Positions 1 to 64,000 of a stretch of 64,000 nt of DNA are shown piece by piece; within the stretch, counting starts at the first letter, position 1, and every line of letters begins with the position of its first letter. Both the position numbers and the translations under genes were made by a program. The notes under the pieces were generated by a model. It ran no database searches, had not been told where the DNA came from, and saw nothing but the letters and a program-made list of their open reading frames with translations. Origin of the DNA: an uncultured Methanosarcinaceae archaeon (GTDB lineage: Archaea > Halobacteriota > Methanosarcinia > Methanosarcinales > Methanosarcinaceae); NCBI GenBank assembly GCA_963727895.1, contig CAVSHT010000005.1, forward strand, positions 96,001 to 160,000. Direction: 5' to 3'.

Positions 1-547
1 TCCCTATAATTCTTGCATCTGTTTCAAGAGTTGAATTAAGTTCTTTTTTGTTATGGACTTCTACTAGAGGCTCAAATCCTTTTTTAAGAGCAAGATCAAC
101 AAAAACTCCAAGTTCATCTGCAAGAATGCCTGCAATAAGGAGTATAAGATCACTTTCGGTTTCTTCAAGCTGCATTTTGTCAATTATGAAGTCTTTTCTT
201 AAGACAGGCAAGCATACTTTATTTCGAACTGCGTTTAAGTTTTCAAGCGAGCCTCGGAACACCCCGGGCTCTGTCAAGACCGAAATCGCAACGACTCCAG
301 CTTCTTCCATCTCCCATGCAAGCTCGGCAGCCGTTGCGGGCAGAATATCTCTGAAAGCCTTACTTGGCGACGCGGGCTTGACCTCTGCAATTACAGGCAC
401 CAGTCCTTCGGCTTTTGCAGCTGCCACTGCAGAGAAAAAGTCTCTTTTTTCAAACCCTACCCTAGACTCTTCCCGCGAGTTCTGCGGCCCTAAAGTCTGG
501 ATACGGGTTTTTGTTGTGTTGAGGATATGGATTATTGAAGCGTGCAT
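1..547 (-). CDS. trpC: Indole-3-glycerol-phosphate synthase, 5' part (runs off the window start)
   Basis: Manual minus-strand translation from ATG 547 gives MHASIIHIL...VIAEVKPASPS...AISVLTEPGVFRGSLENL...CLPVLRKDFIID, the diagnostic TrpC motifs. Absent from the ORF track because no stop lies inside the window. Confidence 0.93.
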   Translation of the reverse strand, partial: MHASIIHILNTTKTRIQTLGPQNSREESRVGFEKRDFFSAVAAAKAEGLVPVIAEVKPASPSKAFRDILPATAAELAWEMEEAGVVAISVLTEPGVFRGSLENLNAVRNKVCLPVLRKDFIIDKMQLEETESDLILLIAGILADELGVFVDLALKKGFEPLVEVHNKKELNSTLETDARIIG

Positions 548-570
548 AATTTATCACTAAGGCATATTTG

Positions 571-603
571 TGTACATCAACGTCTAATGATGCACATTGT
601 ATA
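571..603. promoter_or_regulatory. Putative TRP-box (TrpY-type operator) sites upstream of trpC
   Basis: TGTACA (571-576), TGCACA (591-596) and TGTATA (598-603) lie just upstream of the trpC start. TGTACA is the TrpY box known from Methanothermobacter. Confidence 0.4.
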
Positions 604-627
604 AATAGGTTTTGGATAAAGAGGCTT

Positions 628-723
628 TGCACTTAAAATCAATTTTGCACTTAAAGTTTGAAGGTTGCACCTAAAGTCTCATTTCTGCACCTAATGTACC
701 TCGAAAACCAGACTTTAGGTGCA
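628..723. repeat. Four direct TGCACYTAA repeats at 18-20 bp spacing plus one inverted copy
   Basis: TGCAC(C/T)TAA at 628, 646, 666 and 686. 666-679 TGCACCTAAAGTCT is a perfect inverted repeat of 710-723. Confidence 0.8.
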
Positions 724-1253
724 GACTGCTAAAAAAACAAATTTTTAGAATGTGATATTATCAAAATAGAACATTATTATATTGAATATATTTAGTAAGT
801 AATGAACAGTTTAGTTAATAATACAGTGTAATATATTTTAGTTTTGAGTATTGAAAGGGGTCAAATATGAGTAAATTAGATATGAAAATACTGAGGGACA
901 AATGAAAGATAAAATGAAGAAAATATAACATTTCGTGATGTCTAAAAATAAGTTAAAAAATAAAAAAGTTGTTAAATCATCTATGAGACTTAACAATTCC
1001 TCTACAGATTTGGATGAATGCCCCTGATGCAGAAAATAAAATTATGGCTTCTTGGGCATTTGCATTTAAATAGAATCCCTTTATAAGAATTCCCATTAAA
1101 CTAAGCTCGTTTAATATTAATATCATAATATGGTTTAATATCATATTTTCCCCAATTCGTCTTCAAATTGGTATTCGTTTTAAATTAGCACACTTAATAA
1201 AATATCTACTAATCAAAACTAAGGCATCATCAAAAAAGACACATAAAATCTTT

Positions 1254-1288
1254 GGCATTGTTACTTAACTATACCTAGTTATTTAGTT
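1254..1288 (-). mobile_element. Isolated IS1-family terminus remnant abutting IS1 copy 1
   Basis: GGCATTGTTACTTAACTATACCTAGTT is nearly identical to the end of IS1 copy 6 at 58298. Confidence 0.65.
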
Positions 1289-2028
1289 GGTATTGTTAAC
1301 TAAACATAGTTAACTCTTTATTTCTTTATTTCATCAATAGAATAACCGAGTACTTAGCATTTCAAGACTCTTCGTATAACACTTTGTCTTTCTTCTCAAC
1401 CTTGCTAGAAAATGCCTCAATATGCTGTTATATCCCTCAACTGTAAATGTTTCTGCTTTGGATTGAGTATGAATCTTTTCTGGAATAAACTCTGCATATG
1501 CCCTCCAGTGATCTGTCATTACTTCTCCAATCTCTTTTTTAGTCCATTTTTCCCAGAGTAGTTTTCCAGTTTCTGTTCCTCTGCTACCAAAAGAGCAGTT
1601 GATGAACTTTTTCCCAACTCTATCAACAGCAATCCAGATCCAGCAATATTTTTTTTTGTTACCGATGTAAGTGTGCATCTCATCCAGTTCAACAATAGAT
1701 ATCTCATTTTCGCTTTTTAAAGCCTCTAACTCCTTGCCAAATTTCTTTATCCATTTTTGGGCAGAAACATGACTCACCCCTAAAACTCTTCCTATTGAGC
1801 GAAAGCCCAATCCTTCAAGGTAAAGTTGTAAAGCCTGTTTTTTAACAGAGGCGGAAAAAGCAGTTGATTTTAGCTCTACTGTATAGTTATATCCACAATC
1901 AGAGCATTTGTACCGTTGACGCCCGCCAACTATACCATTCTTTTTGTGACTGGAACTATTGCATCTTGGGCAGTTCATGAAGAAATATATGTTATAAACA
2001 TATATATCTATTTTTGTTTACCAATACC
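1289..2028 (-). mobile_element. IS1-family element copy 1 (740 bp), no target duplication
   Basis: Imperfect terminal IRs GGTATTGTTAACTAAACATAG / GGTATTGGTAAACAAAAATAG. The flanks do not match each other. It truncates a TPR gene. Confidence 0.95.
1334..1978 (-). CDS. IS1 transposase, InsA-InsB fused in frame, last ~15 aa frameshifted
   Basis: Zn ribbon (CPRC...CSDC), HTH and the D-D-E motifs (LDEMH, MTDHW, TVEGYN) are in one ORF. The slippery run is A9 rather than the A8 of the other copies. Confidence 0.9.
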   Translation of the reverse strand: MNCPRCNSSSHKKNGIVGGRQRYKCSDCGYNYTVELKSTAFSASVKKQALQLYLEGLGFRSIGRVLGVSHVSAQKWIKKFGKELEALKSENEISIVELDEMHTYIGNKKKYCWIWIAVDRVGKKFINCSFGSRGTETGKLLWEKWTKKEIGEVMTDHWRAYAEFIPEKIHTQSKAETFTVEGYNSILRHFLARLRRKTKCYTKSLEMLSTRLFY

Positions 2029-2342
2029 CTTTTTAGATTACGGAGTACAAGACCTTTGGTATTCCACGCTTTGGTTAATTTTGAATCAATTTCAATAGAT
2101 TTATTTAATGTATTTAAGATTTCAATAGATTCATTTAATGTGCTTAAGGCATCATCACATCTTTTTAAACTCCAAAGAACAAGACCTTTGCCAATCAACG
2201 CAAGAGCTTTTTGTTCATTTTCTAAGGAGTTAGAGCATGTTTCGAGAGTGTCTAGGGCTGTGTCATAGTTATTTAAGGCTTCGTCGTATTTTCCAATACA
2301 ACGTAATTTATCACCTGTTTCGATCAGCTCTTTAACATCCAT
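2029..2342 (-). pseudogene. TPR-repeat protein N-terminal fragment truncated by IS1
   Basis: TPR-like motifs GKYDEALNNYDTAL and KAWNTKGLVL. The ORF runs into the IS end at 2028. Confidence 0.75.
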
Positions 2343-2550
2343 AAAGGTCACCTTTTATGTAAGAACTAACAAGTCATCGCAATTGGGTAGCTTTTATATA
2401 ATTAATTAAAATCACAGTCTAATATAAAAACATATTTAAATCAAATAATAAGTTTAAAAATAGAGATATTATTTTAGATGCTATCAAATCGACTACAGTG
2501 TTTGAATAAGTGAAAAAGCCTCATCACAGAAAAAGTAAAAGGTTAAAAAA

Positions 2551-3723
2551 ATGTTAATCCTCGACTACCCTTACGTCTCCGAACTTTTAAAACACACTGC
2601 TGCGGAATTACAGGTTCCTGTTTTAAAAAACGAAATGGCAGCCGGACTGAAGACTGAAAAAAGGCTGAATCTCCTTGAAGAAGCTGAATTTATCGAATTA
2701 ATAAAAGAAAAGGGTGAATTTTCTCTTTATTGCAATTCTGAAAATTCAATTGTCTGGATTTCGGAAAAACTTGATTTTACTGGGCTGCCTGAGAAAATCA
2801 GGCTTTTCAAGAATAAAGTTAAGTTTAGAGAGATGCTGGAAAGGCTCTACCCCGAATTATATTTCAAAAGTGTTGAATTTGAAAAGCTGGATGAAATTCA
2901 GGTTGAGGAAATCGAAAAACCGTTTATCATAAAGCCTGCTGTGGGATTTTTCAGCCTCGGAGTGCATAAGGTTTTCACCAACGAGAAATGGGATTCGGTT
3001 CTGAAGTCCATAAAGGCTGAGGTTGAAGAAATCAAAAAGCTTTATCCTGCTCAGGTTCTTGATGTGGAAAATTTCATTCTCGAGGGAAATATCGAAGGAG
3101 ACGAATTTGCAGTTGATGCTTATTTCAATCGCAAAGGAAAGCCGGTAGTCCTCAATATTTTCAAACACATCTTTTCTTCGGAAAACGATGTCAGTGACAG
3201 AGTATATTTTACTTCAAAAACGGTTATTGAAACCTACAGAGAAGCTATTGAGGATCTTTTAAAAGAAATAGGAAATTTGGCCGCACTCAGGAATTTTCCG
3301 CTTCATCTGGAACTTCGAATAGGGCAGGATAGACGAATACAGCCAATTGAACTGAACCCGATGCGCTTTGCCGGCTTGTGCGTTACTGATATTGCATATT
3401 TTGCATATGGGATTAACACTTACAGATACTTTTTGGAACAGCTTGAGCCGGACTGGAATAAAATTCTTGCAGATAAAGAGGGAAAGAACTTCTGCCTTGT
3501 TATGCTGAACAAACCGGAAGACCTCAATTTAAAGGACGTAAAAGCTTTTGATTACGAAAAACTGCTTTCTGACTTTGAAAAGCCCCTGAAACTCAGAAAA
3601 GCGGATTATAAAAAACAAGGTTACTTCGGATACATGTTTACAGAAACCAGAAACAGCAATTGGAAAGAGATTGAAAGGATTTTGGGATCGGATTTGAGGG
3701 AATATATTATTTTTAAAAAATAA
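2551..3723 (+). CDS. ATP-grasp domain protein
   Basis: NKVKFRE, PFIIKPAVGFFSLGV, ILEGNIEGDEFAVD and IELNPMRFAG motifs. Confidence 0.85.
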   Translation: MLILDYPYVSELLKHTAAELQVPVLKNEMAAGLKTEKRLNLLEEAEFIELIKEKGEFSLYCNSENSIVWISEKLDFTGLPEKIRLFKNKVKFREMLERLYPELYFKSVEFEKLDEIQVEEIEKPFIIKPAVGFFSLGVHKVFTNEKWDSVLKSIKAEVEEIKKLYPAQVLDVENFILEGNIEGDEFAVDAYFNRKGKPVVLNIFKHIFSSENDVSDRVYFTSKTVIETYREAIEDLLKEIGNLAALRNFPLHLELRIGQDRRIQPIELNPMRFAGLCVTDIAYFAYGINTYRYFLEQLEPDWNKILADKEGKNFCLVMLNKPEDLNLKDVKAFDYEKLLSDFEKPLKLRKADYKKQGYFGYMFTETRNSNWKEIERILGSDLREYIIFKK

Positions 3724-3838
3724 TACCTTCAATTACCCTCAATTTCTGTGCTCAAAAATAAAAATCTCTATGTTCAAAAATAAAAATTATTAAAAAAATA
3801 AACATAAACACATCTATGAATATTCATTGAATGAATAT

Positions 3839-4201
3839 TCATTCAATGATCCATGCCTCTGCCTCAGAAAGTTCTTCATTCCTGTAGTTTCTCACTGGAA
3901 AAGAAACAATAAACTTAAAGATTTCAACAGCAGCATTTATCCAGTCCACATCTGAGACAACTGCAATCTTTTCAAACGCTGTAAGTTTTTGTATGCCAAC
4001 CTTAGCGTCCTCAATCATTGCATTAAGGGTAAACCACTCAAGTTCCTCATCCATGTGATAAAGTATACGAACCTTCCCGTACTTTTGTATTTTTTCCTCA
4101 ACAGCAGGAATTAACACGTTTTTTTAATCATCTCCAGTTACCTCTCCACTTACATTGACTGCTACAACGTTTTCCGGCAAACCCTGCATAATCTCTATCA
4201 T
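3839..4201 (-). pseudogene. SpoIIAA-like (STAS/SEC14) protein with in-frame TAA
   Basis: Reads MIEIMQGLPENVVAVNVSGEVTGDD*KNVLIPAVEE...FEKIAVVSDVDW...AEAWI, with the stop near 4124. Confidence 0.85.
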
Positions 4202-4248
4202 TTAACTCCTCCTTTAATAATCCCCTTTTAACCTTTATTTGAATTTTT

Positions 4249-4988
4249 GGCATTGGTAAACAAAAATAGATATATATGCTTATAACATATATTTCTTCAT
4301 GAACTGCCCAAAATGTAATAGTTCCAGTCACAAAAAGAATGGTATAGTTGGCGGGCGTCAACGGTACAAATGCTCTGATTGTGGATATAACTATACAGTA
4401 GAGCTAAAATCAACTGCTTTTTCCGCCTCTGTTAAAAAACAGGCTTTACAACTTTACCTTGAAGGATTGGGCTTTCGCTCAATAGGAAGAGTTTTAGGGG
4501 TGAGTCATGTTTCTGCCCAAAAATGGATAAAGAAATTTGGTCAAGAGTGAGAGAACCTAAAAAGTGAAAGTGAGATATCTATTGTTGAAATGGATGAGAT
4601 GCACACTTACATCGGTAACAAAAAAAATATTGCTGGATCTGAATTGCTGTTGATAGAGTTGGGAAAAAGTTCATCAACTGCTCTTTTGGTAGCAGAGGAA
4701 CGGAAACTGGAAAACTACTCTGGGAAAAATTGAAGAAAAAAGAGATTGGAGAAGTGATGACCGATCACTGGAGAGCATATGCAGAGTTTCTTCCTGAAAC
4801 GATTCATACTCAATCAAAAGCAGAAACGTATACTGTTGAAGGATATAACAGCATATTGAAGCACTTTTTGGCAAGGTTGAGAAGAAAGACAAAGTGTTAT
4901 ACGAAGAGTCTTGAAATGCTAAAGTACTCGGTGATTCTATTGATGAAATAAAGAAATAAAGAGTTAACTATGTTTAGTTAACAATACC
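4249..4988 (+). mobile_element. IS1-family element copy 2 (740 bp), transposase inactivated by nonsense codons
   Basis: Terminal IRs present. Near-perfect 8-bp DR GAATTTTT/GAATTTTA. Stops at ~4548, ~4640 and ~4949. Confidence 0.95.
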
Positions 4989-5106
4989 GAATTTTAGTGA
5001 AATGGTTCTCTTTGAGAACCTGAATAATAAGGCAGCAAAAATTATTTGCTCAAGATGAGAAAATAAAGCAAACAAGTTGAAAGACAATTTTTCAAGAACT
5101 GAAAGG

Positions 5107-5224
5107 TTGAGTTATCTAATTTTTTGAGTTATCTAATTTTTTGAGTTATCTAATTTTTTGAGTTATCTAATTTTTTGAGTTATCTAATTTTTTGAGTTAT
5201 CTAATTTTTTGAGTTATCTGATTT
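5107..5224. repeat. 17-bp tandem repeat (GAGTTATCTAATTTTTT), ~7 copies
   Basis: Units start at 5109, 5126, 5143, 5160, 5177, 5194 and 5211. There are no spacers. Confidence 0.95.
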
Positions 5225-5284
5225 ACAGTTTTCAGAACTTCAGGTATGTTTCCAGAGAACCAATAAAGAATATAAGGAGAATTG

Positions 5285-6141
5285 GGTTCTGTTGCAAAAA
5301 ATCATAATAAGGATTCAATTGAATAAGGAGAAAATCAATAGAACGATAATATGCTATCTAATTCCTTTAAGTGGAAACATTACGAAGGAGAAATCATTTT
5401 ATTAAACGTCAGATGGTACCTAAAATATCCAGTAAGTTATAGAAATTTAGAGGAAATGATGGCAGAGAGGGGAGTAGAAGTTGATCACAGTACTATCATG
5501 AGATGGGTACATCAATACTCTCCTGAAATCGAAAAGAAGGTAAGAAGGCATTTAAGACCAACAAACGACTCTTGGAGAGTTGATGAAACTTACATCAGAG
5601 TTAAAGGTAAATGGAAATATTTTTACCGAGCAGTTGACTCAAATGGAGATACAATTGATTTCATGTTAAGTGCAAAACGAGATCAAAAAGCAGCAAAACG
5701 TTTCTTTAAGAAAGCTTTGAATTCTAATCATAATCAAATTCCAAGAGTAATCACAGTTGATAAAAATCCAGCTTATCCACCTGCTATAGATAAACTGAAA
5801 AATGATAAAATACTACCTATAAACGTAGGCATTCGACAAATCAAGTATTTGAATAACATTATAGAACAAGATCATAGATCCATTAAACGAATAGTTAATC
5901 CAATGTTAGGATTTCAGTCTTTTAACACAGCTATTAAGACTTTAAAAGGAATTGAAGCTATGAATATGATTAAAAAAGGACAAATCAAAAACCTAAATTA
6001 CTCTGGCTTTAATGAAGCTAAATATATTAATCAATTATTTGGAATAGTTCTATAATATTGACACATCTTTTTGAATATTTGTACTTTTGGTTATTGATTA
6101 TGGATTTACATGCTTATTCTGAGATTTTTTGCAACGGAACC
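5285..6141 (+). mobile_element. IS6-family element (857 bp)
   Basis: IRs GGTTCTGTTGCAAAAAATC / GATTTTTTGCAACGGAACC (18/19 match). No flanking DR. Confidence 0.93.
5351..6055 (+). CDS. IS6-family DDE transposase, intact
   Basis: FKWKHY, SWRVDETY, YRAVDS.G.TIDFMLS, ITVDKNPAY and NNIIEQDHR motifs. Confidence 0.95.
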   Translation: MLSNSFKWKHYEGEIILLNVRWYLKYPVSYRNLEEMMAERGVEVDHSTIMRWVHQYSPEIEKKVRRHLRPTNDSWRVDETYIRVKGKWKYFYRAVDSNGDTIDFMLSAKRDQKAAKRFFKKALNSNHNQIPRVITVDKNPAYPPAIDKLKNDKILPINVGIRQIKYLNNIIEQDHRSIKRIVNPMLGFQSFNTAIKTLKGIEAMNMIKKGQIKNLNYSGFNEAKYINQLFGIVL

Positions 6142-7862
6142 GATGCTTCCTACTACAAGTGGGGAAATAACAGTCAAATAACTGCAGAAAAGATATATGA
6201 AATGCCTGGACTAGGCGAAAAGCTCTACATAAAAAAAAGGCTGCAAGAACTGAATGAAATCATCATCTATGAGCTGCATGTAGGAGGGTTCACCAGATCT
6301 CCAACTTCTGGCGTTCAGGCTCCAGGTACATTTTCAGGAATTATTGAAAAAATTCCATATCTAAAAGACCTTGGGATCACTGCAGTAGAGTTAATGCCTG
6401 TTTTTGACTTTGATGACACAACAAGCGTTGATGGAATAAAGCAATACTGGGGTTATGACCCAATATGTTTTTTTGCACCTCATAGCGGCTATTGTGTGAA
6501 ACCTGAGTATGGAGAGCACATTAAAGAATTTAGGGACATGGTCAAAGCTCTGCATAAAGCTAAAATTGAAGTAATCCTTGATGTGGTTTTCAACCATAAT
6601 GCTGAAGGAAATGATCTGGGACCGGTATTTTCTTTTAAAGGCATAGATAACAGCATTTATTATCATCTCGAACCTGATAAGCAACATTACAGCAATTATT
6701 CAGGATGTGGAAACACTGTTAACTGCAACCATCCTATTTCCCAGAAGCTAATTGTTGATTGCTTGAAGTACTGGGTAGAAGAAATGCATGTTGATGGTTT
6801 CCGTTTTGATGAGGGATCTATCCTTTCGCTGGATACTGATGGGAAGGTTATGAAGTATCCTCCTGTGATATAGCAAATTGAACTTGACGATGCTCTCGGA
6901 TACATAAAAGTTATTGCTGAAGCATGGGACGCCGCTGCACTCAACCAGGTAGGATATTTTCCAGGTCCCAGATGGGCTGAATGGAACGGTTACTATCGAG
7001 ATGAGATCCGCCGTTTTGTAAGAGGAGATCCGAGACTTGTATGGAGGGTTGCAAGCCGGATTGCCGGAAGCCCTGATCTTTACCAGTCCAAATCAAGGCT
7101 TCCTATCAATAGTGTCAATTTCGTGACCTGCCATGATGGATTTACACTTAATGACCTTGTTTCTTACAACCTTAAACACAACGAAGCTAATGAGGAAAAT
7201 AACAGGGATGGAATTAATGATAATTTGAGCTGGAACTGCGGAGTTGAAGGAGAAACTGAAGACTCAGAGATAGAGATATTGAGGGAAAGGCAGATCAAAA
7301 ATTTCGCTGCAATTCTGTTATTGTCTATAGGGGTTCCGATGATTTGCATGGGAGACGAAGTCAGACGTATTCAGAAAGGCAACAACAATGCGTATTGTCA
7401 AGGACAATGAAACCAGCTGGTTTGACTGGAATTTAGTAGAGAAAAATAGTGATATGTTACGCTTCTGGAAATTGATGATTGATTTTCGGAAACGCCATAC
7501 TACCATTCTTCGCCCCAGATATTTTACAGGCAAGGAAAACGAACGTGGAATAAAAGATATTTCCTGGCATGGGTGTAAGCTTTACAGTCCAGGATGGGAT
7601 GATCCGTATGCAAGAGCCCTTTCTTTTACTATGGGAGAACCTAGAGATGAAGAAGATATACATGTTATGATGAATATGTACTGGGAACCTCTTGAGTTCG
7701 AGATTCCAGAACTTAAAGATACGGGTAGAAGCTGGTTATAGAGCAGTAGACACTTTTTTGCCTTCTCCTCAGGAAATTGTCAGAGCCGGAGAAGAAACTA
7801 AGGTTAATGAAAGCAGATACATTGTTCAGGGCAGGAGTGTAGTTGTATTGATATCAAGGTGA
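6142..7862 (+). pseudogene. glgX: Glycogen debranching enzyme / isoamylase (GH13), 5'-deleted and fragmented
   Basis: IYELHVGGFT, YWGYDP, DVVFNH, VDGFRFD, IAEAWD, TCHDGFTLNDLVSYN and GNNNAYCQ motifs. TAG at 6871 and frameshifts at ~7400 and ~7740. The N-terminus is replaced by IS6. Confidence 0.92.
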
Positions 7863-7873
7863 GTATCAAACAA

Positions 7874-9573
7874 TTAACGTGATTTACTATCTGTTAATTT
7901 TTTATATGCTTCAATAACATCCTGAACTGACTCAAAAATATGATCTTTACCAATCATATTAATTATACCATCTCTATCCAGCTCGTTCATCACAGGCTCT
8001 ACTACTTCGCTTAATACAAGCGTAATTCCCTTTTCTTGCAGCTGGGTATATACATTTTTTAGAGCTTCTGAAGAAGTAAAATCGATGTCTCCTATATTTG
8101 TGGCAGAAATGCAAAACCATTTAAGTGAAACATTTTTTCTGGCAAGTTCCATAATATCTTCAGTGAAACGATCTTCATTAGCAAAATAAAGGTTTGAGCC
8201 AAAACGATAGATTAACAAACCTTCAACAGCTTGCTTCCCACTTTTAAGTGGGACTGTTTTCACGGCTCCTCCTCCTTAGGAACAAGAAGCAAGTTAAGTG
8301 GTCTGTAACTATGGCGCAGATGAGCAATAATAGAAAGTGCAATGGCTATGAAAATTCCCTGTTCAACGCCTATAACTACAACCGTCATAGCTGTTATTAA
8401 AGCGACAGCAAATTCTACAGGTCTCTGTCTGTGAAGAGTGGTCATGCCTTCAATATCGATAAGATGCAAACCAATGAGGAATACCATAGAGGAAAGTACA
8501 GCTGTAGGTAAATAGGCAAATGGCTTTGTAAAGAAAAGCAGGACTATCACAACAGTGAATACCGTTGTGAGCTGAGTAAGCTGTGTCCTTCCTCCTGCAT
8601 TTTTTATCATTTCAGTTTTTGTTGGGCTGCCGTTTACAACAAAAGTCCCTGAAATCCCTGCTACTGCATTTGCAAGGCTTAGTCCGATGAGATCTTCGTT
8701 CTCATCAAAAGTATCGGAAAACTTCATCGCATAAGCTCGGGATGTTGCAGCACTCTGGGCAAGGATAATAATAAAACAGGATATAGAAATGTTAAAGATC
8801 TGAGGTATGTCTGAAAGCGGGATTTGAGGAAAGAAAAGGTGTGGAAGCCCTTCTGGGATTACGCCAAGGACGGAAATTCCATAAGAAGAAAAGTTTAATA
8901 GCCAGCTTGCAGCAATTGCACCAAAAATCGCTAATAGTGAACCTGGAAATTTCTCGCTGATCCTTTCACCAAGAACAATGACTCCGATTACAGATAATGA
9001 GACCAACAAAGTGGGAATATTTGTAAGAGATATGTTTTCTAATAAAGATATGATCTGAGCAGGTGTTCCATTGGACACTGAAGATATTCCAAGCATTCCG
9101 CTAAACTGTGATATAGAGATATAGATGCCAACACCTGTGAGAAATCCTATCAGAACCGTATGGGAAAGAAAGTCAGCTAAAAAACCAAGTTGAAGCAAAC
9201 CTCCAAGGAAAAGCAAGATTGCTACGAGTAGAGCAATCGCACTTGCATATGCAACATATTGAGAAGACGCTGGTATGGCTATTGCTGCCAGTCCGCTTGC
9301 TATAATTGCCGCAGTTGCTGAATCTGCACCAACTACAAGATGACGGGATGAACCAAAAATAGCAAAGGCTACCATTGGAAGCAGAATTGTGTATATTCCA
9401 GTAACGATAGGCATTCCTGCAATCTTTGTATACCCCATAACTTCTGGAATGGCAAATGCTGCGAATGTTATCCCTGCAGTAATTTCCAAGGGTATTTGTT
9501 TGGGGTTTATGGGTAATATTCCTTGAAAAAGGGAAAATTGAAAAGATTGTTTTAGATTTTGTGCAGGTTTCAT
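7874..9573 (-). pseudogene. SulP/SLC26 anion permease split from its STAS domain by a frameshift
   Basis: AIPEVMGY and FGSSRHLVVG motifs in the TM part. STAS motifs YRFGSNLYFAN and DIDFT follow in another frame from 8263. Confidence 0.8.
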
Positions 9574-9861
9574 TTGCTCTATTCTCCTAAATAATAAGAT
9601 AAATGCACTTGAGATACAAAATCAAATGTAATCGACTTTATTGTTTAAGGCTGTGTTGTTTAAACTACTATTTTGAACAGTTAAAGGTTTGATGATATTG
9701 TTTTCTCAGTTCACCAGTGTACTTAGTTCAACAGAGTAAGTCCTATTTATTTTTCACGATGCAACTTTTGAAAAACATTGGAGTTAATGAGAGTTGATGA
9801 TTCGGATTAAATGATTCGAGTCAAAGTTTATATTCGTTCAAAATGATAAAATTAAAAATTC

Positions 9862-10601
9862 GGTATTGTTAACTAAACATAGTTAACTCTTTATTTCTTT
9901 ATTTCATCAATAGAATCACCGAGTACTTTAGCATTTCAAGACTCTTCGTATAACACTTTGTCTTTCTTCTCAACCTTGCCAAAAAGTGCTTCAATATGCT
10001 GTTATATCCCTCAACTGTATACGTTTCTGCTTTTGATTGAGTATGAATCGTTTCAGGAAGAAACTCTGCATATGCTCTCCAGTGATCTGTCATCACTTCT
10101 CCAATCTCTTTTTTCTTCAATTTTTCCCAGAGTAGTTTTCCAGTTTCCGTTCCTCTGCTACCAAAAGAGCAGTTGATGAACTTTTTCCCAACTCTATCAA
10201 CAGCAATTCAGATCCAGCAATATTTTTTTTGTTACCGATGTAAGTGTGCATCTCATCCATTTCAACAATAGATATCTCACTTTCACTTTTTAGGTTCTCT
10301 CACTCTTGACCAAATTTCTTGATCCATTTTTGGGCAGAAACATGATTCACCCCTAAAACTCTTCCTATTGAGCGAAAGCCCAATCCTTCAAGGTAAAGTT
10401 GTAAAGCCTGTTTTTTAACAGAGGCGGAAAAAGCAGTTGATTTTAGCTCTACTGTATAGTTATAGCCACAATCAGAGCATTTATACCGTTGACGCCCGCC
10501 AACTATACCATTCTTTTTGTAATTAGAACTATTGCATTTTGGGCAGTTCATGAAGAAATATAGGTTCTCATAATAACTAACTATAGTTAATTATCAAAGC
10601 C
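9862..10601 (-). mobile_element. IS1-family element copy 3 (740 bp), inactive
   Basis: Has the same three nonsense codons as copy 2 but a different left end (GGCTTTGATAATTAACTATAG). No DR. Confidence 0.95.
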
Positions 10602-11103
10602 TACTAATCAAATAAGAAAGTTAAAAATCTTACTGAATAATATAAATTACTGAACTATAAAATATATTTTAGAGCTAAGATATACACCGCAATAATAGAA
10701 AATCGATTAAAATAAATACTAGAAAAAGGGAACTTTAAGTAGCACATCTATTGGTGTGTGCCTTAAAATTCCACACATGTATGTTGTGATGGGTTTTATA
10801 AATGCCCATCCAGCATAATCTATCTAAATGGATATACATTTCAATATTTTTGACTTTTACTGTAAAGTAGCTCTATAGCGATATTACTATTTTTAAGAAA
10901 GAGAGCGCAAGGACAAGTTTTCCTATGAAATATTTGAAAACAATGATCCTCTTAAGTCTGTTTCTTTAATTATCCTCTTCATAATATCTTCATAATATAT
11001 ACATTTCAAGCTATAATTTTGAGTTGACTTTATCTATTATAACAAAATCTATAGAAGACTTAAAGTGATAAAGACCCGAATTAAAGACCCGACTTGATCA
11101 AAA

Positions 11104-12024
11104 ATGAATGATACTAGCAATCCCGAAAAACTCAGCAATCAGGAAAAAAACCTCTTTGAAACCCCAATAAAAAAAATAACAATCATCTGTTCTGCCCCTG
11201 ACCTTGCAAGCCAGAACATTAAAATCCATCTTTTAAGCCTTACAGAATGGAAAAACCTTGAGCTTCCTGAAAATTCCGGATTATTTGCGGCTAGAGAATC
11301 GCTGAACGGAAAATTCAGACTTATTGATATTGAAGAAATGCATGTATTTCAGGACGGACTTGACAGAAAACTCGAAAATGCAGGGTTGTCAGCTTCCCTT
11401 ATAATTTTTGCATCCAAACACAAGAGCAAAGACGAAATTTCGTCTCTTACTGTGCATTGCACAGGAAATCCCTCGGACGATGCAAGGCTTGGAGGTTGCC
11501 CTAAGTCCCTTGCAGTCTCTTCTCCAGCTGCTATGAAATCGATTCTTATGGAAATGAAGCGTCTGGCTGAACAAAAAGGTCTTAAATACGACGTTACTCT
11601 TGAAGTGACTCATCATGGACCTACTGAGCTTTCAGTTCCATCGCTTTATGCTGAAATAGGAAGTACTGAAATACAGTGGAAAGACCCTGAAGCAGGCGAG
11701 GTTGCTGCAAAAGCTATTCTTTCAGTTTCTCTTGAAAAAGTTCCTGTTGCTGTTGGTTTTGGAGGAGGGCATTATGCAATGCGCCAGACAGGGCTTTTGT
11801 TTGATACCGGTATCTCTTTCGGGCACAATTTTCCCAAGTACAAGCTGGAATTTGTGGATGAAGCCCTGGTAAAGCAGGCAATTGAAAAATCAAAGGCTGA
11901 TTTTGCTTATTTTGACCGGAAATCTATGAAAAGTGCAGAAAGGAATAAAATTTCCGAAATTCTTGAGAAACTGGGGCTTAGTGTTCTTAAAGAATCCGAA
12001 ATCAGGGAAAAATATGGGCATTAA
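11104..12024 (+). CDS. dtdA: D-aminoacyl-tRNA deacylase (archaeal DTD2)
   Basis: FASKHKS, LTVHCTGN, TLEVTHHGPT, AEIGS and GFGGGHY motifs. Confidence 0.92.
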   Translation: MNDTSNPEKLSNQEKNLFETPIKKITIICSAPDLASQNIKIHLLSLTEWKNLELPENSGLFAARESLNGKFRLIDIEEMHVFQDGLDRKLENAGLSASLIIFASKHKSKDEISSLTVHCTGNPSDDARLGGCPKSLAVSSPAAMKSILMEMKRLAEQKGLKYDVTLEVTHHGPTELSVPSLYAEIGSTEIQWKDPEAGEVAAKAILSVSLEKVPVAVGFGGGHYAMRQTGLLFDTGISFGHNFPKYKLEFVDEALVKQAIEKSKADFAYFDRKSMKSAERNKISEILEKLGLSVLKESEIREKYGH

Positions 12025-12113
12025 AGTTAAAAATAACACTAAAAAATCCCAATTTTTCAGAATGATTGAATAAATGTATATAAGATGTATTTACAGATAC
12101 GGAACGGGATATA

Positions 12114-12476
12114 ATGCTGAATATTGAGATACTTCCGGTCCTCCTTCGCTTTATTTTTGGTGGAAGTGCTGTTGCAGCTTCTGCAATTATTGCAAAGAAG
12201 TTTGGAGGCAGATTGGGAGGGGGTTTTGCAGCTTTTCCTGCAGTATATATGGCAGCAATTGTTGGTCTGAGTATAGATTATAAGGGTAATGAACTTCTCC
12301 AGGTTTCAGAACAGATCTCAAAAGGTGCAGTTGTGGGAATGCTGGCAGACATTTGCTGTGCTCTTGCTGCAAGTTATTTTATTCTCAGATATGGGTGGAA
12401 AAAGGGACTAGTTTACTCACTTCTTCTCTGGGTTGTACTTGCTCCAACAATCTACTTCACATGGTTCAAATTATGA
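12114..12476 (+). CDS. DUF3147-like small membrane protein
   Basis: RFIFGGSAV and GGGFAAFPAV motifs, with four hydrophobic segments. Confidence 0.75.
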   Translation: MLNIEILPVLLRFIFGGSAVAASAIIAKKFGGRLGGGFAAFPAVYMAAIVGLSIDYKGNELLQVSEQISKGAVVGMLADICCALAASYFILRYGWKKGLVYSLLLWVVLAPTIYFTWFKL

Positions 12477-12488
12477 AAAAATTTTGTC

Positions 12489-12587
12489 AGGCCTTCTTTA
12501 AGAAAAATTGTGATTACGCCGACTACATCGTTTTCGATCAAACATTTTTCCAAAAGGTTTGCACTCAAGCGTTTTTTGAAAAGGCCT
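12489..12587. repeat. Degenerate palindromic intergenic repeat (Methanosarcina-type)
   Basis: Imperfect AGGCCTT...AAGGCCT inverted ends with internal T-tract/A-tract palindromes. Resembles a recalled Methanosarcina interspersed repeat. Confidence 0.45.
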
Positions 12588-12632
12588 ATGGATAGACTTT
12601 CTTTTAGAAAGGATGTAATAAGGAGTTTTATC

Positions 12633-13034
12633 ATGAAATTAGATTTCAAAGACCTTGCTCTCAGGTTTATCTTCGGTGGAATTGTTGTTGCTGCTTGTTA
12701 TATTATACTGCAGATTATCCCCTCAAAATCTTTTGCAGGAGTTTTTGCAGCTTTTCCGGCTGTAATGGCAGCAGCCGTTATAATGGCAGGACATTTCGAA
12801 ACCTCAGAGAAAGCTTCTGACATTGCTCTCGGAGCCAGTGCAGGGATGGTAGGATGCACTATATGTGTGCTCACTGCTGCCTTCTGTATGGATCACCTTA
12901 AAAATTGGGGTCTTTCACTTATTATTGCTCTTTTGGTCTGGTTTTTCAGCTCATATTATGTTACCAGATTGATTTACAGTTTCCTTGAAAAAAAGAAAGG
13001 ACAAATACAGCAAAAAAAGATTATTAAGGTCTAA
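12633..13034 (+). CDS. DUF3147-like membrane protein (paralog)
   Basis: Likely ATG at 12633 after AGGAG. RFIFGG and GVFAAFPAV motifs as in the upstream paralog. Confidence 0.75.
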   Translation: MKLDFKDLALRFIFGGIVVAACYIILQIIPSKSFAGVFAAFPAVMAAAVIMAGHFETSEKASDIALGASAGMVGCTICVLTAAFCMDHLKNWGLSLIIALLVWFFSSYYVTRLIYSFLEKKKGQIQQKKIIKV

Positions 13035-13073
13035 AAACCCAGAAAAAAGCTCTAAAAAGAGAAACTTTTTACA

Positions 13074-13900
13074 GGGAGCCGATCCCAAAACTTGATCTAA
13101 CCTCATTATTGCTGCTAATATTACAACTCCAAAGAGCGGTGTGCCGAAAGTTCTGTAAAATTGTATTGGCTCTGTATCCTTTTACTTTACTACCCAAAAC
13201 AGGATGCAGAGTCAATGGTCAATTTATTCTCATTCATAAAAGATCATCTTGTCGATCAGGAAGCTGGAATTCGCCAACTAATCACATGGTTTTTAAACCT
13301 TGTCATGGAGAAGGAGTCCCTCCTCTAATCTGGTGCAAGACATTACGAGAGAACTGATTCATGTAAAGCTAGTAGAAATGGTTACAAACCTAAAACTCTT
13401 TTGACCAGGTATGGAAAATTCGAATTATTAAAGCCCCAATTCCGTGAGTTTCCTTTTGAAACTAAGGTTTTTGAAAAGTATTTCAGAGTAGAGAAGAATA
13501 TTTTAACTGCAGTAAACGAATCTTATCTTCAAGGTGTTTCCACTAGAAGGGTAGAAAATATTATGACTGCTTTAGGAATTAAAGGTATTTCAGCTTCTTC
13601 TGTTTCACAAATTACTAAAGAATTATATGAAAGGGTTGAAGAGTTCCTCTCAAAGCCAATAGAAAACGAAATTCCTTATCTGTTTATTGATGCAATATAT
13701 CTCAAAGTAAGAGATGGACTTCATTACGAAAACAAAGCTCTTTTTGTAGTTGCAGGAATTCGAGATGACGGTTTACGTGAAATTCTCGGAGCAAGATTGA
13801 CAGACAGTGAAGACTCTCTTTTGGGAAGATTTATTCGAATATCTGAAAGAAAGAGAATTAAGAGGTGTTAAGTTAATCGCTTCTGATGGTCAAAAAGAAG
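13074..13900 (+). mobile_element. IS256-family remnant with a degraded, 3'-truncated transposase
   Basis: From ATG 13215: ...RNGYKPKTLLTRYG...YLQGVSTRRV...YLFIDAIYLKVR...GLREILG. TAA at ~13326, frameshift at ~13820, ends near SDGQK. Boundaries are approximate. Confidence 0.85.
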
Positions 13901-13917
13901 AGGAAAGGGTATAGAGG

Positions 13918-15408
13918 AAATTTTACCTAAATTAAGGTACACTGCCCACTATCAATAGAAGCCGATCTAGAATACTACGAAAACCCAAAATATTACGACA
14001 CTCTTCATATAGCCCAAAATGATGCTCCTTTCAGGCCTACAAGCATAGTTAACGGCCCGTCCAGATCGGCCAAAACAGTCTGTCTCTGGTTGCTGTATTT
14101 GGGTTAATCTCATCTCTTAGCTGGGTTGTCGCTATAGCTCTCACTATTACAATTATCCCAACAGCCGTTGTTCGCCTTATATACTCAGATAAAATCTATC
14201 GCTGGCAACTTTCATGTACGGCAAAAGAGAGAAAAGCCTGGTATTTTCATTGGTTACTTACTGGTGACAGCCACGCAAAAGAAATCCGACTTTTTGAGCT
14301 TGGACCATTATTCATAAAAATATATCATAACCTCCGTAAAGAACTCAGAACTGAGCGGCTTTCCATAATATCAAAAAGATCGATAGCAGATCTAATGGCT
14401 CAAACAGTTGGTGGTGTGGCTATCTTTGGAGGTTTTGTGTTCATAGTTCAAAGAGCTTTTCAGGGCAGCATAACTCTTGGTGACCTCGTCATGTACTTTG
14501 GGGCTTTACAACAGGGTCAATCGTATCTTTCCAGTCTTTTGAGCAGTTTTGCAGGACTATACGAAGATAATCTTTTCCTAACAACTCTTTACGAATTTCT
14601 TGACCTCAAGCCTTCTGTAAAGGAATCATCAAATCCAATGCAAATACCTAGAATGAAAGAGGGAATCTCCTTTGAACACGTGGGATTCTGTTACCCTGAC
14701 CAAAAAACCAGAGTCCTTTATGACATCAACCTGCACATAAGTCCAGGTCAAGTGGTAGCATTAGTTGGAGAAAATGGGTCTGGAAAAACCACACTTATAA
14801 AACTACTCTGCAGGCTTTATGACCCTACAGACGGAAAAATTACATTTGATGGAATCGATTTATGTAACCTCAGGATATCTGATCTTCGAAAAGAGATTAG
14901 TGTCGTTTTTCAGGATTATGCACATTACAACTTAACTGCCAGGGAAAACATCTGGTTTGGTAACATAGATACATCAATTGATACAGAGGATATCCTGCAG
15001 GCAGCAGAATATTCGGGAGCAGACCGTGTTATTGACCGTCTGGATAATGGTTATGATACAATCCTGGGAAAATGGTTTGAAGACGGTACAGAGTTGAATA
15101 TTGGGGAATGGCAGAAAGTTGCCCTTGCCAGAGCTTTTTTACGTGACTCTCAGTTGATAATCATGGATGAACCTACAAGTTCCCTTGACCCCAAAGCTGA
15201 GGATGAAGTTTTCACAAAGTTCCGACAACTTGCTGCAGGCAGGACTGCTATAATAATAAGCCACAGGCTCTCAACAGTCAGGACGGTTGACTGTATCTAT
15301 TTCCTAAAGGGAGGGCGAATTGTGGAAAATGGTAATCACGATGCTTTAATGGCTCCAGATGGTGAATATGCACAACTTTTTAAGATTCAATCACAGCATT
15401 ATCAATAA
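13918..15408 (+). pseudogene. ABC transporter (fused permease/ATPase exporter), 5'-truncated and frameshifted
   Basis: Upstream fragment EADLEYYENPKYYDTLH and a frameshift at ~14055. Walker A GENGSGKTT, altered signature LNIGEWQK and Walker B IIMDEPT. Confidence 0.85.
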
Positions 15409-15440
15409 AGAAAATAGGAAAAACTACTGGAGGAACTACT

Positions 15441-17429
15441 GTGACCCAATTAAGTTTGTCATCTGAAGAGAAACTCCTTTTATACTGTTCAAGATTAAGC
15501 ATAAGTGAGGACATTAAATGCAAAATAGAAGAAATTTTGGCTTTGATACTTAAACATAGTTATATACTATTAGAAAGTATATTTCTTCATGAACTGCCCC
15601 AGATGCAATAGTTCCAGTCACAAAAAGAACGGTATAGTTGGCGGGCGTCAACGGTACAAATGCTCTGATTGTGGCTATAACTATACAGTAGAGATAAAAT
15701 CAACTGCTTTTTCCGCTTTTGTAAAAAGACAGGCTTTACAACTCTATCTTGAAGGATTGGGCTTTCGTTCAATAGGACGATTTTTAGGGGTGAGTCATGT
15801 TTCTGTCCAAAGATGGATAAAGAAATTTGGTCAGGAGTTAGAGAACCTAAAAAGTGAAAATGAGATATCTATTGTTGAAATGGATGAAATGCACACTTAC
15901 ATCGGTAACAAAAAAAATATTGCTGGATCTGGATTGCTGTTGATAGAGTTGGGAAAAAGTTCATCAACTGCTCTTTTGGTAGCAGAGGAACAGAAACTGG
16001 AAAACTACTCTGGGAAAAAGTGAAGAAAAAAGAGATTGGAGAAGTAATGACAGATCACTGGAGAGCATATGCAGAGGTTCTTCCAGAAAAGAGTCATACT
16101 CAATCAAAAGCAGAAACATTTACAGTTGAGGGATATAACAGCATATTGAGGCATTTTCTAGCAAGATTGAGAAGAAAGACAAAGTGTTATACAAAAAGTC
16201 TTGAAATGCTAAAGTACTCGGTTATTCTATTGATGAAATACAGAAATAAAGAGTTAACTATGTTTAATTAACAATGCCGAAATTTTGAGTAATGACTTGG
16301 ATTGGAAATATACTTTAGAATGTTCTATAAAACAGGGAATTTCTCCACTCTTTTATTGGAATTTGAAGAAAATTAACTATGACAAATATGTACCTTCTGA
16401 AATTATAAAGAATCTGGAAAAAATTTATTACAGTAATCTTGCTCGGAACATGCTCCTTTATGACGAATTAAGTAAAATTCTTACGGCTTTTAAGAAAGCA
16501 GATATTGATACTATAGTCCTGATAGGAGCTTTCCTGACAGAGGAAGTTTATAAAAATATTGGTTTACGGCCAATGAGTGATATAGATCTGCTCGTTAAAG
16601 AAGAAGATATTCAAAAGGCTAAAAAAGAATTAATAAAGTTAAAGTACTCTGCTTATGTATATCCAACGAAAACACATGAGAAATTTCAAACTGTATGTAG
16701 CGAAGAACTACCATTCACACATCAAAATAAAAACAGTTATGTTGAAATCCATTGGGATATTCAGCCACGTAATACTCCTTATATGATTGATATTAATAAA
16801 TTCTGGAGTAATAAAAAACAGTTAAGATAGCTGGCATTGAGACACTGACATTTGCTCCCGAAAATCTATTGCAGCATCTTTGTTTCCATGTAGATAAGCA
16901 TGTTAACCTAAATAGTGCACCTCCAGCTAAGCCTTTAAGAGATTATTGTGATATTGCTGAAGTTATAAATTATTACAAGGATATAATTAATTGGAATTAT
17001 CTTCTACAAAGCTCAAAAAATTATGGGATAGAAGAGCCAATTTTTCAAGGTCTGTTTATTGCAAAAAAGTACTTTGGAGCTCCTATTCCAGAAAATATTC
17101 TCAGTGAACTTGAACCTGTTAAATCCGGTATTTCTTTTGAGGAAATATTTAAAGGATTAACAAAGAACAGTTCAAACAAAAAATATCAATGCCTTGAAAT
17201 GAGTTATCTTACGAATTAAAAAATAATAGATGGGTCTTGGAATAAAGCACGTATCATATTAGGGGATGTTTTTCCATCTAAAGAGTACATGATGTATCGT
17301 TATTCCATTAAAAACGAAAATCAAGTCTACCGATATTACTTCGTTCGTTCAGGCACAGCTCTCCAGTGGGGACTGAACATTTTAAAACAATTGCCGGGTT
17401 ATATTTATAGGTCTACATCTGGGAAGTAA
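15441..17429 (+). pseudogene. Nucleotidyltransferase family protein (NTP_transf_5-like), IS1-interrupted
   Basis: GTG 15441 MTQLSLSSEEKLLLYCSR...IEEIL continues after the IS as SNDLDW...GLRPMSDIDLLV...VEIHW. Frameshift at ~16820 and in-frame TAA at 17217. Confidence 0.85.
15539..16278 (+). mobile_element. IS1-family element copy 4 (740 bp), apparently intact
   Basis: Perfect 8-bp DR GAAATTTT. insA spans 15589-16023. insB is reachable by a -1 frameshift at the A8 run near 15910. Confidence 0.96.
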
Positions 17430-17554
17430 ATTTTCGATTCCAATATAATCCTGAAACTTACTAAAAAGTGTAAGCAAGAAAAATAATACCTTACACCTGT
17501 TTCTAAAATTTATCTTTTGTTTTTTCACTATAAGATTATGGAATCCGACTGGAA

Positions 17555-18232
17555 TTATTTTATCAAGCCTTTTTGAACATACCAGTCGTAATCGTGGGCA
17601 AAACGTTCTTTATTGGATTTAACAAGCTGACAGAAATATTTTGCTCTCTGGAGATGCATTTCATCCTGATCTGGATATTTTATTTCCCCACGAATCGATT
17701 TTGCCAGCTTTTTACCAAGCTCCTCGGCAGTTCCTGTAGCTTGTTGAATTGCAGAAGGATATGTCCCAACTGCGACATCAAGACCACCAACAACAGTAAC
17801 ACCAAGATGCATGAGCACATTGTTCATGTATTCTACAATTATATCTGCCTTGCTTCCTCCTGCTGTTGATACAGAGCATCCAAATTTTCCGGTCAGCATC
17901 TGGCAATGGATAGCATCCGATAACCGATCAAAAAAAGCTTTCATAGGAGCTGGAACTGAATTAACATAATTTGGGGCACCAAAAACAATCCCATCGGAAT
18001 TCAAGATTCTGTCAAAAAGTTCCTCAAAGTCGTCGATCTGGGGACATTCGCCAGTAGCATAACAGGCTCCACACCCTGTGCAGTATTCTATTTTCAGTTT
18101 ATAGAGATCTATTAGTTCGATTTCTGCGCCTTCTGATTCAGCACCTTTGAGCACGGATTTTACCAGTTGAAGGGTATTGCTTTCATTTCCTCTCGGACTT
18201 GCATTAATTCCAAGAATCTTCATGATTATCAC
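17555..18232 (-). CDS. Iron-sulfur flavoprotein (Isf / flavodoxin-like FMN reductase)
   Basis: GINASPRGNESNT, CTGCGACYATGEC and APMKAFFDRL motifs. Confidence 0.88.
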   Translation of the reverse strand: MIIMKILGINASPRGNESNTLQLVKSVLKGAESEGAEIELIDLYKLKIEYCTGCGACYATGECPQIDDFEELFDRILNSDGIVFGAPNYVNSVPAPMKAFFDRLSDAIHCQMLTGKFGCSVSTAGGSKADIIVEYMNNVLMHLGVTVVGGLDVAVGTYPSAIQQATGTAEELGKKLAKSIRGEIKYPDQDEMHLQRAKYFCQLVKSNKERFAHDYDWYVQKGLIK

Positions 18233-18263
18233 CTTAGTTAAGTGAATTATACAGGATTAACTA

Positions 18264-19748
18264 TTATTTTTTGCCTTTCGCAGGTATACTGGCAGGAGCT
18301 GTAGAGCCCCTTTTCCCTCTAACCAGGGATGCGAATATCCCAATTATGCAGAAGACAGTAAACAGAGTAAATGCATAATGCAGGCTTGAAACAAATTGTG
18401 GGTAATACTTGGGAGTAATCTCTACAGGACCGATAACAATTGCAAAGATCATCATTGCAATTCCCATCGATAGCATCTGACCAAGAAGACGCATAGTCCC
18501 GTTCATTCCCGATGCAACTCCATAGAATTTTTTGTTGACAGAACTCATGATTGCATTCGTATTTGGAGATGAGAAAAGCCCGAATCCTACACCAAGAATA
18601 ACCAGGGCGATAACAAGATGCGAAATTGGAGTTGTTTCTGTAAGGAAACTGAGACGGAAAAGTCCAAGCGCAGTAAATGTCATTCCTGCAGATGAAACAA
18701 TCCGTGGTTCAATCCTATCAGAAAGTCGACCTGCAATTGGTGAAACAATAGCCATGATGACTGGCTGTGATACCAGGATAAGTCCGGCATGTTCAGGAGA
18801 AAAACCTTTCGTGTACTGAAGATCGAGGCTCAAAAGATAAGTCACTGCATAAGTAGCGCTGTAATTGATAAGCGCAGCCAGGTTCGAAAAAGCAAATATT
18901 CTATTGTTTGTCAGGAGTTTAATATCAAGAACTGGAAACGGTATTTTCATTTCATACAAAGCAAAAACAATAATCCCAATAATTCCTATGCCTAATAGGA
19001 CAGCTCCTTTAAATGCTGGGAGAATTGAAAAACCGTACATAAGGGCAACTACAGCTACACTATATATGATTGAACCTGTAAAGTCGAATTTTTGTCCTCT
19101 GCATTCAGCCCATTCACCTTTAATCTTCCATAAGGTCAGGAGAATTGCTGTAATACCTATTGGGACATTTACGAAGAAGATACTCCTCCAGCCAAGATGT
19201 TGTGTCATTGCACCTCCAAGCAGGGGACCAATAGAAAGCCCAATGTATACTGCAGTAATGTAAGTACCAAGAGCTTTACCACGCTCGCCAGGTGGAAAGA
19301 CAGAGGTAACGATAGCAACACCTGTCCCAAAGATCATGGCACTCCCTATACCCTGGACAGCTCGTAGTCCAATTAGCATTTCCGTTGAAGGGACCATAGT
19401 CATAGCTAAGGATGAAATGCTGAAAATCGCAATACCGTAAAGAAATACCCTCTTCCTTCCATAAATGTCAGCGATTTTTCCAAAGGGGACAAGAAATAGT
19501 GCTGATGAAAGGAGATATGCAGTAGCAACCCAGGAGAGAGAAATTGAGTTCATATGAAATTCAGCACCAAGTGCAGGCAAGGCAATATTTACGGCTGAAC
19601 TATCAAAAGGAGTAAGAAATCCCGAAAGTATCGCAATAAAGAGCACAATCTGTTTACCTATACCGCTAACAGGAGCATTAGGGGCATGGCAGCTTTCCGG
19701 AGCTTTATTAATTGATTTAACATTATTTTCGTTTTCCATATGTATCAC
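18264..19748 (-). CDS. MFS transporter, DHA2-type (14 TM)
   Basis: DSSAVNIALP, GKIADIYGRKR and GPLLGG...WRSIFFVNVPIG motifs. Confidence 0.9.
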   Translation of the reverse strand: MIHMENENNVKSINKAPESCHAPNAPVSGIGKQIVLFIAILSGFLTPFDSSAVNIALPALGAEFHMNSISLSWVATAYLLSSALFLVPFGKIADIYGRKRVFLYGIAIFSISSLAMTMVPSTEMLIGLRAVQGIGSAMIFGTGVAIVTSVFPPGERGKALGTYITAVYIGLSIGPLLGGAMTQHLGWRSIFFVNVPIGITAILLTLWKIKGEWAECRGQKFDFTGSIIYSVAVVALMYGFSILPAFKGAVLLGIGIIGIIVFALYEMKIPFPVLDIKLLTNNRIFAFSNLAALINYSATYAVTYLLSLDLQYTKGFSPEHAGLILVSQPVIMAIVSPIAGRLSDRIEPRIVSSAGMTFTALGLFRLSFLTETTPISHLVIALVILGVGFGLFSSPNTNAIMSSVNKKFYGVASGMNGTMRLLGQMLSMGIAMMIFAIVIGPVEITPKYYPQFVSSLHYAFTLFTVFCIIGIFASLVRGKRGSTAPASIPAKGKK

Positions 19749-20315
19749 TGATTAGAAAGGTCATTATCTGCGGTCTGTAATGTTGAGAGATCCGAATCGA
19801 ATTTATTTGCAGGGTTTACTGTTTCTTAAATAATGCTTTTCAGAATATTTTTGCCATGATTGACTGATCGATCATTTAGTGTATTTCATTATTATTAAAT
19901 ATACCACTCCAGAAGCAAAGTTGATAGAGATTTTTGATAAGATATTTCACAAAAAATTTGTGTTGCGCCTTCAGATCACATAGTTTAGAGGGGTTTTGGT
20001 TAAATAGTAAAAATAGTTTGTGATCAAGATAATTTCAAAACATGTAGTAACTACGTCACTTGTACAGGTTTTTTGATTAAACGTTTCCTAAAAATGTTTG
20101 CAATAAATATGAGAAAGCAAATTAACTTATGATAATTGAGCAGTAACATAAAGAAAATAGAAGTAAATTGAAAGATAAAGGCGATCAAGTTTTATATATA
20201 AATTTGGGATTAAGCCAATATATCCATGCTTGCATGAAAATTTATGGATCAATCAATCAACCAATCAATCAATTAATTATGCCTGTATGAATATTATAGA
20301 GGTTAAAGATTTACA

Positions 20316-21464
20316 ATGAATGAAATAATTATCTGGATACTGATTATGCTCTGTGTTACTCAGTCTGCTGTCTTTTCCGGCATGACGATAGGAGTTTTTG
20401 GTCTTGGAAGACTCAGACTTGAAATCGAGGCCGAAGCAGACAACAAAGAAGCTATTAAAATCTTACAGATCCGGCGTGACTCTAATTTCTTACTTACAAC
20501 TTTACTATGGGGAAACATAGCAGTAAACGTTCTAGTTGCTCAGCTTACAGGCTCAGTGCTAACAGGAGCCTCAGCATTCCTTTTCTCTACTTTCATTATC
20601 ACCAGTTTCGGAGAAATCGTACCTCAGGCGTATTTTTCCAGAAATGCGCTTAAACTTGGAGCAAAGCTAACTCCTCTTGTGCGATTCTACCAGATACTAC
20701 TTTATCCGGTAGCTAAGCCAACAGCTCTTATTCTTGACTGGTGGCTGGGCAGAGAAAAACTTGAGCTTTTCAAAGAGCAGTCTATGAGGATTATGCTCGA
20801 AAAACATATAGAGTCCGGAAGGACGGATATAGGTACTTTTGAAGGAATCGGAGCCCTGAACTTTCTTTCCATAGATGATGTTAGCATTTCTGATGAAGGT
20901 TCACTAATAGACCAAAGAAGTATAATTTCTCTTCCGGTTGAAAATAACCGTCCTGTGTTCCCTCTTTTTAAAAGAGAACCGGCAGACTCGTTTCTACAAC
21001 AGATCGAAGCCTCGGGAAAGAAATGGGTAATTATTACCAGCCCTCAGGATGAACCTGTCATGGTGCTCGATGCCGATGGATTCCTGAGAGATGCAGTTTA
21101 TAAGAAAGGTCCATTCATTCCGCTTTCTTATTGCCATTTTCCGGTTGTCGTGAAATCTCCACAGACCAGGCTTGAGAAAGTAATCAGACAGTTCAAAGTA
21201 TATCCGCAATATCCTGAAGATGATGTAATTGACCAGGACCTTATTCTCTACTGGGGTCAGGAGAAAAGGATTGTTACTGGATCGGATATTTTGGGCAGAT
21301 TGCTGCGAGGAATTGTAGTGGAATGTGACCTGAAATCAGGGTGTGAATCACCTGTCCCACCTTCCCAGCCTGGAATTGTAAGAAGAAGTTTGAGAAGAGG
21401 AAAGAAGAAAGAAAGCAAGGAAGAGAAAAAAGAAAGCAAGGAAGAGAAGAAAGAAAAAGAGTGA
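20316..21464 (+). CDS. DUF21 (CNNM) domain membrane protein
   Basis: SAVFSGMTIG, LLTTLLWGN and FGEIVPQAY motifs. A 21-bp duplication lies in the K/E-rich tail. Confidence 0.85.
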   Translation: MNEIIIWILIMLCVTQSAVFSGMTIGVFGLGRLRLEIEAEADNKEAIKILQIRRDSNFLLTTLLWGNIAVNVLVAQLTGSVLTGASAFLFSTFIITSFGEIVPQAYFSRNALKLGAKLTPLVRFYQILLYPVAKPTALILDWWLGREKLELFKEQSMRIMLEKHIESGRTDIGTFEGIGALNFLSIDDVSISDEGSLIDQRSIISLPVENNRPVFPLFKREPADSFLQQIEASGKKWVIITSPQDEPVMVLDADGFLRDAVYKKGPFIPLSYCHFPVVVKSPQTRLEKVIRQFKVYPQYPEDDVIDQDLILYWGQEKRIVTGSDILGRLLRGIVVECDLKSGCESPVPPSQPGIVRRSLRRGKKKESKEEKKESKEEKKEKE

Positions 21465-21534
21465 AAAAGGAAGAAAATATAACTACAAAAATAAAGCAGA
21501 AAATATAACTCAAAATGAATAAAAAAGGATATAT

Positions 21535-22239
21535 ATGAAAATACACTGCATCCAGCATGTTGAGTTTGAAACATTGGGAACTATTGTTGAATGGATAAAA
21601 GAAAGAGAACACTCTTTATCAACCACACATTTATACGAAAATCATGATTTTCCAGGCCTGGATGACTTCGACTTTCTCATAGTCATGGGCGAGCCGATGA
21701 ATATCTATGAATATGAAAAATATCCCTGGCTGAAAAAAGAAAAAACATTTATAAAAGAAGCTATCGCTGCAGGAAAATCAGTTATTGGGATCTGTCTTGG
21801 TGCTCAGCTTGTTGCTGATGTCCTGAAAGCTGAGGTGTTTAAAAACAATGATAAGGAAATCGGATGGTTTCCGGTTTTTAAGATCAAGCAGGAGGCTGAA
21901 AATCCCCTGCTAAAAGATATTCCTGAAAAATTTATAGCTTTTCACTGGCATGGAGATACCTTTGGTCTGCCTGAAGGAGCAGTAAGACTCTTTGAAAGTG
22001 AGGCCTGCAAAAATCAGGGTTTTATTTACAAAAACAGGGTAATTGGACCTCAGCTCCATCTGGAAATGAGCAACATAACAATCGGAAACGTTATTGAAAA
22101 CTGCAAGGATGAACTGATTGAGGGGACATATATCCAGAAAGAGAAAGAAATGCTGGATAAATATTCATTTTTAGCAGAGTCAAAATTATTGATGTTCAGG
22201 ATAATGGACAATTTTCAGGAGAGTATTACAAATAGCTGA
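21535..22239 (+). CDS. Type 1 glutamine amidotransferase (GuaA-like)
   Basis: IQHVEFE, GICLGAQL, EIGW, FHWHGDTF and QLHLE (Cys-His-Glu triad). Confidence 0.88.
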   Translation: MKIHCIQHVEFETLGTIVEWIKEREHSLSTTHLYENHDFPGLDDFDFLIVMGEPMNIYEYEKYPWLKKEKTFIKEAIAAGKSVIGICLGAQLVADVLKAEVFKNNDKEIGWFPVFKIKQEAENPLLKDIPEKFIAFHWHGDTFGLPEGAVRLFESEACKNQGFIYKNRVIGPQLHLEMSNITIGNVIENCKDELIEGTYIQKEKEMLDKYSFLAESKLLMFRIMDNFQESITNS

Positions 22240-22302
22240 ATAGTTTCGATTATCTTTTGCCCTAAATAATATGGAGAATGGGAAGAGAGTCAAAAATCAT
22301 AT

Positions 22303-22360
22303 AATAGTGCTTAGAACTGATAGAGTGAGAATAGTGCTCAGAACTGATAGAGTAAGCACT
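22303..22360. repeat. 24-bp direct duplication between convergent genes (possible terminator region)
   Basis: AATAGTGCTYAGAACTGATAGAGT at 22303 and 22330. Confidence 0.75.
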
Positions 22361-22391
22361 GACATAATAAAATTTAGGAAAAAATAAAAAA

Positions 22392-24080
22392 TTAATCTTC
22401 GTAGGCGGGGAGGGTTATAACGCCTATTTCCTGGAGTGGCGAGCCTACAGCAAAATGATAGAGATCCTGAAACTCAATTCCTTTGAGCCCTATTGTATCA
22501 TGTAAAGGGTCATCGAAGAAACACCCAATTCCACAGCCTCTGAGGCCGTTTGCTTCAGCTTCAAGGTAAAGAAGTTGCCCCAAAATTCCACATTCCCAGA
22601 AAAGGTATGGATATATCCAGGTGCCGAATTTGTTAAGAGACTCTTCGAATTCAGAAAGCATGCAGGCAGTAAAACAGGCATCTGCGGCTTTTCGCTGGGA
22701 ACAGGAAAGCTGGGCTGCAAAATCATCAAGGTTTTCTTCCATGAGTAGATACAACTCAAGGTTTGAAGGACAATCTTTTGGTTTTTCCCATAAAAAATCA
22801 GGCCTTATTGCAGCTTTAAACCTTTCTTTTATTTCAGTTTTGCGAAGGAAAATATAAAGTCCTGGAAGAAGATCCTTTACTCGATTTACAAAAAGAAGCA
22901 GATGACTAAAGGAACCAAAAGCAAGGGAATTAAAGATAGGATTATTTTGTGGCAGAGTTCTTTGAAGCATCGAATAGAAAGCTTCTTTTTCCATATATAC
23001 GCTGTTATTCATCTCGATAGCGCTTCTTCTTCCACGAATAACGCTGCGCAAAGAAACAGTTTCAAGATCTGATGGTTTCCTGAAACTTTCAGTTTTTAGT
23101 GATGAAACAGCCTGCATATCGGCTGTTGATTCATCTTTTATCTCCAGATAATTTGTTTCCTTTTTTTGAGTTGCCGAGGCAGCTTTTTCTATACCAACCC
23201 ATTCAACATGTCTGGAGCTTAAATTCTCAGGAATGCTTTCCCAGGAAAGATGTTTAAAAGCAGAAATTACACTGGAAGAAATCCTTCCTTTTATACAGTT
23301 TTTTCTTGCTGGATAGACCGCAAGCAGACAGGCAGGTTCCTGTTTTTCAGGGTTTTTCTCTCCAGATATGCCAAGGAGAGTTGCAATTTCTTCTGAACTC
23401 ATGTCCCCAAGAAGACTTATTTTCCAGCCGAGTTCGGCAGCAGCAAAAGTCAAAGCAGCAGTTGCATGTCCTATATCATGTTGTGCATATCTAAAGGCTC
23501 TAAGCCCATATTTCCAGGAAACCCGCCAGTAAATTGAGGTCATACCTACAAAAAAAGTGCCTTCAGGAAATCCAGAACTTAACAGTTCCCAGGTCTTAGG
23601 GGTAAATTCGGCTCTAACTTCAAGAGCATGAGGCAAAGGAGCATAATGGCAGACCGAAGGATTTTTCAGCAATCCTTTTACATGATCGGAAATAAGGTAA
23701 ACCTCTGTAGGATGAAGGTTTCCACTTGAGGGATTAACACGAAGAGGCCATTTTGCACCATTTGCTTTTTTCCAGGCAGAAATGGAAAAGCTGTCAAAAA
23801 AGAGCCTGGAAATAGATTTCACGTTTACCTCAGAAGGCTTAAGATTTTCCGGTGAAAAAGCCTGTTCATAAGTAGGGAAAATCTCAGATTTTATCTGTTC
23901 ATTATTCCATAAATCCAGATTCAAGAGTCGAGTCCCGCGGTAATTAAGAAATAGATCTGGCTTGATTGCCATATCCAGATGATGGGGACCAGGAGCATAA
24001 GCTTTGAAGTTATGTTTGCTTGCCTGGTGATAAGCCAATATGGATTCAAGTTCTGCTGTCATAATAAACACTCCCTGCAA
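22392..24080 (-). CDS. SagB/ThcOx-family tandem nitroreductase-domain protein
   Basis: LRVNPSSGNLHPTEVY, WKYGLRAFRY, IRGRRSA and GIGCFFDD motifs. Confidence 0.88.
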   Translation of the reverse strand: MQGVFIMTAELESILAYHQASKHNFKAYAPGPHHLDMAIKPDLFLNYRGTRLLNLDLWNNEQIKSEIFPTYEQAFSPENLKPSEVNVKSISRLFFDSFSISAWKKANGAKWPLRVNPSSGNLHPTEVYLISDHVKGLLKNPSVCHYAPLPHALEVRAEFTPKTWELLSSGFPEGTFFVGMTSIYWRVSWKYGLRAFRYAQHDIGHATAALTFAAAELGWKISLLGDMSSEEIATLLGISGEKNPEKQEPACLLAVYPARKNCIKGRISSSVISAFKHLSWESIPENLSSRHVEWVGIEKAASATQKKETNYLEIKDESTADMQAVSSLKTESFRKPSDLETVSLRSVIRGRRSAIEMNNSVYMEKEAFYSMLQRTLPQNNPIFNSLAFGSFSHLLLFVNRVKDLLPGLYIFLRKTEIKERFKAAIRPDFLWEKPKDCPSNLELYLLMEENLDDFAAQLSCSQRKAADACFTACMLSEFEESLNKFGTWIYPYLFWECGILGQLLYLEAEANGLRGCGIGCFFDDPLHDTIGLKGIEFQDLYHFAVGSPLQEIGVITLPAYED

Positions 24081-24157
24081 CAGGATAGTTAAGAATTCTC
24101 AAATGGCTTTTAGCTAAAGGAAAAATGAGATTAAAACAAAATTAACTTTTAAAGGAA

Positions 24158-24700
24158 TTAAATTTTTTTCATGGCTTCAAGTACGGCTTTTCCAAAAGCT
24201 TCAGCACTTGCAGGGTCTCGCCCTGTGATCACATGGTCTGAAACCACTACCTCTCTATCCAGATAGACTACTCCATGTTCCTTAAGTTCGCGTACCGTAT
24301 CTGAACTCTTGAAGACTGTACTCTCTTTACCCTTCAAGATACCTGTTCTTGCCAGTACTACCGGAGAAATGCAGATTGCAGAAATAACCTTTTGTCGAGC
24401 ATCCGCTTTCTTAACGAGTTCATGCAACTCTTTATTATCCCAAAGATATTTTTTTGAGCCTGAACCGCCGGAAATTACTATTGCATCGTAATCGTCAATA
24501 TTAGCTTCTGAAATTGTAATATCAGGTTTTATTGTGCCTCCCAGCATTCCTTTTGCAATTTTCGTAGATTCAGCTGCTACAGTAACTTTTACTCCTGCGC
24601 TCTCAAAAAGCTGCTTTGGAACAAAACATTCCTCATCTCGGAACTGTTCCTGGGCGATTACAAGCAAGATTTTCTTGCCTTCATGTTCGATTTCTGTCAT
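24158..24700 (-). CDS. DJ-1/PfpI family protein
   Basis: FRDEE, YDAIVISGG, AICISPVVLA and VITGRDP motifs. Confidence 0.92.
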   Translation of the reverse strand: MTEIEHEGKKILLVIAQEQFRDEECFVPKQLFESAGVKVTVAAESTKIAKGMLGGTIKPDITISEANIDDYDAIVISGGSGSKKYLWDNKELHELVKKADARQKVISAICISPVVLARTGILKGKESTVFKSSDTVRELKEHGVVYLDREVVVSDHVITGRDPASAEAFGKAVLEAMKKI

Positions 24701-24869
24701 CTGACTACCTTCCTGTAATGCTTGAAATTAAAAAATGTAAGTAATGAGAAATGAAATGATTCAGTAACCCTGTTTCCTTAAGGATATATCCATAAAAATA
24801 TAAATGGATGCCTCTTTTAGAAAAGTAACGAGTCTGAATAATCGGTTTATAAAATGTATTCTACCCGAT

Positions 24870-26225
24870 TTAAGTTATAAGTAAATATAGAACTGCGGAA
24901 ATCCCAGCTCCTATAAATGTTGCCACGAAATTTACTCCGCTATTTGAGAGCAATCCTCTTTTCTGAAGAGTAGCCCCAAGGAAGCTATCTATATTTGTCC
25001 CAATAAAGCCTCCTGCTGTTGTAATAAGGACTGCTAATAATAGATTATCTGTGATCCCCAGTAAATAACCAAGAACTCCTATTACTGCAGAACCTAAGAT
25101 TGCAGCAAGTTCTCCAAGAATAGATACAGCTCCGTCGATCCCGGGTTCTGAGGGCTTCAGTGTTGTTATCATTATTGGCCTTCCTTTTGCCGTTGTTCCG
25201 ATTTCACTTGCCAGAGTATCTCCGGTAGCTGTTGCAACTGTGCCCATATAGGCATAGATAATAGGGAGACTGTGTTCAGGAAAAACTCCGTATGCTACTG
25301 CTAGAGCAAGAGCTGCCGTACTGTTAGAAAATACATTTTCGTAACTCCTAATGCCGTCTTTAGCCTGAGCAATTCCTATGGATTCTTTGTACGCATATTT
25401 GTATCTTGTAAACCCGCCTCCGAGAATAAAAAATGTTAATAGAAGCAGGAACCAGGAAAGCCCACTGAAAACAATAATCAGGACTCCTAGAAGAGCTGCA
25501 CTCAGAAGGGCAGAAACGTCTGCAATCTTTGCTCTGTAAGCCAGAACGCCAAGGAAAAACGAGAAGACCAGTGCTAAAATCATTTTTTCGGGAGGTACCC
25601 AGTACCTGACCTTTTCAAAAATCCACATTGTCATTCCTGCACCTAGAGATACAGAAATGTTCTTATCTATTTCGGAAGGAATTGATTCAAAAAGAGAACC
25701 TGTAACCGCCCCGATAACGGCTATGAAGAAAACAAGATTATATGAAACCGGAAGTTGCTGCCAGTAAACAATCCAGCTTGCAGCAAAGAATGCAGCAATA
25801 ATTCTAATTCCCAGAAAAGCTGAACTCCAGATTATGGAAAAACTTCTTTTTTTAATTCTGCTGCGTCTTGAGTTAAAACCAAGTACATCATCTGTTTCGG
25901 AAAAAGAGGTCTTATGGTTTCCTACTGCTGCAACCGCAAAAGCAGCAAGCACTATGTAAAAAGGATAAATGTAAGAAGAGACTCCTGAGATTATAGAAAC
26001 AAAGAGCATGAGAGAAAGAGATAAAATAAGGCCAAGAAAATCTCTGTTGCAGGAATAAGAACTTTTTGAAAATCTAAAAGCTATAAAAATTATTAGGGAG
26101 AGTAAAAAAAGGAAATGTACCCCTGCAAAAGGAGCTATAATAATGAGCAGGAAATAAAGGATATGCATTACAGGAATCTCTCGGCAGGAATTTCCTTTTC
26201 TGAAATATTGGGCAGCTCTGTTCAT
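24870..26225 (-). CDS. DUF92 (TIGR00297) membrane protein
   Basis: RSYENVFSN, ATGDTLASEIG, GIDGAVS and TNIDSFLGATLQ motifs. Confidence 0.88.
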   Translation of the reverse strand: MNRAAQYFRKGNSCREIPVMHILYFLLIIIAPFAGVHFLFLLSLIIFIAFRFSKSSYSCNRDFLGLILSLSLMLFVSIISGVSSYIYPFYIVLAAFAVAAVGNHKTSFSETDDVLGFNSRRSRIKKRSFSIIWSSAFLGIRIIAAFFAASWIVYWQQLPVSYNLVFFIAVIGAVTGSLFESIPSEIDKNISVSLGAGMTMWIFEKVRYWVPPEKMILALVFSFFLGVLAYRAKIADVSALLSAALLGVLIIVFSGLSWFLLLLTFFILGGGFTRYKYAYKESIGIAQAKDGIRSYENVFSNSTAALALAVAYGVFPEHSLPIIYAYMGTVATATGDTLASEIGTTAKGRPIMITTLKPSEPGIDGAVSILGELAAILGSAVIGVLGYLLGITDNLLLAVLITTAGGFIGTNIDSFLGATLQKRGLLSNSGVNFVATFIGAGISAVLYLLIT

Positions 26226-26455
26226 TATAAGACATCTTTTGTTTTTAATCTTTGTGAAAATTTATATAAAGGGACTTATCTTTATAAATAAATAGTTGTT
26301 TTTGTTTCAGGAATTATTTAAAAACACGATTAAAATTTGAAAATATCTTCTTGACAGTTGCGGTAGCTAAGATTTACGTAAGCTCTTTAGATATTGTCCA
26401 ATAAATAAAATAACTTTTGCTTCATATTTTATTTTTAGAATTAAATAAAAAATTA

Positions 26456-26520
26456 TACATTTAGAAGTTTCTACATTTAGAAGTTTCTACATTTAGAAGT
26501 TTCTACATTTTAGAAGGTTT
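26456..26520. repeat. 16-bp tandem repeat (TACATTTAGAAGTTTC), ~4 copies
   Basis: Units at 26456, 26472, 26488 and 26504 (last one variant), in a divergent intergenic region. Confidence 0.9.
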
Positions 26521-26688
26521 TCAGATATTATTTATTTTCGGAATTTTGAGAACTTTTATGTTAACTTGTTCTGCAAATCTTACAGTGCCAAACCTGAAAA
26601 AATTGTGATCAATAAGTATAACCAGCAATAAATTAGTATTATTATAACTGGAGAGGTTGCAAACCACAATTATTGGTGAGGAAAAAGT

Positions 26689-28119
26689 ATGGAAAGCTAT
26701 GACCTTATAGTAGTAGGTACGGGTTCTGCAATGAATTACATAAATTCTATCATTGATTCAAACCCTAAAATGAAAATTGCTGTTATTGACAAAGATGAAC
26801 CAGGCGGAATCTGCCTTACCAGGGGATGTATCCCTTCAAAAATCCTGCTGTATCCTGCTGAACTGATTAGAGAGCTGGAAACTGCATCTACTTTTGGAAT
26901 TAAGCTTGAAATACAGGGTATTGATTTCCTTGCAATTATGGAAAGGATGCGCAGGAAAATAGGAGAAGACATCGAATCAATAAAAAAGGGATTGACCGAA
27001 AATCCGTATATTGATTATTACCATGAAACTGCAGAGTTCATCTCCCCTTATACTTTAAAAGCAGGTGAAAAAACCCTCCACTCCGAAATGATATTCCTCT
27101 GTACCGGCTCAAAACCTGCAATTCCTCCAATTAAAGGCCTTGAAGAAACAGGATACCTTACAAGTGATACTGTGCTTAAGCTTACGGAATGTCCAAAAAA
27201 GTTAGCCATTCTGGGAGGCAGTTACATTGCAGCTGAATACGGAAACTTTTTCTCGGCTATGGGATCAGAGGTCACGGTTATTGGAAGAAATTCTCAATTT
27301 CTTCCACAGGAAGAGCCTGAAATTTCCAAACTTGCCATGATGAAGATGTCGGAATACATGCAGGTTATTACAAACCATGAAGCCATAGAGGTTAGAAAGG
27401 AAGATAACGGACAGAAAATCGTAGTGGCAAAGGAAAAAGACTCAGGAAAAGAGATAAAAATCACTGCAGATGAAATCCTCGTGGCAACAGGAAGATCTCC
27501 AAATACCGATATTCTTCATCCCGAAAGAGCCGGAATCAAAACAGATGCTCAAGGATGGATTCAGGTGAATGAGTACCTTGAGACTTCACAGCCAAATATC
27601 TGGGCGTTTGGGGATGCAAATGGAAAATATCTATTAAAACATGTAGGGAATTACGAGTCTGGAATAGTTTACCTCAATTCGATTCTGAACGAAAAAACAA
27701 AAGCAGACTATCACGCTGTACCGCATGCCGTTTTTTCATATCCTGAAATTGCCGGGGTAGGTATGAAGGAACAGGAAGCCGTGGAAAAGTATGGAGAGGA
27801 GAGAATTCTCATAGGTCTCAAGTTTTTTGAAGATACTGCAAAAGGGTCGGCTATGGAAATAAGGGATTATTTTGTAAAGGTAATCCTGGATGCGGAAGAA
27901 GAAAAAATTCTGGGAGCTCATATAATAGGCCCACATGCTTCAGTTTTGATCCACCAGATAATTCCTCTTATGTATACAGAATCAAAAAGTTCTGAACCAA
28001 TTATGCGGGGTATGGATATTCACCCTTCTCTTAGTGAGGTTGTAACCAGAGCCTTTTATTCTCGGTTTTCTCATGAGCAGTATCATCATTTCCTTAAACA
28101 TATCGGGCTTGAGAACTGA
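26689..28119 (+). CDS. lpdA: Dihydrolipoamide dehydrogenase-family flavoprotein
   Basis: GGICLTRGCIPSK redox disulfide, ATGRSPN, WAFGD and HPSLSE motifs. Confidence 0.85.
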   Translation: MESYDLIVVGTGSAMNYINSIIDSNPKMKIAVIDKDEPGGICLTRGCIPSKILLYPAELIRELETASTFGIKLEIQGIDFLAIMERMRRKIGEDIESIKKGLTENPYIDYYHETAEFISPYTLKAGEKTLHSEMIFLCTGSKPAIPPIKGLEETGYLTSDTVLKLTECPKKLAILGGSYIAAEYGNFFSAMGSEVTVIGRNSQFLPQEEPEISKLAMMKMSEYMQVITNHEAIEVRKEDNGQKIVVAKEKDSGKEIKITADEILVATGRSPNTDILHPERAGIKTDAQGWIQVNEYLETSQPNIWAFGDANGKYLLKHVGNYESGIVYLNSILNEKTKADYHAVPHAVFSYPEIAGVGMKEQEAVEKYGEERILIGLKFFEDTAKGSAMEIRDYFVKVILDAEEEKILGAHIIGPHASVLIHQIIPLMYTESKSSEPIMRGMDIHPSLSEVVTRAFYSRFSHEQYHHFLKHIGLEN

Positions 28120-28140
28120 AAATACGCAAGAGTGATATTA

Positions 28141-28596
28141 ATGAACAGCACGAATGTGATAGTTAGATAAGCAATGGAATTTGGTACGAAAGCACATGCT
28201 GAACAGCTTGATGATGCTGGAAACGATTATTTTAAGGTCCATTGCTGCCAGGTTTATAAAATTGTTAAAATACTTTACCCTGATGACTTTGAATTGCAAG
28301 CTGCTGCCCTTCTTCACGATACCTTAGAATATACTGACACTACATATGAAAAATTAGTAACCACATTTGGTGCAGATATTGCTGGCCTCATTCTAGAGGT
28401 CACGCATGAAAGAAAAGAAGATAATAAAGGATGGTATTTTCCCAATCTGCACTCTATACGCGAAATTGTTTTAAAATTCGCTGATCGCGCCTCTAATTTA
28501 TCCCGAACGGAAGGTGTGTGGGATGCCGAAATGATTGAAAAATACATAAAAAAGTCAAAATTTTGGCAATCCGAAGACATAAATCAGAAGATATAA
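28141..28596 (+). pseudogene. Stand-alone RelA/SpoT-type HD hydrolase (Mesh1-like), probably inactivated
   Basis: ATG 28141 after GAGTGA with an in-frame TAA at 28168. LLHDTLEY (ED replaced by EY) and KFADRASNL motifs. Confidence 0.65.
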
Positions 28597-29113
28597 AAAA
28601 GACATAACTAAGGAATAATAAAAATTAATTTCAAGTGTTTGTACTTCATATTGCCATTAATGATGTTTGAATAATACAAAATTATAGAGCCTTTACCTAA
28701 GTAAAAAACTGAAGTTATATTTCAACCATTCCTAAATGATTTTGTTTATGTATATTTTCTCTTTTCTCTTTTTCTAGGCTTTTTTTTGAATCATTTGAGT
28801 TGTCAACTTTGAAAAATTCTCTCGATAACAAATCTCATTAGTTTAACCCAATTGCTGGAATTTTTCTTATTAATTTTTAGAATCGCACAGTTGATTATTA
28901 CATATTTTTACAAAACTAAGTTTTCTGCTAACTATTTTTCGAAAAATCCCCGTTTTCCAAGAATTGGAATACTGCCGTCATGTATTTATGTTAACGTCGT
29001 TAAGTGGATATAGTTATAAAAATAAATTTATTCTAAAATATAATAAACGAGCGTTAACAATAAATAGGCTAGTAAAATTAGGCTAGTTAAAAAAAGGAAA
29101 TCGCTGAGAAAAT

Positions 29114-29602
29114 ATGAAGATAAATAAACAATCATTGATAGTCACACTCCTTCTGACTACATTAATAGCATTCATACCCCTTGGATTAGCAGCTCCTGTC
29201 GGAACATCAGAAAATGCAACAGTAAACGTTACAAAAAGCTGGCTTGGAGTTAAATTTGAACATGGCGGCAATAATACATCAGCCATCGACTGTTCTCATT
29301 TAGTATATCAAGTATACAGTACGGTAGGTGCTAAAGATATATACTTCCTGAGAGTGCCTTATATGAAAAACAATTCGTATTATGTCAACACAACCGATCC
29401 TGCTCTAGGTGATGTGATCTTCTGGCAGAAGGATGTTACTCAAAACAATAAAACGTACGAGCTTGCCACTCATGTAGGAATATACATAGGAAACAATCAG
29501 TTTATAGACCCATCTTTTATTACAAAAAATGTAACCACAGAAAATATCACTGGTATTTATAAAGAAGGAATGCCATACTTTGCAAGATGGTCTCATAACT
29601 AA
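29114..29602 (+). CDS. Secreted NlpC/P60-family cysteine hydrolase
   Basis: Signal peptide, then IDCSHLVYQVY, GDVIFW and THVGIYIGNNQFI. Confidence 0.88.
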   Translation: MKINKQSLIVTLLLTTLIAFIPLGLAAPVGTSENATVNVTKSWLGVKFEHGGNNTSAIDCSHLVYQVYSTVGAKDIYFLRVPYMKNNSYYVNTTDPALGDVIFWQKDVTQNNKTYELATHVGIYIGNNQFIDPSFITKNVTTENITGIYKEGMPYFARWSHN

Positions 29603-29742
29603 GAGGCATCAGTGAAGATATTTTATGGAATAACTAGTATAAGAGATCTAAAAAGATCTCCTGTTTTCAGTTTTAACTTTTTTCAGAATTAAGTTATATG
29701 TGCAACCAATGCAAAGCCGCAAACCGTAGCTTTACCCAAAAT

Positions 29743-30117
29743 TCAGTACTCATGTTCTTCTTCACAAAAAGACTGATCAATCTGCTCTCTTTTGAACCTG
29801 ATATAAGTCTCATTTATGGATTCCAGACATTTTGTGCAGACATCGACTTCTCTTTTTATTATTCCTTCTGAGAAATCGGGAACTTGAAGTTTCACAGGGT
29901 AAACTCTGTTCTTTGTTCCACATAAAAAACATTTGTTATTCCTAAATGAGATTTCGTCTTTTTCAATACTTAGATATGATTTCTGGGCGGAATCGAGGCA
30001 GGTTCCACAGAGTCCTTTCCAAACACCCTCAGGATAAGCAAACTTAAGGAGAGGACGGAAAATCCGGACAGGAATAACGACTGGGATTCCTTTTCCACAA
30101 AGATCACAATCTTTCAT
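29743..30117 (-). CDS. fpoO: F420H2 dehydrogenase subunit O
   Basis: DCDLCG...YPEGVWKGLCGTC. Last gene of the fpo operon. Confidence 0.9.
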   Translation of the reverse strand: MKDCDLCGKGIPVVIPVRIFRPLLKFAYPEGVWKGLCGTCLDSAQKSYLSIEKDEISFRNNKCFLCGTKNRVYPVKLQVPDFSEGIIKREVDVCTKCLESINETYIRFKREQIDQSFCEEEHEY

Positions 30118-30130
30118 TTCTCATAGCTCC

Positions 30131-31576
30131 TTAAATCAGTATCTTTGCTGCTTCCATTGCCCACTGCAAGAAAGGTTCAGGCCATATGCCCATAGCTAAC
30201 ACGCCTGCCGCTGCAAACAAAAGAGCTGCTGTATATGGGAAAGGCAAACCGATCTTTTTGCCTTCAGGGGGAAGAAAGTACATGTATCTTACAAGCCGTG
30301 CATAATAAAACAGTGAAAGAGCACTGTTCAGGATTGCAATTACTTCAAGCCATACTATTCCTGATTGAATAGCCGAAGAGAAAAGAACGAATTTGACCAT
30401 AAAACCGGCAGTTGGGGGAATTCCTGCAAGGGCAAAGACGAAAATCATCATCGTAAAAGCAACCAATGACATTCTCTTACCAAGACCTTTGAAACTGTCA
30501 AGATGGTCTGGAACATCCAGATTTCCTGTTTTTTGAGTGGTCATCATCCAGACAACTGCCCCGGCTGCGATAAAAGCTCCTCCCTTCATGAAAGCATGGG
30601 CGAGAGTATAAAAGATTCCACCTGTAAAAGCTACCGGGGTCATTACCACAAAAGCCATTGCAATATATCCTGCTTGAGCCAGATAAGAGTAAGCAAGCAT
30701 GCGTTTTACACTGGTATGAGACACTGCAACCACATTTTCTAAGGTCATGGTTACAACTGTCAGGATAGTAAAAGCGAGCTGCCAGTCAGGTTGAAGGACT
30801 GCAAGTGCTAATATAAAAACCCTGAATGCTGCCACAAAACTCATCTTCTTTGATCCGGCTGCAAGCAGGGAAGATACAACTGAAGGAGACCCCTGATAAG
30901 CATCCGGAGTCCACATATGGAAAGGCACAAGAGCCATTTTAAAGCCAAATCCTGCAATTAATAGCACGACGGCTACAAGCCCAATCGGATTTTCTGCCAG
31001 GAGTGAGGCTTTTTCAGCAATCATAGGAATGCTTGTAGTACCTGTTGCTCCGTAGATAAAAGAGATGCCAAAAAGCATAATCGCTGAAGAAACAGCACCT
31101 ATAACAAAGTACTTCATAGCTCCTTCAAGGGATCCGAGATTCTGTTTTTCAAAGCCTGCAAGAGCATAAGTATCAAAACTTGCCAGTTCAAAGGCACAGA
31201 AGAGCAGGATAAAGTCGTTTGAGGATGCAACAACCATCATCCCAAAGGTTGCAAAAAGTACCAGAGAATAGAACTCTTCTGTATGGTCGCTGTTTTCATT
31301 ATATTTGATTGAAGCAACTGACACGATAAGTGCAACTACCAGAAAAACCAATTTAAAAAACTGAGAAAGAGCGTCGATGCTGACAGTACCAGAAAACATT
31401 ATAGCTTCGGTCCTGAAACTATGCACCGTAAGGAACAGGGCTGTAAGGACGCCCACAGTTGCCAGATAGCCCAGTGCATTTTTAGATCGCGAAGACAGGA
31501 AAACCCCTATAAGCAGTATAATCAAACCGGTTACAACCACTACAATTTCGGGTGCAAGAGACATTAATTCATCCAT
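30131..31576 (-). CDS. fpoN: F420H2 dehydrogenase subunit N (open, with suspicious missense changes)
   Basis: EGAMKYF, GFKMALVPFHMW and KRMLAYS motifs. Non-conservative changes: ASFDTY, MTLENV, AYSYLA. Confidence 0.9.
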   Translation of the reverse strand: MDELMSLAPEIVVVVTGLIILLIGVFLSSRSKNALGYLATVGVLTALFLTVHSFRTEAIMFSGTVSIDALSQFFKLVFLVVALIVSVASIKYNENSDHTEEFYSLVLFATFGMMVVASSNDFILLFCAFELASFDTYALAGFEKQNLGSLEGAMKYFVIGAVSSAIMLFGISFIYGATGTTSIPMIAEKASLLAENPIGLVAVVLLIAGFGFKMALVPFHMWTPDAYQGSPSVVSSLLAAGSKKMSFVAAFRVFILALAVLQPDWQLAFTILTVVTMTLENVVAVSHTSVKRMLAYSYLAQAGYIAMAFVVMTPVAFTGGIFYTLAHAFMKGGAFIAAGAVVWMMTTQKTGNLDVPDHLDSFKGLGKRMSLVAFTMMIFVFALAGIPPTAGFMVKFVLFSSAIQSGIVWLEVIAILNSALSLFYYARLVRYMYFLPPEGKKIGLPFPYTAALLFAAAGVLAMGIWPEPFLQWAMEAAKILI

Positions 31577-31578
31577 AT

Positions 31579-33066
31579 TTACACCCCCATAGTAGTTGCC
31601 AGGTTGACTATTGCTTCTGAACTGTTAATCATCATATTAAGCACCGGACTCGGGTTCAGGCCAAAATAAAGCACAAGAAGAGAAATAGCTCCCATCGAAA
31701 AGACCTGAAGAGAGTTTATGTCCCTGATATTCCCAAGTTTCTCATTGAAAACTCCGAACATTGCTCTTTGCATTGCCCATAGATAATAACCTGCAGTAAT
31801 CACTATTGCCAGCAAGGCAAGCAAAACAAATCCAGGCAGGTTGACATAGCTGAAGGTAAGAACCAGAAATTCGGCAATAAAGCCAGTTAAACCTGGAAGG
31901 CCAAGGGAAGCCATAAAGCCGATCATCATAATTACAGTCAGCATCGGCATCTTCTTTGCAAGCCCACCAAGGTTATTGATTATCCTTGTGCCTGCATTTT
32001 TCTGAATAACTCCTGAGGACATGAACAGAATGCTCATTATAAGTCCATGAGAAAACTGCTGGAACATAGCGCCTGAGACCGATAGAGCAACAAGGCCTGC
32101 CGAACCCAGTAAAATATATCCCATGTGGCTTAAACTGGAGTAAGCGATCATGCGCTTGAGGTCTTTCTGCCTTAGAGCTACAAGTGCTCCGTACAATATG
32201 CTGAAAGCTCCAAGCAAGCCCAGAATAGTAATCAGAAGTTGAGGATTACCAGTATTCGGGAGCATGGGACGTGAAATTCTGAAAAGCCCGTATCCTCCGA
32301 TTTTGAGCAGAATAAAGAGTACGCTACCTGCTGTTGGAGCTTCAGTATAAGCATCCGGAAGCCAGGAATGGAAAGGAAAAGTCGGCAGTTTTGTCAGGAA
32401 CCCAAAAATGATTGATAGGAAAATTGCATTTCTTAATGTGCCAGATCCTAAAAACTGAAACTGTCCAATCAGTTCTCTTATGTCAAAAGTAGGAACTCCT
32501 GTATGTTGTAAGGAGGCATAAAAGAGCCCGAAAATCCCAAGAAGCATTACCAGGGAGGCAATATGCGTGTAGATAAAGAATTTATAAAATGCATGGACCC
32601 GTTTTTCTCCCCCCAGATATTTACCATGAAGAAGAGAGGAATCAAAGTAAGCTCCCAGAAGATATAGAAGACCAGGAAATCAAGAGCTACAAAGACTCCT
32701 ATAACTGCAGCCTGCATAGTAAGGATAAGTCCGTAGAACCTGTTTGGAGAATCTCTGTCTTCTTTCCAGCTATAAATAATCATGAATGGGATAACTATTG
32801 CATTCAGCAGGATCAGGGGCATGGAAATTCCGTCAACTCCAACTGAATAATTGACTCCTAGTGAGGGAATCCATTTTATAGATTCCAAAAATTGCATGGA
32901 AGCCGTGCTGCTGTCAAAGTTCAGGTAGGTTATAAAGGGTAAGGCAAAGAGTTGCAAGGGACCCTAAAAAAGCCATGCTTGCAGCCTGTTCTTTGGTTTT
33001 TGTGAAAAAGGTCACTGCTGCGAAAATCAGCGGCACCAGAATCAACATTGATGCGACCGGCAGCAT
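31579..33066 (-). pseudogene. fpoM: F420H2 dehydrogenase subunit M, two frameshifts
   Basis: ATG 33066 MLPVASMLIL. Frameshifts at ~32955 and ~32610. FWELTL and PFHSWLPDAY motifs. Confidence 0.92.
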
Positions 33067-34803
33067 CAGAATACCTCCATTATTAACTTAACAAGTATTA
33101 TCAGCAGGCTCACACCAGCAACTACTGCAGTTGCGTAAGTCTGGACAACTCCTGTCTGAATTTTCCGGATTTCTTCACTTGCACCGACTGTAAGAATTTC
33201 GATTCCTTCCACGATGCTGTCAATAATCACATCAAGAACCTGCGAAAGGAAAGCAATGACTCCATATACGATTCCAAGTGAGAAAAACTCGGTATATATT
33301 TCATGCTGGTAATAGCGCTTGTAAAGCAGCCTGTAAATTGGATTTTTCATGGAAGCGAGCAGCCCGAGTTTAATAGTCCTCAGATAATAGATCACAAAAG
33401 CAACTGCAAGACCTGCAACGGCGACTATCATCGGAAGCCACTGGACAAAGAGAGATTCGTTTCCTGCTGCCTCTACAATCTCATTTCGACCTAAAGCTGC
33501 AAGGCTTCCGATGTCAAGATTCACGAAGCTGTTTGCAAATGTTTCTTTGACGAAATCCATAAATCCTGTTTTTGTCAATCCTCCAAACACAAGGGAAAAG
33601 ATTGCCAGAATGGAGAGAGGGATTGTCATAATGGCAGGAGACTCATGTCCATGATAGTTGCTTCTCGGCTTTCCTGTAAAGGTCATGAAAATTAACCTGA
33701 AGATATAAATTGAAGTAAGAAGTGCAGCCGCAATTGAAAACAGATAAGGAATCCAGTTGTTACTGTGTTCTCCAAAAAGATAGGCAGCCTCGATAATTGC
33801 ATCTTTTGAGAAGAAACCGCTTGTTCCTATAGCGGTTCCTGGTATTCCGAAACCTGCGAGGGCAAGGGCTGCAATTGCCATAGTAGCTGCCGTAATAGGC
33901 ATTACCTTTCCTACGTCTCCGAGCTCCCTCATGTCCTGGGTGCCAACTGCGTGGATTACACTGCCTGCACAGAGGAAAAGGAGTGCTTTAAAGAAAGCAT
34001 GGTTAATCAGGTGAAAAAGAAAAATCCCGACTGCTTCAAGCCCAATTGCAGAGCCTATTCCCAGACCAAGCATCATGTACCCAAGCTGACTTATGGTTGA
34101 GTAAGCAAGCACACGTTTGATATCGTTCATCACAATGCCCATTGTGCCTGCAAAAAGGGCAGTAAAACCTCCAATATAGGCAACTACCATAAGGATATCA
34201 GGTGCTGCCATAAACATAGGGTTTCAGGAGATCAGATATCAGTACAATGATTCCTGTAAGAAACATCACGTCTCCAACCCTGGTTGTCAGGAAAGCTTTT
34301 TTTGCAGCTGCTGCAGCTGATGGTCTTTCAAACCAGAAACCAATTAAGAGATAGGAACACAGACCTACAAGTTCCCAGGAAACAAAGAACTGAAGGATAT
34401 TGTCAGAAAGTACGAGGGAGAGCATTGCTGCTGTAAAAAGTGCCGTTTCTGCGAAATATCTGGGCTTTCCGGGATCATGGGACATATAACTGACTGCATA
34501 GATATGGATCAGAAAGCTAACAAAAGAGACCATTGAGAACATTACTGCAGCCAGAGGATCGATCAACACTCCAATATTAAAAACTGCAAACCAGGGATAG
34601 GATTGGCTTATAACCTCTTCGGGGTTTGCTAACAGCTTTAGAGTAATCAGTAAAGAAATTATGAAGGAAGCGGCAATTGAAAGTATAGGAACTATTGCTC
34701 CACCAGAAGGCATTTTTCGGCCAAAGAAGAAAGTGATTACAAAAGCCAGTGCAGGAAGCAGAGGAATTAGAAATGTAAATTCTTCCAGAGCCGTTTTTAA
34801 CAC
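33066..34803 (-). pseudogene. fpoL: F420H2 dehydrogenase subunit L with an internal deletion and frameshift
   Basis: Junction at ~34222 (SDLLK|PMFMAAPD). The conserved NuoL [20 protein letters not shown] segment is absent. Confidence 0.92.
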
Positions 34804-35099
34804 CTCAGAATATTGAGTTCATCAAGGTGGATTTTATCGTGCATTTTGTAGATTGCCATAAGGATTGCAAATCCTACCGCTGCTTCGGCAGCTGCAAGAG
34901 CAATTGAAAATATGGCAAAAACCTGTCCGTTCAGGGTGTCAGTATAACTTGAAAAAGCTACAAGGTTCAGGTTTGCAGAGTTGAGCATAAGCTCTATGCA
35001 CATAATCATCCTGATTCCGTTTTTATGTGTCATTACGCCGTAAAGTCCAATTGAAAAAAGCAGAACTGCAAGCCCAAGATAAAAATTTAAAGGAATCAT
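34797..35099 (-). CDS. fpoK: F420H2 dehydrogenase subunit K
   Basis: [12 protein letters not shown] and AAAEAAVG motifs. Confidence 0.92.
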
Positions 35100-35102
35100 C
35101 TG

Positions 35103-35348
35103 TTACCCTCCCCCTTTTGCCATGTAAATCGCTCCGATAAGCGATGCGAGCAGAACAATTGAAAGGACCTCAAAAGGCACTACGTAATGAGTAAAGATCA
35201 GCATGCCTATACCCTCTATATTACTCTGGTCAGCTGGGTTTTGAGGAAGTTCAGAAACTGTTTTCCAGGAAGTTCCAAAAGCCCCAATAACCACAACAAC
35301 TGTAAAGAGTAAAGCTACAAGAAAAGCTAAAGGCCGATTAATCCGCAT
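35103..35348 (-). CDS. fpoJ2: F420H2 dehydrogenase subunit J2
   Basis: IGMLIFTHYVVPFEVLSIVLLASLIGAI, the NuoJ C-terminal half. ATG at 35348. Confidence 0.85.
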   Translation of the reverse strand: MRINRPLAFLVALLFTVVVVIGAFGTSWKTVSELPQNPADQSNIEGIGMLIFTHYVVPFEVLSIVLLASLIGAIYMAKGGG

Positions 35349-35628
35349 CGAGTTCACCCCCAATCTCGCGCTTTGTAAGCATAACTGCAAAAAGAATCAA
35401 AACCCCAATTGCTCCGATGTAAACCAAAACCTGAATTATTCCCAGAAACTGGGCATTCAAGAGAATATATAAAGCTGCAACTCCAAGCATGCACATAATG
35501 AGAGACAGTCCGGCTCTGACAACATCCTTTGCAGCCACCACGAAAACTGCAAAGAATAGTGTAATTATAGCAAGAATTACAAAAACAGCCATTTCCAGAA
35601 CTGCTCCGATTGTTTCAAATCCGATCAT
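35338..35628 (-). CDS. fpoJ1: F420H2 dehydrogenase subunit J1
   Basis: LNAQFLGIIQVLVYIGAIGVLILFAVML, the NuoJ N-terminal half. Confidence 0.9.
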   Translation of the reverse strand: MIGFETIGAVLEMAVFVILAIITLFFAVFVVAAKDVVRAGLSLIMCMLGVAALYILLNAQFLGIIQVLVYIGAIGVLILFAVMLTKREIGGELDAD

Positions 35629-36035
35629 TTCTCGTCATCTTCTTCAAGACCGACTTCCCTTGCCAATTTATCAGGGGTCATGAGCAGGTCTTTGTGCTTC
35701 CATTTAACGAGACCTTTAGCGTATTCCTTGCCTCTTGAAAGCGCATCTGTTGGGCACTGGTCTATACAAAGCCCGCAGAAAAGGCAGTGTCCTATATCTA
35801 TCTCTGGGAACCATCGCTGTTTATCATTTCCCGGAGCAATCGGAGCTTTTACGATTTTTATTGCGGCGTTAGGACAGGTATTGGCGCAGATTCCACAGCC
35901 TATGCATTTCTTTTTATCAAGTATCTGAAGCCCTCTGAACCTGTCGGAAAGTTCGCTTGGTTTTTCCGGATACATCCTGGTTACAGGAGGTCTTTTGATG
36001 TTTCGAATTGCATATTTAATATTTTTAAGAACCAT
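35625..36035 (-). CDS. fpoI: F420H2 dehydrogenase subunit I
   Basis: Two CxxCxxCxxxCP motifs and RFRG. Confidence 0.93.
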   Translation of the reverse strand: MVLKNIKYAIRNIKRPPVTRMYPEKPSELSDRFRGLQILDKKKCIGCGICANTCPNAAIKIVKAPIAPGNDKQRWFPEIDIGHCLFCGLCIDQCPTDALSRGKEYAKGLVKWKHKDLLMTPDKLAREVGLEEDDEK

Positions 36036-36038
36036 AAT

Positions 36039-37079
36039 TCACGCCCCCAGGTAAAGTCCAATCCCCACAGCCCAGACAAGGTTTAAAAGAGCAAGAGGAA
36101 GCAATTTTTTCCAGCTAAGGTCAACAACCTGGTCAATCCTGAACCTCGGAACAGCCCATCTGAGCCCGATAATCACCATAAGTACAAAGATAGCTTTGAT
36201 AAGCAGGAAACCTGTTGGAGCAATAAGGCCAAGTACAGAATTATTTGCAACAAAGCCTGGCACGTTCCAACCGCCAAGGAAGAGAAGGGCTACAAGAAAA
36301 GAACCAAGGATCATGTGGATGTATTCAGCAAAGAAACCGAGCTCGAAACGCATTCCACAATATTCCGTTATCCACCCTGCGATCAATTCTTCTTCTGACT
36401 CGTTCTGGTCAAAAGGAAGTCTTCCCATATCAGCCATGAGTGCCACGGAGAATACAAAACATCCCAGAGGCTGCAAGAAAATATTCCAATGAAGACCCTG
36501 AGCACTCGAAATGTCTACTATATTAAGCAAACCTATCATAGCAGCTACACTTATTACTGTTATTCCGAGAGGTACTTCATACCCGACCATCCGGGCAAAG
36601 TTTCGAAAAGCCCCTTAAAGGGAATATTTATTGTTCGAACCGTAAGCCACCATGAAAATTCCAAAAATGGATAATGCAGATACAGCTTCGATGTAAAGAA
36701 CGCTGATGTCCATCTGGGTGACTGCAAGCGGATATTCGACTCCATTAATAAAGATTGCACCTACAGGAAAGGCAACAAGCATAAGAAAAACAGAACCAAG
36801 CATGAAAATGTTAGCATTATTAAAAAGTAAACTGTCAGCATTCAGTGGTTTCAGGTCTTCTTTAGTGAAAAGTTTGATTGCATCAGCTACAAGCTGCAGA
36901 AGCCCATATTTTCCTACTCGGCATGGCCCCATTCGGGTCTGGATGTCAGCAGAAAGCTTTCGTTCAAGCCAAACAGCTCCCATTGCTCCAATGAAAATAA
37001 TTCCAATTAGAAGAAGGCCGACAATTCCTCGGATCCAGGGAATTAAAGGAACTATAGACTCAGGAATTACTATTGCCAT
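36039..37079 (-). pseudogene. fpoH: F420H2 dehydrogenase subunit H with in-frame TAA
   Basis: WLERK...ADAIKLFTKED...NNKYSL*GAFRNFARMVGYE, with the stop at 36615-36617. Confidence 0.93.
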
Positions 37080-37084
37080 CAAAA

Positions 37085-38034
37085 TCACCTACCCTGTAAA
37101 ATACCTCACCGGCAGGAACTCTCATTACAGGCGTTCTCTTGCCATAAAAAGTATTTTCGGGGAAGAGAGGACCATTTGGGATCTGATCGAAGCATTGTTC
37201 CAGGATATAGATACTTTCCCTGATTTCGTTAATTCTGACCTGCACTCTTGCAAAACAGTCTCCTTCGGTTTCGGTACAGACTTTAAAGTCAAGGTCTTTA
37301 TATACCAGATAAGACTCATTTTTCTGGATATCGAAAGGAACACCGGTTGCACGCAAAGGAGGCCCTGAAATCCCAAGATTCTTTGCGTCAGCAGCGGTCA
37401 GGACACCAACTCCGACAGTTCTTTCTCTGTAGATCCGGTCAGTGTGGAACATTTCTTCAAAATCGTCAACTGATTTTTTGAGGTTGTTGAGGATAGGAAT
37501 TACTTTTTCTTTAAATCCGTCCGGAAGGTTGTCACGTACTCCTCCAAACTTGAGATAGCTGTGAGTAATTCTGGCTCCTGTAATCATATCGATGAGGCTC
37601 AGGACTTCTTCTCTTTCCCTTATCGTGTACATGAACATGGAAACAAAACCTATGAACTCTCCAAACTCATCCATACCCAGCAAGTGACTTTGAATTCTTG
37701 TAAGCTCCTCAAGAATAACCCTGATATATTGAGACCTCTCAGGCGGCTCGATACCAAGCAATTTCTCGGTACAGCCTACAAAACATTCTTCGTTTACAAG
37801 GGCTACAAGATAACAGATCCTGTCAACGATTGTGATTCCCTGAAGGTAAGTCTTGTTTTCCAGGATTTTTTCAATGCCTTTATGGATGAAACCCAATTCT
37901 ATGTCAGCATCTACGAATGTTTCTCCTTTTAACCTCAGGTTTAGCCTGAAAGGACCAGGCTGCATGGGATGCTGAGGACCCAGATGTACGATCATCTCAT
38001 TTGGTTCAAGTTGTTCTTCCATTTTCATCCTCAC
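37085..38034 (-). pseudogene. fpoD: F420H2 dehydrogenase subunit D, C-terminus deleted
   Basis: GPQHPMQPG, HKGIEK and DRICY motifs. After PAGEVFYRV the sequence jumps to the fpoH RBS, so the NuoD E.PRGE...DR tail is missing. Confidence 0.92.
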
Positions 38035-38506
38035 ACCAGATTTCTGGTTGTTTTATTCGGAAAAACCTTCGTAATCTTTCCTGAGGGGCCATTCTCCAAG
38101 CATATCTTCAGGAAGTATAAGTGGCTTAAGATTTGAGTGGTTTTTAAACAGAATTCCGTAAAGCTCGTAAGTTTCCCTTTCATACCAGTTTGCGTTCCAG
38201 TATACTGATACAATGGACTCAATTTCCGGTTTTCCCTAGGAAGTTTGGCCTTGAGCGTCAGGACTACAGGATGGTCATACGATGCGATATGATAAACCAC
38301 TTCGAGCTCATTCCTTTTTATGTAGTCCACCCCACAAACTGAGCAGAGATGATCGAATTGAAGGGAAGCCTTAGGTACTGGCAGACTTCTTTTGCCTTCT
38401 CTTTATCCACATATGCCTTTGCGCGGATATCGGATTCTGCGGCTACTTCGATAATTGATTCTGGAAACGTGTCTGACAATGACGTGAGAATTTCTGTGAC
38501 ATCCAT
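38031..38506 (-). pseudogene. fpoC: F420H2 dehydrogenase subunit C, two frameshifts
   Basis: Fragments FDHLCSVCGVDY, EVVYHIASYD and ANWYERETYELYGI...WPLRKDY lie in three frames. Confidence 0.92.
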
Positions 38507-38588
38507 AATTTTCCCTCGAATAACTCTAAAACTTCAGAGGAACCTCAGTAACCTTAACTCTAAAAACTTCGGAGAAGACCCAGTAACC

Positions 38589-39140
38589 TTAATACTCCGA
38601 GCCCAGGTCTTTTTTTGCTTTGATTTTTTCCTGTAGTTCTACAAATCCCTGAAGCATTGCTTCGGGTCTTGGAGGACATCCCAGAACGAAAACATCGATC
38701 GGAAAGATTTCATCAATGTTCTGAACTGTACTATATGACTCATAAAATGGACCGCCACTAATTGAACAGTCTCCAATAGCAATGACCCATTTCGGCGATG
38801 GCATCTGTTCCCATAGTCTCTTTAAAGCAGGGAGGTATTTTTTTGTCACATAGCCGCTGATGAGCATGACATCAGCCTGTCTGGGAGAGTTCCTGGGTAT
38901 GATCCCGAAACGATCAGTGTCGTAATGGACACATCCCATCGCAATCATTTCGACTCCACAGCAGCCCATTGGCTGAGTCATAAACCATAGAGGGTTTTTT
39001 CTACCCCAGTTAATAAAGTCCTGAACTTTAGTTTTCTTGAGAAAGTAACTGATTGCATTACTTGTTGTTGTGATAACTCCAGGAATTTCTTCCTCCATGG
39101 TTCCATCGGGATTACTCGTTTTTTTCTTTATTTCACCCAT
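38589..39140 (-). CDS. fpoB: F420H2 dehydrogenase subunit B
   Basis: GCCGVEM, SPRQAD, GDCSISGG and GCPPRPE motifs. Confidence 0.93.
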   Translation of the reverse strand: MGEIKKKTSNPDGTMEEEIPGVITTTSNAISYFLKKTKVQDFINWGRKNPLWFMTQPMGCCGVEMIAMGCVHYDTDRFGIIPRNSPRQADVMLISGYVTKKYLPALKRLWEQMPSPKWVIAIGDCSISGGPFYESYSTVQNIDEIFPIDVFVLGCPPRPEAMLQGFVELQEKIKAKKDLGSEY

Positions 39141-39502
39141 TTCAGAGCCTCCTTCCTCCAGAGATAAATGTACCCGAAAAGCAGTATCAAAATAAAAGCA
39201 AACATCTCAACCACTGCAATTAAGGTGATCCCATGTCCTCTGTAGACTGTAACCCATGGGTAAAGAAAAAGTACCTCAACATCAAAGAGCACAAAAGCAA
39301 TCGCATAAAGATAGTATTCAACATTGAACTGGATCCTTGCAGTTCCTGTGGGAACTGAGCCAGATTCATATGTCGTGTATTTGCCGGCTGCCTTGCTTCT
39401 CGGGCTCAGCAGCTTTACCATAAACATTGTCATTGGAGGCATGACAATTGCCACGATAAGGAATATTGCAACTGATATGTAGCTATCAATTATTCCAGGC
39501 AT
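39128..39502 (-). CDS. fpoA: F420H2 dehydrogenase subunit A
   Basis: YESGS and YYLYAIAFVLFDVEVLFLYPW motifs. Confidence 0.93.
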   Translation of the reverse strand: MPGIIDSYISVAIFLIVAIVMPPMTMFMVKLLSPRSKAAGKYTTYESGSVPTGTARIQFNVEYYLYAIAFVLFDVEVLFLYPWVTVYRGHGITLIAVVEMFAFILILLFGYIYLWRKEALKWVK

Positions 39503-39821
39503 TAATATCACCTATTAAGGTATAGCGACCTGAATCACAACATTAAATAACATCGATTGTAAGTTTTTGGACAAAAAAACTGTATCAGAACTACCTGTTT
39601 AAGAGCAAGCGCTTTTAATTTAGGTAAATGTGTCCTCTACAAATGCTTGAATCCACAGGTCCTTGTATTTCAACAAAAGATTCCTGTATGCAGGCATTTG
39701 CTTCTGAGTTCTGAAAATTCAGATTTTTCCCCCCAAATAGTACAACAAATTGCAAGAAGTTCTTGAGAACTCCTGCTTCGGCAGCATAGATCCAAATGAG
39801 TGAAATTAGTATAATTAATTG

Positions 39822-40560
39822 GGTATTGTTAACTAAACATAGTTAACTCTTTATTTCTGTATTTCATCAATAGAATAACCGAGTACTTTAGCATTTCAAG
39901 ACTTTTTTATAACACTTTGTCTTTCTTCTCAATCTTGCCAAAAAGTGCTTCAATATGCTGTTATATCCTTCAACAGTATACGTTTCTGCTTTTGATTGAG
40001 TATGAATCGTTTCAGGAAGAAACTCTGCATATGCTCTCCAGTGATCTGTCATCACTTCTCCAATCTCTTTTTTCTTCAATTTTTCCCAGAGTAGTTTTCC
40101 AGTTTCCGTTCCTCTGCTACCAAAAGAGCAGTTGATGAACTTTTTCCCAACTCTATCAACAGCAATCCAGATCCAGCAATATTTTTTTTGTTACCGATGT
40201 AAGTGTGCATCTCATCCATTTCAACAATAGATATCTCATTTTCACTTTTTAGGTCCTCTCACTCTTGACCAAATTTCTTTATCCATTTTTGGACAGAAAC
40301 ATGACTCACCCCTAAAACTCTTCCTATTGAACGAAAGCCCAATCCTTCAAGGTAAAATTGTAAAGCCTGTCTTTTAACAGAGGCGGAAAAAGCAGTTGAT
40401 TTTAGCTCTACTGTATAGTTATAGCCACAATCAGAGCATTTGTACCGTTAACGCCCGCCAACTATACCATTATTTTTGTGACTGGAACTATTACATTTTG
40501 GGCAGTTCATGAAGAAATATATGTTATAAGTATACATATCTATTTTTGTTTACCAATGCA
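39822..40560 (-). mobile_element. IS1-family element copy 5, inactive, in the fpo upstream region
   Basis: Terminal IRs present. Near-perfect DR ATTAATTG/ATTAATCG. Several stops and a 1-bp deletion. Confidence 0.93.
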
Positions 40561-41148
40561 ATTAATCGTTCTAGAAATTAGCCCCACAAATAAATAAAGG
40601 ATTATTTATAGTTATTTGCTAGATACTTAATATTATATAAATATTAAGTTTTAATAATTAAACTAACTTTTCTTAAAATATATATATGTCTAAAAAATCA
40701 GAGTAAAAGCAGTAGCTTGTTATGAAATTATACACAAAACATGAATCTGTTATTATTCTTATATTTTTTAACACCCAATAATATAAGTCTCCCATCATAT
40801 AACTGTAATTTAATAAGTGTAGATAATTATATATATAGTTTTATTGTTTCAAATTAAATAAAAAGTTTGTATATAGAATATAAATAATCGTGAAGAATCA
40901 AGAAAAAGAGATATGAAGTTTTTCAGGTAGTTAAAACATAAAAATAGTTATAAACTGAAATATCAGTAATAAACTAGTTATTATTACATATCAAAATTGT
41001 TTTTGAATAATAAATAAAAATTATTACTAGAATAATAGTTGCTTCATTAACGACAAAGAGAAAATTAAACTCCTGAATAATATACTGAGGTATACAGACC
41101 AATACATTATAATAAGTCTTTTCATCATAGAAAAGCTGGTGGAATCGT

Positions 41149-41310
41149 ATGAAGACTAACGATAACTGTGTAGGATGTGGTCAGTGTGTCTCCTTTTGCA
41201 AGAAAGAAGCAATCGAGGTAAAAGGAAAGGCAAGAGCCACTGATGCCTGCATAGACTGTGGGAGCTGTATTGCTTACTGTCCTGTAAAAGCCATAGAGGT
41301 GCCTGTATGA
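41149..41310 (+). CDS. Small 2[4Fe-4S] ferredoxin (53 aa, not in the ORF track)
   Basis: MKTNDNCVGCGQCVSFCKKEAI...CIDCGSCIAYCPVKAIEVPV. The stop overlaps the next ATG (ATGA). Confidence 0.92.
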   Translation: MKTNDNCVGCGQCVSFCKKEAIEVKGKARATDACIDCGSCIAYCPVKAIEVPV

Positions 41311-42584
41311 AAGCAATTGTAATTGGTGCGGGGCTTGGAGGGCTTTTAAGTGCATCCAAGCTTTCAAATGCAGGTTACCAGGTCGAAATCTTTGAAAGGC
41401 TTCCTATTACAGGAGGAAGGTTTACAAATCTCAGTTATAAAGGGTTCCAGCTTTCGAGCGGAGCTTTCCATATATTACCTCATGGGCCTTCGGGCCCTTT
41501 AGCCAAAATTCTCACGGAAGTGGGGGCTGATGTAGAGATTGTAAGGTCAGACTTAACAATCTTACGTGTGCCTCAAAAAAAGGACAGCTCGGATTACAAG
41601 AAAGGCTTCAAAGATATTTCTTTTACTAATTTTTCCTCACTGCTCTCTCACAAAGATCGCCTGAAGATTGCTCTTCTTGTAGTAAGTACGCGAAAGAACC
41701 GTCCGACAGAGAAAACTCTGGAAGCATGGATCAAGTCTCAATTTAATGATGAATGGCTTTTGAGATTTGCCGATTCTTTTTGTGGCTGGGCATTGAGCCT
41801 TAAAAGTAGCGAAGTTCCAGTAGAAGAAATATTTGAAATTATTGAAAACATGTATATATTTGGCGGCCCAGGTGTTCCTATGGGTGGGTGCAAAGGAATA
41901 ACTGATTCTCTGGAAAGTGTAATTGCTGCAAATGGCGGAAAAATTCATACTGAAACAGAGGTTTCAAAAATTCTTGTGGAAAACGGGAAAGCTGCTGGCG
42001 TAATTATTGGTGAAGAGGCCCATAAAGCAGACCTTGTGATCAGTAATTTAGGACATGCTGCAACTGCCTCTCTTTGTGGGGACGCCCTTTCAGACGAGAA
42101 AGCTCTGGAATATCTAAGAAAAATTAAAACCCTGAAACCTTCTGCTGGAATAAAGATTTGTCTTGCTGCAGATGAACCACTTGTAGGGAATTCAGGCGTC
42201 CTCCTAACTCCATATACAAAAAGAGTAAATGGGATAAACGAGGTTACGCAGGTTGACCCGGGACTTGCTCCACCTGGCAAACATCTTACAATGTCTCACC
42301 AGTATGTAGCCCCCGAGAATGTGAAAAATCTTGAGGCTGAAATTGAACTGGGACTCCAGGACCTTAAAGATATTTTTCCCAACAAAAAATACGAAGTTCT
42401 GCTCATCCAATCATACCATGACAGTTGGCCTGTAAACAGGGCTGCTTCAGGTACAGATCCTGGTAATGAGACTCCAATTCCCGGACTTTATGTTGTAGGT
42501 GACGGAGCTAAAGGAAAAGGCGGTATTGAAGTCGAAGGAATTGCTCTCGGAGTAACTGCAACTATGAAGAAAATCCTAGACTGA
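41307..42584 (+). CDS. Phytoene-desaturase-like flavoprotein (probable MA1492-type geranylgeranyl reductase)
   Basis: GAGLGG Rossmann fold, FERLPITGGRF and GLYVVGDGAK. Position next to cofG matches recalled Methanosarcina synteny. Confidence 0.8.
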   Translation: MKAIVIGAGLGGLLSASKLSNAGYQVEIFERLPITGGRFTNLSYKGFQLSSGAFHILPHGPSGPLAKILTEVGADVEIVRSDLTILRVPQKKDSSDYKKGFKDISFTNFSSLLSHKDRLKIALLVVSTRKNRPTEKTLEAWIKSQFNDEWLLRFADSFCGWALSLKSSEVPVEEIFEIIENMYIFGGPGVPMGGCKGITDSLESVIAANGGKIHTETEVSKILVENGKAAGVIIGEEAHKADLVISNLGHAATASLCGDALSDEKALEYLRKIKTLKPSAGIKICLAADEPLVGNSGVLLTPYTKRVNGINEVTQVDPGLAPPGKHLTMSHQYVAPENVKNLEAEIELGLQDLKDIFPNKKYEVLLIQSYHDSWPVNRAASGTDPGNETPIPGLYVVGDGAKGKGGIEVEGIALGVTATMKKILD

Positions 42585-42608
42585 AATTTCAGAAAACAAA
42601 CCCAGCAG

Positions 42609-43616
42609 GTGTTTTACATTCAGGAAAATCCCAAATTTGTGACCTATTCAAAAAACGTTTTCATTCCTTTAACCAATATTTGCAGGAATCGCTGCGGTTA
42701 CTGCGGTTTTCGGCGGGATCCCGGACAACCGGGAGCCAGGCTTATGAAACCAGAAGAAATTCTTCCTGTACTTGAAAACGGAGTGAAAGCAGGGTGTATT
42801 GAAGCCCTTTTCACCTTTGGAGAGTATCCAGAGGAAATTTCGGAGTACAGGGAATGGCTTAAGGAACTTGGTTATTCTTCCACTCTTGAATACCTCCTTT
42901 TTCTCTGTGAAACTGCAATCGATCTTGGAATTATTCCTCATACGAATGCAGGAATTATGACACGCTCGGAACTGAAGGCTTTAAAGCCTTTGAATGCGAG
43001 CATGGGGCTAATGCTTGAGAGCACAGCAATCCTGGATGCCCATAAGGACTGTCCTGGAAAATTTCCAGAACTCAGGCTTAATACTATTAGGGAAGCTGGA
43101 AAGCTCCAGATTCCTTATACTACCGGCCTCCTTATAGGAATTGGGGAGAATAGAAAAGATAGAATAGAGTCTCTTGAAGCAATTGCGGATCTTCATAGAG
43201 AATACGGACATATTCAGGAAGTTATCATCCAGAATTTTGCCCCAAAATCTGGAACACCCATGGAAAACTTTCCTGTGCCCTCAATAGAAGAAATGACTGA
43301 TACTATATGTCTGGCCAGACAGGTTCTTCCTTCTGACATAGCGGTACAGGTTGCCCCAAATCTCATAGACCCTAAAGCCCTTATTTCAAAAGGAGTGACT
43401 GACCTTGGAGGCATATCTCCGCTGACAATTGATTGGATTAATCCTGAAGCCGAATGGCCTGATGTAAAAGATCTGCAGGATAAACTGAAGCCTATTTTGC
43501 TCAGGGAACGCCTGCCAATTTACCCTCAATATGTAAAAAAAGAATGGTATTCAAACAGGATAAGTGGACTTATAGAACAACTCTCAGATACCGATGGTTA
43601 CAGAAAAAAACCCTGA
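42609..43616 (+). CDS. cofG: FO synthase subunit 1
   Basis: VTYSKNVFIPLTNICRNRCGYCGF, PHTNAG, SMGLMLE and DLGGISP motifs. Confidence 0.95.
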   Translation: MFYIQENPKFVTYSKNVFIPLTNICRNRCGYCGFRRDPGQPGARLMKPEEILPVLENGVKAGCIEALFTFGEYPEEISEYREWLKELGYSSTLEYLLFLCETAIDLGIIPHTNAGIMTRSELKALKPLNASMGLMLESTAILDAHKDCPGKFPELRLNTIREAGKLQIPYTTGLLIGIGENRKDRIESLEAIADLHREYGHIQEVIIQNFAPKSGTPMENFPVPSIEEMTDTICLARQVLPSDIAVQVAPNLIDPKALISKGVTDLGGISPLTIDWINPEAEWPDVKDLQDKLKPILLRERLPIYPQYVKKEWYSNRISGLIEQLSDTDGYRKKP

Positions 43617-43640
43617 CAGGGCATGAGGAGTAATTGAAAA

Positions 43641-44771
43641 ATGAACACTGAGATTCCAGAAGATCTTATAGAACGCGCATACAAAGGCAAGACCACAAAA
43701 GAAGATGGGCTCCTGCTCATGGAGGTGTCTCCTTTTGAACTCTTTAGATTTGCAGATGAACTCCGCAATCTTGCAACAGGAGATACGGTTACTTACGTGA
43801 TAAACAGGAATATTAATTTTACCAGCCAGTGTCTGGGGACATGTGGTTTTTGCGCATTCAGAACAAATAAGGGTAAGGTTCTCAGCCTTGAGGAAATTTT
43901 GGGAAAGGTAAGAGAAGCAGCACAGGCAAATGCTACTGAGGTATGTATCCAGGGTGGGCTTCTTCCTAATGTCGGTCTGGATTTTTATCTTGGGATTACA
44001 GAGGCTATAAAAGCCGAGTTTCCTGAAATGCATATTCATTCTTTTTCACCAATGGAAGTATATCATGCGGCTCATGTCAGTGAAATTCCTGTAAAAGAAG
44101 CCCTTATAAAGCTTAAAATAAGTGGACTCTATACTATGCCAGGTACTGCAGCTGAAATCCTCTCAGATAGGGTGCGGGAGATTATTTGTCCATTTAAATT
44201 AAAGACATCGGAATGGATTGACGTAGTCAGCCAGGCACATTCCGTAGGCATTCCGACAACTGCGACAATGATGTACGGGCATATTGAGACTCTGGAAGAA
44301 AGAATAGATCACATATTGATTATCAGGGAAATTCAGAAAGAAACAGGTGGAATTACGGAATTTGTACCACTTCCTTTTATGCCTTATAATAATCCGATAG
44401 GAGAAAAAATGATTAAAGAAGGCAAATATGCCACTCCTGGGATTGAAGATCTGAAAAATTATGCAATTTCTCGAATTCTTCTTCATGGATATGTAGACAA
44501 TATTCAGGCAAGCTGGGTGAAGTTAGGGAAAAAACTTGCCCAATTTGCTCTCCATTGCGGGGCTAATGATCTTGGAGGCACTCTTATGGAAGAAAGCATT
44601 TCCAGATCTGCTGGAGCTTCAAATGGAGAAGTTATATCTGTAGAAGAACTTGAATGGATGATCTACGGAGCTGGAAGAGTTCCAAAAGAGAGGACAACTC
44701 TTTACAGTGGAGTTCATGAATTGACTTCCGGAAACTCTGACAGAATTACCGGATGTGGAGCATCAGAATAA
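43641..44771 (+). CDS. cofH: FO synthase subunit 2, copy 1
   Basis: VTYVINRNINFT.QCLGTCGFCAF, PGTAAEIL, NIQASWVKLG and GANDLGGTLMEE motifs. Confidence 0.93.
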   Translation: MNTEIPEDLIERAYKGKTTKEDGLLLMEVSPFELFRFADELRNLATGDTVTYVINRNINFTSQCLGTCGFCAFRTNKGKVLSLEEILGKVREAAQANATEVCIQGGLLPNVGLDFYLGITEAIKAEFPEMHIHSFSPMEVYHAAHVSEIPVKEALIKLKISGLYTMPGTAAEILSDRVREIICPFKLKTSEWIDVVSQAHSVGIPTTATMMYGHIETLEERIDHILIIREIQKETGGITEFVPLPFMPYNNPIGEKMIKEGKYATPGIEDLKNYAISRILLHGYVDNIQASWVKLGKKLAQFALHCGANDLGGTLMEESISRSAGASNGEVISVEELEWMIYGAGRVPKERTTLYSGVHELTSGNSDRITGCGASE

Positions 44772-44827
44772 ACTGAACAATCAAGTAACAGTCAGGGAAA
44801 TTATGGAATATTAAAAAGGATGATCGG

Positions 44828-45955
44828 ATGTACACAAAAAAACCGACAACTCCAGAAGATGTAATTGAAAGAGCATACCAGGGAAAATGTACTAAAGAGG
44901 ATGCTCTTCTCCTGCTTGAAGGAAATCCTTTTGAGCTGTTTGAGCTCGCCAATGATCTACGTGCCAGTGCGGTAGGCGACACTGTAAGTTATGTGGTGAA
45001 CAGGAATATCTATATCACAAATAAATGTGTTGGAAACTGTGGGTTCTGTGCCTACAGGCAAGAGAAAGGATTTATCCTGAGCATTGACGAGATTCTGGAA
45101 CAAGTAGAAGATGCGAGAAAAGCAGGAGCTGTAGAGGTATGCATCCAGGGTGGATATACCCCTGAAATTGACATGGAAGTATATCTTGAGATTATAGAGT
45201 CAGTAAAAACCGAATTCCCTGATATGTGCGTTCATGCACTGTCTCCCATGGAAGTAAATTATGCAGCAGATCTCTCAAGCATGTCGGTTGAAGAAGCTCT
45301 GAGCAAGCTTAAAAAATGTGGGCTTGATTCTCTAACCGGAACTTCGGCTGAGATTCTTTCTGACAGAGTAAGAAAAATTATCTGCCCTGGAAAAATCAAT
45401 ACCCAACAATGGATTGATACTATAACTGCAGCACATAAAGCAGGGATTTCTACCAATTCAACTATCATGTACGGACATGTTGAAACCCTTGAAGAACGCC
45501 TTGACCATGTTTTTATTATCCGTGATATCCAGAAAGAAACAGGTGGGATTACGGAACTTATTCCTATGGCGTTTTTGCCTTACAATAGTCCTATAGGAGA
45601 AAAGATGCTTGCATCTGGAAAGTTCTCAACCACAGGGCTTGAAGATCTTCAGCTCATAGCTATTTCCCGCGTAATTTTGCATACTTATGTCAAAAATATT
45701 CAGGCTACTTGGGTAAAATTAGGAAAAAAACTTGCTCAGGTAGCCTTACAATGCGGAGCAAACGATCTAGGAGGTACACTTATGGAAGATCTGATCTCCA
45801 CAGCATCAGGGGGCAGTAATGGAGAATATGTATCTCCTGCCGAGTTTGAGTGGATGATAAAAGGAGCAGGCAGAATTCCTATGCAAAGGGATACTCTATA
45901 CCGAAAAATAGAGCGAGATTTTTCTAATAAAGTCAATCCCCTTCCTATTTTATGA
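44828..45955 (+). CDS. cofH: FO synthase subunit 2, copy 2
   Basis: Same motifs as the upstream paralog (CVGNCGFCAY, NIQATWVKLG). Confidence 0.93.
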   Translation: MYTKKPTTPEDVIERAYQGKCTKEDALLLLEGNPFELFELANDLRASAVGDTVSYVVNRNIYITNKCVGNCGFCAYRQEKGFILSIDEILEQVEDARKAGAVEVCIQGGYTPEIDMEVYLEIIESVKTEFPDMCVHALSPMEVNYAADLSSMSVEEALSKLKKCGLDSLTGTSAEILSDRVRKIICPGKINTQQWIDTITAAHKAGISTNSTIMYGHVETLEERLDHVFIIRDIQKETGGITELIPMAFLPYNSPIGEKMLASGKFSTTGLEDLQLIAISRVILHTYVKNIQATWVKLGKKLAQVALQCGANDLGGTLMEDLISTASGGSNGEYVSPAEFEWMIKGAGRIPMQRDTLYRKIERDFSNKVNPLPIL

Positions 45956-45982
45956 AAACAAGGGTAAGTAGTAGAGATTTAA

Positions 45983-46115
45983 CACCCGAGTTCCATCACC
46001 CGCCGAGTCCCGTATCGGGAGGACGACATGGATTCATTCAGGCAAGTTTGTAGCTCCCGAGTTTAGACTCGGGAGCACTGTCCGTTTCGCTCACTTCATT
46101 CGCTCAAGCGGACTA
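45983..46115. repeat. GC-rich multi-hairpin palindromic intergenic element
   Basis: Perfect 10-bp stem GCTCCCGAGT-TTAG-ACTCGGGAGC (46053-46076), GTCCG...CGGAC (46080-46113) and TCCCG-TAT-CGGGA. Confidence 0.65.
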
Positions 46116-46268
46116 ATTTAGAAGTCTGCAAGCCGGAATCAGAAGAGAAACGAGTTTATTTTTGAGCCGCAGGGGTTTTAGTTAAACATATTATATTAGA
46201 AAGTTAAGTTTAATATTCATTTATACTTATTTATATTCATATCTTAACTTAAATATTCAGGAGTTTAG

Positions 46269-46895
46269 ATGAAAGCTGTAATCCCCTATAAAAAAACCAG
46301 TGCAAAATCCAGGTTATCCCCTGTCCTTAGTCAGGAAGAGAGAGAAGAATTTGTGGAACTGATGCTGAATCAGGTAATAGACACCCTTAAGGAAGCCGGA
46401 ATAGAAGCTATCGATATTCTCAGTCCCTCCATTTACGGGTTTGAGAACATGAAAAAAGCCAACGTGCTTATGGATAAAAATGACCTGAACGAGGCTCTTA
46501 ACAGGTATCTTGAGAAGGCTGAGGAGCCTATTATGATTGTTATGGCTGATCTTCCTCTTCTTTCTTCTAAGCATGTAAAAGAGATTATTTCTACTAAAAA
46601 AGATGTTTGTATCGTCCCGGGAAAAGGCGGGGGTACAAATGTACTGTTTATTAAAAACCCCTCAGACTATAGAGTTAGGTATTATGGTTCGAGTTTTCTG
46701 ACGCACTGTTCGATTGCAGAGAAAACAGGGCAGAATGTTGAGATATACGATTCCTTTTTTGCAGGTACTGATATAGATGAGCCCGAGGATCTGGTCGAAC
46801 TGCTGATACATGGAAACGGAACTGCGAAAGAATATATAAGCAAAAAGTTCAGGCTTGAGCTTAGCAGGGGAAGGGTCGGACTGATTCATATTTAG
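46269..46895 (+). CDS. cofC: 2-phospho-L-lactate (PEP) guanylyltransferase
   Basis: AKSRLSPVLS, MADLPL, GGGTN and DIDEPEDL motifs. Confidence 0.95.
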   Translation: MKAVIPYKKTSAKSRLSPVLSQEEREEFVELMLNQVIDTLKEAGIEAIDILSPSIYGFENMKKANVLMDKNDLNEALNRYLEKAEEPIMIVMADLPLLSSKHVKEIISTKKDVCIVPGKGGGTNVLFIKNPSDYRVRYYGSSFLTHCSIAEKTGQNVEIYDSFFAGTDIDEPEDLVELLIHGNGTAKEYISKKFRLELSRGRVGLIHI

Positions 46896-47105
46896 GAACA
46901 GTTTTCTTGACTAAAATCACATATGTTCTGTAAATCCAAGGTTGGCTAATCAATCATTAATTTTAAATAAATAATGTGCTTATTATACTGTGAATATAAA
47001 ACCCAATGATTCATTGATATTCATCATTTAAATTTTGAATAGTGAAGTAAGGATATACAGAATCAGCAAAAATCTGCAAGGGCTATTTTTAGAAGAGGCG
47101 AGCTA

Positions 47106-47711
47106 GTGAGGTCTTTTACATCTGAAGAAAGAGAAATCATAAGAAACAAAATCATAGATAGAGGAAAAGAATGCTTTTCCAGATACGGAATCAAAAAAAC
47201 AAGCATTGAAGATCTTACAAAAGACCTGGGAATTGCAAAGAGTTCTTTTTATTCATTTTTTAGCAGTAAAGAAGATCTCTTTCTACACATATTTAAAGAA
47301 GAAAGAGAAGCTTTAAAAGACAGCTTGCTTGAAAATTCCTTCCTGAAATACAGGACAGAGCCTGATAAAGCTATAAGGGCTTATTTCCATTACGTGCTTC
47401 ATATCGCGAATAACCATCCTATTTGGAGGAAAGTTTTCATAGAGAAAGAGCACGTTGAGCTAACAATCTCCAGTTCTGCCGAAGAAGAAATTAAAAAGAT
47501 ACATAGAGAAAACGTGGAAATGATTTTACCTTTTTTTAATGAATGGGCAGATGCTGGCCTTCTAATAGACAAAGACCCAAGAATTCTTGCTGAAACTACA
47601 TATGCGGTTCTTTCATTTATCCGTTTCAGGAATGAAGTAGAAGAGAAAGATTTTTCGGAGATTATGAATGTTTTTATTGATCTTCTGGCAGAAAATATGA
47701 TAGAAAAGTAA
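47106..47711 (+). CDS. TetR/AcrR-family regulator
   Basis: FSRYGIKKTSIEDLTKDLGIAKSSFYSFFSSKEDLF HTH. Confidence 0.92.
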   Translation: MRSFTSEEREIIRNKIIDRGKECFSRYGIKKTSIEDLTKDLGIAKSSFYSFFSSKEDLFLHIFKEEREALKDSLLENSFLKYRTEPDKAIRAYFHYVLHIANNHPIWRKVFIEKEHVELTISSSAEEEIKKIHRENVEMILPFFNEWADAGLLIDKDPRILAETTYAVLSFIRFRNEVEEKDFSEIMNVFIDLLAENMIEK

Positions 47712-47814
47712 ATATAAAATTATTGAGGGGATTAAATTGTAAAAGGTTACCTGAAAAGGAGGATCTTTTCAAAAAAAATAGATAGCTCTGCAATAAATTA
47801 AAGGGAGTGTATTA

Positions 47815-49335
47815 ATGAAACATATAAAGTCTGTTTGTCCAGAATGTAAAAAAGTTCTTGATTCCACTATATTTGAAGAAAACGGCAAGATAATGCTGAA
47901 AAAAACTTGTCCAGAACATGGAACCTTCACGGATGTTTACTGGTCGGACAGTAAACTATAAAACAGGTTCAGTCGCTATTCTTACATTGGTAGTGGAGTT
48001 TCAACCAATAATGAGCCTATTTCTTCCAGTGGCTGTCCCTGGGACTGCGGAATTTGCTCCAGGCACAAAACCGGGACTTTGCTTGCAAACATCGACGTTA
48101 CCAATCGTTGTAATCTCAGTTGTCCGGTATGCTTTGCTAATGCCAAAGCAAGTGGTTTTATATACGAACCGGAGTTTGGACCGATAAGAGAAATGATGCT
48201 GACTCTCCGAAATCAAGAACCTGTTCCCTGCTATGCCGTCCAATTTGCTGGAGGAGAGCCTACAGTTCGAGATGACCTTCCTGAAATTATCGAAGCAGCT
48301 CAAGAACTTGGATTTTCACAGATCCAAATTGCAACTAATGGTGTCAGGCTCGCAAAAAGCCAGGAATACTGTGAATCTTTAAAGGCTGCAGGACTACACA
48401 CGGTATACTTATCTTTTGATGGAGTTACTGATGAACCTTACAGGAAAACCAGAGGATTTAATGCCTTTCCTGTAAAACAAAAAGCTATAGAAAACTGCAG
48501 GCAGACCGACCTGAATAGTGTTGTGCTCGTGCCCACTCTGATAAAAGGTGTTAATGATCATCAGGTTGGAGATATTGTCCGCTTTGCGACTAGAAATGAG
48601 GACGTAGTGAGAGGTGTAAACTTCCAGCCAGTAGCTTTCGCAGGTCGCATTGATCAGGTCCTACGAAAAGAACAGAGAATAACAATTTCCTATCTAGTAT
48701 CACTCCTGGAAGAACAAACCGAAGGAGAAATTCCCAGTTCAGCCTGGTATCCTGCATCTGCTGCAGTTCCCATCATCCGATTCGTGAGTGCAGTGAGAAA
48801 TGTTCTGCTCCCCGAGTTTACAATTCACTCTCACTGTGGAGCTGGTACTTATATCTTTGAAAACGAGGGAAGGCTAATTCCGATAACTGAGTTTGTGGAT
48901 GTGGATGGGTTCCTTGAGTTCCTTGAGAGTGTTACTCCAGAATTTGAGGGACAAGGCTCTAACGTAACAAAACTTGCAAAAGTTCTCTATCATGTCCCGC
49001 ACTACATTGATGATTCCAAGAGGCCAAAGGATCTTAACATAGTCTCCCTGATAAGTAATTTCCTTAAAAATGGCACAAGAGAACATGCTGCTCATTTCCA
49101 TAGAAAAGCACTTTTCCTTGGAGCTATGCATTTTCAGGATCTTTATAATCTGGATTTGGAGAGGGTTGAGCACTGCGGAATCCATTATGCCACACCTGAT
49201 GGGGGGATAATTCCTTTCTGTACCTACAACAATTTTCATAGAGAAGGAGTGGAAGCAAGGTATTCAAAAAAATATAGAAAAAATATGGAATTTGAAAGAA
49301 AATCTCTGGATGTTCTGGAACAGGAAACAGCTTGA
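47815..49335 (+). pseudogene. tes: Tetraether lipid synthase (Tes/GDGT-MAS radical SAM) with in-frame TAA at codon 49
   Basis: MKHIKSVCPEC...CPEHG...YWSDSKL*(47959)...CPWDCGICSRH...CNLSCPVC...HSHCG...CGIHYATPDG..IPFCTYN. Confidence 0.88.
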
Positions 49336-49874
49336 ATCTCTGGCTTTCCATATGTAATGAATTTATAAGCTTAGGGCTGTTTCGTGGGACTTTAAGCAGG
49401 TTTTCAACTTATTCCAATTAAAAAATAATAGTGTGACAATTTTTCATAAATAGACTTTCGATTTAAAACTGAAAACATGACAATTATCCTTAAAAGTCAA
49501 AAATACAATTTATGGTGGTGTAATAAAAAATATTTATATCAAAGAGAAAATTAACTGATATAAATTTTTATGCTAATTTATTGATCCAATAGAGCCAACA
49601 ACTTTAAACTTGACAAATGCATTAATTGAGAAAACTATTCGAAAGAGTATCAAAAGGGTATCTGATTCAGCCCTGATCTTCTTTATGAATAACTTAAAAA
49701 GGAAAAAATAGAGACCTTAGAAAAAATAACTTTCAGGATTCTATTACAGCCACCAGTAGAAATAATGTAACATACAACTGTTATAATTTTCGGTTCATGT
49801 TATACTTAGATACAAGAAATAGGACATCTACTGGGTAAAATCATAATTTACTTTTAAAATTTACAGGTGAGCTG

Positions 49875-50051
49875 GTGAGCATTAACATAAACAGATATAA
49901 ATGTGGATATTGTGGAGCCTGTGTGGGAGTTTGCCCAAAAGGAGCACTCGAACTTGTAGAAACCTGGGTCGAAGTAGATGAAAACATATGCGTAGCATGC
50001 GGAATATGCGATCGCATCTGCCCTGTAGGAGCAATAGAGGTAATGAAATGA
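49875..50051 (+). CDS. Small 2[4Fe-4S] ferredoxin (58 aa, not in the ORF track)
   Basis: [23 protein letters not shown]...[24 protein letters not shown] overlap with the GGR gene. Confidence 0.92.
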
Positions 50052-51271
50052 AGGACAGATATGATGTTTTAGTGATCGGAGCAGGCCCTGCAGGTTCCAT
50101 TGCCGCCAAGACCGCAGCTGAAAAAGGGCTTGATGTACTTTTAATCGAAAAGCGACAGGAGATAGGTGACCCTGTGCGCTGTGCCGAAGGTGTGAGCAAA
50201 GAATATCTCAAAAAGCATGTAGAAATTGATGAAAAGTGGATTTGCGCTGACCTTAAAGGTTCATTAATTTACGCCCCAGATGGTACAAAAATAGAGATGT
50301 CAGAAGAAATCTCTGGTGCAGAAGTAGGTTATGTCCTTGAAAGAAAAGTGTTTGACAGAGCACTCGCAGAAAAAGCTGCTAAAGCCGGGGCTGAAGTGAG
50401 AGTAAAAACCAGAGCAACTGGCCTGATCATTGAGGACGGATCCGTTAAGGGCGCAAAACTCATGCACCTAGGAAAAACTTACGATGTGCGTGCAGAGATA
50501 GTTATAGGTGCTGATGGGGTTGAATCAAAGGTAGGTAGATGGGCAGGCATTGATACGTCTTTAAAGCCTATAGATCTCGAAACTTGTGCCCAATACTTGA
50601 TAGCTGGAGCAAATGTCGATCAGCACCACTGTGAGTTTTATATAGGAAATGAGATTGCACCGGCAGGCTATATATGGGTATTTCCGAAAGGTGAAGGAAA
50701 AGCCAATGTAGGGATCGGAGTTCTCGGGAGTAAGACTGGAAAATTCAAGCCAAGACCTGTAGATTATCTCAATGATTTCCTTGAGAAAAGGTTCCCTGAT
50801 GCCAGAATAGTTGAGATGATTTTTGGAGGAGTCCCGGTTTCAGGCGTGATTGAAAAAACTTCCACTAACGGACTAATGCTGATAGGAGACGCAGCTCGTC
50901 AGTCTGACCCTGTTACAGGTGGTGGGATTCTTAACGCAATGGATGCGGGTAAATTTGCAGGAGAAGCTGCATATACAGCTATATCTTCAGGAGATGTTTC
51001 TTCTAAAAAGTTAGAAGAAGTTTATGAGAAGCCGTGGAGAACAACTCTGGGTCATGAAATTGATATGAGTCTCGTTGTAAAGAATTGTTTCATTAATTTA
51101 AGCGATGAAGACCTTAACTCTCTTGCTCATTCCCTTAAAGATGTAAAATTTGAGAGAATGAGCCTTCTTGATCTGGTACAGGCTCTCTTTAAAGCCAATA
51201 GAAAACTTCTCTGGGATCTTCGAGTACTTTTCAAAGATGTCGCAAAAGAAGCAGTAAAAAATAAAATGTAA
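50048..51271 (+). CDS. Digeranylgeranylglycerophospholipid (geranylgeranyl) reductase
   Basis: True start is ATG 50048. [24 protein letters not shown] and GDAA...PVTGGGI motifs. Confidence 0.93.
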
Positions 51272-51399
51272 CGCCTAGAAATCCAGGTGTCATTTATTTG
51301 TTACACTTCCTTTTTTGAAGTTCTTACAGGAATTCCTGTACTCCATATTATCTAAACTTTTTTGTACCTTTATATCAAGCCGTTTATTAGAGTATATTT

Positions 51400-51543
51400 C
51401 ATTTGTATTCGGTTAAGGAATCTGTTAACGTTATAATGACTACTGCAATAATCTATGCATCTCGATTTACATTTATAGGTTTACATAAATGGCAACAAAG
51501 ATAACACATTTTTTATAGATCGTATCTTAACCGAATACAAATG
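51400..51543. mobile_element. 144-bp MITE, IS4-family (ISH8-group-like) ends
   Basis: Perfect 18-bp TIR CATTTGTATTCGGTTAAG. Perfect 10-bp TSD GAGTATATTT (51390-51399 and 51544-51553). Confidence 0.92.
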
Positions 51544-51617
51544 GAGTATATTTAAAATGTATGAAGATGTTGGTTTTGGGATCGGAGTAACTTTTTAAAA
51601 TTTTAGGTATTTATTAT

Positions 51618-52705
51618 TTACGTAAAAAATTTCTCCACCGCCGAAACTGCAGAAGATAGCGCAAAAACTATTACCTTATCACCTTCTCGAATTATAGAAT
51701 CTCCTTTAGGTATGATAATTTCGTCGTTATGAACTATCATGGTAACTTGTTTTGCCAGAAGTGAACACAGAAGATTTTTATCGTCATTATCCGTTACCGC
51801 AAGCACTACGTCCATTTCTTCGATATTTTCTTCCTTCAAAAGGTTAACATCAGTGCCGTCTCCGTTTAAAATAAGGGTATTTTCCAGTATTTCGGCCACT
51901 TCTATACAGCGACTTTTCCTGTATTCGATAACCTTAAGGTCTGTCTTATCGTCTTTATCTATCAGTTTGGCCAGATAAAATCCTACAATTCCACAGCCAA
52001 TAAGGATAATTTTGGTTCTGTGAGGTTCTTCGTTTCCGAATATACGACCAAGTTCTTCCAGAGCTTTGGGCTTGCCTACAACTACAATATGGTCATTTGT
52101 TTGGATAAAGTCGTCCCCATGAGGGATGATTATTTCATTTTTTCGGAAAATCGCACTTACAATACAGCAGTCATCTAGATTGAGGTTTTGTATCTGCTTT
52201 GCTACAAGTCTGTTGTTAGGACGAATGGCAAATTCCATCATCTGAACTTTTCCCCGGCAAAGAGTTCAGTACCTATTGCTGACGGGCTTGAAAGCACTTC
52301 TGCAACTTTGGATGCTAGTGCAAGTTCAGGGCAGATCATGATATCAACTCCAACCTGAGACCTCGAAGTTATAGGAACATCAATATAATCAGGGTTGCTG
52401 ACTCTTGCAATGGTTTTTGTTTCTATCCAGCCAGGACGGGATCTTATGATCAGCTTTGCGGTCATGCAGGCAACAATGTTGACTTCATCAACTCCTGTAA
52501 CAGCCACAAGAATATCCTCATCGTGAAGGATACTTGCCAGAATATCAGCGTTTGCACCATTTCCCTCCAGGACCTGAACATCGAGCTCGTCTGCTCTTCG
52601 TGCAACCTCTTCATCTTTTTCGACGACGATTACATCGTTTGTAAGGGAAAGAAATTTTGCAATATGGTATCCAACCTCGCCTGCCCCTATAATTACTGCC
52701 TTCAT
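51618..52705 (-). pseudogene. trkA: Trk K+ uptake NAD-binding protein, frameshifted and internally deleted
   Basis: IIGAGEVG and LIGCGIVG RCK domains. Frameshift at ~52241. The junction LLAKQ|VTMIVH skips the end of RCK_N2. Confidence 0.9.
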
Positions 52706-53409
52706 AAGAATTCCTCAAAAAATTTAATTTTAGATTGATTAATCTGTTTGATTAAGTAATCTTTGGAATAAATTTAAATTAGATGGGTTTTAAGGAATAT
52801 TATTTTGTAGACCAAGATCTTAATGTTCAGAGTTTTAGATACAATAACGGATATATAATATTAAAAGTCACATTGGTAAAAATATTTTAACTTTTCTGTC
52901 TGTTTCTTATTTAAAACTCTTTAATTATCTGCCTTAATTTTCCTCAAAAACTTGATTAATTAATTGATTCCAAAACTCAGAATAACATTCCTAAGAGTGT
53001 CAGTTGATATGGGGTTAATTGATATCAGGGGTGGATATTTTCATAATAAAATCCCGAATGCTACTTTATCGCATATTATGGTGCTTGTAAACATTGCTAC
53101 TTAATTTCTAAAACCTTAGAGAAACAGTATTGAAGCATTCGATTTGTAAAAATTTATTCTATTTGACAGTTGAACGCGAAACAAAGTATTATATAATCCC
53201 TTATATAAATTTGTCATCAAACGATTTTGTTTCATTAAAACAAGAGCCTATTGAGAACAGGGGTGGAAGGTTTACTACTGGAAGATTCTCATCTTCATCT
53301 GTGTAGTTCTTATGATTCTCTTACTACTTCTTTTTCTTCCAGGTTTTATTTCTTTTAACCATAAAGTTTTAGAAAACGATTAAAAGATAAAGCCAAAAGT
53401 GGGATAAGA

Positions 53410-55416
53410 ATGCAGGATATTACAGAATATATCAAGAAATTAAAGACTTTTATTATTGGAGAACCTCGTAATCCATTAGATTCAAAGATTTTCCATAAAC
53501 TTTCCTTAATATCGCTCTTTGCATGGGTTGGTCTGGGATCTGACGCGATGTCTTCATCTTCATATGGTCCTCAGGAAGCATACCTTGCATTGGGAGAACA
53601 TACTTATCTTGCTATATTTGTGGCTATCAGCATTATATTGACAATTTTTGTAATAAGTACCAGCTATTCACAAATAGTTGAATTATTTCCTACAGGCGGG
53701 GGAGGATATTTAGTTGCAAGTAAATTATTATCTCCTTCTCTGGGAATGCTTTCCGGTTGCGCTCTCCTGATAGATTATGTCCTTACAATTTCTATTTCGA
53801 TATCAAGTGGAGTAGATGCTATGTTAAGCTTTCTACCGGCAGGATGGCAAATAATCAAATTAGAATTTGCATTTGTTGTTATCTTGGTTCTTATCTTATT
53901 GAACCTGAGAGGGATTAAAGAATCAGTGTTGTTTTTAATCCCAATATTTGCATTGTTTCTAATTGCACATGTCATCTTAATAGTATACGCTTTTTATTTC
54001 CATTCTACAAACCTGCCGGTCGTGATGAATAATACTATCACTGATACCCATAGTGTGATAAGTGGAATAGGGGTCTCAGGACTGCTTTTAATTATTATCC
54101 ATTCATATAGCATGGGAGCAGGAACATATACAGGAATTGAAGCCGTAAGTAATGCAGTACCTGTAATGAGAGAACCTAGAGTGCAGACTGCGAAGAGAAC
54201 TATGCATCTCATGGCTATTTCACTGGCGTTCATGGCAGCAGGACTGATGATTTCTTATTTATTTTACAATGTAGCCCGCGAACCTGGAAAAACTCTAAAT
54301 GCCGTCCTATTTGAGAATGTTACAAGTTCCTGGGGGACCTTTGGTACTTATTTTGTAATAGCAACCCTCATTTCAGAAGCAGGTCTATTGTTTGTGGCGG
54401 CACAGACCGGATTTATAGACGGTCCAAGGGTTCTGGCAAATATGGCATTAGACCGATGGGTTCCTACTAAGTTTGCAACCCTGAGTGATAGATTTGTGAC
54501 ACAAAACGGCGTATTAATTATGGGCATTTCAGCCTTAATTATGGTCTCTCTGACAGATGGATCGGTAGAACACCTTGTAGTCCTTTACAGCATTGCAGTT
54601 TTTATAACGTTTATTTTGTCCCAGGCAGGAATGGTCCGTCATTGGTGGGAAGTTAAAACTAATGTAAAAGACTGGAAAAAAAGATTAATTATCAATGGCG
54701 TTGGCCTGCTTATGACAGTTGTGATATTAATGTCAGTGATATTGGTGAAGTTCAGTGAAGGAGGATGGATAACACTGGTTATTATCGGAGCTTTTGCTGG
54801 AGTTGTCCTCATAATAAGACGCCATTATGAATATGTTTCAGGGCTTATTACAGAGCTGAACGCCAAAATACTCGTATATCCATCTTTGATTTATATAACT
54901 AAGAATGAAAACCCTGGAAAATTCAACCTTGAAGATAAGACTGCTGTGCTGCTTGTAAACGGTTTTAACGGTTTAGGAATGCTCGCGTTGTCCAGTATAT
55001 TCGAGTTATTTGGTGGAGTGTATAAGAATTTCGTATTCATACAAATTGGTGTAATCGATGCCGGAGTGTTCAAAGGAGCAGAAGAAATTAAAGGACTTCA
55101 AACCATGGTAAATAAAGATATAGAGAAGTATGTAAACCTGGTCTCATCATATGGATATTATGCTGAAAGTTATACTACAATAGGAACCGACGTTGTTGAC
55201 GAAATTACAAAACTAGCACCAGAAGTATTAAAGAAGTTTCCTAATTCTGTATTCTTTGGCGGTCAAATTGTGATTCCAAATGAAACAATGCTTTCAAGAT
55301 GGCTCCATAACTATACTGTCTTTGCATCACAGAAAAAATTGTACGCTAAGTGTATTCCCTTTGTAGTCTTGCCAATAAGAGTGGATTTGGAATGTAATAT
55401 CCCTAACACGACTTAA
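53410..55416 (+). CDS. KimA/YdaO-like APC-family K+ transporter
   Basis: SDAMSSSSYG, GGGGYLVAS, ALLIDYVLT and TGIEAVSN match KimA motifs. C-terminal cytoplasmic domain present. Confidence 0.8.
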   Translation: MQDITEYIKKLKTFIIGEPRNPLDSKIFHKLSLISLFAWVGLGSDAMSSSSYGPQEAYLALGEHTYLAIFVAISIILTIFVISTSYSQIVELFPTGGGGYLVASKLLSPSLGMLSGCALLIDYVLTISISISSGVDAMLSFLPAGWQIIKLEFAFVVILVLILLNLRGIKESVLFLIPIFALFLIAHVILIVYAFYFHSTNLPVVMNNTITDTHSVISGIGVSGLLLIIIHSYSMGAGTYTGIEAVSNAVPVMREPRVQTAKRTMHLMAISLAFMAAGLMISYLFYNVAREPGKTLNAVLFENVTSSWGTFGTYFVIATLISEAGLLFVAAQTGFIDGPRVLANMALDRWVPTKFATLSDRFVTQNGVLIMGISALIMVSLTDGSVEHLVVLYSIAVFITFILSQAGMVRHWWEVKTNVKDWKKRLIINGVGLLMTVVILMSVILVKFSEGGWITLVIIGAFAGVVLIIRRHYEYVSGLITELNAKILVYPSLIYITKNENPGKFNLEDKTAVLLVNGFNGLGMLALSSIFELFGGVYKNFVFIQIGVIDAGVFKGAEEIKGLQTMVNKDIEKYVNLVSSYGYYAESYTTIGTDVVDEITKLAPEVLKKFPNSVFFGGQIVIPNETMLSRWLHNYTVFASQKKLYAKCIPFVVLPIRVDLECNIPNTT

Positions 55417-55437
55417 ATTTAAAAATCGCTGAAGACT

Positions 55438-55636
55438 ATCATTCAGCTTGCCTGCAGATGCCGATCCTATGTACCGGGCAGCAGCTGGGAGGGGTCTGGA
55501 AAGCTAGAGGAGCTATATCCGGAGGATTCGCTCTGCTGCGGACGTAATGCTCTAAAAAGGACTCAAGCCGACAAGCCATTTTTTGCATGTCGGTTTCACT
55601 TCATTTTGCGGGCAAGTTCAATGATTGATCTTTTTT
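55438..55636 (+). ncRNA. Candidate structured ncRNA (unknown family)
   Basis: ~23-bp closing stem (55438-55460 with 55602-55625) containing three G-U pairs valid only on the + strand. Internal stems and a 3' U-tract. Confidence 0.5.
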
Positions 55637-55804
55637 CTCGGAGTTCATAAAAAGTATTATTAAAAAGTGTATTTCCTGCATCGTAATATCTGTTACATTT
55701 AAGAATAGTAACTTTCCAAGTGAATAGATTGATTAACTTTTCTTAATTGAAAATTTGCACTTATTTTGCAGCAGAGTCAAATTTTTTCATAATATCTTCA
55801 AGTC

Positions 55805-56506
55805 TTAAAATACCATAATTGCTCTTACAAAAAGTAGTCCAAATGTCAGAAAACCAGTGATGTATAATAAAATTATTGTTATAGCTGGCTTTTCAGTAGT
55901 TTCTTTTTGTATTTCTTCATCTTTAGAGCTCGTTTTATTCAATATGTTTTTGAACCAATTTAAAGCCAAAATAACTATTACTATCAGTCCTATTTTTTCG
56001 GGAACAATTCCCATTTTTACAGGAATAAAAGTATTTTCATGAATCGAGATTCTACTTGGTCCTATAACTACTTGCGGGAACTTAGTTATAAAAGATTCTT
56101 TTAGCAACTCCAATAAATATGTGATATTATCACGTTGATCTTTTGGAAAACCCCATCCAAGAAAAGGCCAAAATAAAGTTTGAGGAGTCTTCCACATATG
56201 GTCTTCCATTAAATGGAAAAAAGAACCTGAAGCGAGGGTAATGATTCTAATGTCAAATCTTTTGTTGTATAAGTATAAGCCTATCAAGAAGAGGGTAATA
56301 GAAAATACTAATGTATGAGCTATAATGCGTCCATTTGAAATGGTAGAAGCAAAGACAATCATTCCAAGTGGTTTATCTATCAAATCAGGCAAAAGGGCTC
56401 CAATAGCAAGATATTTTGGATCTATGATAGTCTTTAATCTTAGTGCAAAATAGGAAAATACAAAAAATACCCCCAGTGTAATCCCAATATGTCCAAAAAG
56501 TAGCAT
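55805..56506 (-). CDS. Membrane-bound metal-dependent hydrolase (YdjM-like)
   Basis: LFGHIG, GALLPDLIDK, IAHTL and FFHLMED motifs. Confidence 0.85.
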   Translation of the reverse strand: MLLFGHIGITLGVFFVFSYFALRLKTIIDPKYLAIGALLPDLIDKPLGMIVFASTISNGRIIAHTLVFSITLFLIGLYLYNKRFDIRIITLASGSFFHLMEDHMWKTPQTLFWPFLGWGFPKDQRDNITYLLELLKESFITKFPQVVIGPSRISIHENTFIPVKMGIVPEKIGLIVIVILALNWFKNILNKTSSKDEEIQKETTEKPAITIILLYITGFLTFGLLFVRAIMVF

Positions 56507-56609
56507 AATAACACAAAATACCTCTTTTTTAATCTTTGAAATTTTCTAAGTTGTAGCTTGTTGCCTTCATTCCCTATTAAATTTTATGTGTTTGGCATAG
56601 ACTATCTCT

Positions 56610-57526
56610 TCACTCTTTCTCAATTTTGACGAATTTAAATTTTTCTTTGAATATGGAATATAGATAGACAAATAAAGGTAGGATAATAATTTCTAAGAAC
56701 CATTGCCAATTAGTTTCAATAAAATATCTTGTATTAAAATCTACTTCAATGTCCTCTTTTTTATTTCCGAGTGTTTTGTAAGAAAGAACGTTAGAATTTT
56801 CTGAAAATGGGATTACATTGTCAACACTTAACAACAGTGTATGTTTTCCAGATTTTAGTGGTGTCACTTGCCAACTCCATGTTGTAGGTATTCCATCTAG
56901 TATAGGTTGAGCTTCTGTAGTGGAAACTGAGTCCACCTCAAAAGCACCTGGTTCTCCTCCCACTAGTGTAAGTTTTACAAGTGGGTTTGTAGTAATGTTT
57001 GTAGATTTTAATGCTTCACTTATCCCATCTTCTTCAATAATATTTTTGTAAGTATCTTTACTTAAAGATGCATAAACTGTTTGAGTTTGTCCCACTTCCA
57101 TTTTTTGAGTAACAGTCAATGGAATTTCTGTTAATGTAGATGTTTCTGTTGGTGCAGGTGTTTCTGTTATTGGTATTAGAGTAGGTGATATTGAAACCAT
57201 TTTTCCAGGACTAACACTTATAGCCTGAGACCAATCTTCATATATATCACTGTGTAAAGTAATTTTATGAGAACCTGTGATGTTGTTTAAAACCATTGGC
57301 GTCTCCCCAAGATCCTCACAATCAAGACGAATATAGGCACCAGAGGGAGAAGAAGTAATTGAAATGGAGTTTATACTTTCTGTATGATTAACATAATAAT
57401 GGTCGTAAATAAAAAAGGAAGTAGATAAAAGAACAGTTATTAACAAAACAAATTTCGTGATAAAAATAACCTTCGTATTATAAAAACCATACCATTTTTT
57501 ACTTTTCTTATAATGTCTATTATCAT
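56610..57526 (-). CDS. PEGA-domain membrane protein, N-terminus probably frameshifted
   Basis: SITSSPSGAYIRLD...LGETP...GSHKITL PEGA motif and a C-terminal TM. ATG 57526 is 1 nt out of frame at an A6 run. Confidence 0.7.
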
Positions 57527-57826
57527 ATTCTACTAAAATTAAGACACTAACTATTATAATAAATATTAATATATTATATGGAAAATGTTAATTAGGTTAT
57601 AAAGACTACCCCATAGCATCTAAACCACAACTATACACTTTTTTCAAAGATATTGATTTCATTTTATATTAAATAGTTAGGTTTGTTTACATCTGTGAAA
57701 AATTATAGATTTAACTAATCCCAAAAATGAAAAACTTCTCTCACAAAAATTCCTAAAATCATTAACTCTCATGTTCACCATCCAATTGGATTAATGAAAT
57801 GAGCCTCGACAAGTAAACAAACTTTT

Positions 57827-58297
57827 TCATATAGATTTATGTGCCCTAAATCTTACAGTATAATTCCAGAGATTTCCTTCAACTTTATCCAGGATAAAAC
57901 CAGCTTTTTCTCCTAACTTAATAGTAGTAGATTTTAAAGGGTAATCTGGATCAGGTAAAAAGATCGAAGAAATTGTCATCAAAGGGTAGTTTATGCACAT
58001 CTCCTTCTACAAGACTGATATTTTTGATATCCCTATATTCTGGTCTGGATAATTTCTTTTTTAGCTGGATTAACATTTTTGGTTGGATGTCAAGAGCGTA
58101 TACTTCTCCTTTAATTCCATTAGCCCTTGCAGCAAAAGTTGTAAACGCTCCACTTCCGCACCCAACCTCGAGAATACGCATTCCTTCTTTTATACCGCTT
58201 CGCTTTATCACTTTATCAGGAGGCTGCAATTTTCTTTTAAAATCGCTATCTAAAAAAGGTCCCATAAATGCTGGTGGTGAAAGTACATAAAATCTTT
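57827..58297 (-). pseudogene. Class I SAM methyltransferase, 5'-truncated by IS1, with an internal deletion
   Basis: ILEVGCGSG, ALDIQ and LPFDDNFFDL, then an out-of-frame jump to PDPDYPLKSTT...NLWNYTVRF. Confidence 0.85.
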
Positions 58298-58859
58298 GGC
58301 ATTGTTACTTAAATATATCTAGTTCTTTATTTCATCAATATAATAACCGAGTACTTTAGCATTTCAAGACTCTTCGTATAACACTTTGTCTTTCTTCTCA
58401 ACCTTGCCAAAAAGTGCCTCAATATGCTGTTATATCCTTCAACAGTATACGTCTCTGCTTTTGATTGAGTATGGATCTTTTCTGGACGAAACTCTGCATA
58501 TGCTCTCCAGTGATCTGTCATCACTTCTCCAATCTCTTTTTTCTTCACTTTTTCCCAGAGCAGTTTTCCAGTTTCCGTTCCTCTGCTGCCAAAAGAGCAG
58601 TTGATGAACTTTTTCCCAACTCTATCAACAGCAATCTAGATCCAGCAATATTTTTTTTGTTACCGATGTAAGTGTGCATTTCATCCATTTCAACAATAGA
58701 TATCTCACTTTCACTTTTTAGGTTCTCTAACTCCTGACCAAATTTCTTTATCCATTTTTGGACAGAAACATGACTTACCCCTAAAACGCACATGCTTTTC
58801 TTCGAATAACAAGCACAACTAATGAAAGTACTCTCCGTTCTTTTTTTTGACTATTAAGC

Positions 58860-59005
58860 CCTCATTACCTTGGGCAGTAAGGTTGTCTTGATTTTGGTTA
58901 TTCAAAACCGTTCTAAAACTAATCAGTGAATTGCCATCGAAGGCTCAAGTGTGACTTTGATCACGGATGCTAAATTGGCCTTTTAGGCAATTCCACTGCC
59001 CAAAT
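58860..59005 (+). ncRNA. Putative bridge RNA of the IS110 element
   Basis: Closing stem TTGGGCAGT/ACTGCCCAA with two arms. The arms' internal loops carry CTAAAA (target-like) and ATGCTAAA (donor-junction match). Confidence 0.6.
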
Positions 59006-59022
59006 AAATTTGGCGATCTAAT

Positions 59023-60287
59023 TTGATTTAAGTCATAAACAAAGCTTGTGGTTTAGACATTCACAAACTCTTTTTCATTGCTACAATTTTCAGCAGATCT
59101 GGTGAAAAACAACAGCAACGTTTCAACAGAGATGATGAAGGAATTTTAGCCCTTAAAAATTGGGTAATATCAGAAAAATGTGATGTTGTTGCATGTGAAT
59201 CAACCAGCGACTTTTGGGTTCCGATTCATGATTCATTGATAAAGCATCTAACTGTGATAGTTGGAAATGCGCGAGATATGAAGGTATTTACCCATACAAA
59301 AACAGATAAGATTGACTCAGAAGTCATTGCACAACTTGCACTTAATAATATGATTCAGCCATCAAGAGTTTTTCCAAAGGATCATATAGATTTTAGATCA
59401 TATGTTCGACTTCGGTTAACACTTGTACAAAAAAGAACAGATTTAAAAAATAAAGCTCACTCAATTCTTGCATCTGAAATTCAATTCTTGCATCTGAAAT
59501 GCTACACCTGAATAATGTGCTGACAGACGTTTTTGGCAAGAATGGCAGAATGATCTTATTAGGAATCTCTTCAGGTAAGAGTGTTGATCAGATTATTGCA
59601 AGCCTCTCTCCAAATGTTCGGAAAAAAGCTGCTCAGATAAGAGAAATTCTTGATCGAGAAATTTCTCAAAGTGCTGCATTCAGACTTCAGATCTGTCTGA
59701 AACTCATAAAAAGTCTTGATGATGAACTCGAAGCTTTAGAAACAGAAATTTTCAATTATGCTTCTCGAAATCATAAGCGAGAAATGGAGATTTTAATGTC
59801 AGTTCCAGGTATAGGGGAACTTGGTGCGGCAATTTTACTTGCTGAAATAGGCAACTTTAAGGATTTTTCTTCTGGAAATAAGCTTGCTTCTTGGCTTGGT
59901 CTAGTTCCTAATGTGTATCAATCTGCAGATAAATACTATAACGGCAGAATCACAAAGAGGGGATCAAAAGTAGCAAAGTGGATTCTGACACAGATTGCTC
60001 AAGCAGCAGCAAGAAAGAAGAATAGCAGGTTAAAAGAGTTTTTTAACAGAAAAAAGAAGTCGATTGGACATGCAAAAGCAATTATTGCCTTAGCAAGGAA
60101 AATTGCAACGATACTATGGCATCTTATTACAAACGATGAGATGGACGAAGATGAAACCGGATATCAAAAGGGAGAAATCCAAAAGAGAAAGATTATTGAA
60201 ACTGAGATTTTTTCGGTTGATGAACGGATTAAAATAATTAGTGAAATATTTGCGATTATGGGGAAAAAGGATCAGGAGAGCACGTGA
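59023..60287 (+). pseudogene. IS110 DEDD recombinase, inactivated
   Basis: TTG 59023 with TAA at codon 3. GLDIHK, ACESTS, KTDKIDS, SVPGIG and QSAD motifs. A 20-bp tandem duplication (59461-59500) causes a frameshift. Confidence 0.92.
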
Positions 60288-61003
60288 GGATAATCTCCTC
60301 ATGTACTTTCATGCTAAAATCGTCCTATTGAGCGAAAGCCCAATCCTTCAAGATAGTTGTAAAGCCTGTTTTTTGACAGAGGCGGAAAAAGCAGTTGATT
60401 TTAGCTCTACTGTATAGTTATATCCACAATCAGAGCATTTGTACCGTTGACGCCAGCCAACTATACCATTCTTTTTGTGACTGGAACTATTACATTTTGG
60501 GCAGTTCATGAAGAAATATAGGTTCTCATAATAACTAACTATAGTTAATTATCAAAGCCAAATATAATTTACACATCCAAGGATATTAGTTGCCTAGTCT
60601 AAGTCTTATTGCAAAAGTGATCCCAAAAGATTAACGAAGGTATATTAAAATATCCATGTTAAGATGTGAAATATAGAGACTATCCAAAAGTGGACCCCTT
60701 AAGATTTATGAAATATATTATGGCAAAAAAGAAATTGTACATGGATAAGTGCTCTTTGACAACCTTTAGATGAAAATAGAACCAATTAAATCACTACAAA
60801 AAAACCAAAAAGAAGCCCTTAATACCTTAGAAAGATAATTAAAAAATACTTAATTCTGTATGAAGTAGCAAATAGCAATATAGGCACAAATATTTGATGT
60901 TTTAGATCTATTATTTTACAACTTACAGTTATTTTACAACTTACAGTTATTGATTTTTGTTAATTTAAGTCCTACAATAATACAATAATCTGGAAGATAA
61001 AAT

Positions 61004-61414
61004 ATGGATAAATTTAGCAAAAATGCTATAGCTACGAAAAAACAATTATATATTGACGCATACATCGACGCATTTGGCTGGGGATTTGTACTATGGCTTA
61101 TTGGTTATCTTCTTGGTGTTGGTCTTTTCTTTGTAGTTCCCAATGATATGATAGGCTGGGTCATCTTACCTATTGGAACCATAATAACGATCTGGATACT
61201 TTTTAACAAGATAAAAGGCGACTCAATCAGTTACTATCTTTACCTGGCAGTTAACTGGACATTGGTTGCTATTGTTTTTGATTATATATTCGTCATCAAA
61301 GCGTTAAGTGTGAAAGAATATTACAAACCAGACGTCTATATATATTACTTCTTTACTTTCAGCCTTCCTCTTGTTGTCTATTATTTATATAAAAAATATA
61401 TATATATAAATTAG
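61004..61414 (+). CDS. Small 4-TM membrane protein of unknown function
   Basis: 136-aa ORF with four hydrophobic segments. Confidence 0.7.
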   Translation: MDKFSKNAIATKKQLYIDAYIDAFGWGFVLWLIGYLLGVGLFFVVPNDMIGWVILPIGTIITIWILFNKIKGDSISYYLYLAVNWTLVAIVFDYIFVIKALSVKEYYKPDVYIYYFFTFSLPLVVYYLYKKYIYIN

Positions 61415-61482
61415 AGAAAGCCTTTGTGATATAAAATACTCTAGCAACTCCTTTGAGTATCTACTGGTTCCTGAATAAAATA

Positions 61483-62202
61483 TTATACAGAGCTACCTAA
61501 ATCTGAGTAAAATCGATCCTCATTAGATGCACTACCATAAATGTAAAATGCAATTAAGAGAAGCCAGAAATCACCTATATAGATTCCATAAATTGCCATA
61601 AGAATAGCAATAAACTTTCCGATTGAGGCTGCAATATGGGTAGCTTTTACATAAGACATTTTTCTGGCAAAAAAGGAACGGAGTATCCTGCCCCCATCCA
61701 TAGGAAAAGCAGGCAGTAAATTAAAGATTCCAAGTGTCAGGTTCATCGATCCAATAATCCAGATAATAAGATATATAGGATTTTGAAAAAGTGCAGAGTT
61801 AGGGGAGATCATGTAACTGTATGTGAACAGGCAGATAAAACCTATAATGATGCTTGTCAAAGGCCCTGCAAAAGCTATCTTTGCTTCTTGTCCAGGTTTC
61901 TTTGGGATTTCCATAGAGGCTACACCTCCAAAGAGAAGGAGCGTGATGCTGGCAATATGGGCTCCATAACGCTTTGCAATATAAGAGTGTGCAAGTTCAT
62001 GTAAAAGTACTGAGGAAAAAAGGAAGATGGCAGAAAGAACAGAAAAAGCATATCTAACTATAGATGGATCAACTTCCGCAAAACCATATGGCTGTGAATT
62101 TATCGCAAAAAAATATGCAGATATTGGAAGTGCCAGAAGGAAAGATGTGTCTAGTTTGATAGGTATGTTCATTATACTTCCGATTTTTAAAGATGATTGC
62201 AT
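61483..62202 (-). CDS. Site-2 protease (peptidase M50), no CBS domains
   Basis: LHELAH, AFAGP and FNLLPAFPMDGGR motifs. Likely ATG at 62202. Confidence 0.88.
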   Translation of the reverse strand: MQSSLKIGSIMNIPIKLDTSFLLALPISAYFFAINSQPYGFAEVDPSIVRYAFSVLSAIFLFSSVLLHELAHSYIAKRYGAHIASITLLLFGGVASMEIPKKPGQEAKIAFAGPLTSIIIGFICLFTYSYMISPNSALFQNPIYLIIWIIGSMNLTLGIFNLLPAFPMDGGRILRSFFARKMSYVKATHIAASIGKFIAILMAIYGIYIGDFWLLLIAFYIYGSASNEDRFYSDLGSSV

Positions 62203-62775
62203 AATGAAAAAACTCCGTTTTATTTCTATAAAATTAAACAATTAATATTTTAAACTTGAGTTTGAAGTGTATTTTTAAAACTTGAAAATATTTATGAAAT
62301 TTATATCTTTATTTGATATGTATAAATGTAGAATTTGTTTCCTATTTTACCTTAGATTAGTCAAGAAATATATAATTCAAAATAACTGTATATAAACTGT
62401 ATATAATAAGTGCTAAATTAGATTAGAAAGTCATAACTGATTTAAATATTGCAAAATGATATTAAATTACCAATAAATTTATATTTCTATATCCAGTATA
62501 TAATATATGCGAATAAGGTCCAAAAAAACTAGTGTTAAAACATTAGAAGGATCAGATACACTACTTTTGATTATGAAATTCGCGAACAAGAGTCTTAAAA
62601 TAAGAACTAGGAACCTTGATGCAAGCATTGCAGCCGTATTAATTTGATGATATGTATGCTTTAAGGGCATTTGGCATTTGAATCATAAAAATTGAACCAC
62701 CTTTATTTGCTTCTTGTTTTTGGGTGGTCATATAGAATCGGCATATTGCATCATGAAATTATAGAGTTGATAAAC

Positions 62776-62973
62776 ATGGAAAAAAAGAACTTTCTAAAAT
62801 CACGAGGATTTCGACGAGATGTTGCGATGGTTAAAGACTGTATATGTCCGTTGTGCACGGAAAAAGTAGACGAACACGAATTCCGAAACGAAGTATTTAT
62901 CAAGGAATTTAAGAGTTCTGGGCTGTGTCAAGAATGTCAGGACACGGTTTTTGGATATAAGGTAGCGTGGTAA
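62776..62973 (+). CDS. Small CPxC/CxxC zinc-finger protein (65 aa)
   Basis: CPLC...SGLCQECQD. ATG 62776 follows GAGTTGA. Confidence 0.75.
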   Translation: MEKKNFLKSRGFRRDVAMVKDCICPLCTEKVDEHEFRNEVFIKEFKSSGLCQECQDTVFGYKVAW

Positions 62974-63177
62974 CAGATCAATTACTATTAATTAAGTATT
63001 GGAAATCTCTGTTTTTAGAGGTGACAAATATGGACTTTGGTTTACCTCTAACTCTGCCTTTTATTCTTTTCAGGATTTTCAAATCATTTCATTAATTTCT
63101 CTGGTTAATTTTTTTGGTTTTTCTTATTCATTTTCTGTATTGATACTGATTTATATAGGTTTTCTTAAAGCCATTTT

Positions 63178-63916
63178 GGCATTGTTAATTAAACATAGTT
63201 AACTCTTTATTTCTGTATTTCATCAATAGAATAACCGAGTACTTTAGCATTTCAAGACTTTTTGTATAACACTTTGTCTTTCTTCTCAATCTTGCTAGAA
63301 AATGCCTCAATATGCTGTTATATCCCTCAACTGTAAATGTTTCTGCTTTTGATTGAGTATGACTCTTTTCTGGAAGAAACTCTGCATATGCTCTCCAGTG
63401 ATCTGTCATTACTTCTCCAATCTCTTTTTTCTTCACTTTTTCCCAGAGTAGTTTTCCAGTTTCTGTTTCTCTGCTACCAAAAGAGCAGTTGATGAACTTT
63501 TTCCCAACTCTATCAACAGCAATCCAGATCCAGCAATATTTTTTTTGTTACCGATGTAAGTGTGCATTTCATCCATTTCAACAATAGATATCTCATTTTC
63601 ACTTTTTAGGTCCTCTAACTCCTGACCAAATTTCTTTATCCATCTTTGGACAGAAACATGACTCACCCCTAAAAATCGTCCTATTGAACGAAAGCCCAAT
63701 CCTTCAAGATAGAGTTGTAAAGCCTGTCTTTTTACAAAAGCGGAAAAAGCAGTTGATTTTAGCTCTACTGTATAGTTATAGCCACAATCAGAGCATTTGT
63801 ACCGTTGACGCCCGCCAACTATACCGTTTTTTTGTGACTGGAACTATTGCATCTGGGGCAGTTCATGAAGAAATATACTTTCTAATAGTATATAACTATG
63901 TTTAAGTATCAAAGCC
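63178..63916 (-). mobile_element. IS1-family element copy 7 (739 bp, 1-bp deletion in insA)
   Basis: Perfect 8-bp DR GCCATTTT. Near-identical to copy 4. Confidence 0.96.
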
Positions 63917-63945
63917 GCCATTTTTTCTTAAAGCCATTTATTCTC

Positions 63946-64000
63946 TTAAGTTTCTTCAGCATCATCACTAGGACCCATAACTCTGGCCAACAATTTTGTT
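63946..64000 (-). CDS. Possible 3' end of a gene entering from the right edge
   Basis: Open frame ...TKLLARVMGPSDDAEET*. Too short to identify. Confidence 0.3.
   Translation of the reverse strand, partial: TKLLARVMGPSDDAEET

Follow-up and report, generated by a model that had tools for sequence, protein, structure and literature searches.

RNA-guided recombination is established for IS110-family elements (PMC11208160, PMC11208158, PMC11187229), so the mechanism itself, as discussed below, is not new. In IS621 and the IS110 group, according to the parts of PMC11208160 and PMC11208158 drawn on here, the recombinase combines DEDD and Tnp domains, a long left end located upstream of the gene carries the RNA sequence, the internal loop that binds the target comes before the one that binds the donor, the target guides include the core common to target and donor, and insertion proceeds without target duplication. 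All of these features are shared, observed or predicted, by the locus described in the present work. The elements of the IS1111 group (ISEc11, ISKpn4, ISPa11, and ISPst6), in the portions of PMC11187229 used here, resemble this locus in other respects: in arm 1 the 5′ strand is complementary to the top strand and the 3′ strand has top-strand sense, a perfect or near-perfect subterminal inverted repeat of ~10–13 bp adjoins the circle junction, and repeated sequences are targeted, which in the present case means another insertion sequence.

Closer to the present host, ISMac14, ISMba7, ISMba20, and ISMma5 are Methanosarcina IS110-family entries (ISfinder) that form one archaeal 30%-identity cluster in the part of PMC11208160 that lists them. 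They share host genus and protein family with the element analyzed here, and the N-terminus of the representative is alike by eye.

An IS110-Family Element Nested in an IS1 Copy

The window, that is, the whole 64,000-nucleotide stretch of DNA analyzed, comes from an uncultured Methanosarcinaceae archaeon (assembly GCA_963727895.1, contig CAVSHT010000005.1, positions 96,001 to 160,000). It contains what is very probably a decayed member of a methanogen IS110-family lineage that moves by RNA-guided site-specific recombination, as argued below from sequence comparison. The element and its surroundings are laid out as follows:

58787..60318, + strand: decayed copy of the IS110-family element, 1532 bp, which starts with CGCACATG and finishes with CATGCTAAA
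58781..58786, + strand: CTAAAA of target origin at the left junction, made up of the left target and the shared A-run core
60310..60318, + strand: right terminus CATGCTAAA (left donor plus core), common to all copies, with flanks diverging beyond it
58327..58786, − strand: host IS1-like element, distal half, lying on the opposite strand and matching DDE_Tnp_IS1 at 1.8e-9
60319..60509, − strand: host IS1-like element, proximal half, which contains an InsA-like zinc-ribbon ORF and continues the sequence of the empty copies
58822..58831, + strand: subterminal inverted repeat, left arm ATGAAAGTAC, lying 35 nt in from the left end and reverse-complementary to 60303–60312
60303..60312, + strand: subterminal inverted repeat, right arm GTACTTTCAT, at a distance of 6 nt from the right end

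The source genome holds 21 near-full copies of the element at 93–100% identity, and the borders were set from the divergence of their flanks together with the counts of A residues at the junctions compared with empty sites. The initial annotation had placed the element inside an IS1 copy whose empty target can be read from sibling copies, and both points are borne out: the flanking ORF matches DDE_Tnp_IS1 with 38.5 bits (cutoff 24.1), the zinc-ribbon matches of the InsA-like ORF being weak and under Pfam cutoffs, and CCCCTAAAAATCGTCC occurs twice elsewhere in the window, compared with 0 of 100 shuffles. Empty IS1 sites, which read ACCCCTAAAA..., number 223 genome-wide, 46 of them with ...CCCCTAAAAATCGT. 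The left non-coding end is close to the ~240 nt claimed (58787–59022, 236 nt), while the right one, given as under 30 nt, is slightly longer, at ~31 nt after the stop.

The left junction reads CTAAAA|CGCAC in every copy, and CTAAAA at 58781..58786 is, by its sequence, part of the host IS1 site and not of the IS110 element. Only a donor CATGCTAAA|CGCAC with AA(A) as the shared core reconciles the A-counts at empty sites with those at the left and right junctions, and this points to conservative insertion without target duplication, with a core common to target and donor. On the basis of this balance the shared core is AA(A) and not CT, as had been proposed, and differs from the CT core given for IS621 in the published sections cited above. 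The circle junction predicted in the initial annotation, CATGCTAAACGC, fits the same bookkeeping, and would be expected to read ...TACTTTCATGCTAAA|CGCACATG..., with three A's. The subterminal inverted repeat brackets this junction and matches at 9–11 of 11 positions in 25 homologous elements; at 10–11 bp it is far longer than the 2–3 bp reported for IS621 in those same sections.

Recombinase Gene and Its Decay

The gene that follows the left non-coding end is no longer intact:

59023..60287, + strand: recombinase pseudogene (DEDD_Tnp_IS110 and Transposase_20), TTG start

Its assignment as an IS110-family DEDD recombinase, already made in the initial annotation, is confirmed by Pfam matches of a sister copy (L018; PF01548 at 63.5 bits and PF02371 at 91.8 bits), and the C-terminal ORF of the window copy itself also matches PF02371. 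Similarity to the solved IS621 and ISCro4 recombinases is weak and C-terminal; the IS621 protein is only distantly similar, with an E value of 3.7e-9 over the C-terminal 140 residues, and the two also differ in host, those of the present element being archaea.

Both lesions described earlier are present, in that TAA replaces GAA at codon 3 (59029–31) and a 20-bp unit is doubled at 59461–59500, shifting the frame, and because of them the window copy is unable to make recombinase. The codon-3 TAA occurs in 6 of 20 copies with the motif, and copies that share the 20-bp duplication sit at unrelated sites. Dead copies thus evidently kept spreading, to judge from their positions, and the duplicated copies were most likely mobilized in trans. 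Relatives carry an open frame of at least 399 codons at 21 of 52 loci, the open frames running to 414–422 codons, and on this basis the family appears to be still active.

Structure of the Left-End RNA

According to the initial annotation, the left end encodes a structured RNA in which the target arm precedes the donor arm:

58870..59003, + strand: predicted bridge-type guide RNA core, with closing stem P1, target arm at 58881–58924, and donor arm at 58928–58993

Folding of the 151 nt from 58860 to 59010 gives z = −2.96, with 1 of 200 shuffles equally good, while for the entire 245-nt left end the fold is no better than that of shuffles (z = −1.42). The closing stem 58870–78/58995–59003 is recovered by the fold and co-varies in homologues at 8 of 9 pairs, and arm 2 and both apical hairpins are present as originally drawn. 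The proposed base of arm 1, TGATT/AATCA, fared differently: it is complementary in this copy, but is fully paired in just 1 of 29 distinct homologue combinations (55% of cells), and the conserved base is instead GGTTG (58881–85)/TAATC (58920–24), with 95.9% of cells paired and CG-for-UA swaps.

A covariance model (R1) was built after imposing the hand-drawn structure, and the sequences were re-aligned with it, such that the following pair counts lean towards that structure: among 49 distinct homologues, compensatory changes with both sides altered are found at 29 of 37 base pairs, and the share of paired cells is 89.2%, compared with 77.0% in shuffles, none of 500 of which is as high. Sliding the pairing partner by 1–3 columns lowers the paired cells to 32–52%. 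RNAalifold on the raw MAFFT alignment recovers the structure only in part, because of one-column misalignments. An Rfam scan of 58300–60600 at E values up to 10 returned four chance-level matches only, and no matching family. Taken at the level of sequence, the covariation across homologues demonstrates the conserved fold of the predicted RNA.

G–U pairs are frequent (44 of 49 sequences at one P2 pair and 41 of 49 at one apical pair), which fits an RNA read from the strand of the gene. This observation also bears on the idea that recognition takes place at the DNA level, with the left end acting as folded single-stranded DNA in the manner of the IS200/IS605 subterminal hairpins, and with no RNA involved. 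Single-stranded DNA would have identical complementarities, and a subterminal inverted repeat is present; against this, many G–U (G–T) pairs are kept in the stems, as RNA helices tolerate, and the protein belongs to the DEDD/Tnp recombinase family that PMC11208160 and PMC11187229, in the parts drawn on here, describe as using RNA, and is not an HUH enzyme. We consider recognition as folded DNA very improbable, and continue with a guide RNA as the preferred reading. That this RNA is made, bound by the recombinase, and required would follow by analogy with IS621 and the IS1111 seekRNAs.

Target Guides in Arm 1

Two loop strands of arm 1 correspond to the target:

58910..58919, + strand: arm-1 3′ strand GTTCTAAAAC, left-target guide, in the same sense as the top-strand left flank plus AAA core
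58886..58895, + strand: arm-1 5′ strand TCTTGATTTT, right-target guide, complementary to the core and right flank, AAAATC on the top strand

The unpaired 3′ strand contains CTAAAA, as the initial annotation had pointed out, and the last C of GTTCTAAAAC equals the first base of the left end. The proposal that this strand tracks the left flank holds across many diverged elements, with 280 of 344 matches over 43 guide–flank pairs compared with 192.1 ± 6.4 after shuffling (0 of 20,000 as high), although this and the other shuffle tests overstate independence because the elements are related. At positions −4 to −7, the match to the cognate flank is 0.62–0.91, compared with 0.24–0.39 for non-cognate flanks, while positions −1 to −3, always A, are uninformative. 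These figures come from a registered guide–flank comparison, which replaced a free search: the unregistered left-guide search in upstream windows was noisy, with a cognate mean of 7.3 compared with 6.5 for non-cognate pairs. Left-guide matches are weak in three elements (L076, L101, and L104).

The second target guide, on the 5′ strand, had been overlooked in the initial annotation. It matches at 149 of 207 positions in 23 elements, with a shuffled value of 123.7 ± 3.9 (0 of 20,000 as high). The loop strands are thus complementary to both target strands and co-vary with the target. Within the source genome, IS1 sites reading AAAA(A)T are occupied in 13 of 81 cases compared with 3 of 147 for AAAAC (odds ratio 9.2), where copies are counted as independent and IS1::IS110 composites could have been copied as units.

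A Left-Donor Guide in Arm 2

The strands of the second loop are the following:

58966..58977, + strand: arm-2 3′ strand GATGCTAAATTG, left-donor guide, in which ATGCTAAA (58967–74) equals the right end at 60311–60318
58945..58949, + strand: arm-2 5′ strand TCAAG, short and conserved, with no guide function detected

The presence of ATGCTAAA in the unpaired 3′ strand (58966–77) was correctly noted before, and this strand indeed tracks the right end, at 131 of 150 positions in 25 elements compared with 93.3 ± 5.2 when shuffled (0 of 20,000). A search made without calling the right end gives 288 compared with 261.8 ± 3.9 in shuffles, none as high. Ten right-end variants fit their own guide (GCTAAA, GTCAAA, GTTAAA, GCCAAA, GGAAAA, AGAAAA, AGGAAA, AGGAAG, GGGAAA, and ACCAG), and among eight held-out loci found after R1 had been built, the donor guide fits over 6–10 nt, by eye, in 7 of the 7 that have a right end. 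Diverged sequences of the source genome are illustrative, with the guide ATGTCAAA in one subfamily (L020/L024) and right-end fragments (L027, L028) that terminate in CATGTCAAA. The fit is not uniform: the donor guides of L041 and L020 mismatch the right ends at 2 of 6 positions, and in L102 and L105 the guide contains an insertion of 2 nt. At the level of sequence, the two target guides and the left-donor guide amount to three demonstrated guide–DNA correspondences. All guides are short and A/T-rich, with matches of 6–8 nt in the window copy alone, and the loop matches pointed out in the initial annotation exceed chance by comparison with homologues and not from this copy by itself.

This comparison bears directly on whether the left-end structure could be only an mRNA leader or regulatory element, its resemblance to the flank and right end being A/T-rich chance. 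Such a view could draw on the unexceptional fold of the complete left end, on the brevity and composition of the single-copy matches, and on RNA contigs of relatives that do not separate out a distinct transcript. However, changes in the guides accompany changes in flanks and right ends in dozens of elements, with match counts that no shuffle reaches, the held-out loci follow the donor-guide rule, and a leader would have no reason to track DNA outside the element. We regard a mere leader as extremely improbable, and retain the guide RNA as the reading of the left end.

For the right half of the donor, no RNA column co-varies with left-end positions 2–4 within the group, and mutual information calculated for RNA columns against left-end positions did no more than separate clades; left-end position 3 varies among C, T, G, and A within the group while the RNA is unchanged. 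A right-donor guide such as that of IS621 (cited sections) is not detectable here, and therefore one of the four IS621 guide segments is missing. We infer that the recombinase probably recognizes the left-end half of the donor via the conserved terminus C-N3-CATG together with the 10-bp subterminal repeat. Short complementarities, for instance AUGUG:CACAT, were considered as right-donor guides and ruled out, as they show no compensation.

Distribution and Transcript Data

R1 matches lie upstream of a recombinase gene, on the strand of the gene, at 52 loci; of the genomes sampled, 27 of 151 from the order and 11 of 151 from the phylum contain R1 matches. In two bacterial plasmid relatives (33% and 29% identity) R1 gave no match, in a comparison of two loci only.

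Each of 24 RNA runs contained less than 1/10 of the sampled words. RNA contigs from four libraries of relatives cover the whole element, without ends, strand, or level, and possibly derive from DNA. In run X5, a 143-nt contig spans 58877–59017 with a word depth above that of the neighboring contig, its ends being contig ends and not RNA ends. A TATA-like TATTAA is located at 58852–57, which is too near the closing stem for a standard archaeal start site.

Comparison with IS621 and IS1111 Elements

It is the 3′ side of the loops that holds the top-sense strands, which is opposite to the layout of IS621 as described in PMC11208160 (in the part drawn on here), just as the initial annotation had claimed. 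On the right, pairing is between the top strand and the 5′ side of the loop, and on the left between the bottom strand and the 3′ side; relative to the strand order of IS621, arm 1 is reversed, and in arm 2 it is the 3′ side that carries the left-donor guide. While a layout unlike that of IS621 thus stands, the strand order is not novel, as the relevant sections of PMC11187229 already give it for IS1111-type seekRNAs.

This agreement raises the question of whether the locus is simply a plain IS1111-group element, with the circular-form recombination site across the RNA gene and nothing beyond the published class. Beyond strand order, the subterminal inverted repeat of 10–11 bp around the junction would fit, and rare IS1111 relatives such as ISMtsp17 do have an upstream non-coding region, according to the same sections of PMC11187229. 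The differences from the class as described there are nonetheless several: IS1111 RNAs lie downstream of the gene and here upstream at all 52 loci, IS1111 repeats are 11–13 bp long with extensions of 7 bp on the left and 3 bp on the right, compared with 35 and 6 nt from the ends here, and IS1111 transposases have ~340 aa, compared with ~415 residues for the present family. Furthermore, in tblastn searches against plasmids, IS4321-type genes align at residues 251–320 only (E ~9e-5), and the full-length matches are generic IS110-family genes. Plain membership in IS1111 is in our view improbable, and we read the locus as one of a bridge/seek-type guide RNA family of methanogens, apparently a new variant in layout relative to the published descriptions of IS621 and IS1111.

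In the mechanism that we propose for this family, the left end would encode a ~135-nt RNA composed of two arms and a single closing stem, the circle junction CATGCTAAA|CGCAC would recombine with targets such as CCTAAAA|T, and recombination would leave no duplication. We also raise, tentatively and as the less favored outcome, the possibility that this methanogen clade constitutes a third, undescribed bridge-RNA architecture between IS110 and IS1111, combining an upstream RNA with IS1111-like guide order and junction repeat, RNA recognition of half the donor, and an A-run core.

Conclusions

The present work describes an archaeal lineage in which the three detected guide–DNA correspondences are directly readable from natural insertions. 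As it mixes features that separate IS110 from IS1111 elements (RNA position, strand order, and subterminal repeats), it bears on the relationship between these groups, and were the clade indeed a third class, it may represent, or descend from, the switch of the RNA gene between the two flanks of the recombinase gene. That one donor half is seemingly without an RNA guide suggests that recognition by protein or by a repeat can replace a guide segment. The 223 empty and 16 occupied IS1 sites, with their slightly different sequences, amount to a natural specificity experiment in a single genome. Finally, orthologues with long open frames in cultured methanogens are candidate programmable tools for archaea, and a third class, if real, would offer a native programmable recombinase for Methanosarcina genetics.

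The Element and Its Predicted Structured RNA

The IS110-family element of the window lies, as the initial annotation had stated, inside an IS1 copy: the open reading frame flanking it matches DDE_Tnp_IS1 at 38.5 bits. The elements discussed below are as follows:

58787-60318, + strand: IS110-family insertion sequence, nested in an IS1-like element of opposite orientation
58822-31: left arm of the inverted repeat, ATGAAAGTAC
58870-78 / 58995-59003: P1, the closing stem of the RNA
58881-85 / 58920-24: P2, in arm 1
58896-99 / 58906-09: P3, in arm 1
58928-35 / 58986-93: P4, in arm 2
58939-44 / 58978-83: P5, in arm 2
58950-54 / 58961-65: P6, in arm 2
60303-12: right arm of the inverted repeat, GTACTTTCAT

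The two-arm RNA structure noticed at the left end is real. A 151-nt core folds better than its shuffles (z = -2.96), while the whole left end does no better than shuffles. Homologues were collected by protein (54 loci), the structure was drawn from the fold and an alignment of 21 left ends, and a covariance model built from these (R1) finds matches upstream of the gene and on its strand in 52 loci, as well as in 27/151 genomes sampled from the order and 11/151 sampled from the phylum (the window's genome included). Across 49 distinct sequences, 89.2% of the cells are paired, compared to 77.0 ± 0.5% upon shuffling (0/500 as high) and 32-52% when the partners are slid, with changes on both sides in 29 of the 37 pairs, although these counts lean towards the drawn structure because the alignment was fitted to R1. 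The arm-1 helix originally proposed, TGATT/AATCA, was misdrawn, being peculiar to the subfamily of the window copy and fully paired in just 1 of 29 distinct combinations. We note that in two loci, L096 (genome G138) and L098 (genome G134), the RNA match extends over 243-245 nt rather than the usual ~153 nt, because arm 1 carries an insertion of ~90 nt in its apical part.

Target Site, Boundaries, and Core

The empty IS1 sites in the genome (n = 223) read ACCCCTAAAA followed by CT (144), AT (60), AC (9), or T (8), with two more carrying CTGAAA in place of CTAAAA. All left junctions read CTAAAA followed by CGCACATG, and all right junctions read CATGCTAAA followed by whatever stood after the fourth A of the target site. 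The A counts balance only with a donor (circle) junction of CATGCTAAA joined to CGCAC, which is the junction predicted initially, and with exchange within the shared AA(A), which makes the A-run the core, in contrast to the CT of IS621. Sites at which AAAA is followed by T or AT, and which fit the predicted right-target guide GAUUUU, are occupied in 13 cases and empty in 68, as opposed to 3 and 144 for sites followed by C (odds ratio 9.2, Fisher p = 1.4e-4), a comparison that overstates independence because IS1::IS110 composites could have been copied whole.

The IS1-like element is itself present in at least 223 empty and 16 occupied copies in this 3.67-Mb genome, with several variants at the IS110 target site and empty copies within the window (e.g., 15775-15790 and 63666-63681). 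Such an IS expansion is very large for an archaeon. Separately, at locus L106 in genome G120, a right end situated upstream of the RNA match (…ACTTTCATGCTAAA) directly abuts the left end of another copy (CGGACACG…) in a head-to-tail junction of the same form as the predicted circle junction, and the target guide of that copy (CGCUAAAC) nearly equals a right end.

Predicted Guide Strands, Target, and Donor

Registering elements on the conserved left-end motif yielded 43 distinct guide-flank pairs. Excluded were four loci that lack a left-end anchor, two exact duplicates, and two guides that are truncated; locus L108 was registered by hand. The 3' strand of arm 1, the predicted left-target guide, agrees with the left-flank top strand at 280/344 positions, compared to 192.1 ± 6.4 for shuffled guides (0/20,000), such that the proposed co-variation of the arm-1 loop with insertion sites is borne out. 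Taking one element per distinct guide (n = 32), cognate matches at positions -4 to -7 are 0.84, 0.88, 0.91, and 0.62, versus 0.39, 0.25, 0.28, and 0.24 for non-cognate pairs, and positions -1 to -3 are A without exception. The arm-1 5' strand, a putative right-target guide that had been overlooked, matches the right junction in reverse complement at 149/207 positions (shuffled: 123.7 ± 3.9, 0/20,000; 23 elements).

In the case of arm 2, the proposed match to the circle junction holds for the right-end half, and no co-varying RNA segment was found for the left-end half. With right ends called solely from the inverted repeat that they form with the left end (≥9/11; 25 elements), the arm-2 3' strand, the predicted left-donor guide, matches at 131/150 positions (shuffled: 93.3 ± 5.2, 0/20,000), and a search calling no right end gives 288 versus 261.8 ± 3.9 (0/5,000). 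Eight phylum-search loci outside the model building also obey the guide rule, and the donor-guide match, judged by eye, spans 6-10 nt in 7/7 phylum-search loci having a right end. Poor fits occur at L041 and L020 (both 4/6), at L102 and L105 (2/6, because of two extra U's in the guide), and at L108 (2/6 at the site chosen by the repeat rule); in this last case the rule chose the wrong site, and the guide has a 7-nt match to the site TTTTCATACCAG. L020 is chimeric, with its left end and guides from the diverged L024 subfamily (78% identity) and its body and right end from the main family, and its donor guide therefore mismatches its own right end. Arm 2 of this L020/L024 subfamily carries ATGTCAAA, and two diverged right-end pieces in the same genome, L027 and L028, terminate in CATGTCAAA.

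The arm-2 5' strand comprises 5 conserved nt, and we found no guide for the left-end half of the donor: with the RNA unchanged, close relatives differ from one another at left-end positions 2-4 (CGCA, CGTA, CGGA, CGAA, and CACA), so this half is presumably read by other means. Candidates are the conserved C-N3-CATG terminus and the 10-bp inverted repeat, the arms of which would lie 6 and 35 nt to either side of the junction in the circle. Three ~85-bp mini-elements in the window's genome (contig C4 near 415158-415223, which is L028; C7 near 77978; C16 near 3625), two of which terminate in CATGTCAAA, comprise just the left end, up to and including the inverted repeat, and the right end, with neither an RNA gene nor a recombinase gene. 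They look like MITE-type derivatives, and their content fits a scheme in which these segments would be the cis-acting parts and the RNA would act in trans.

Copies, Decay, and RNA Libraries

There are 31 matches to the element in the genome, 21 of which cover ≥97% at 93-100% identity. The window copy is a dead member of a live family, in agreement with the lesions first reported: codon 3 is TAA (GAA in most copies, TAA in 6/20 having the motif), a 20-bp unit is doubled (59461-59500), and the recombinase frames are broken. This unit behaves as an unstable tandem repeat, with two units in 16 of the 21 near-full copies, four in one (L013), and one in four, making the frameshifted two-unit version of the gene the most frequent. 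Three doubled-unit copies (L004, L006, and L011) have both flanks unrelated to IS1, so defective copies evidently went on moving or spreading, presumably with recombinase supplied in trans.

Among the copies of this genome, a single long frame is found in L018 alone (390 residues, with DEDD_Tnp_IS110 and Transposase_20), and the L018 protein resembles the solved IS621 (E 3.7e-9) and ISCro4 (E 6.7e-8) recombinases only in the C-terminal 140 residues. A long open frame is kept in 21/52 of the relatives' loci. A 9-bp inverted repeat (ACGTGAGGA…TCCTCATGT, 60277-60309) spans the recombinase stop codon just ahead of the right repeat arm and is conserved across the Methanosarcina group; its RAGATH-31 match is at chance level. 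Seven copies (L005, L010, L013, L014, L015, L018, and L020) are bordered by half of an IS1 on one side only, their other flank being unrelated DNA, which suggests rearrangement through recombination between copies. Two short contigs (1.6-2.2 kb; L058 and L059) carry this archaeal-type element under bacterial MAG names (Deltaproteobacteria and Cloacimonadota), for which, at this length, mis-binning is as likely as transfer.

The element itself is in no RNA run, with <1/10 of the sampled words in each of the 24 listed runs. In four RNA libraries, each from a different study, contigs of relatives (85-99% alike, without the 20-bp duplication) cover the RNA region and gene; these are no evidence for a small RNA, since neither ends nor strand can be read from contigs and the libraries may contain DNA.

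Comparison with IS621, IS1111, and Other Reports

The initial interpretation is thus essentially right, apart from the helix and the missed guide, and its claim of a strand order unlike that of IS621 also needs qualification: the order in the loops is indeed reversed relative to IS621 as described in the accessible portion of PMC11208160, but this order is already in print. According to the available text of PMC11187229, IS1111 seekRNAs have the top-strand complement first and the IS110-type ISEc21 the reversed order; in IS1111 elements the repeats are 11-13 bp long, the terminal extensions measure 7 and 3 bp, the protein has ~340 aa, and, with rare exceptions, the RNA lies downstream of the gene. 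Insofar as that description extends, the present clade shares the IS1111 strand order and long repeat but differs in its upstream RNA, its extensions, and its open frames of 414-422 codons; IS4321-type genes on plasmids align over the conserved C-terminal motif only (tblastn). In circular form, the difference from IS1111 would be that the RNA gene is flanked by the left repeat and the recombinase gene instead of following the latter.

Archaeal IS110 recombinases are known, with 662 in one survey that, in its accessible part, does not treat their RNAs (preprint 10.1101/2024.06.21.599552), and an archaeal cluster (ISMac14, ISMba7, ISMba20, and ISMma5) appears in a supplementary table of PMC11208160. 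A 2026 preprint, from the portion available, presents 86 bridge-RNA models, many unlike IS621 (10.64898/2026.10.21.760802). Literature on bridge RNA/seekRNA, IS110/IS621/IS1111, archaea, and Methanosarcina yielded no paper on methanogen bridge RNAs. Judged by these comparisons, we file the element as a putative member of a known RNA-guided recombination system, with a layout that appears to be new.
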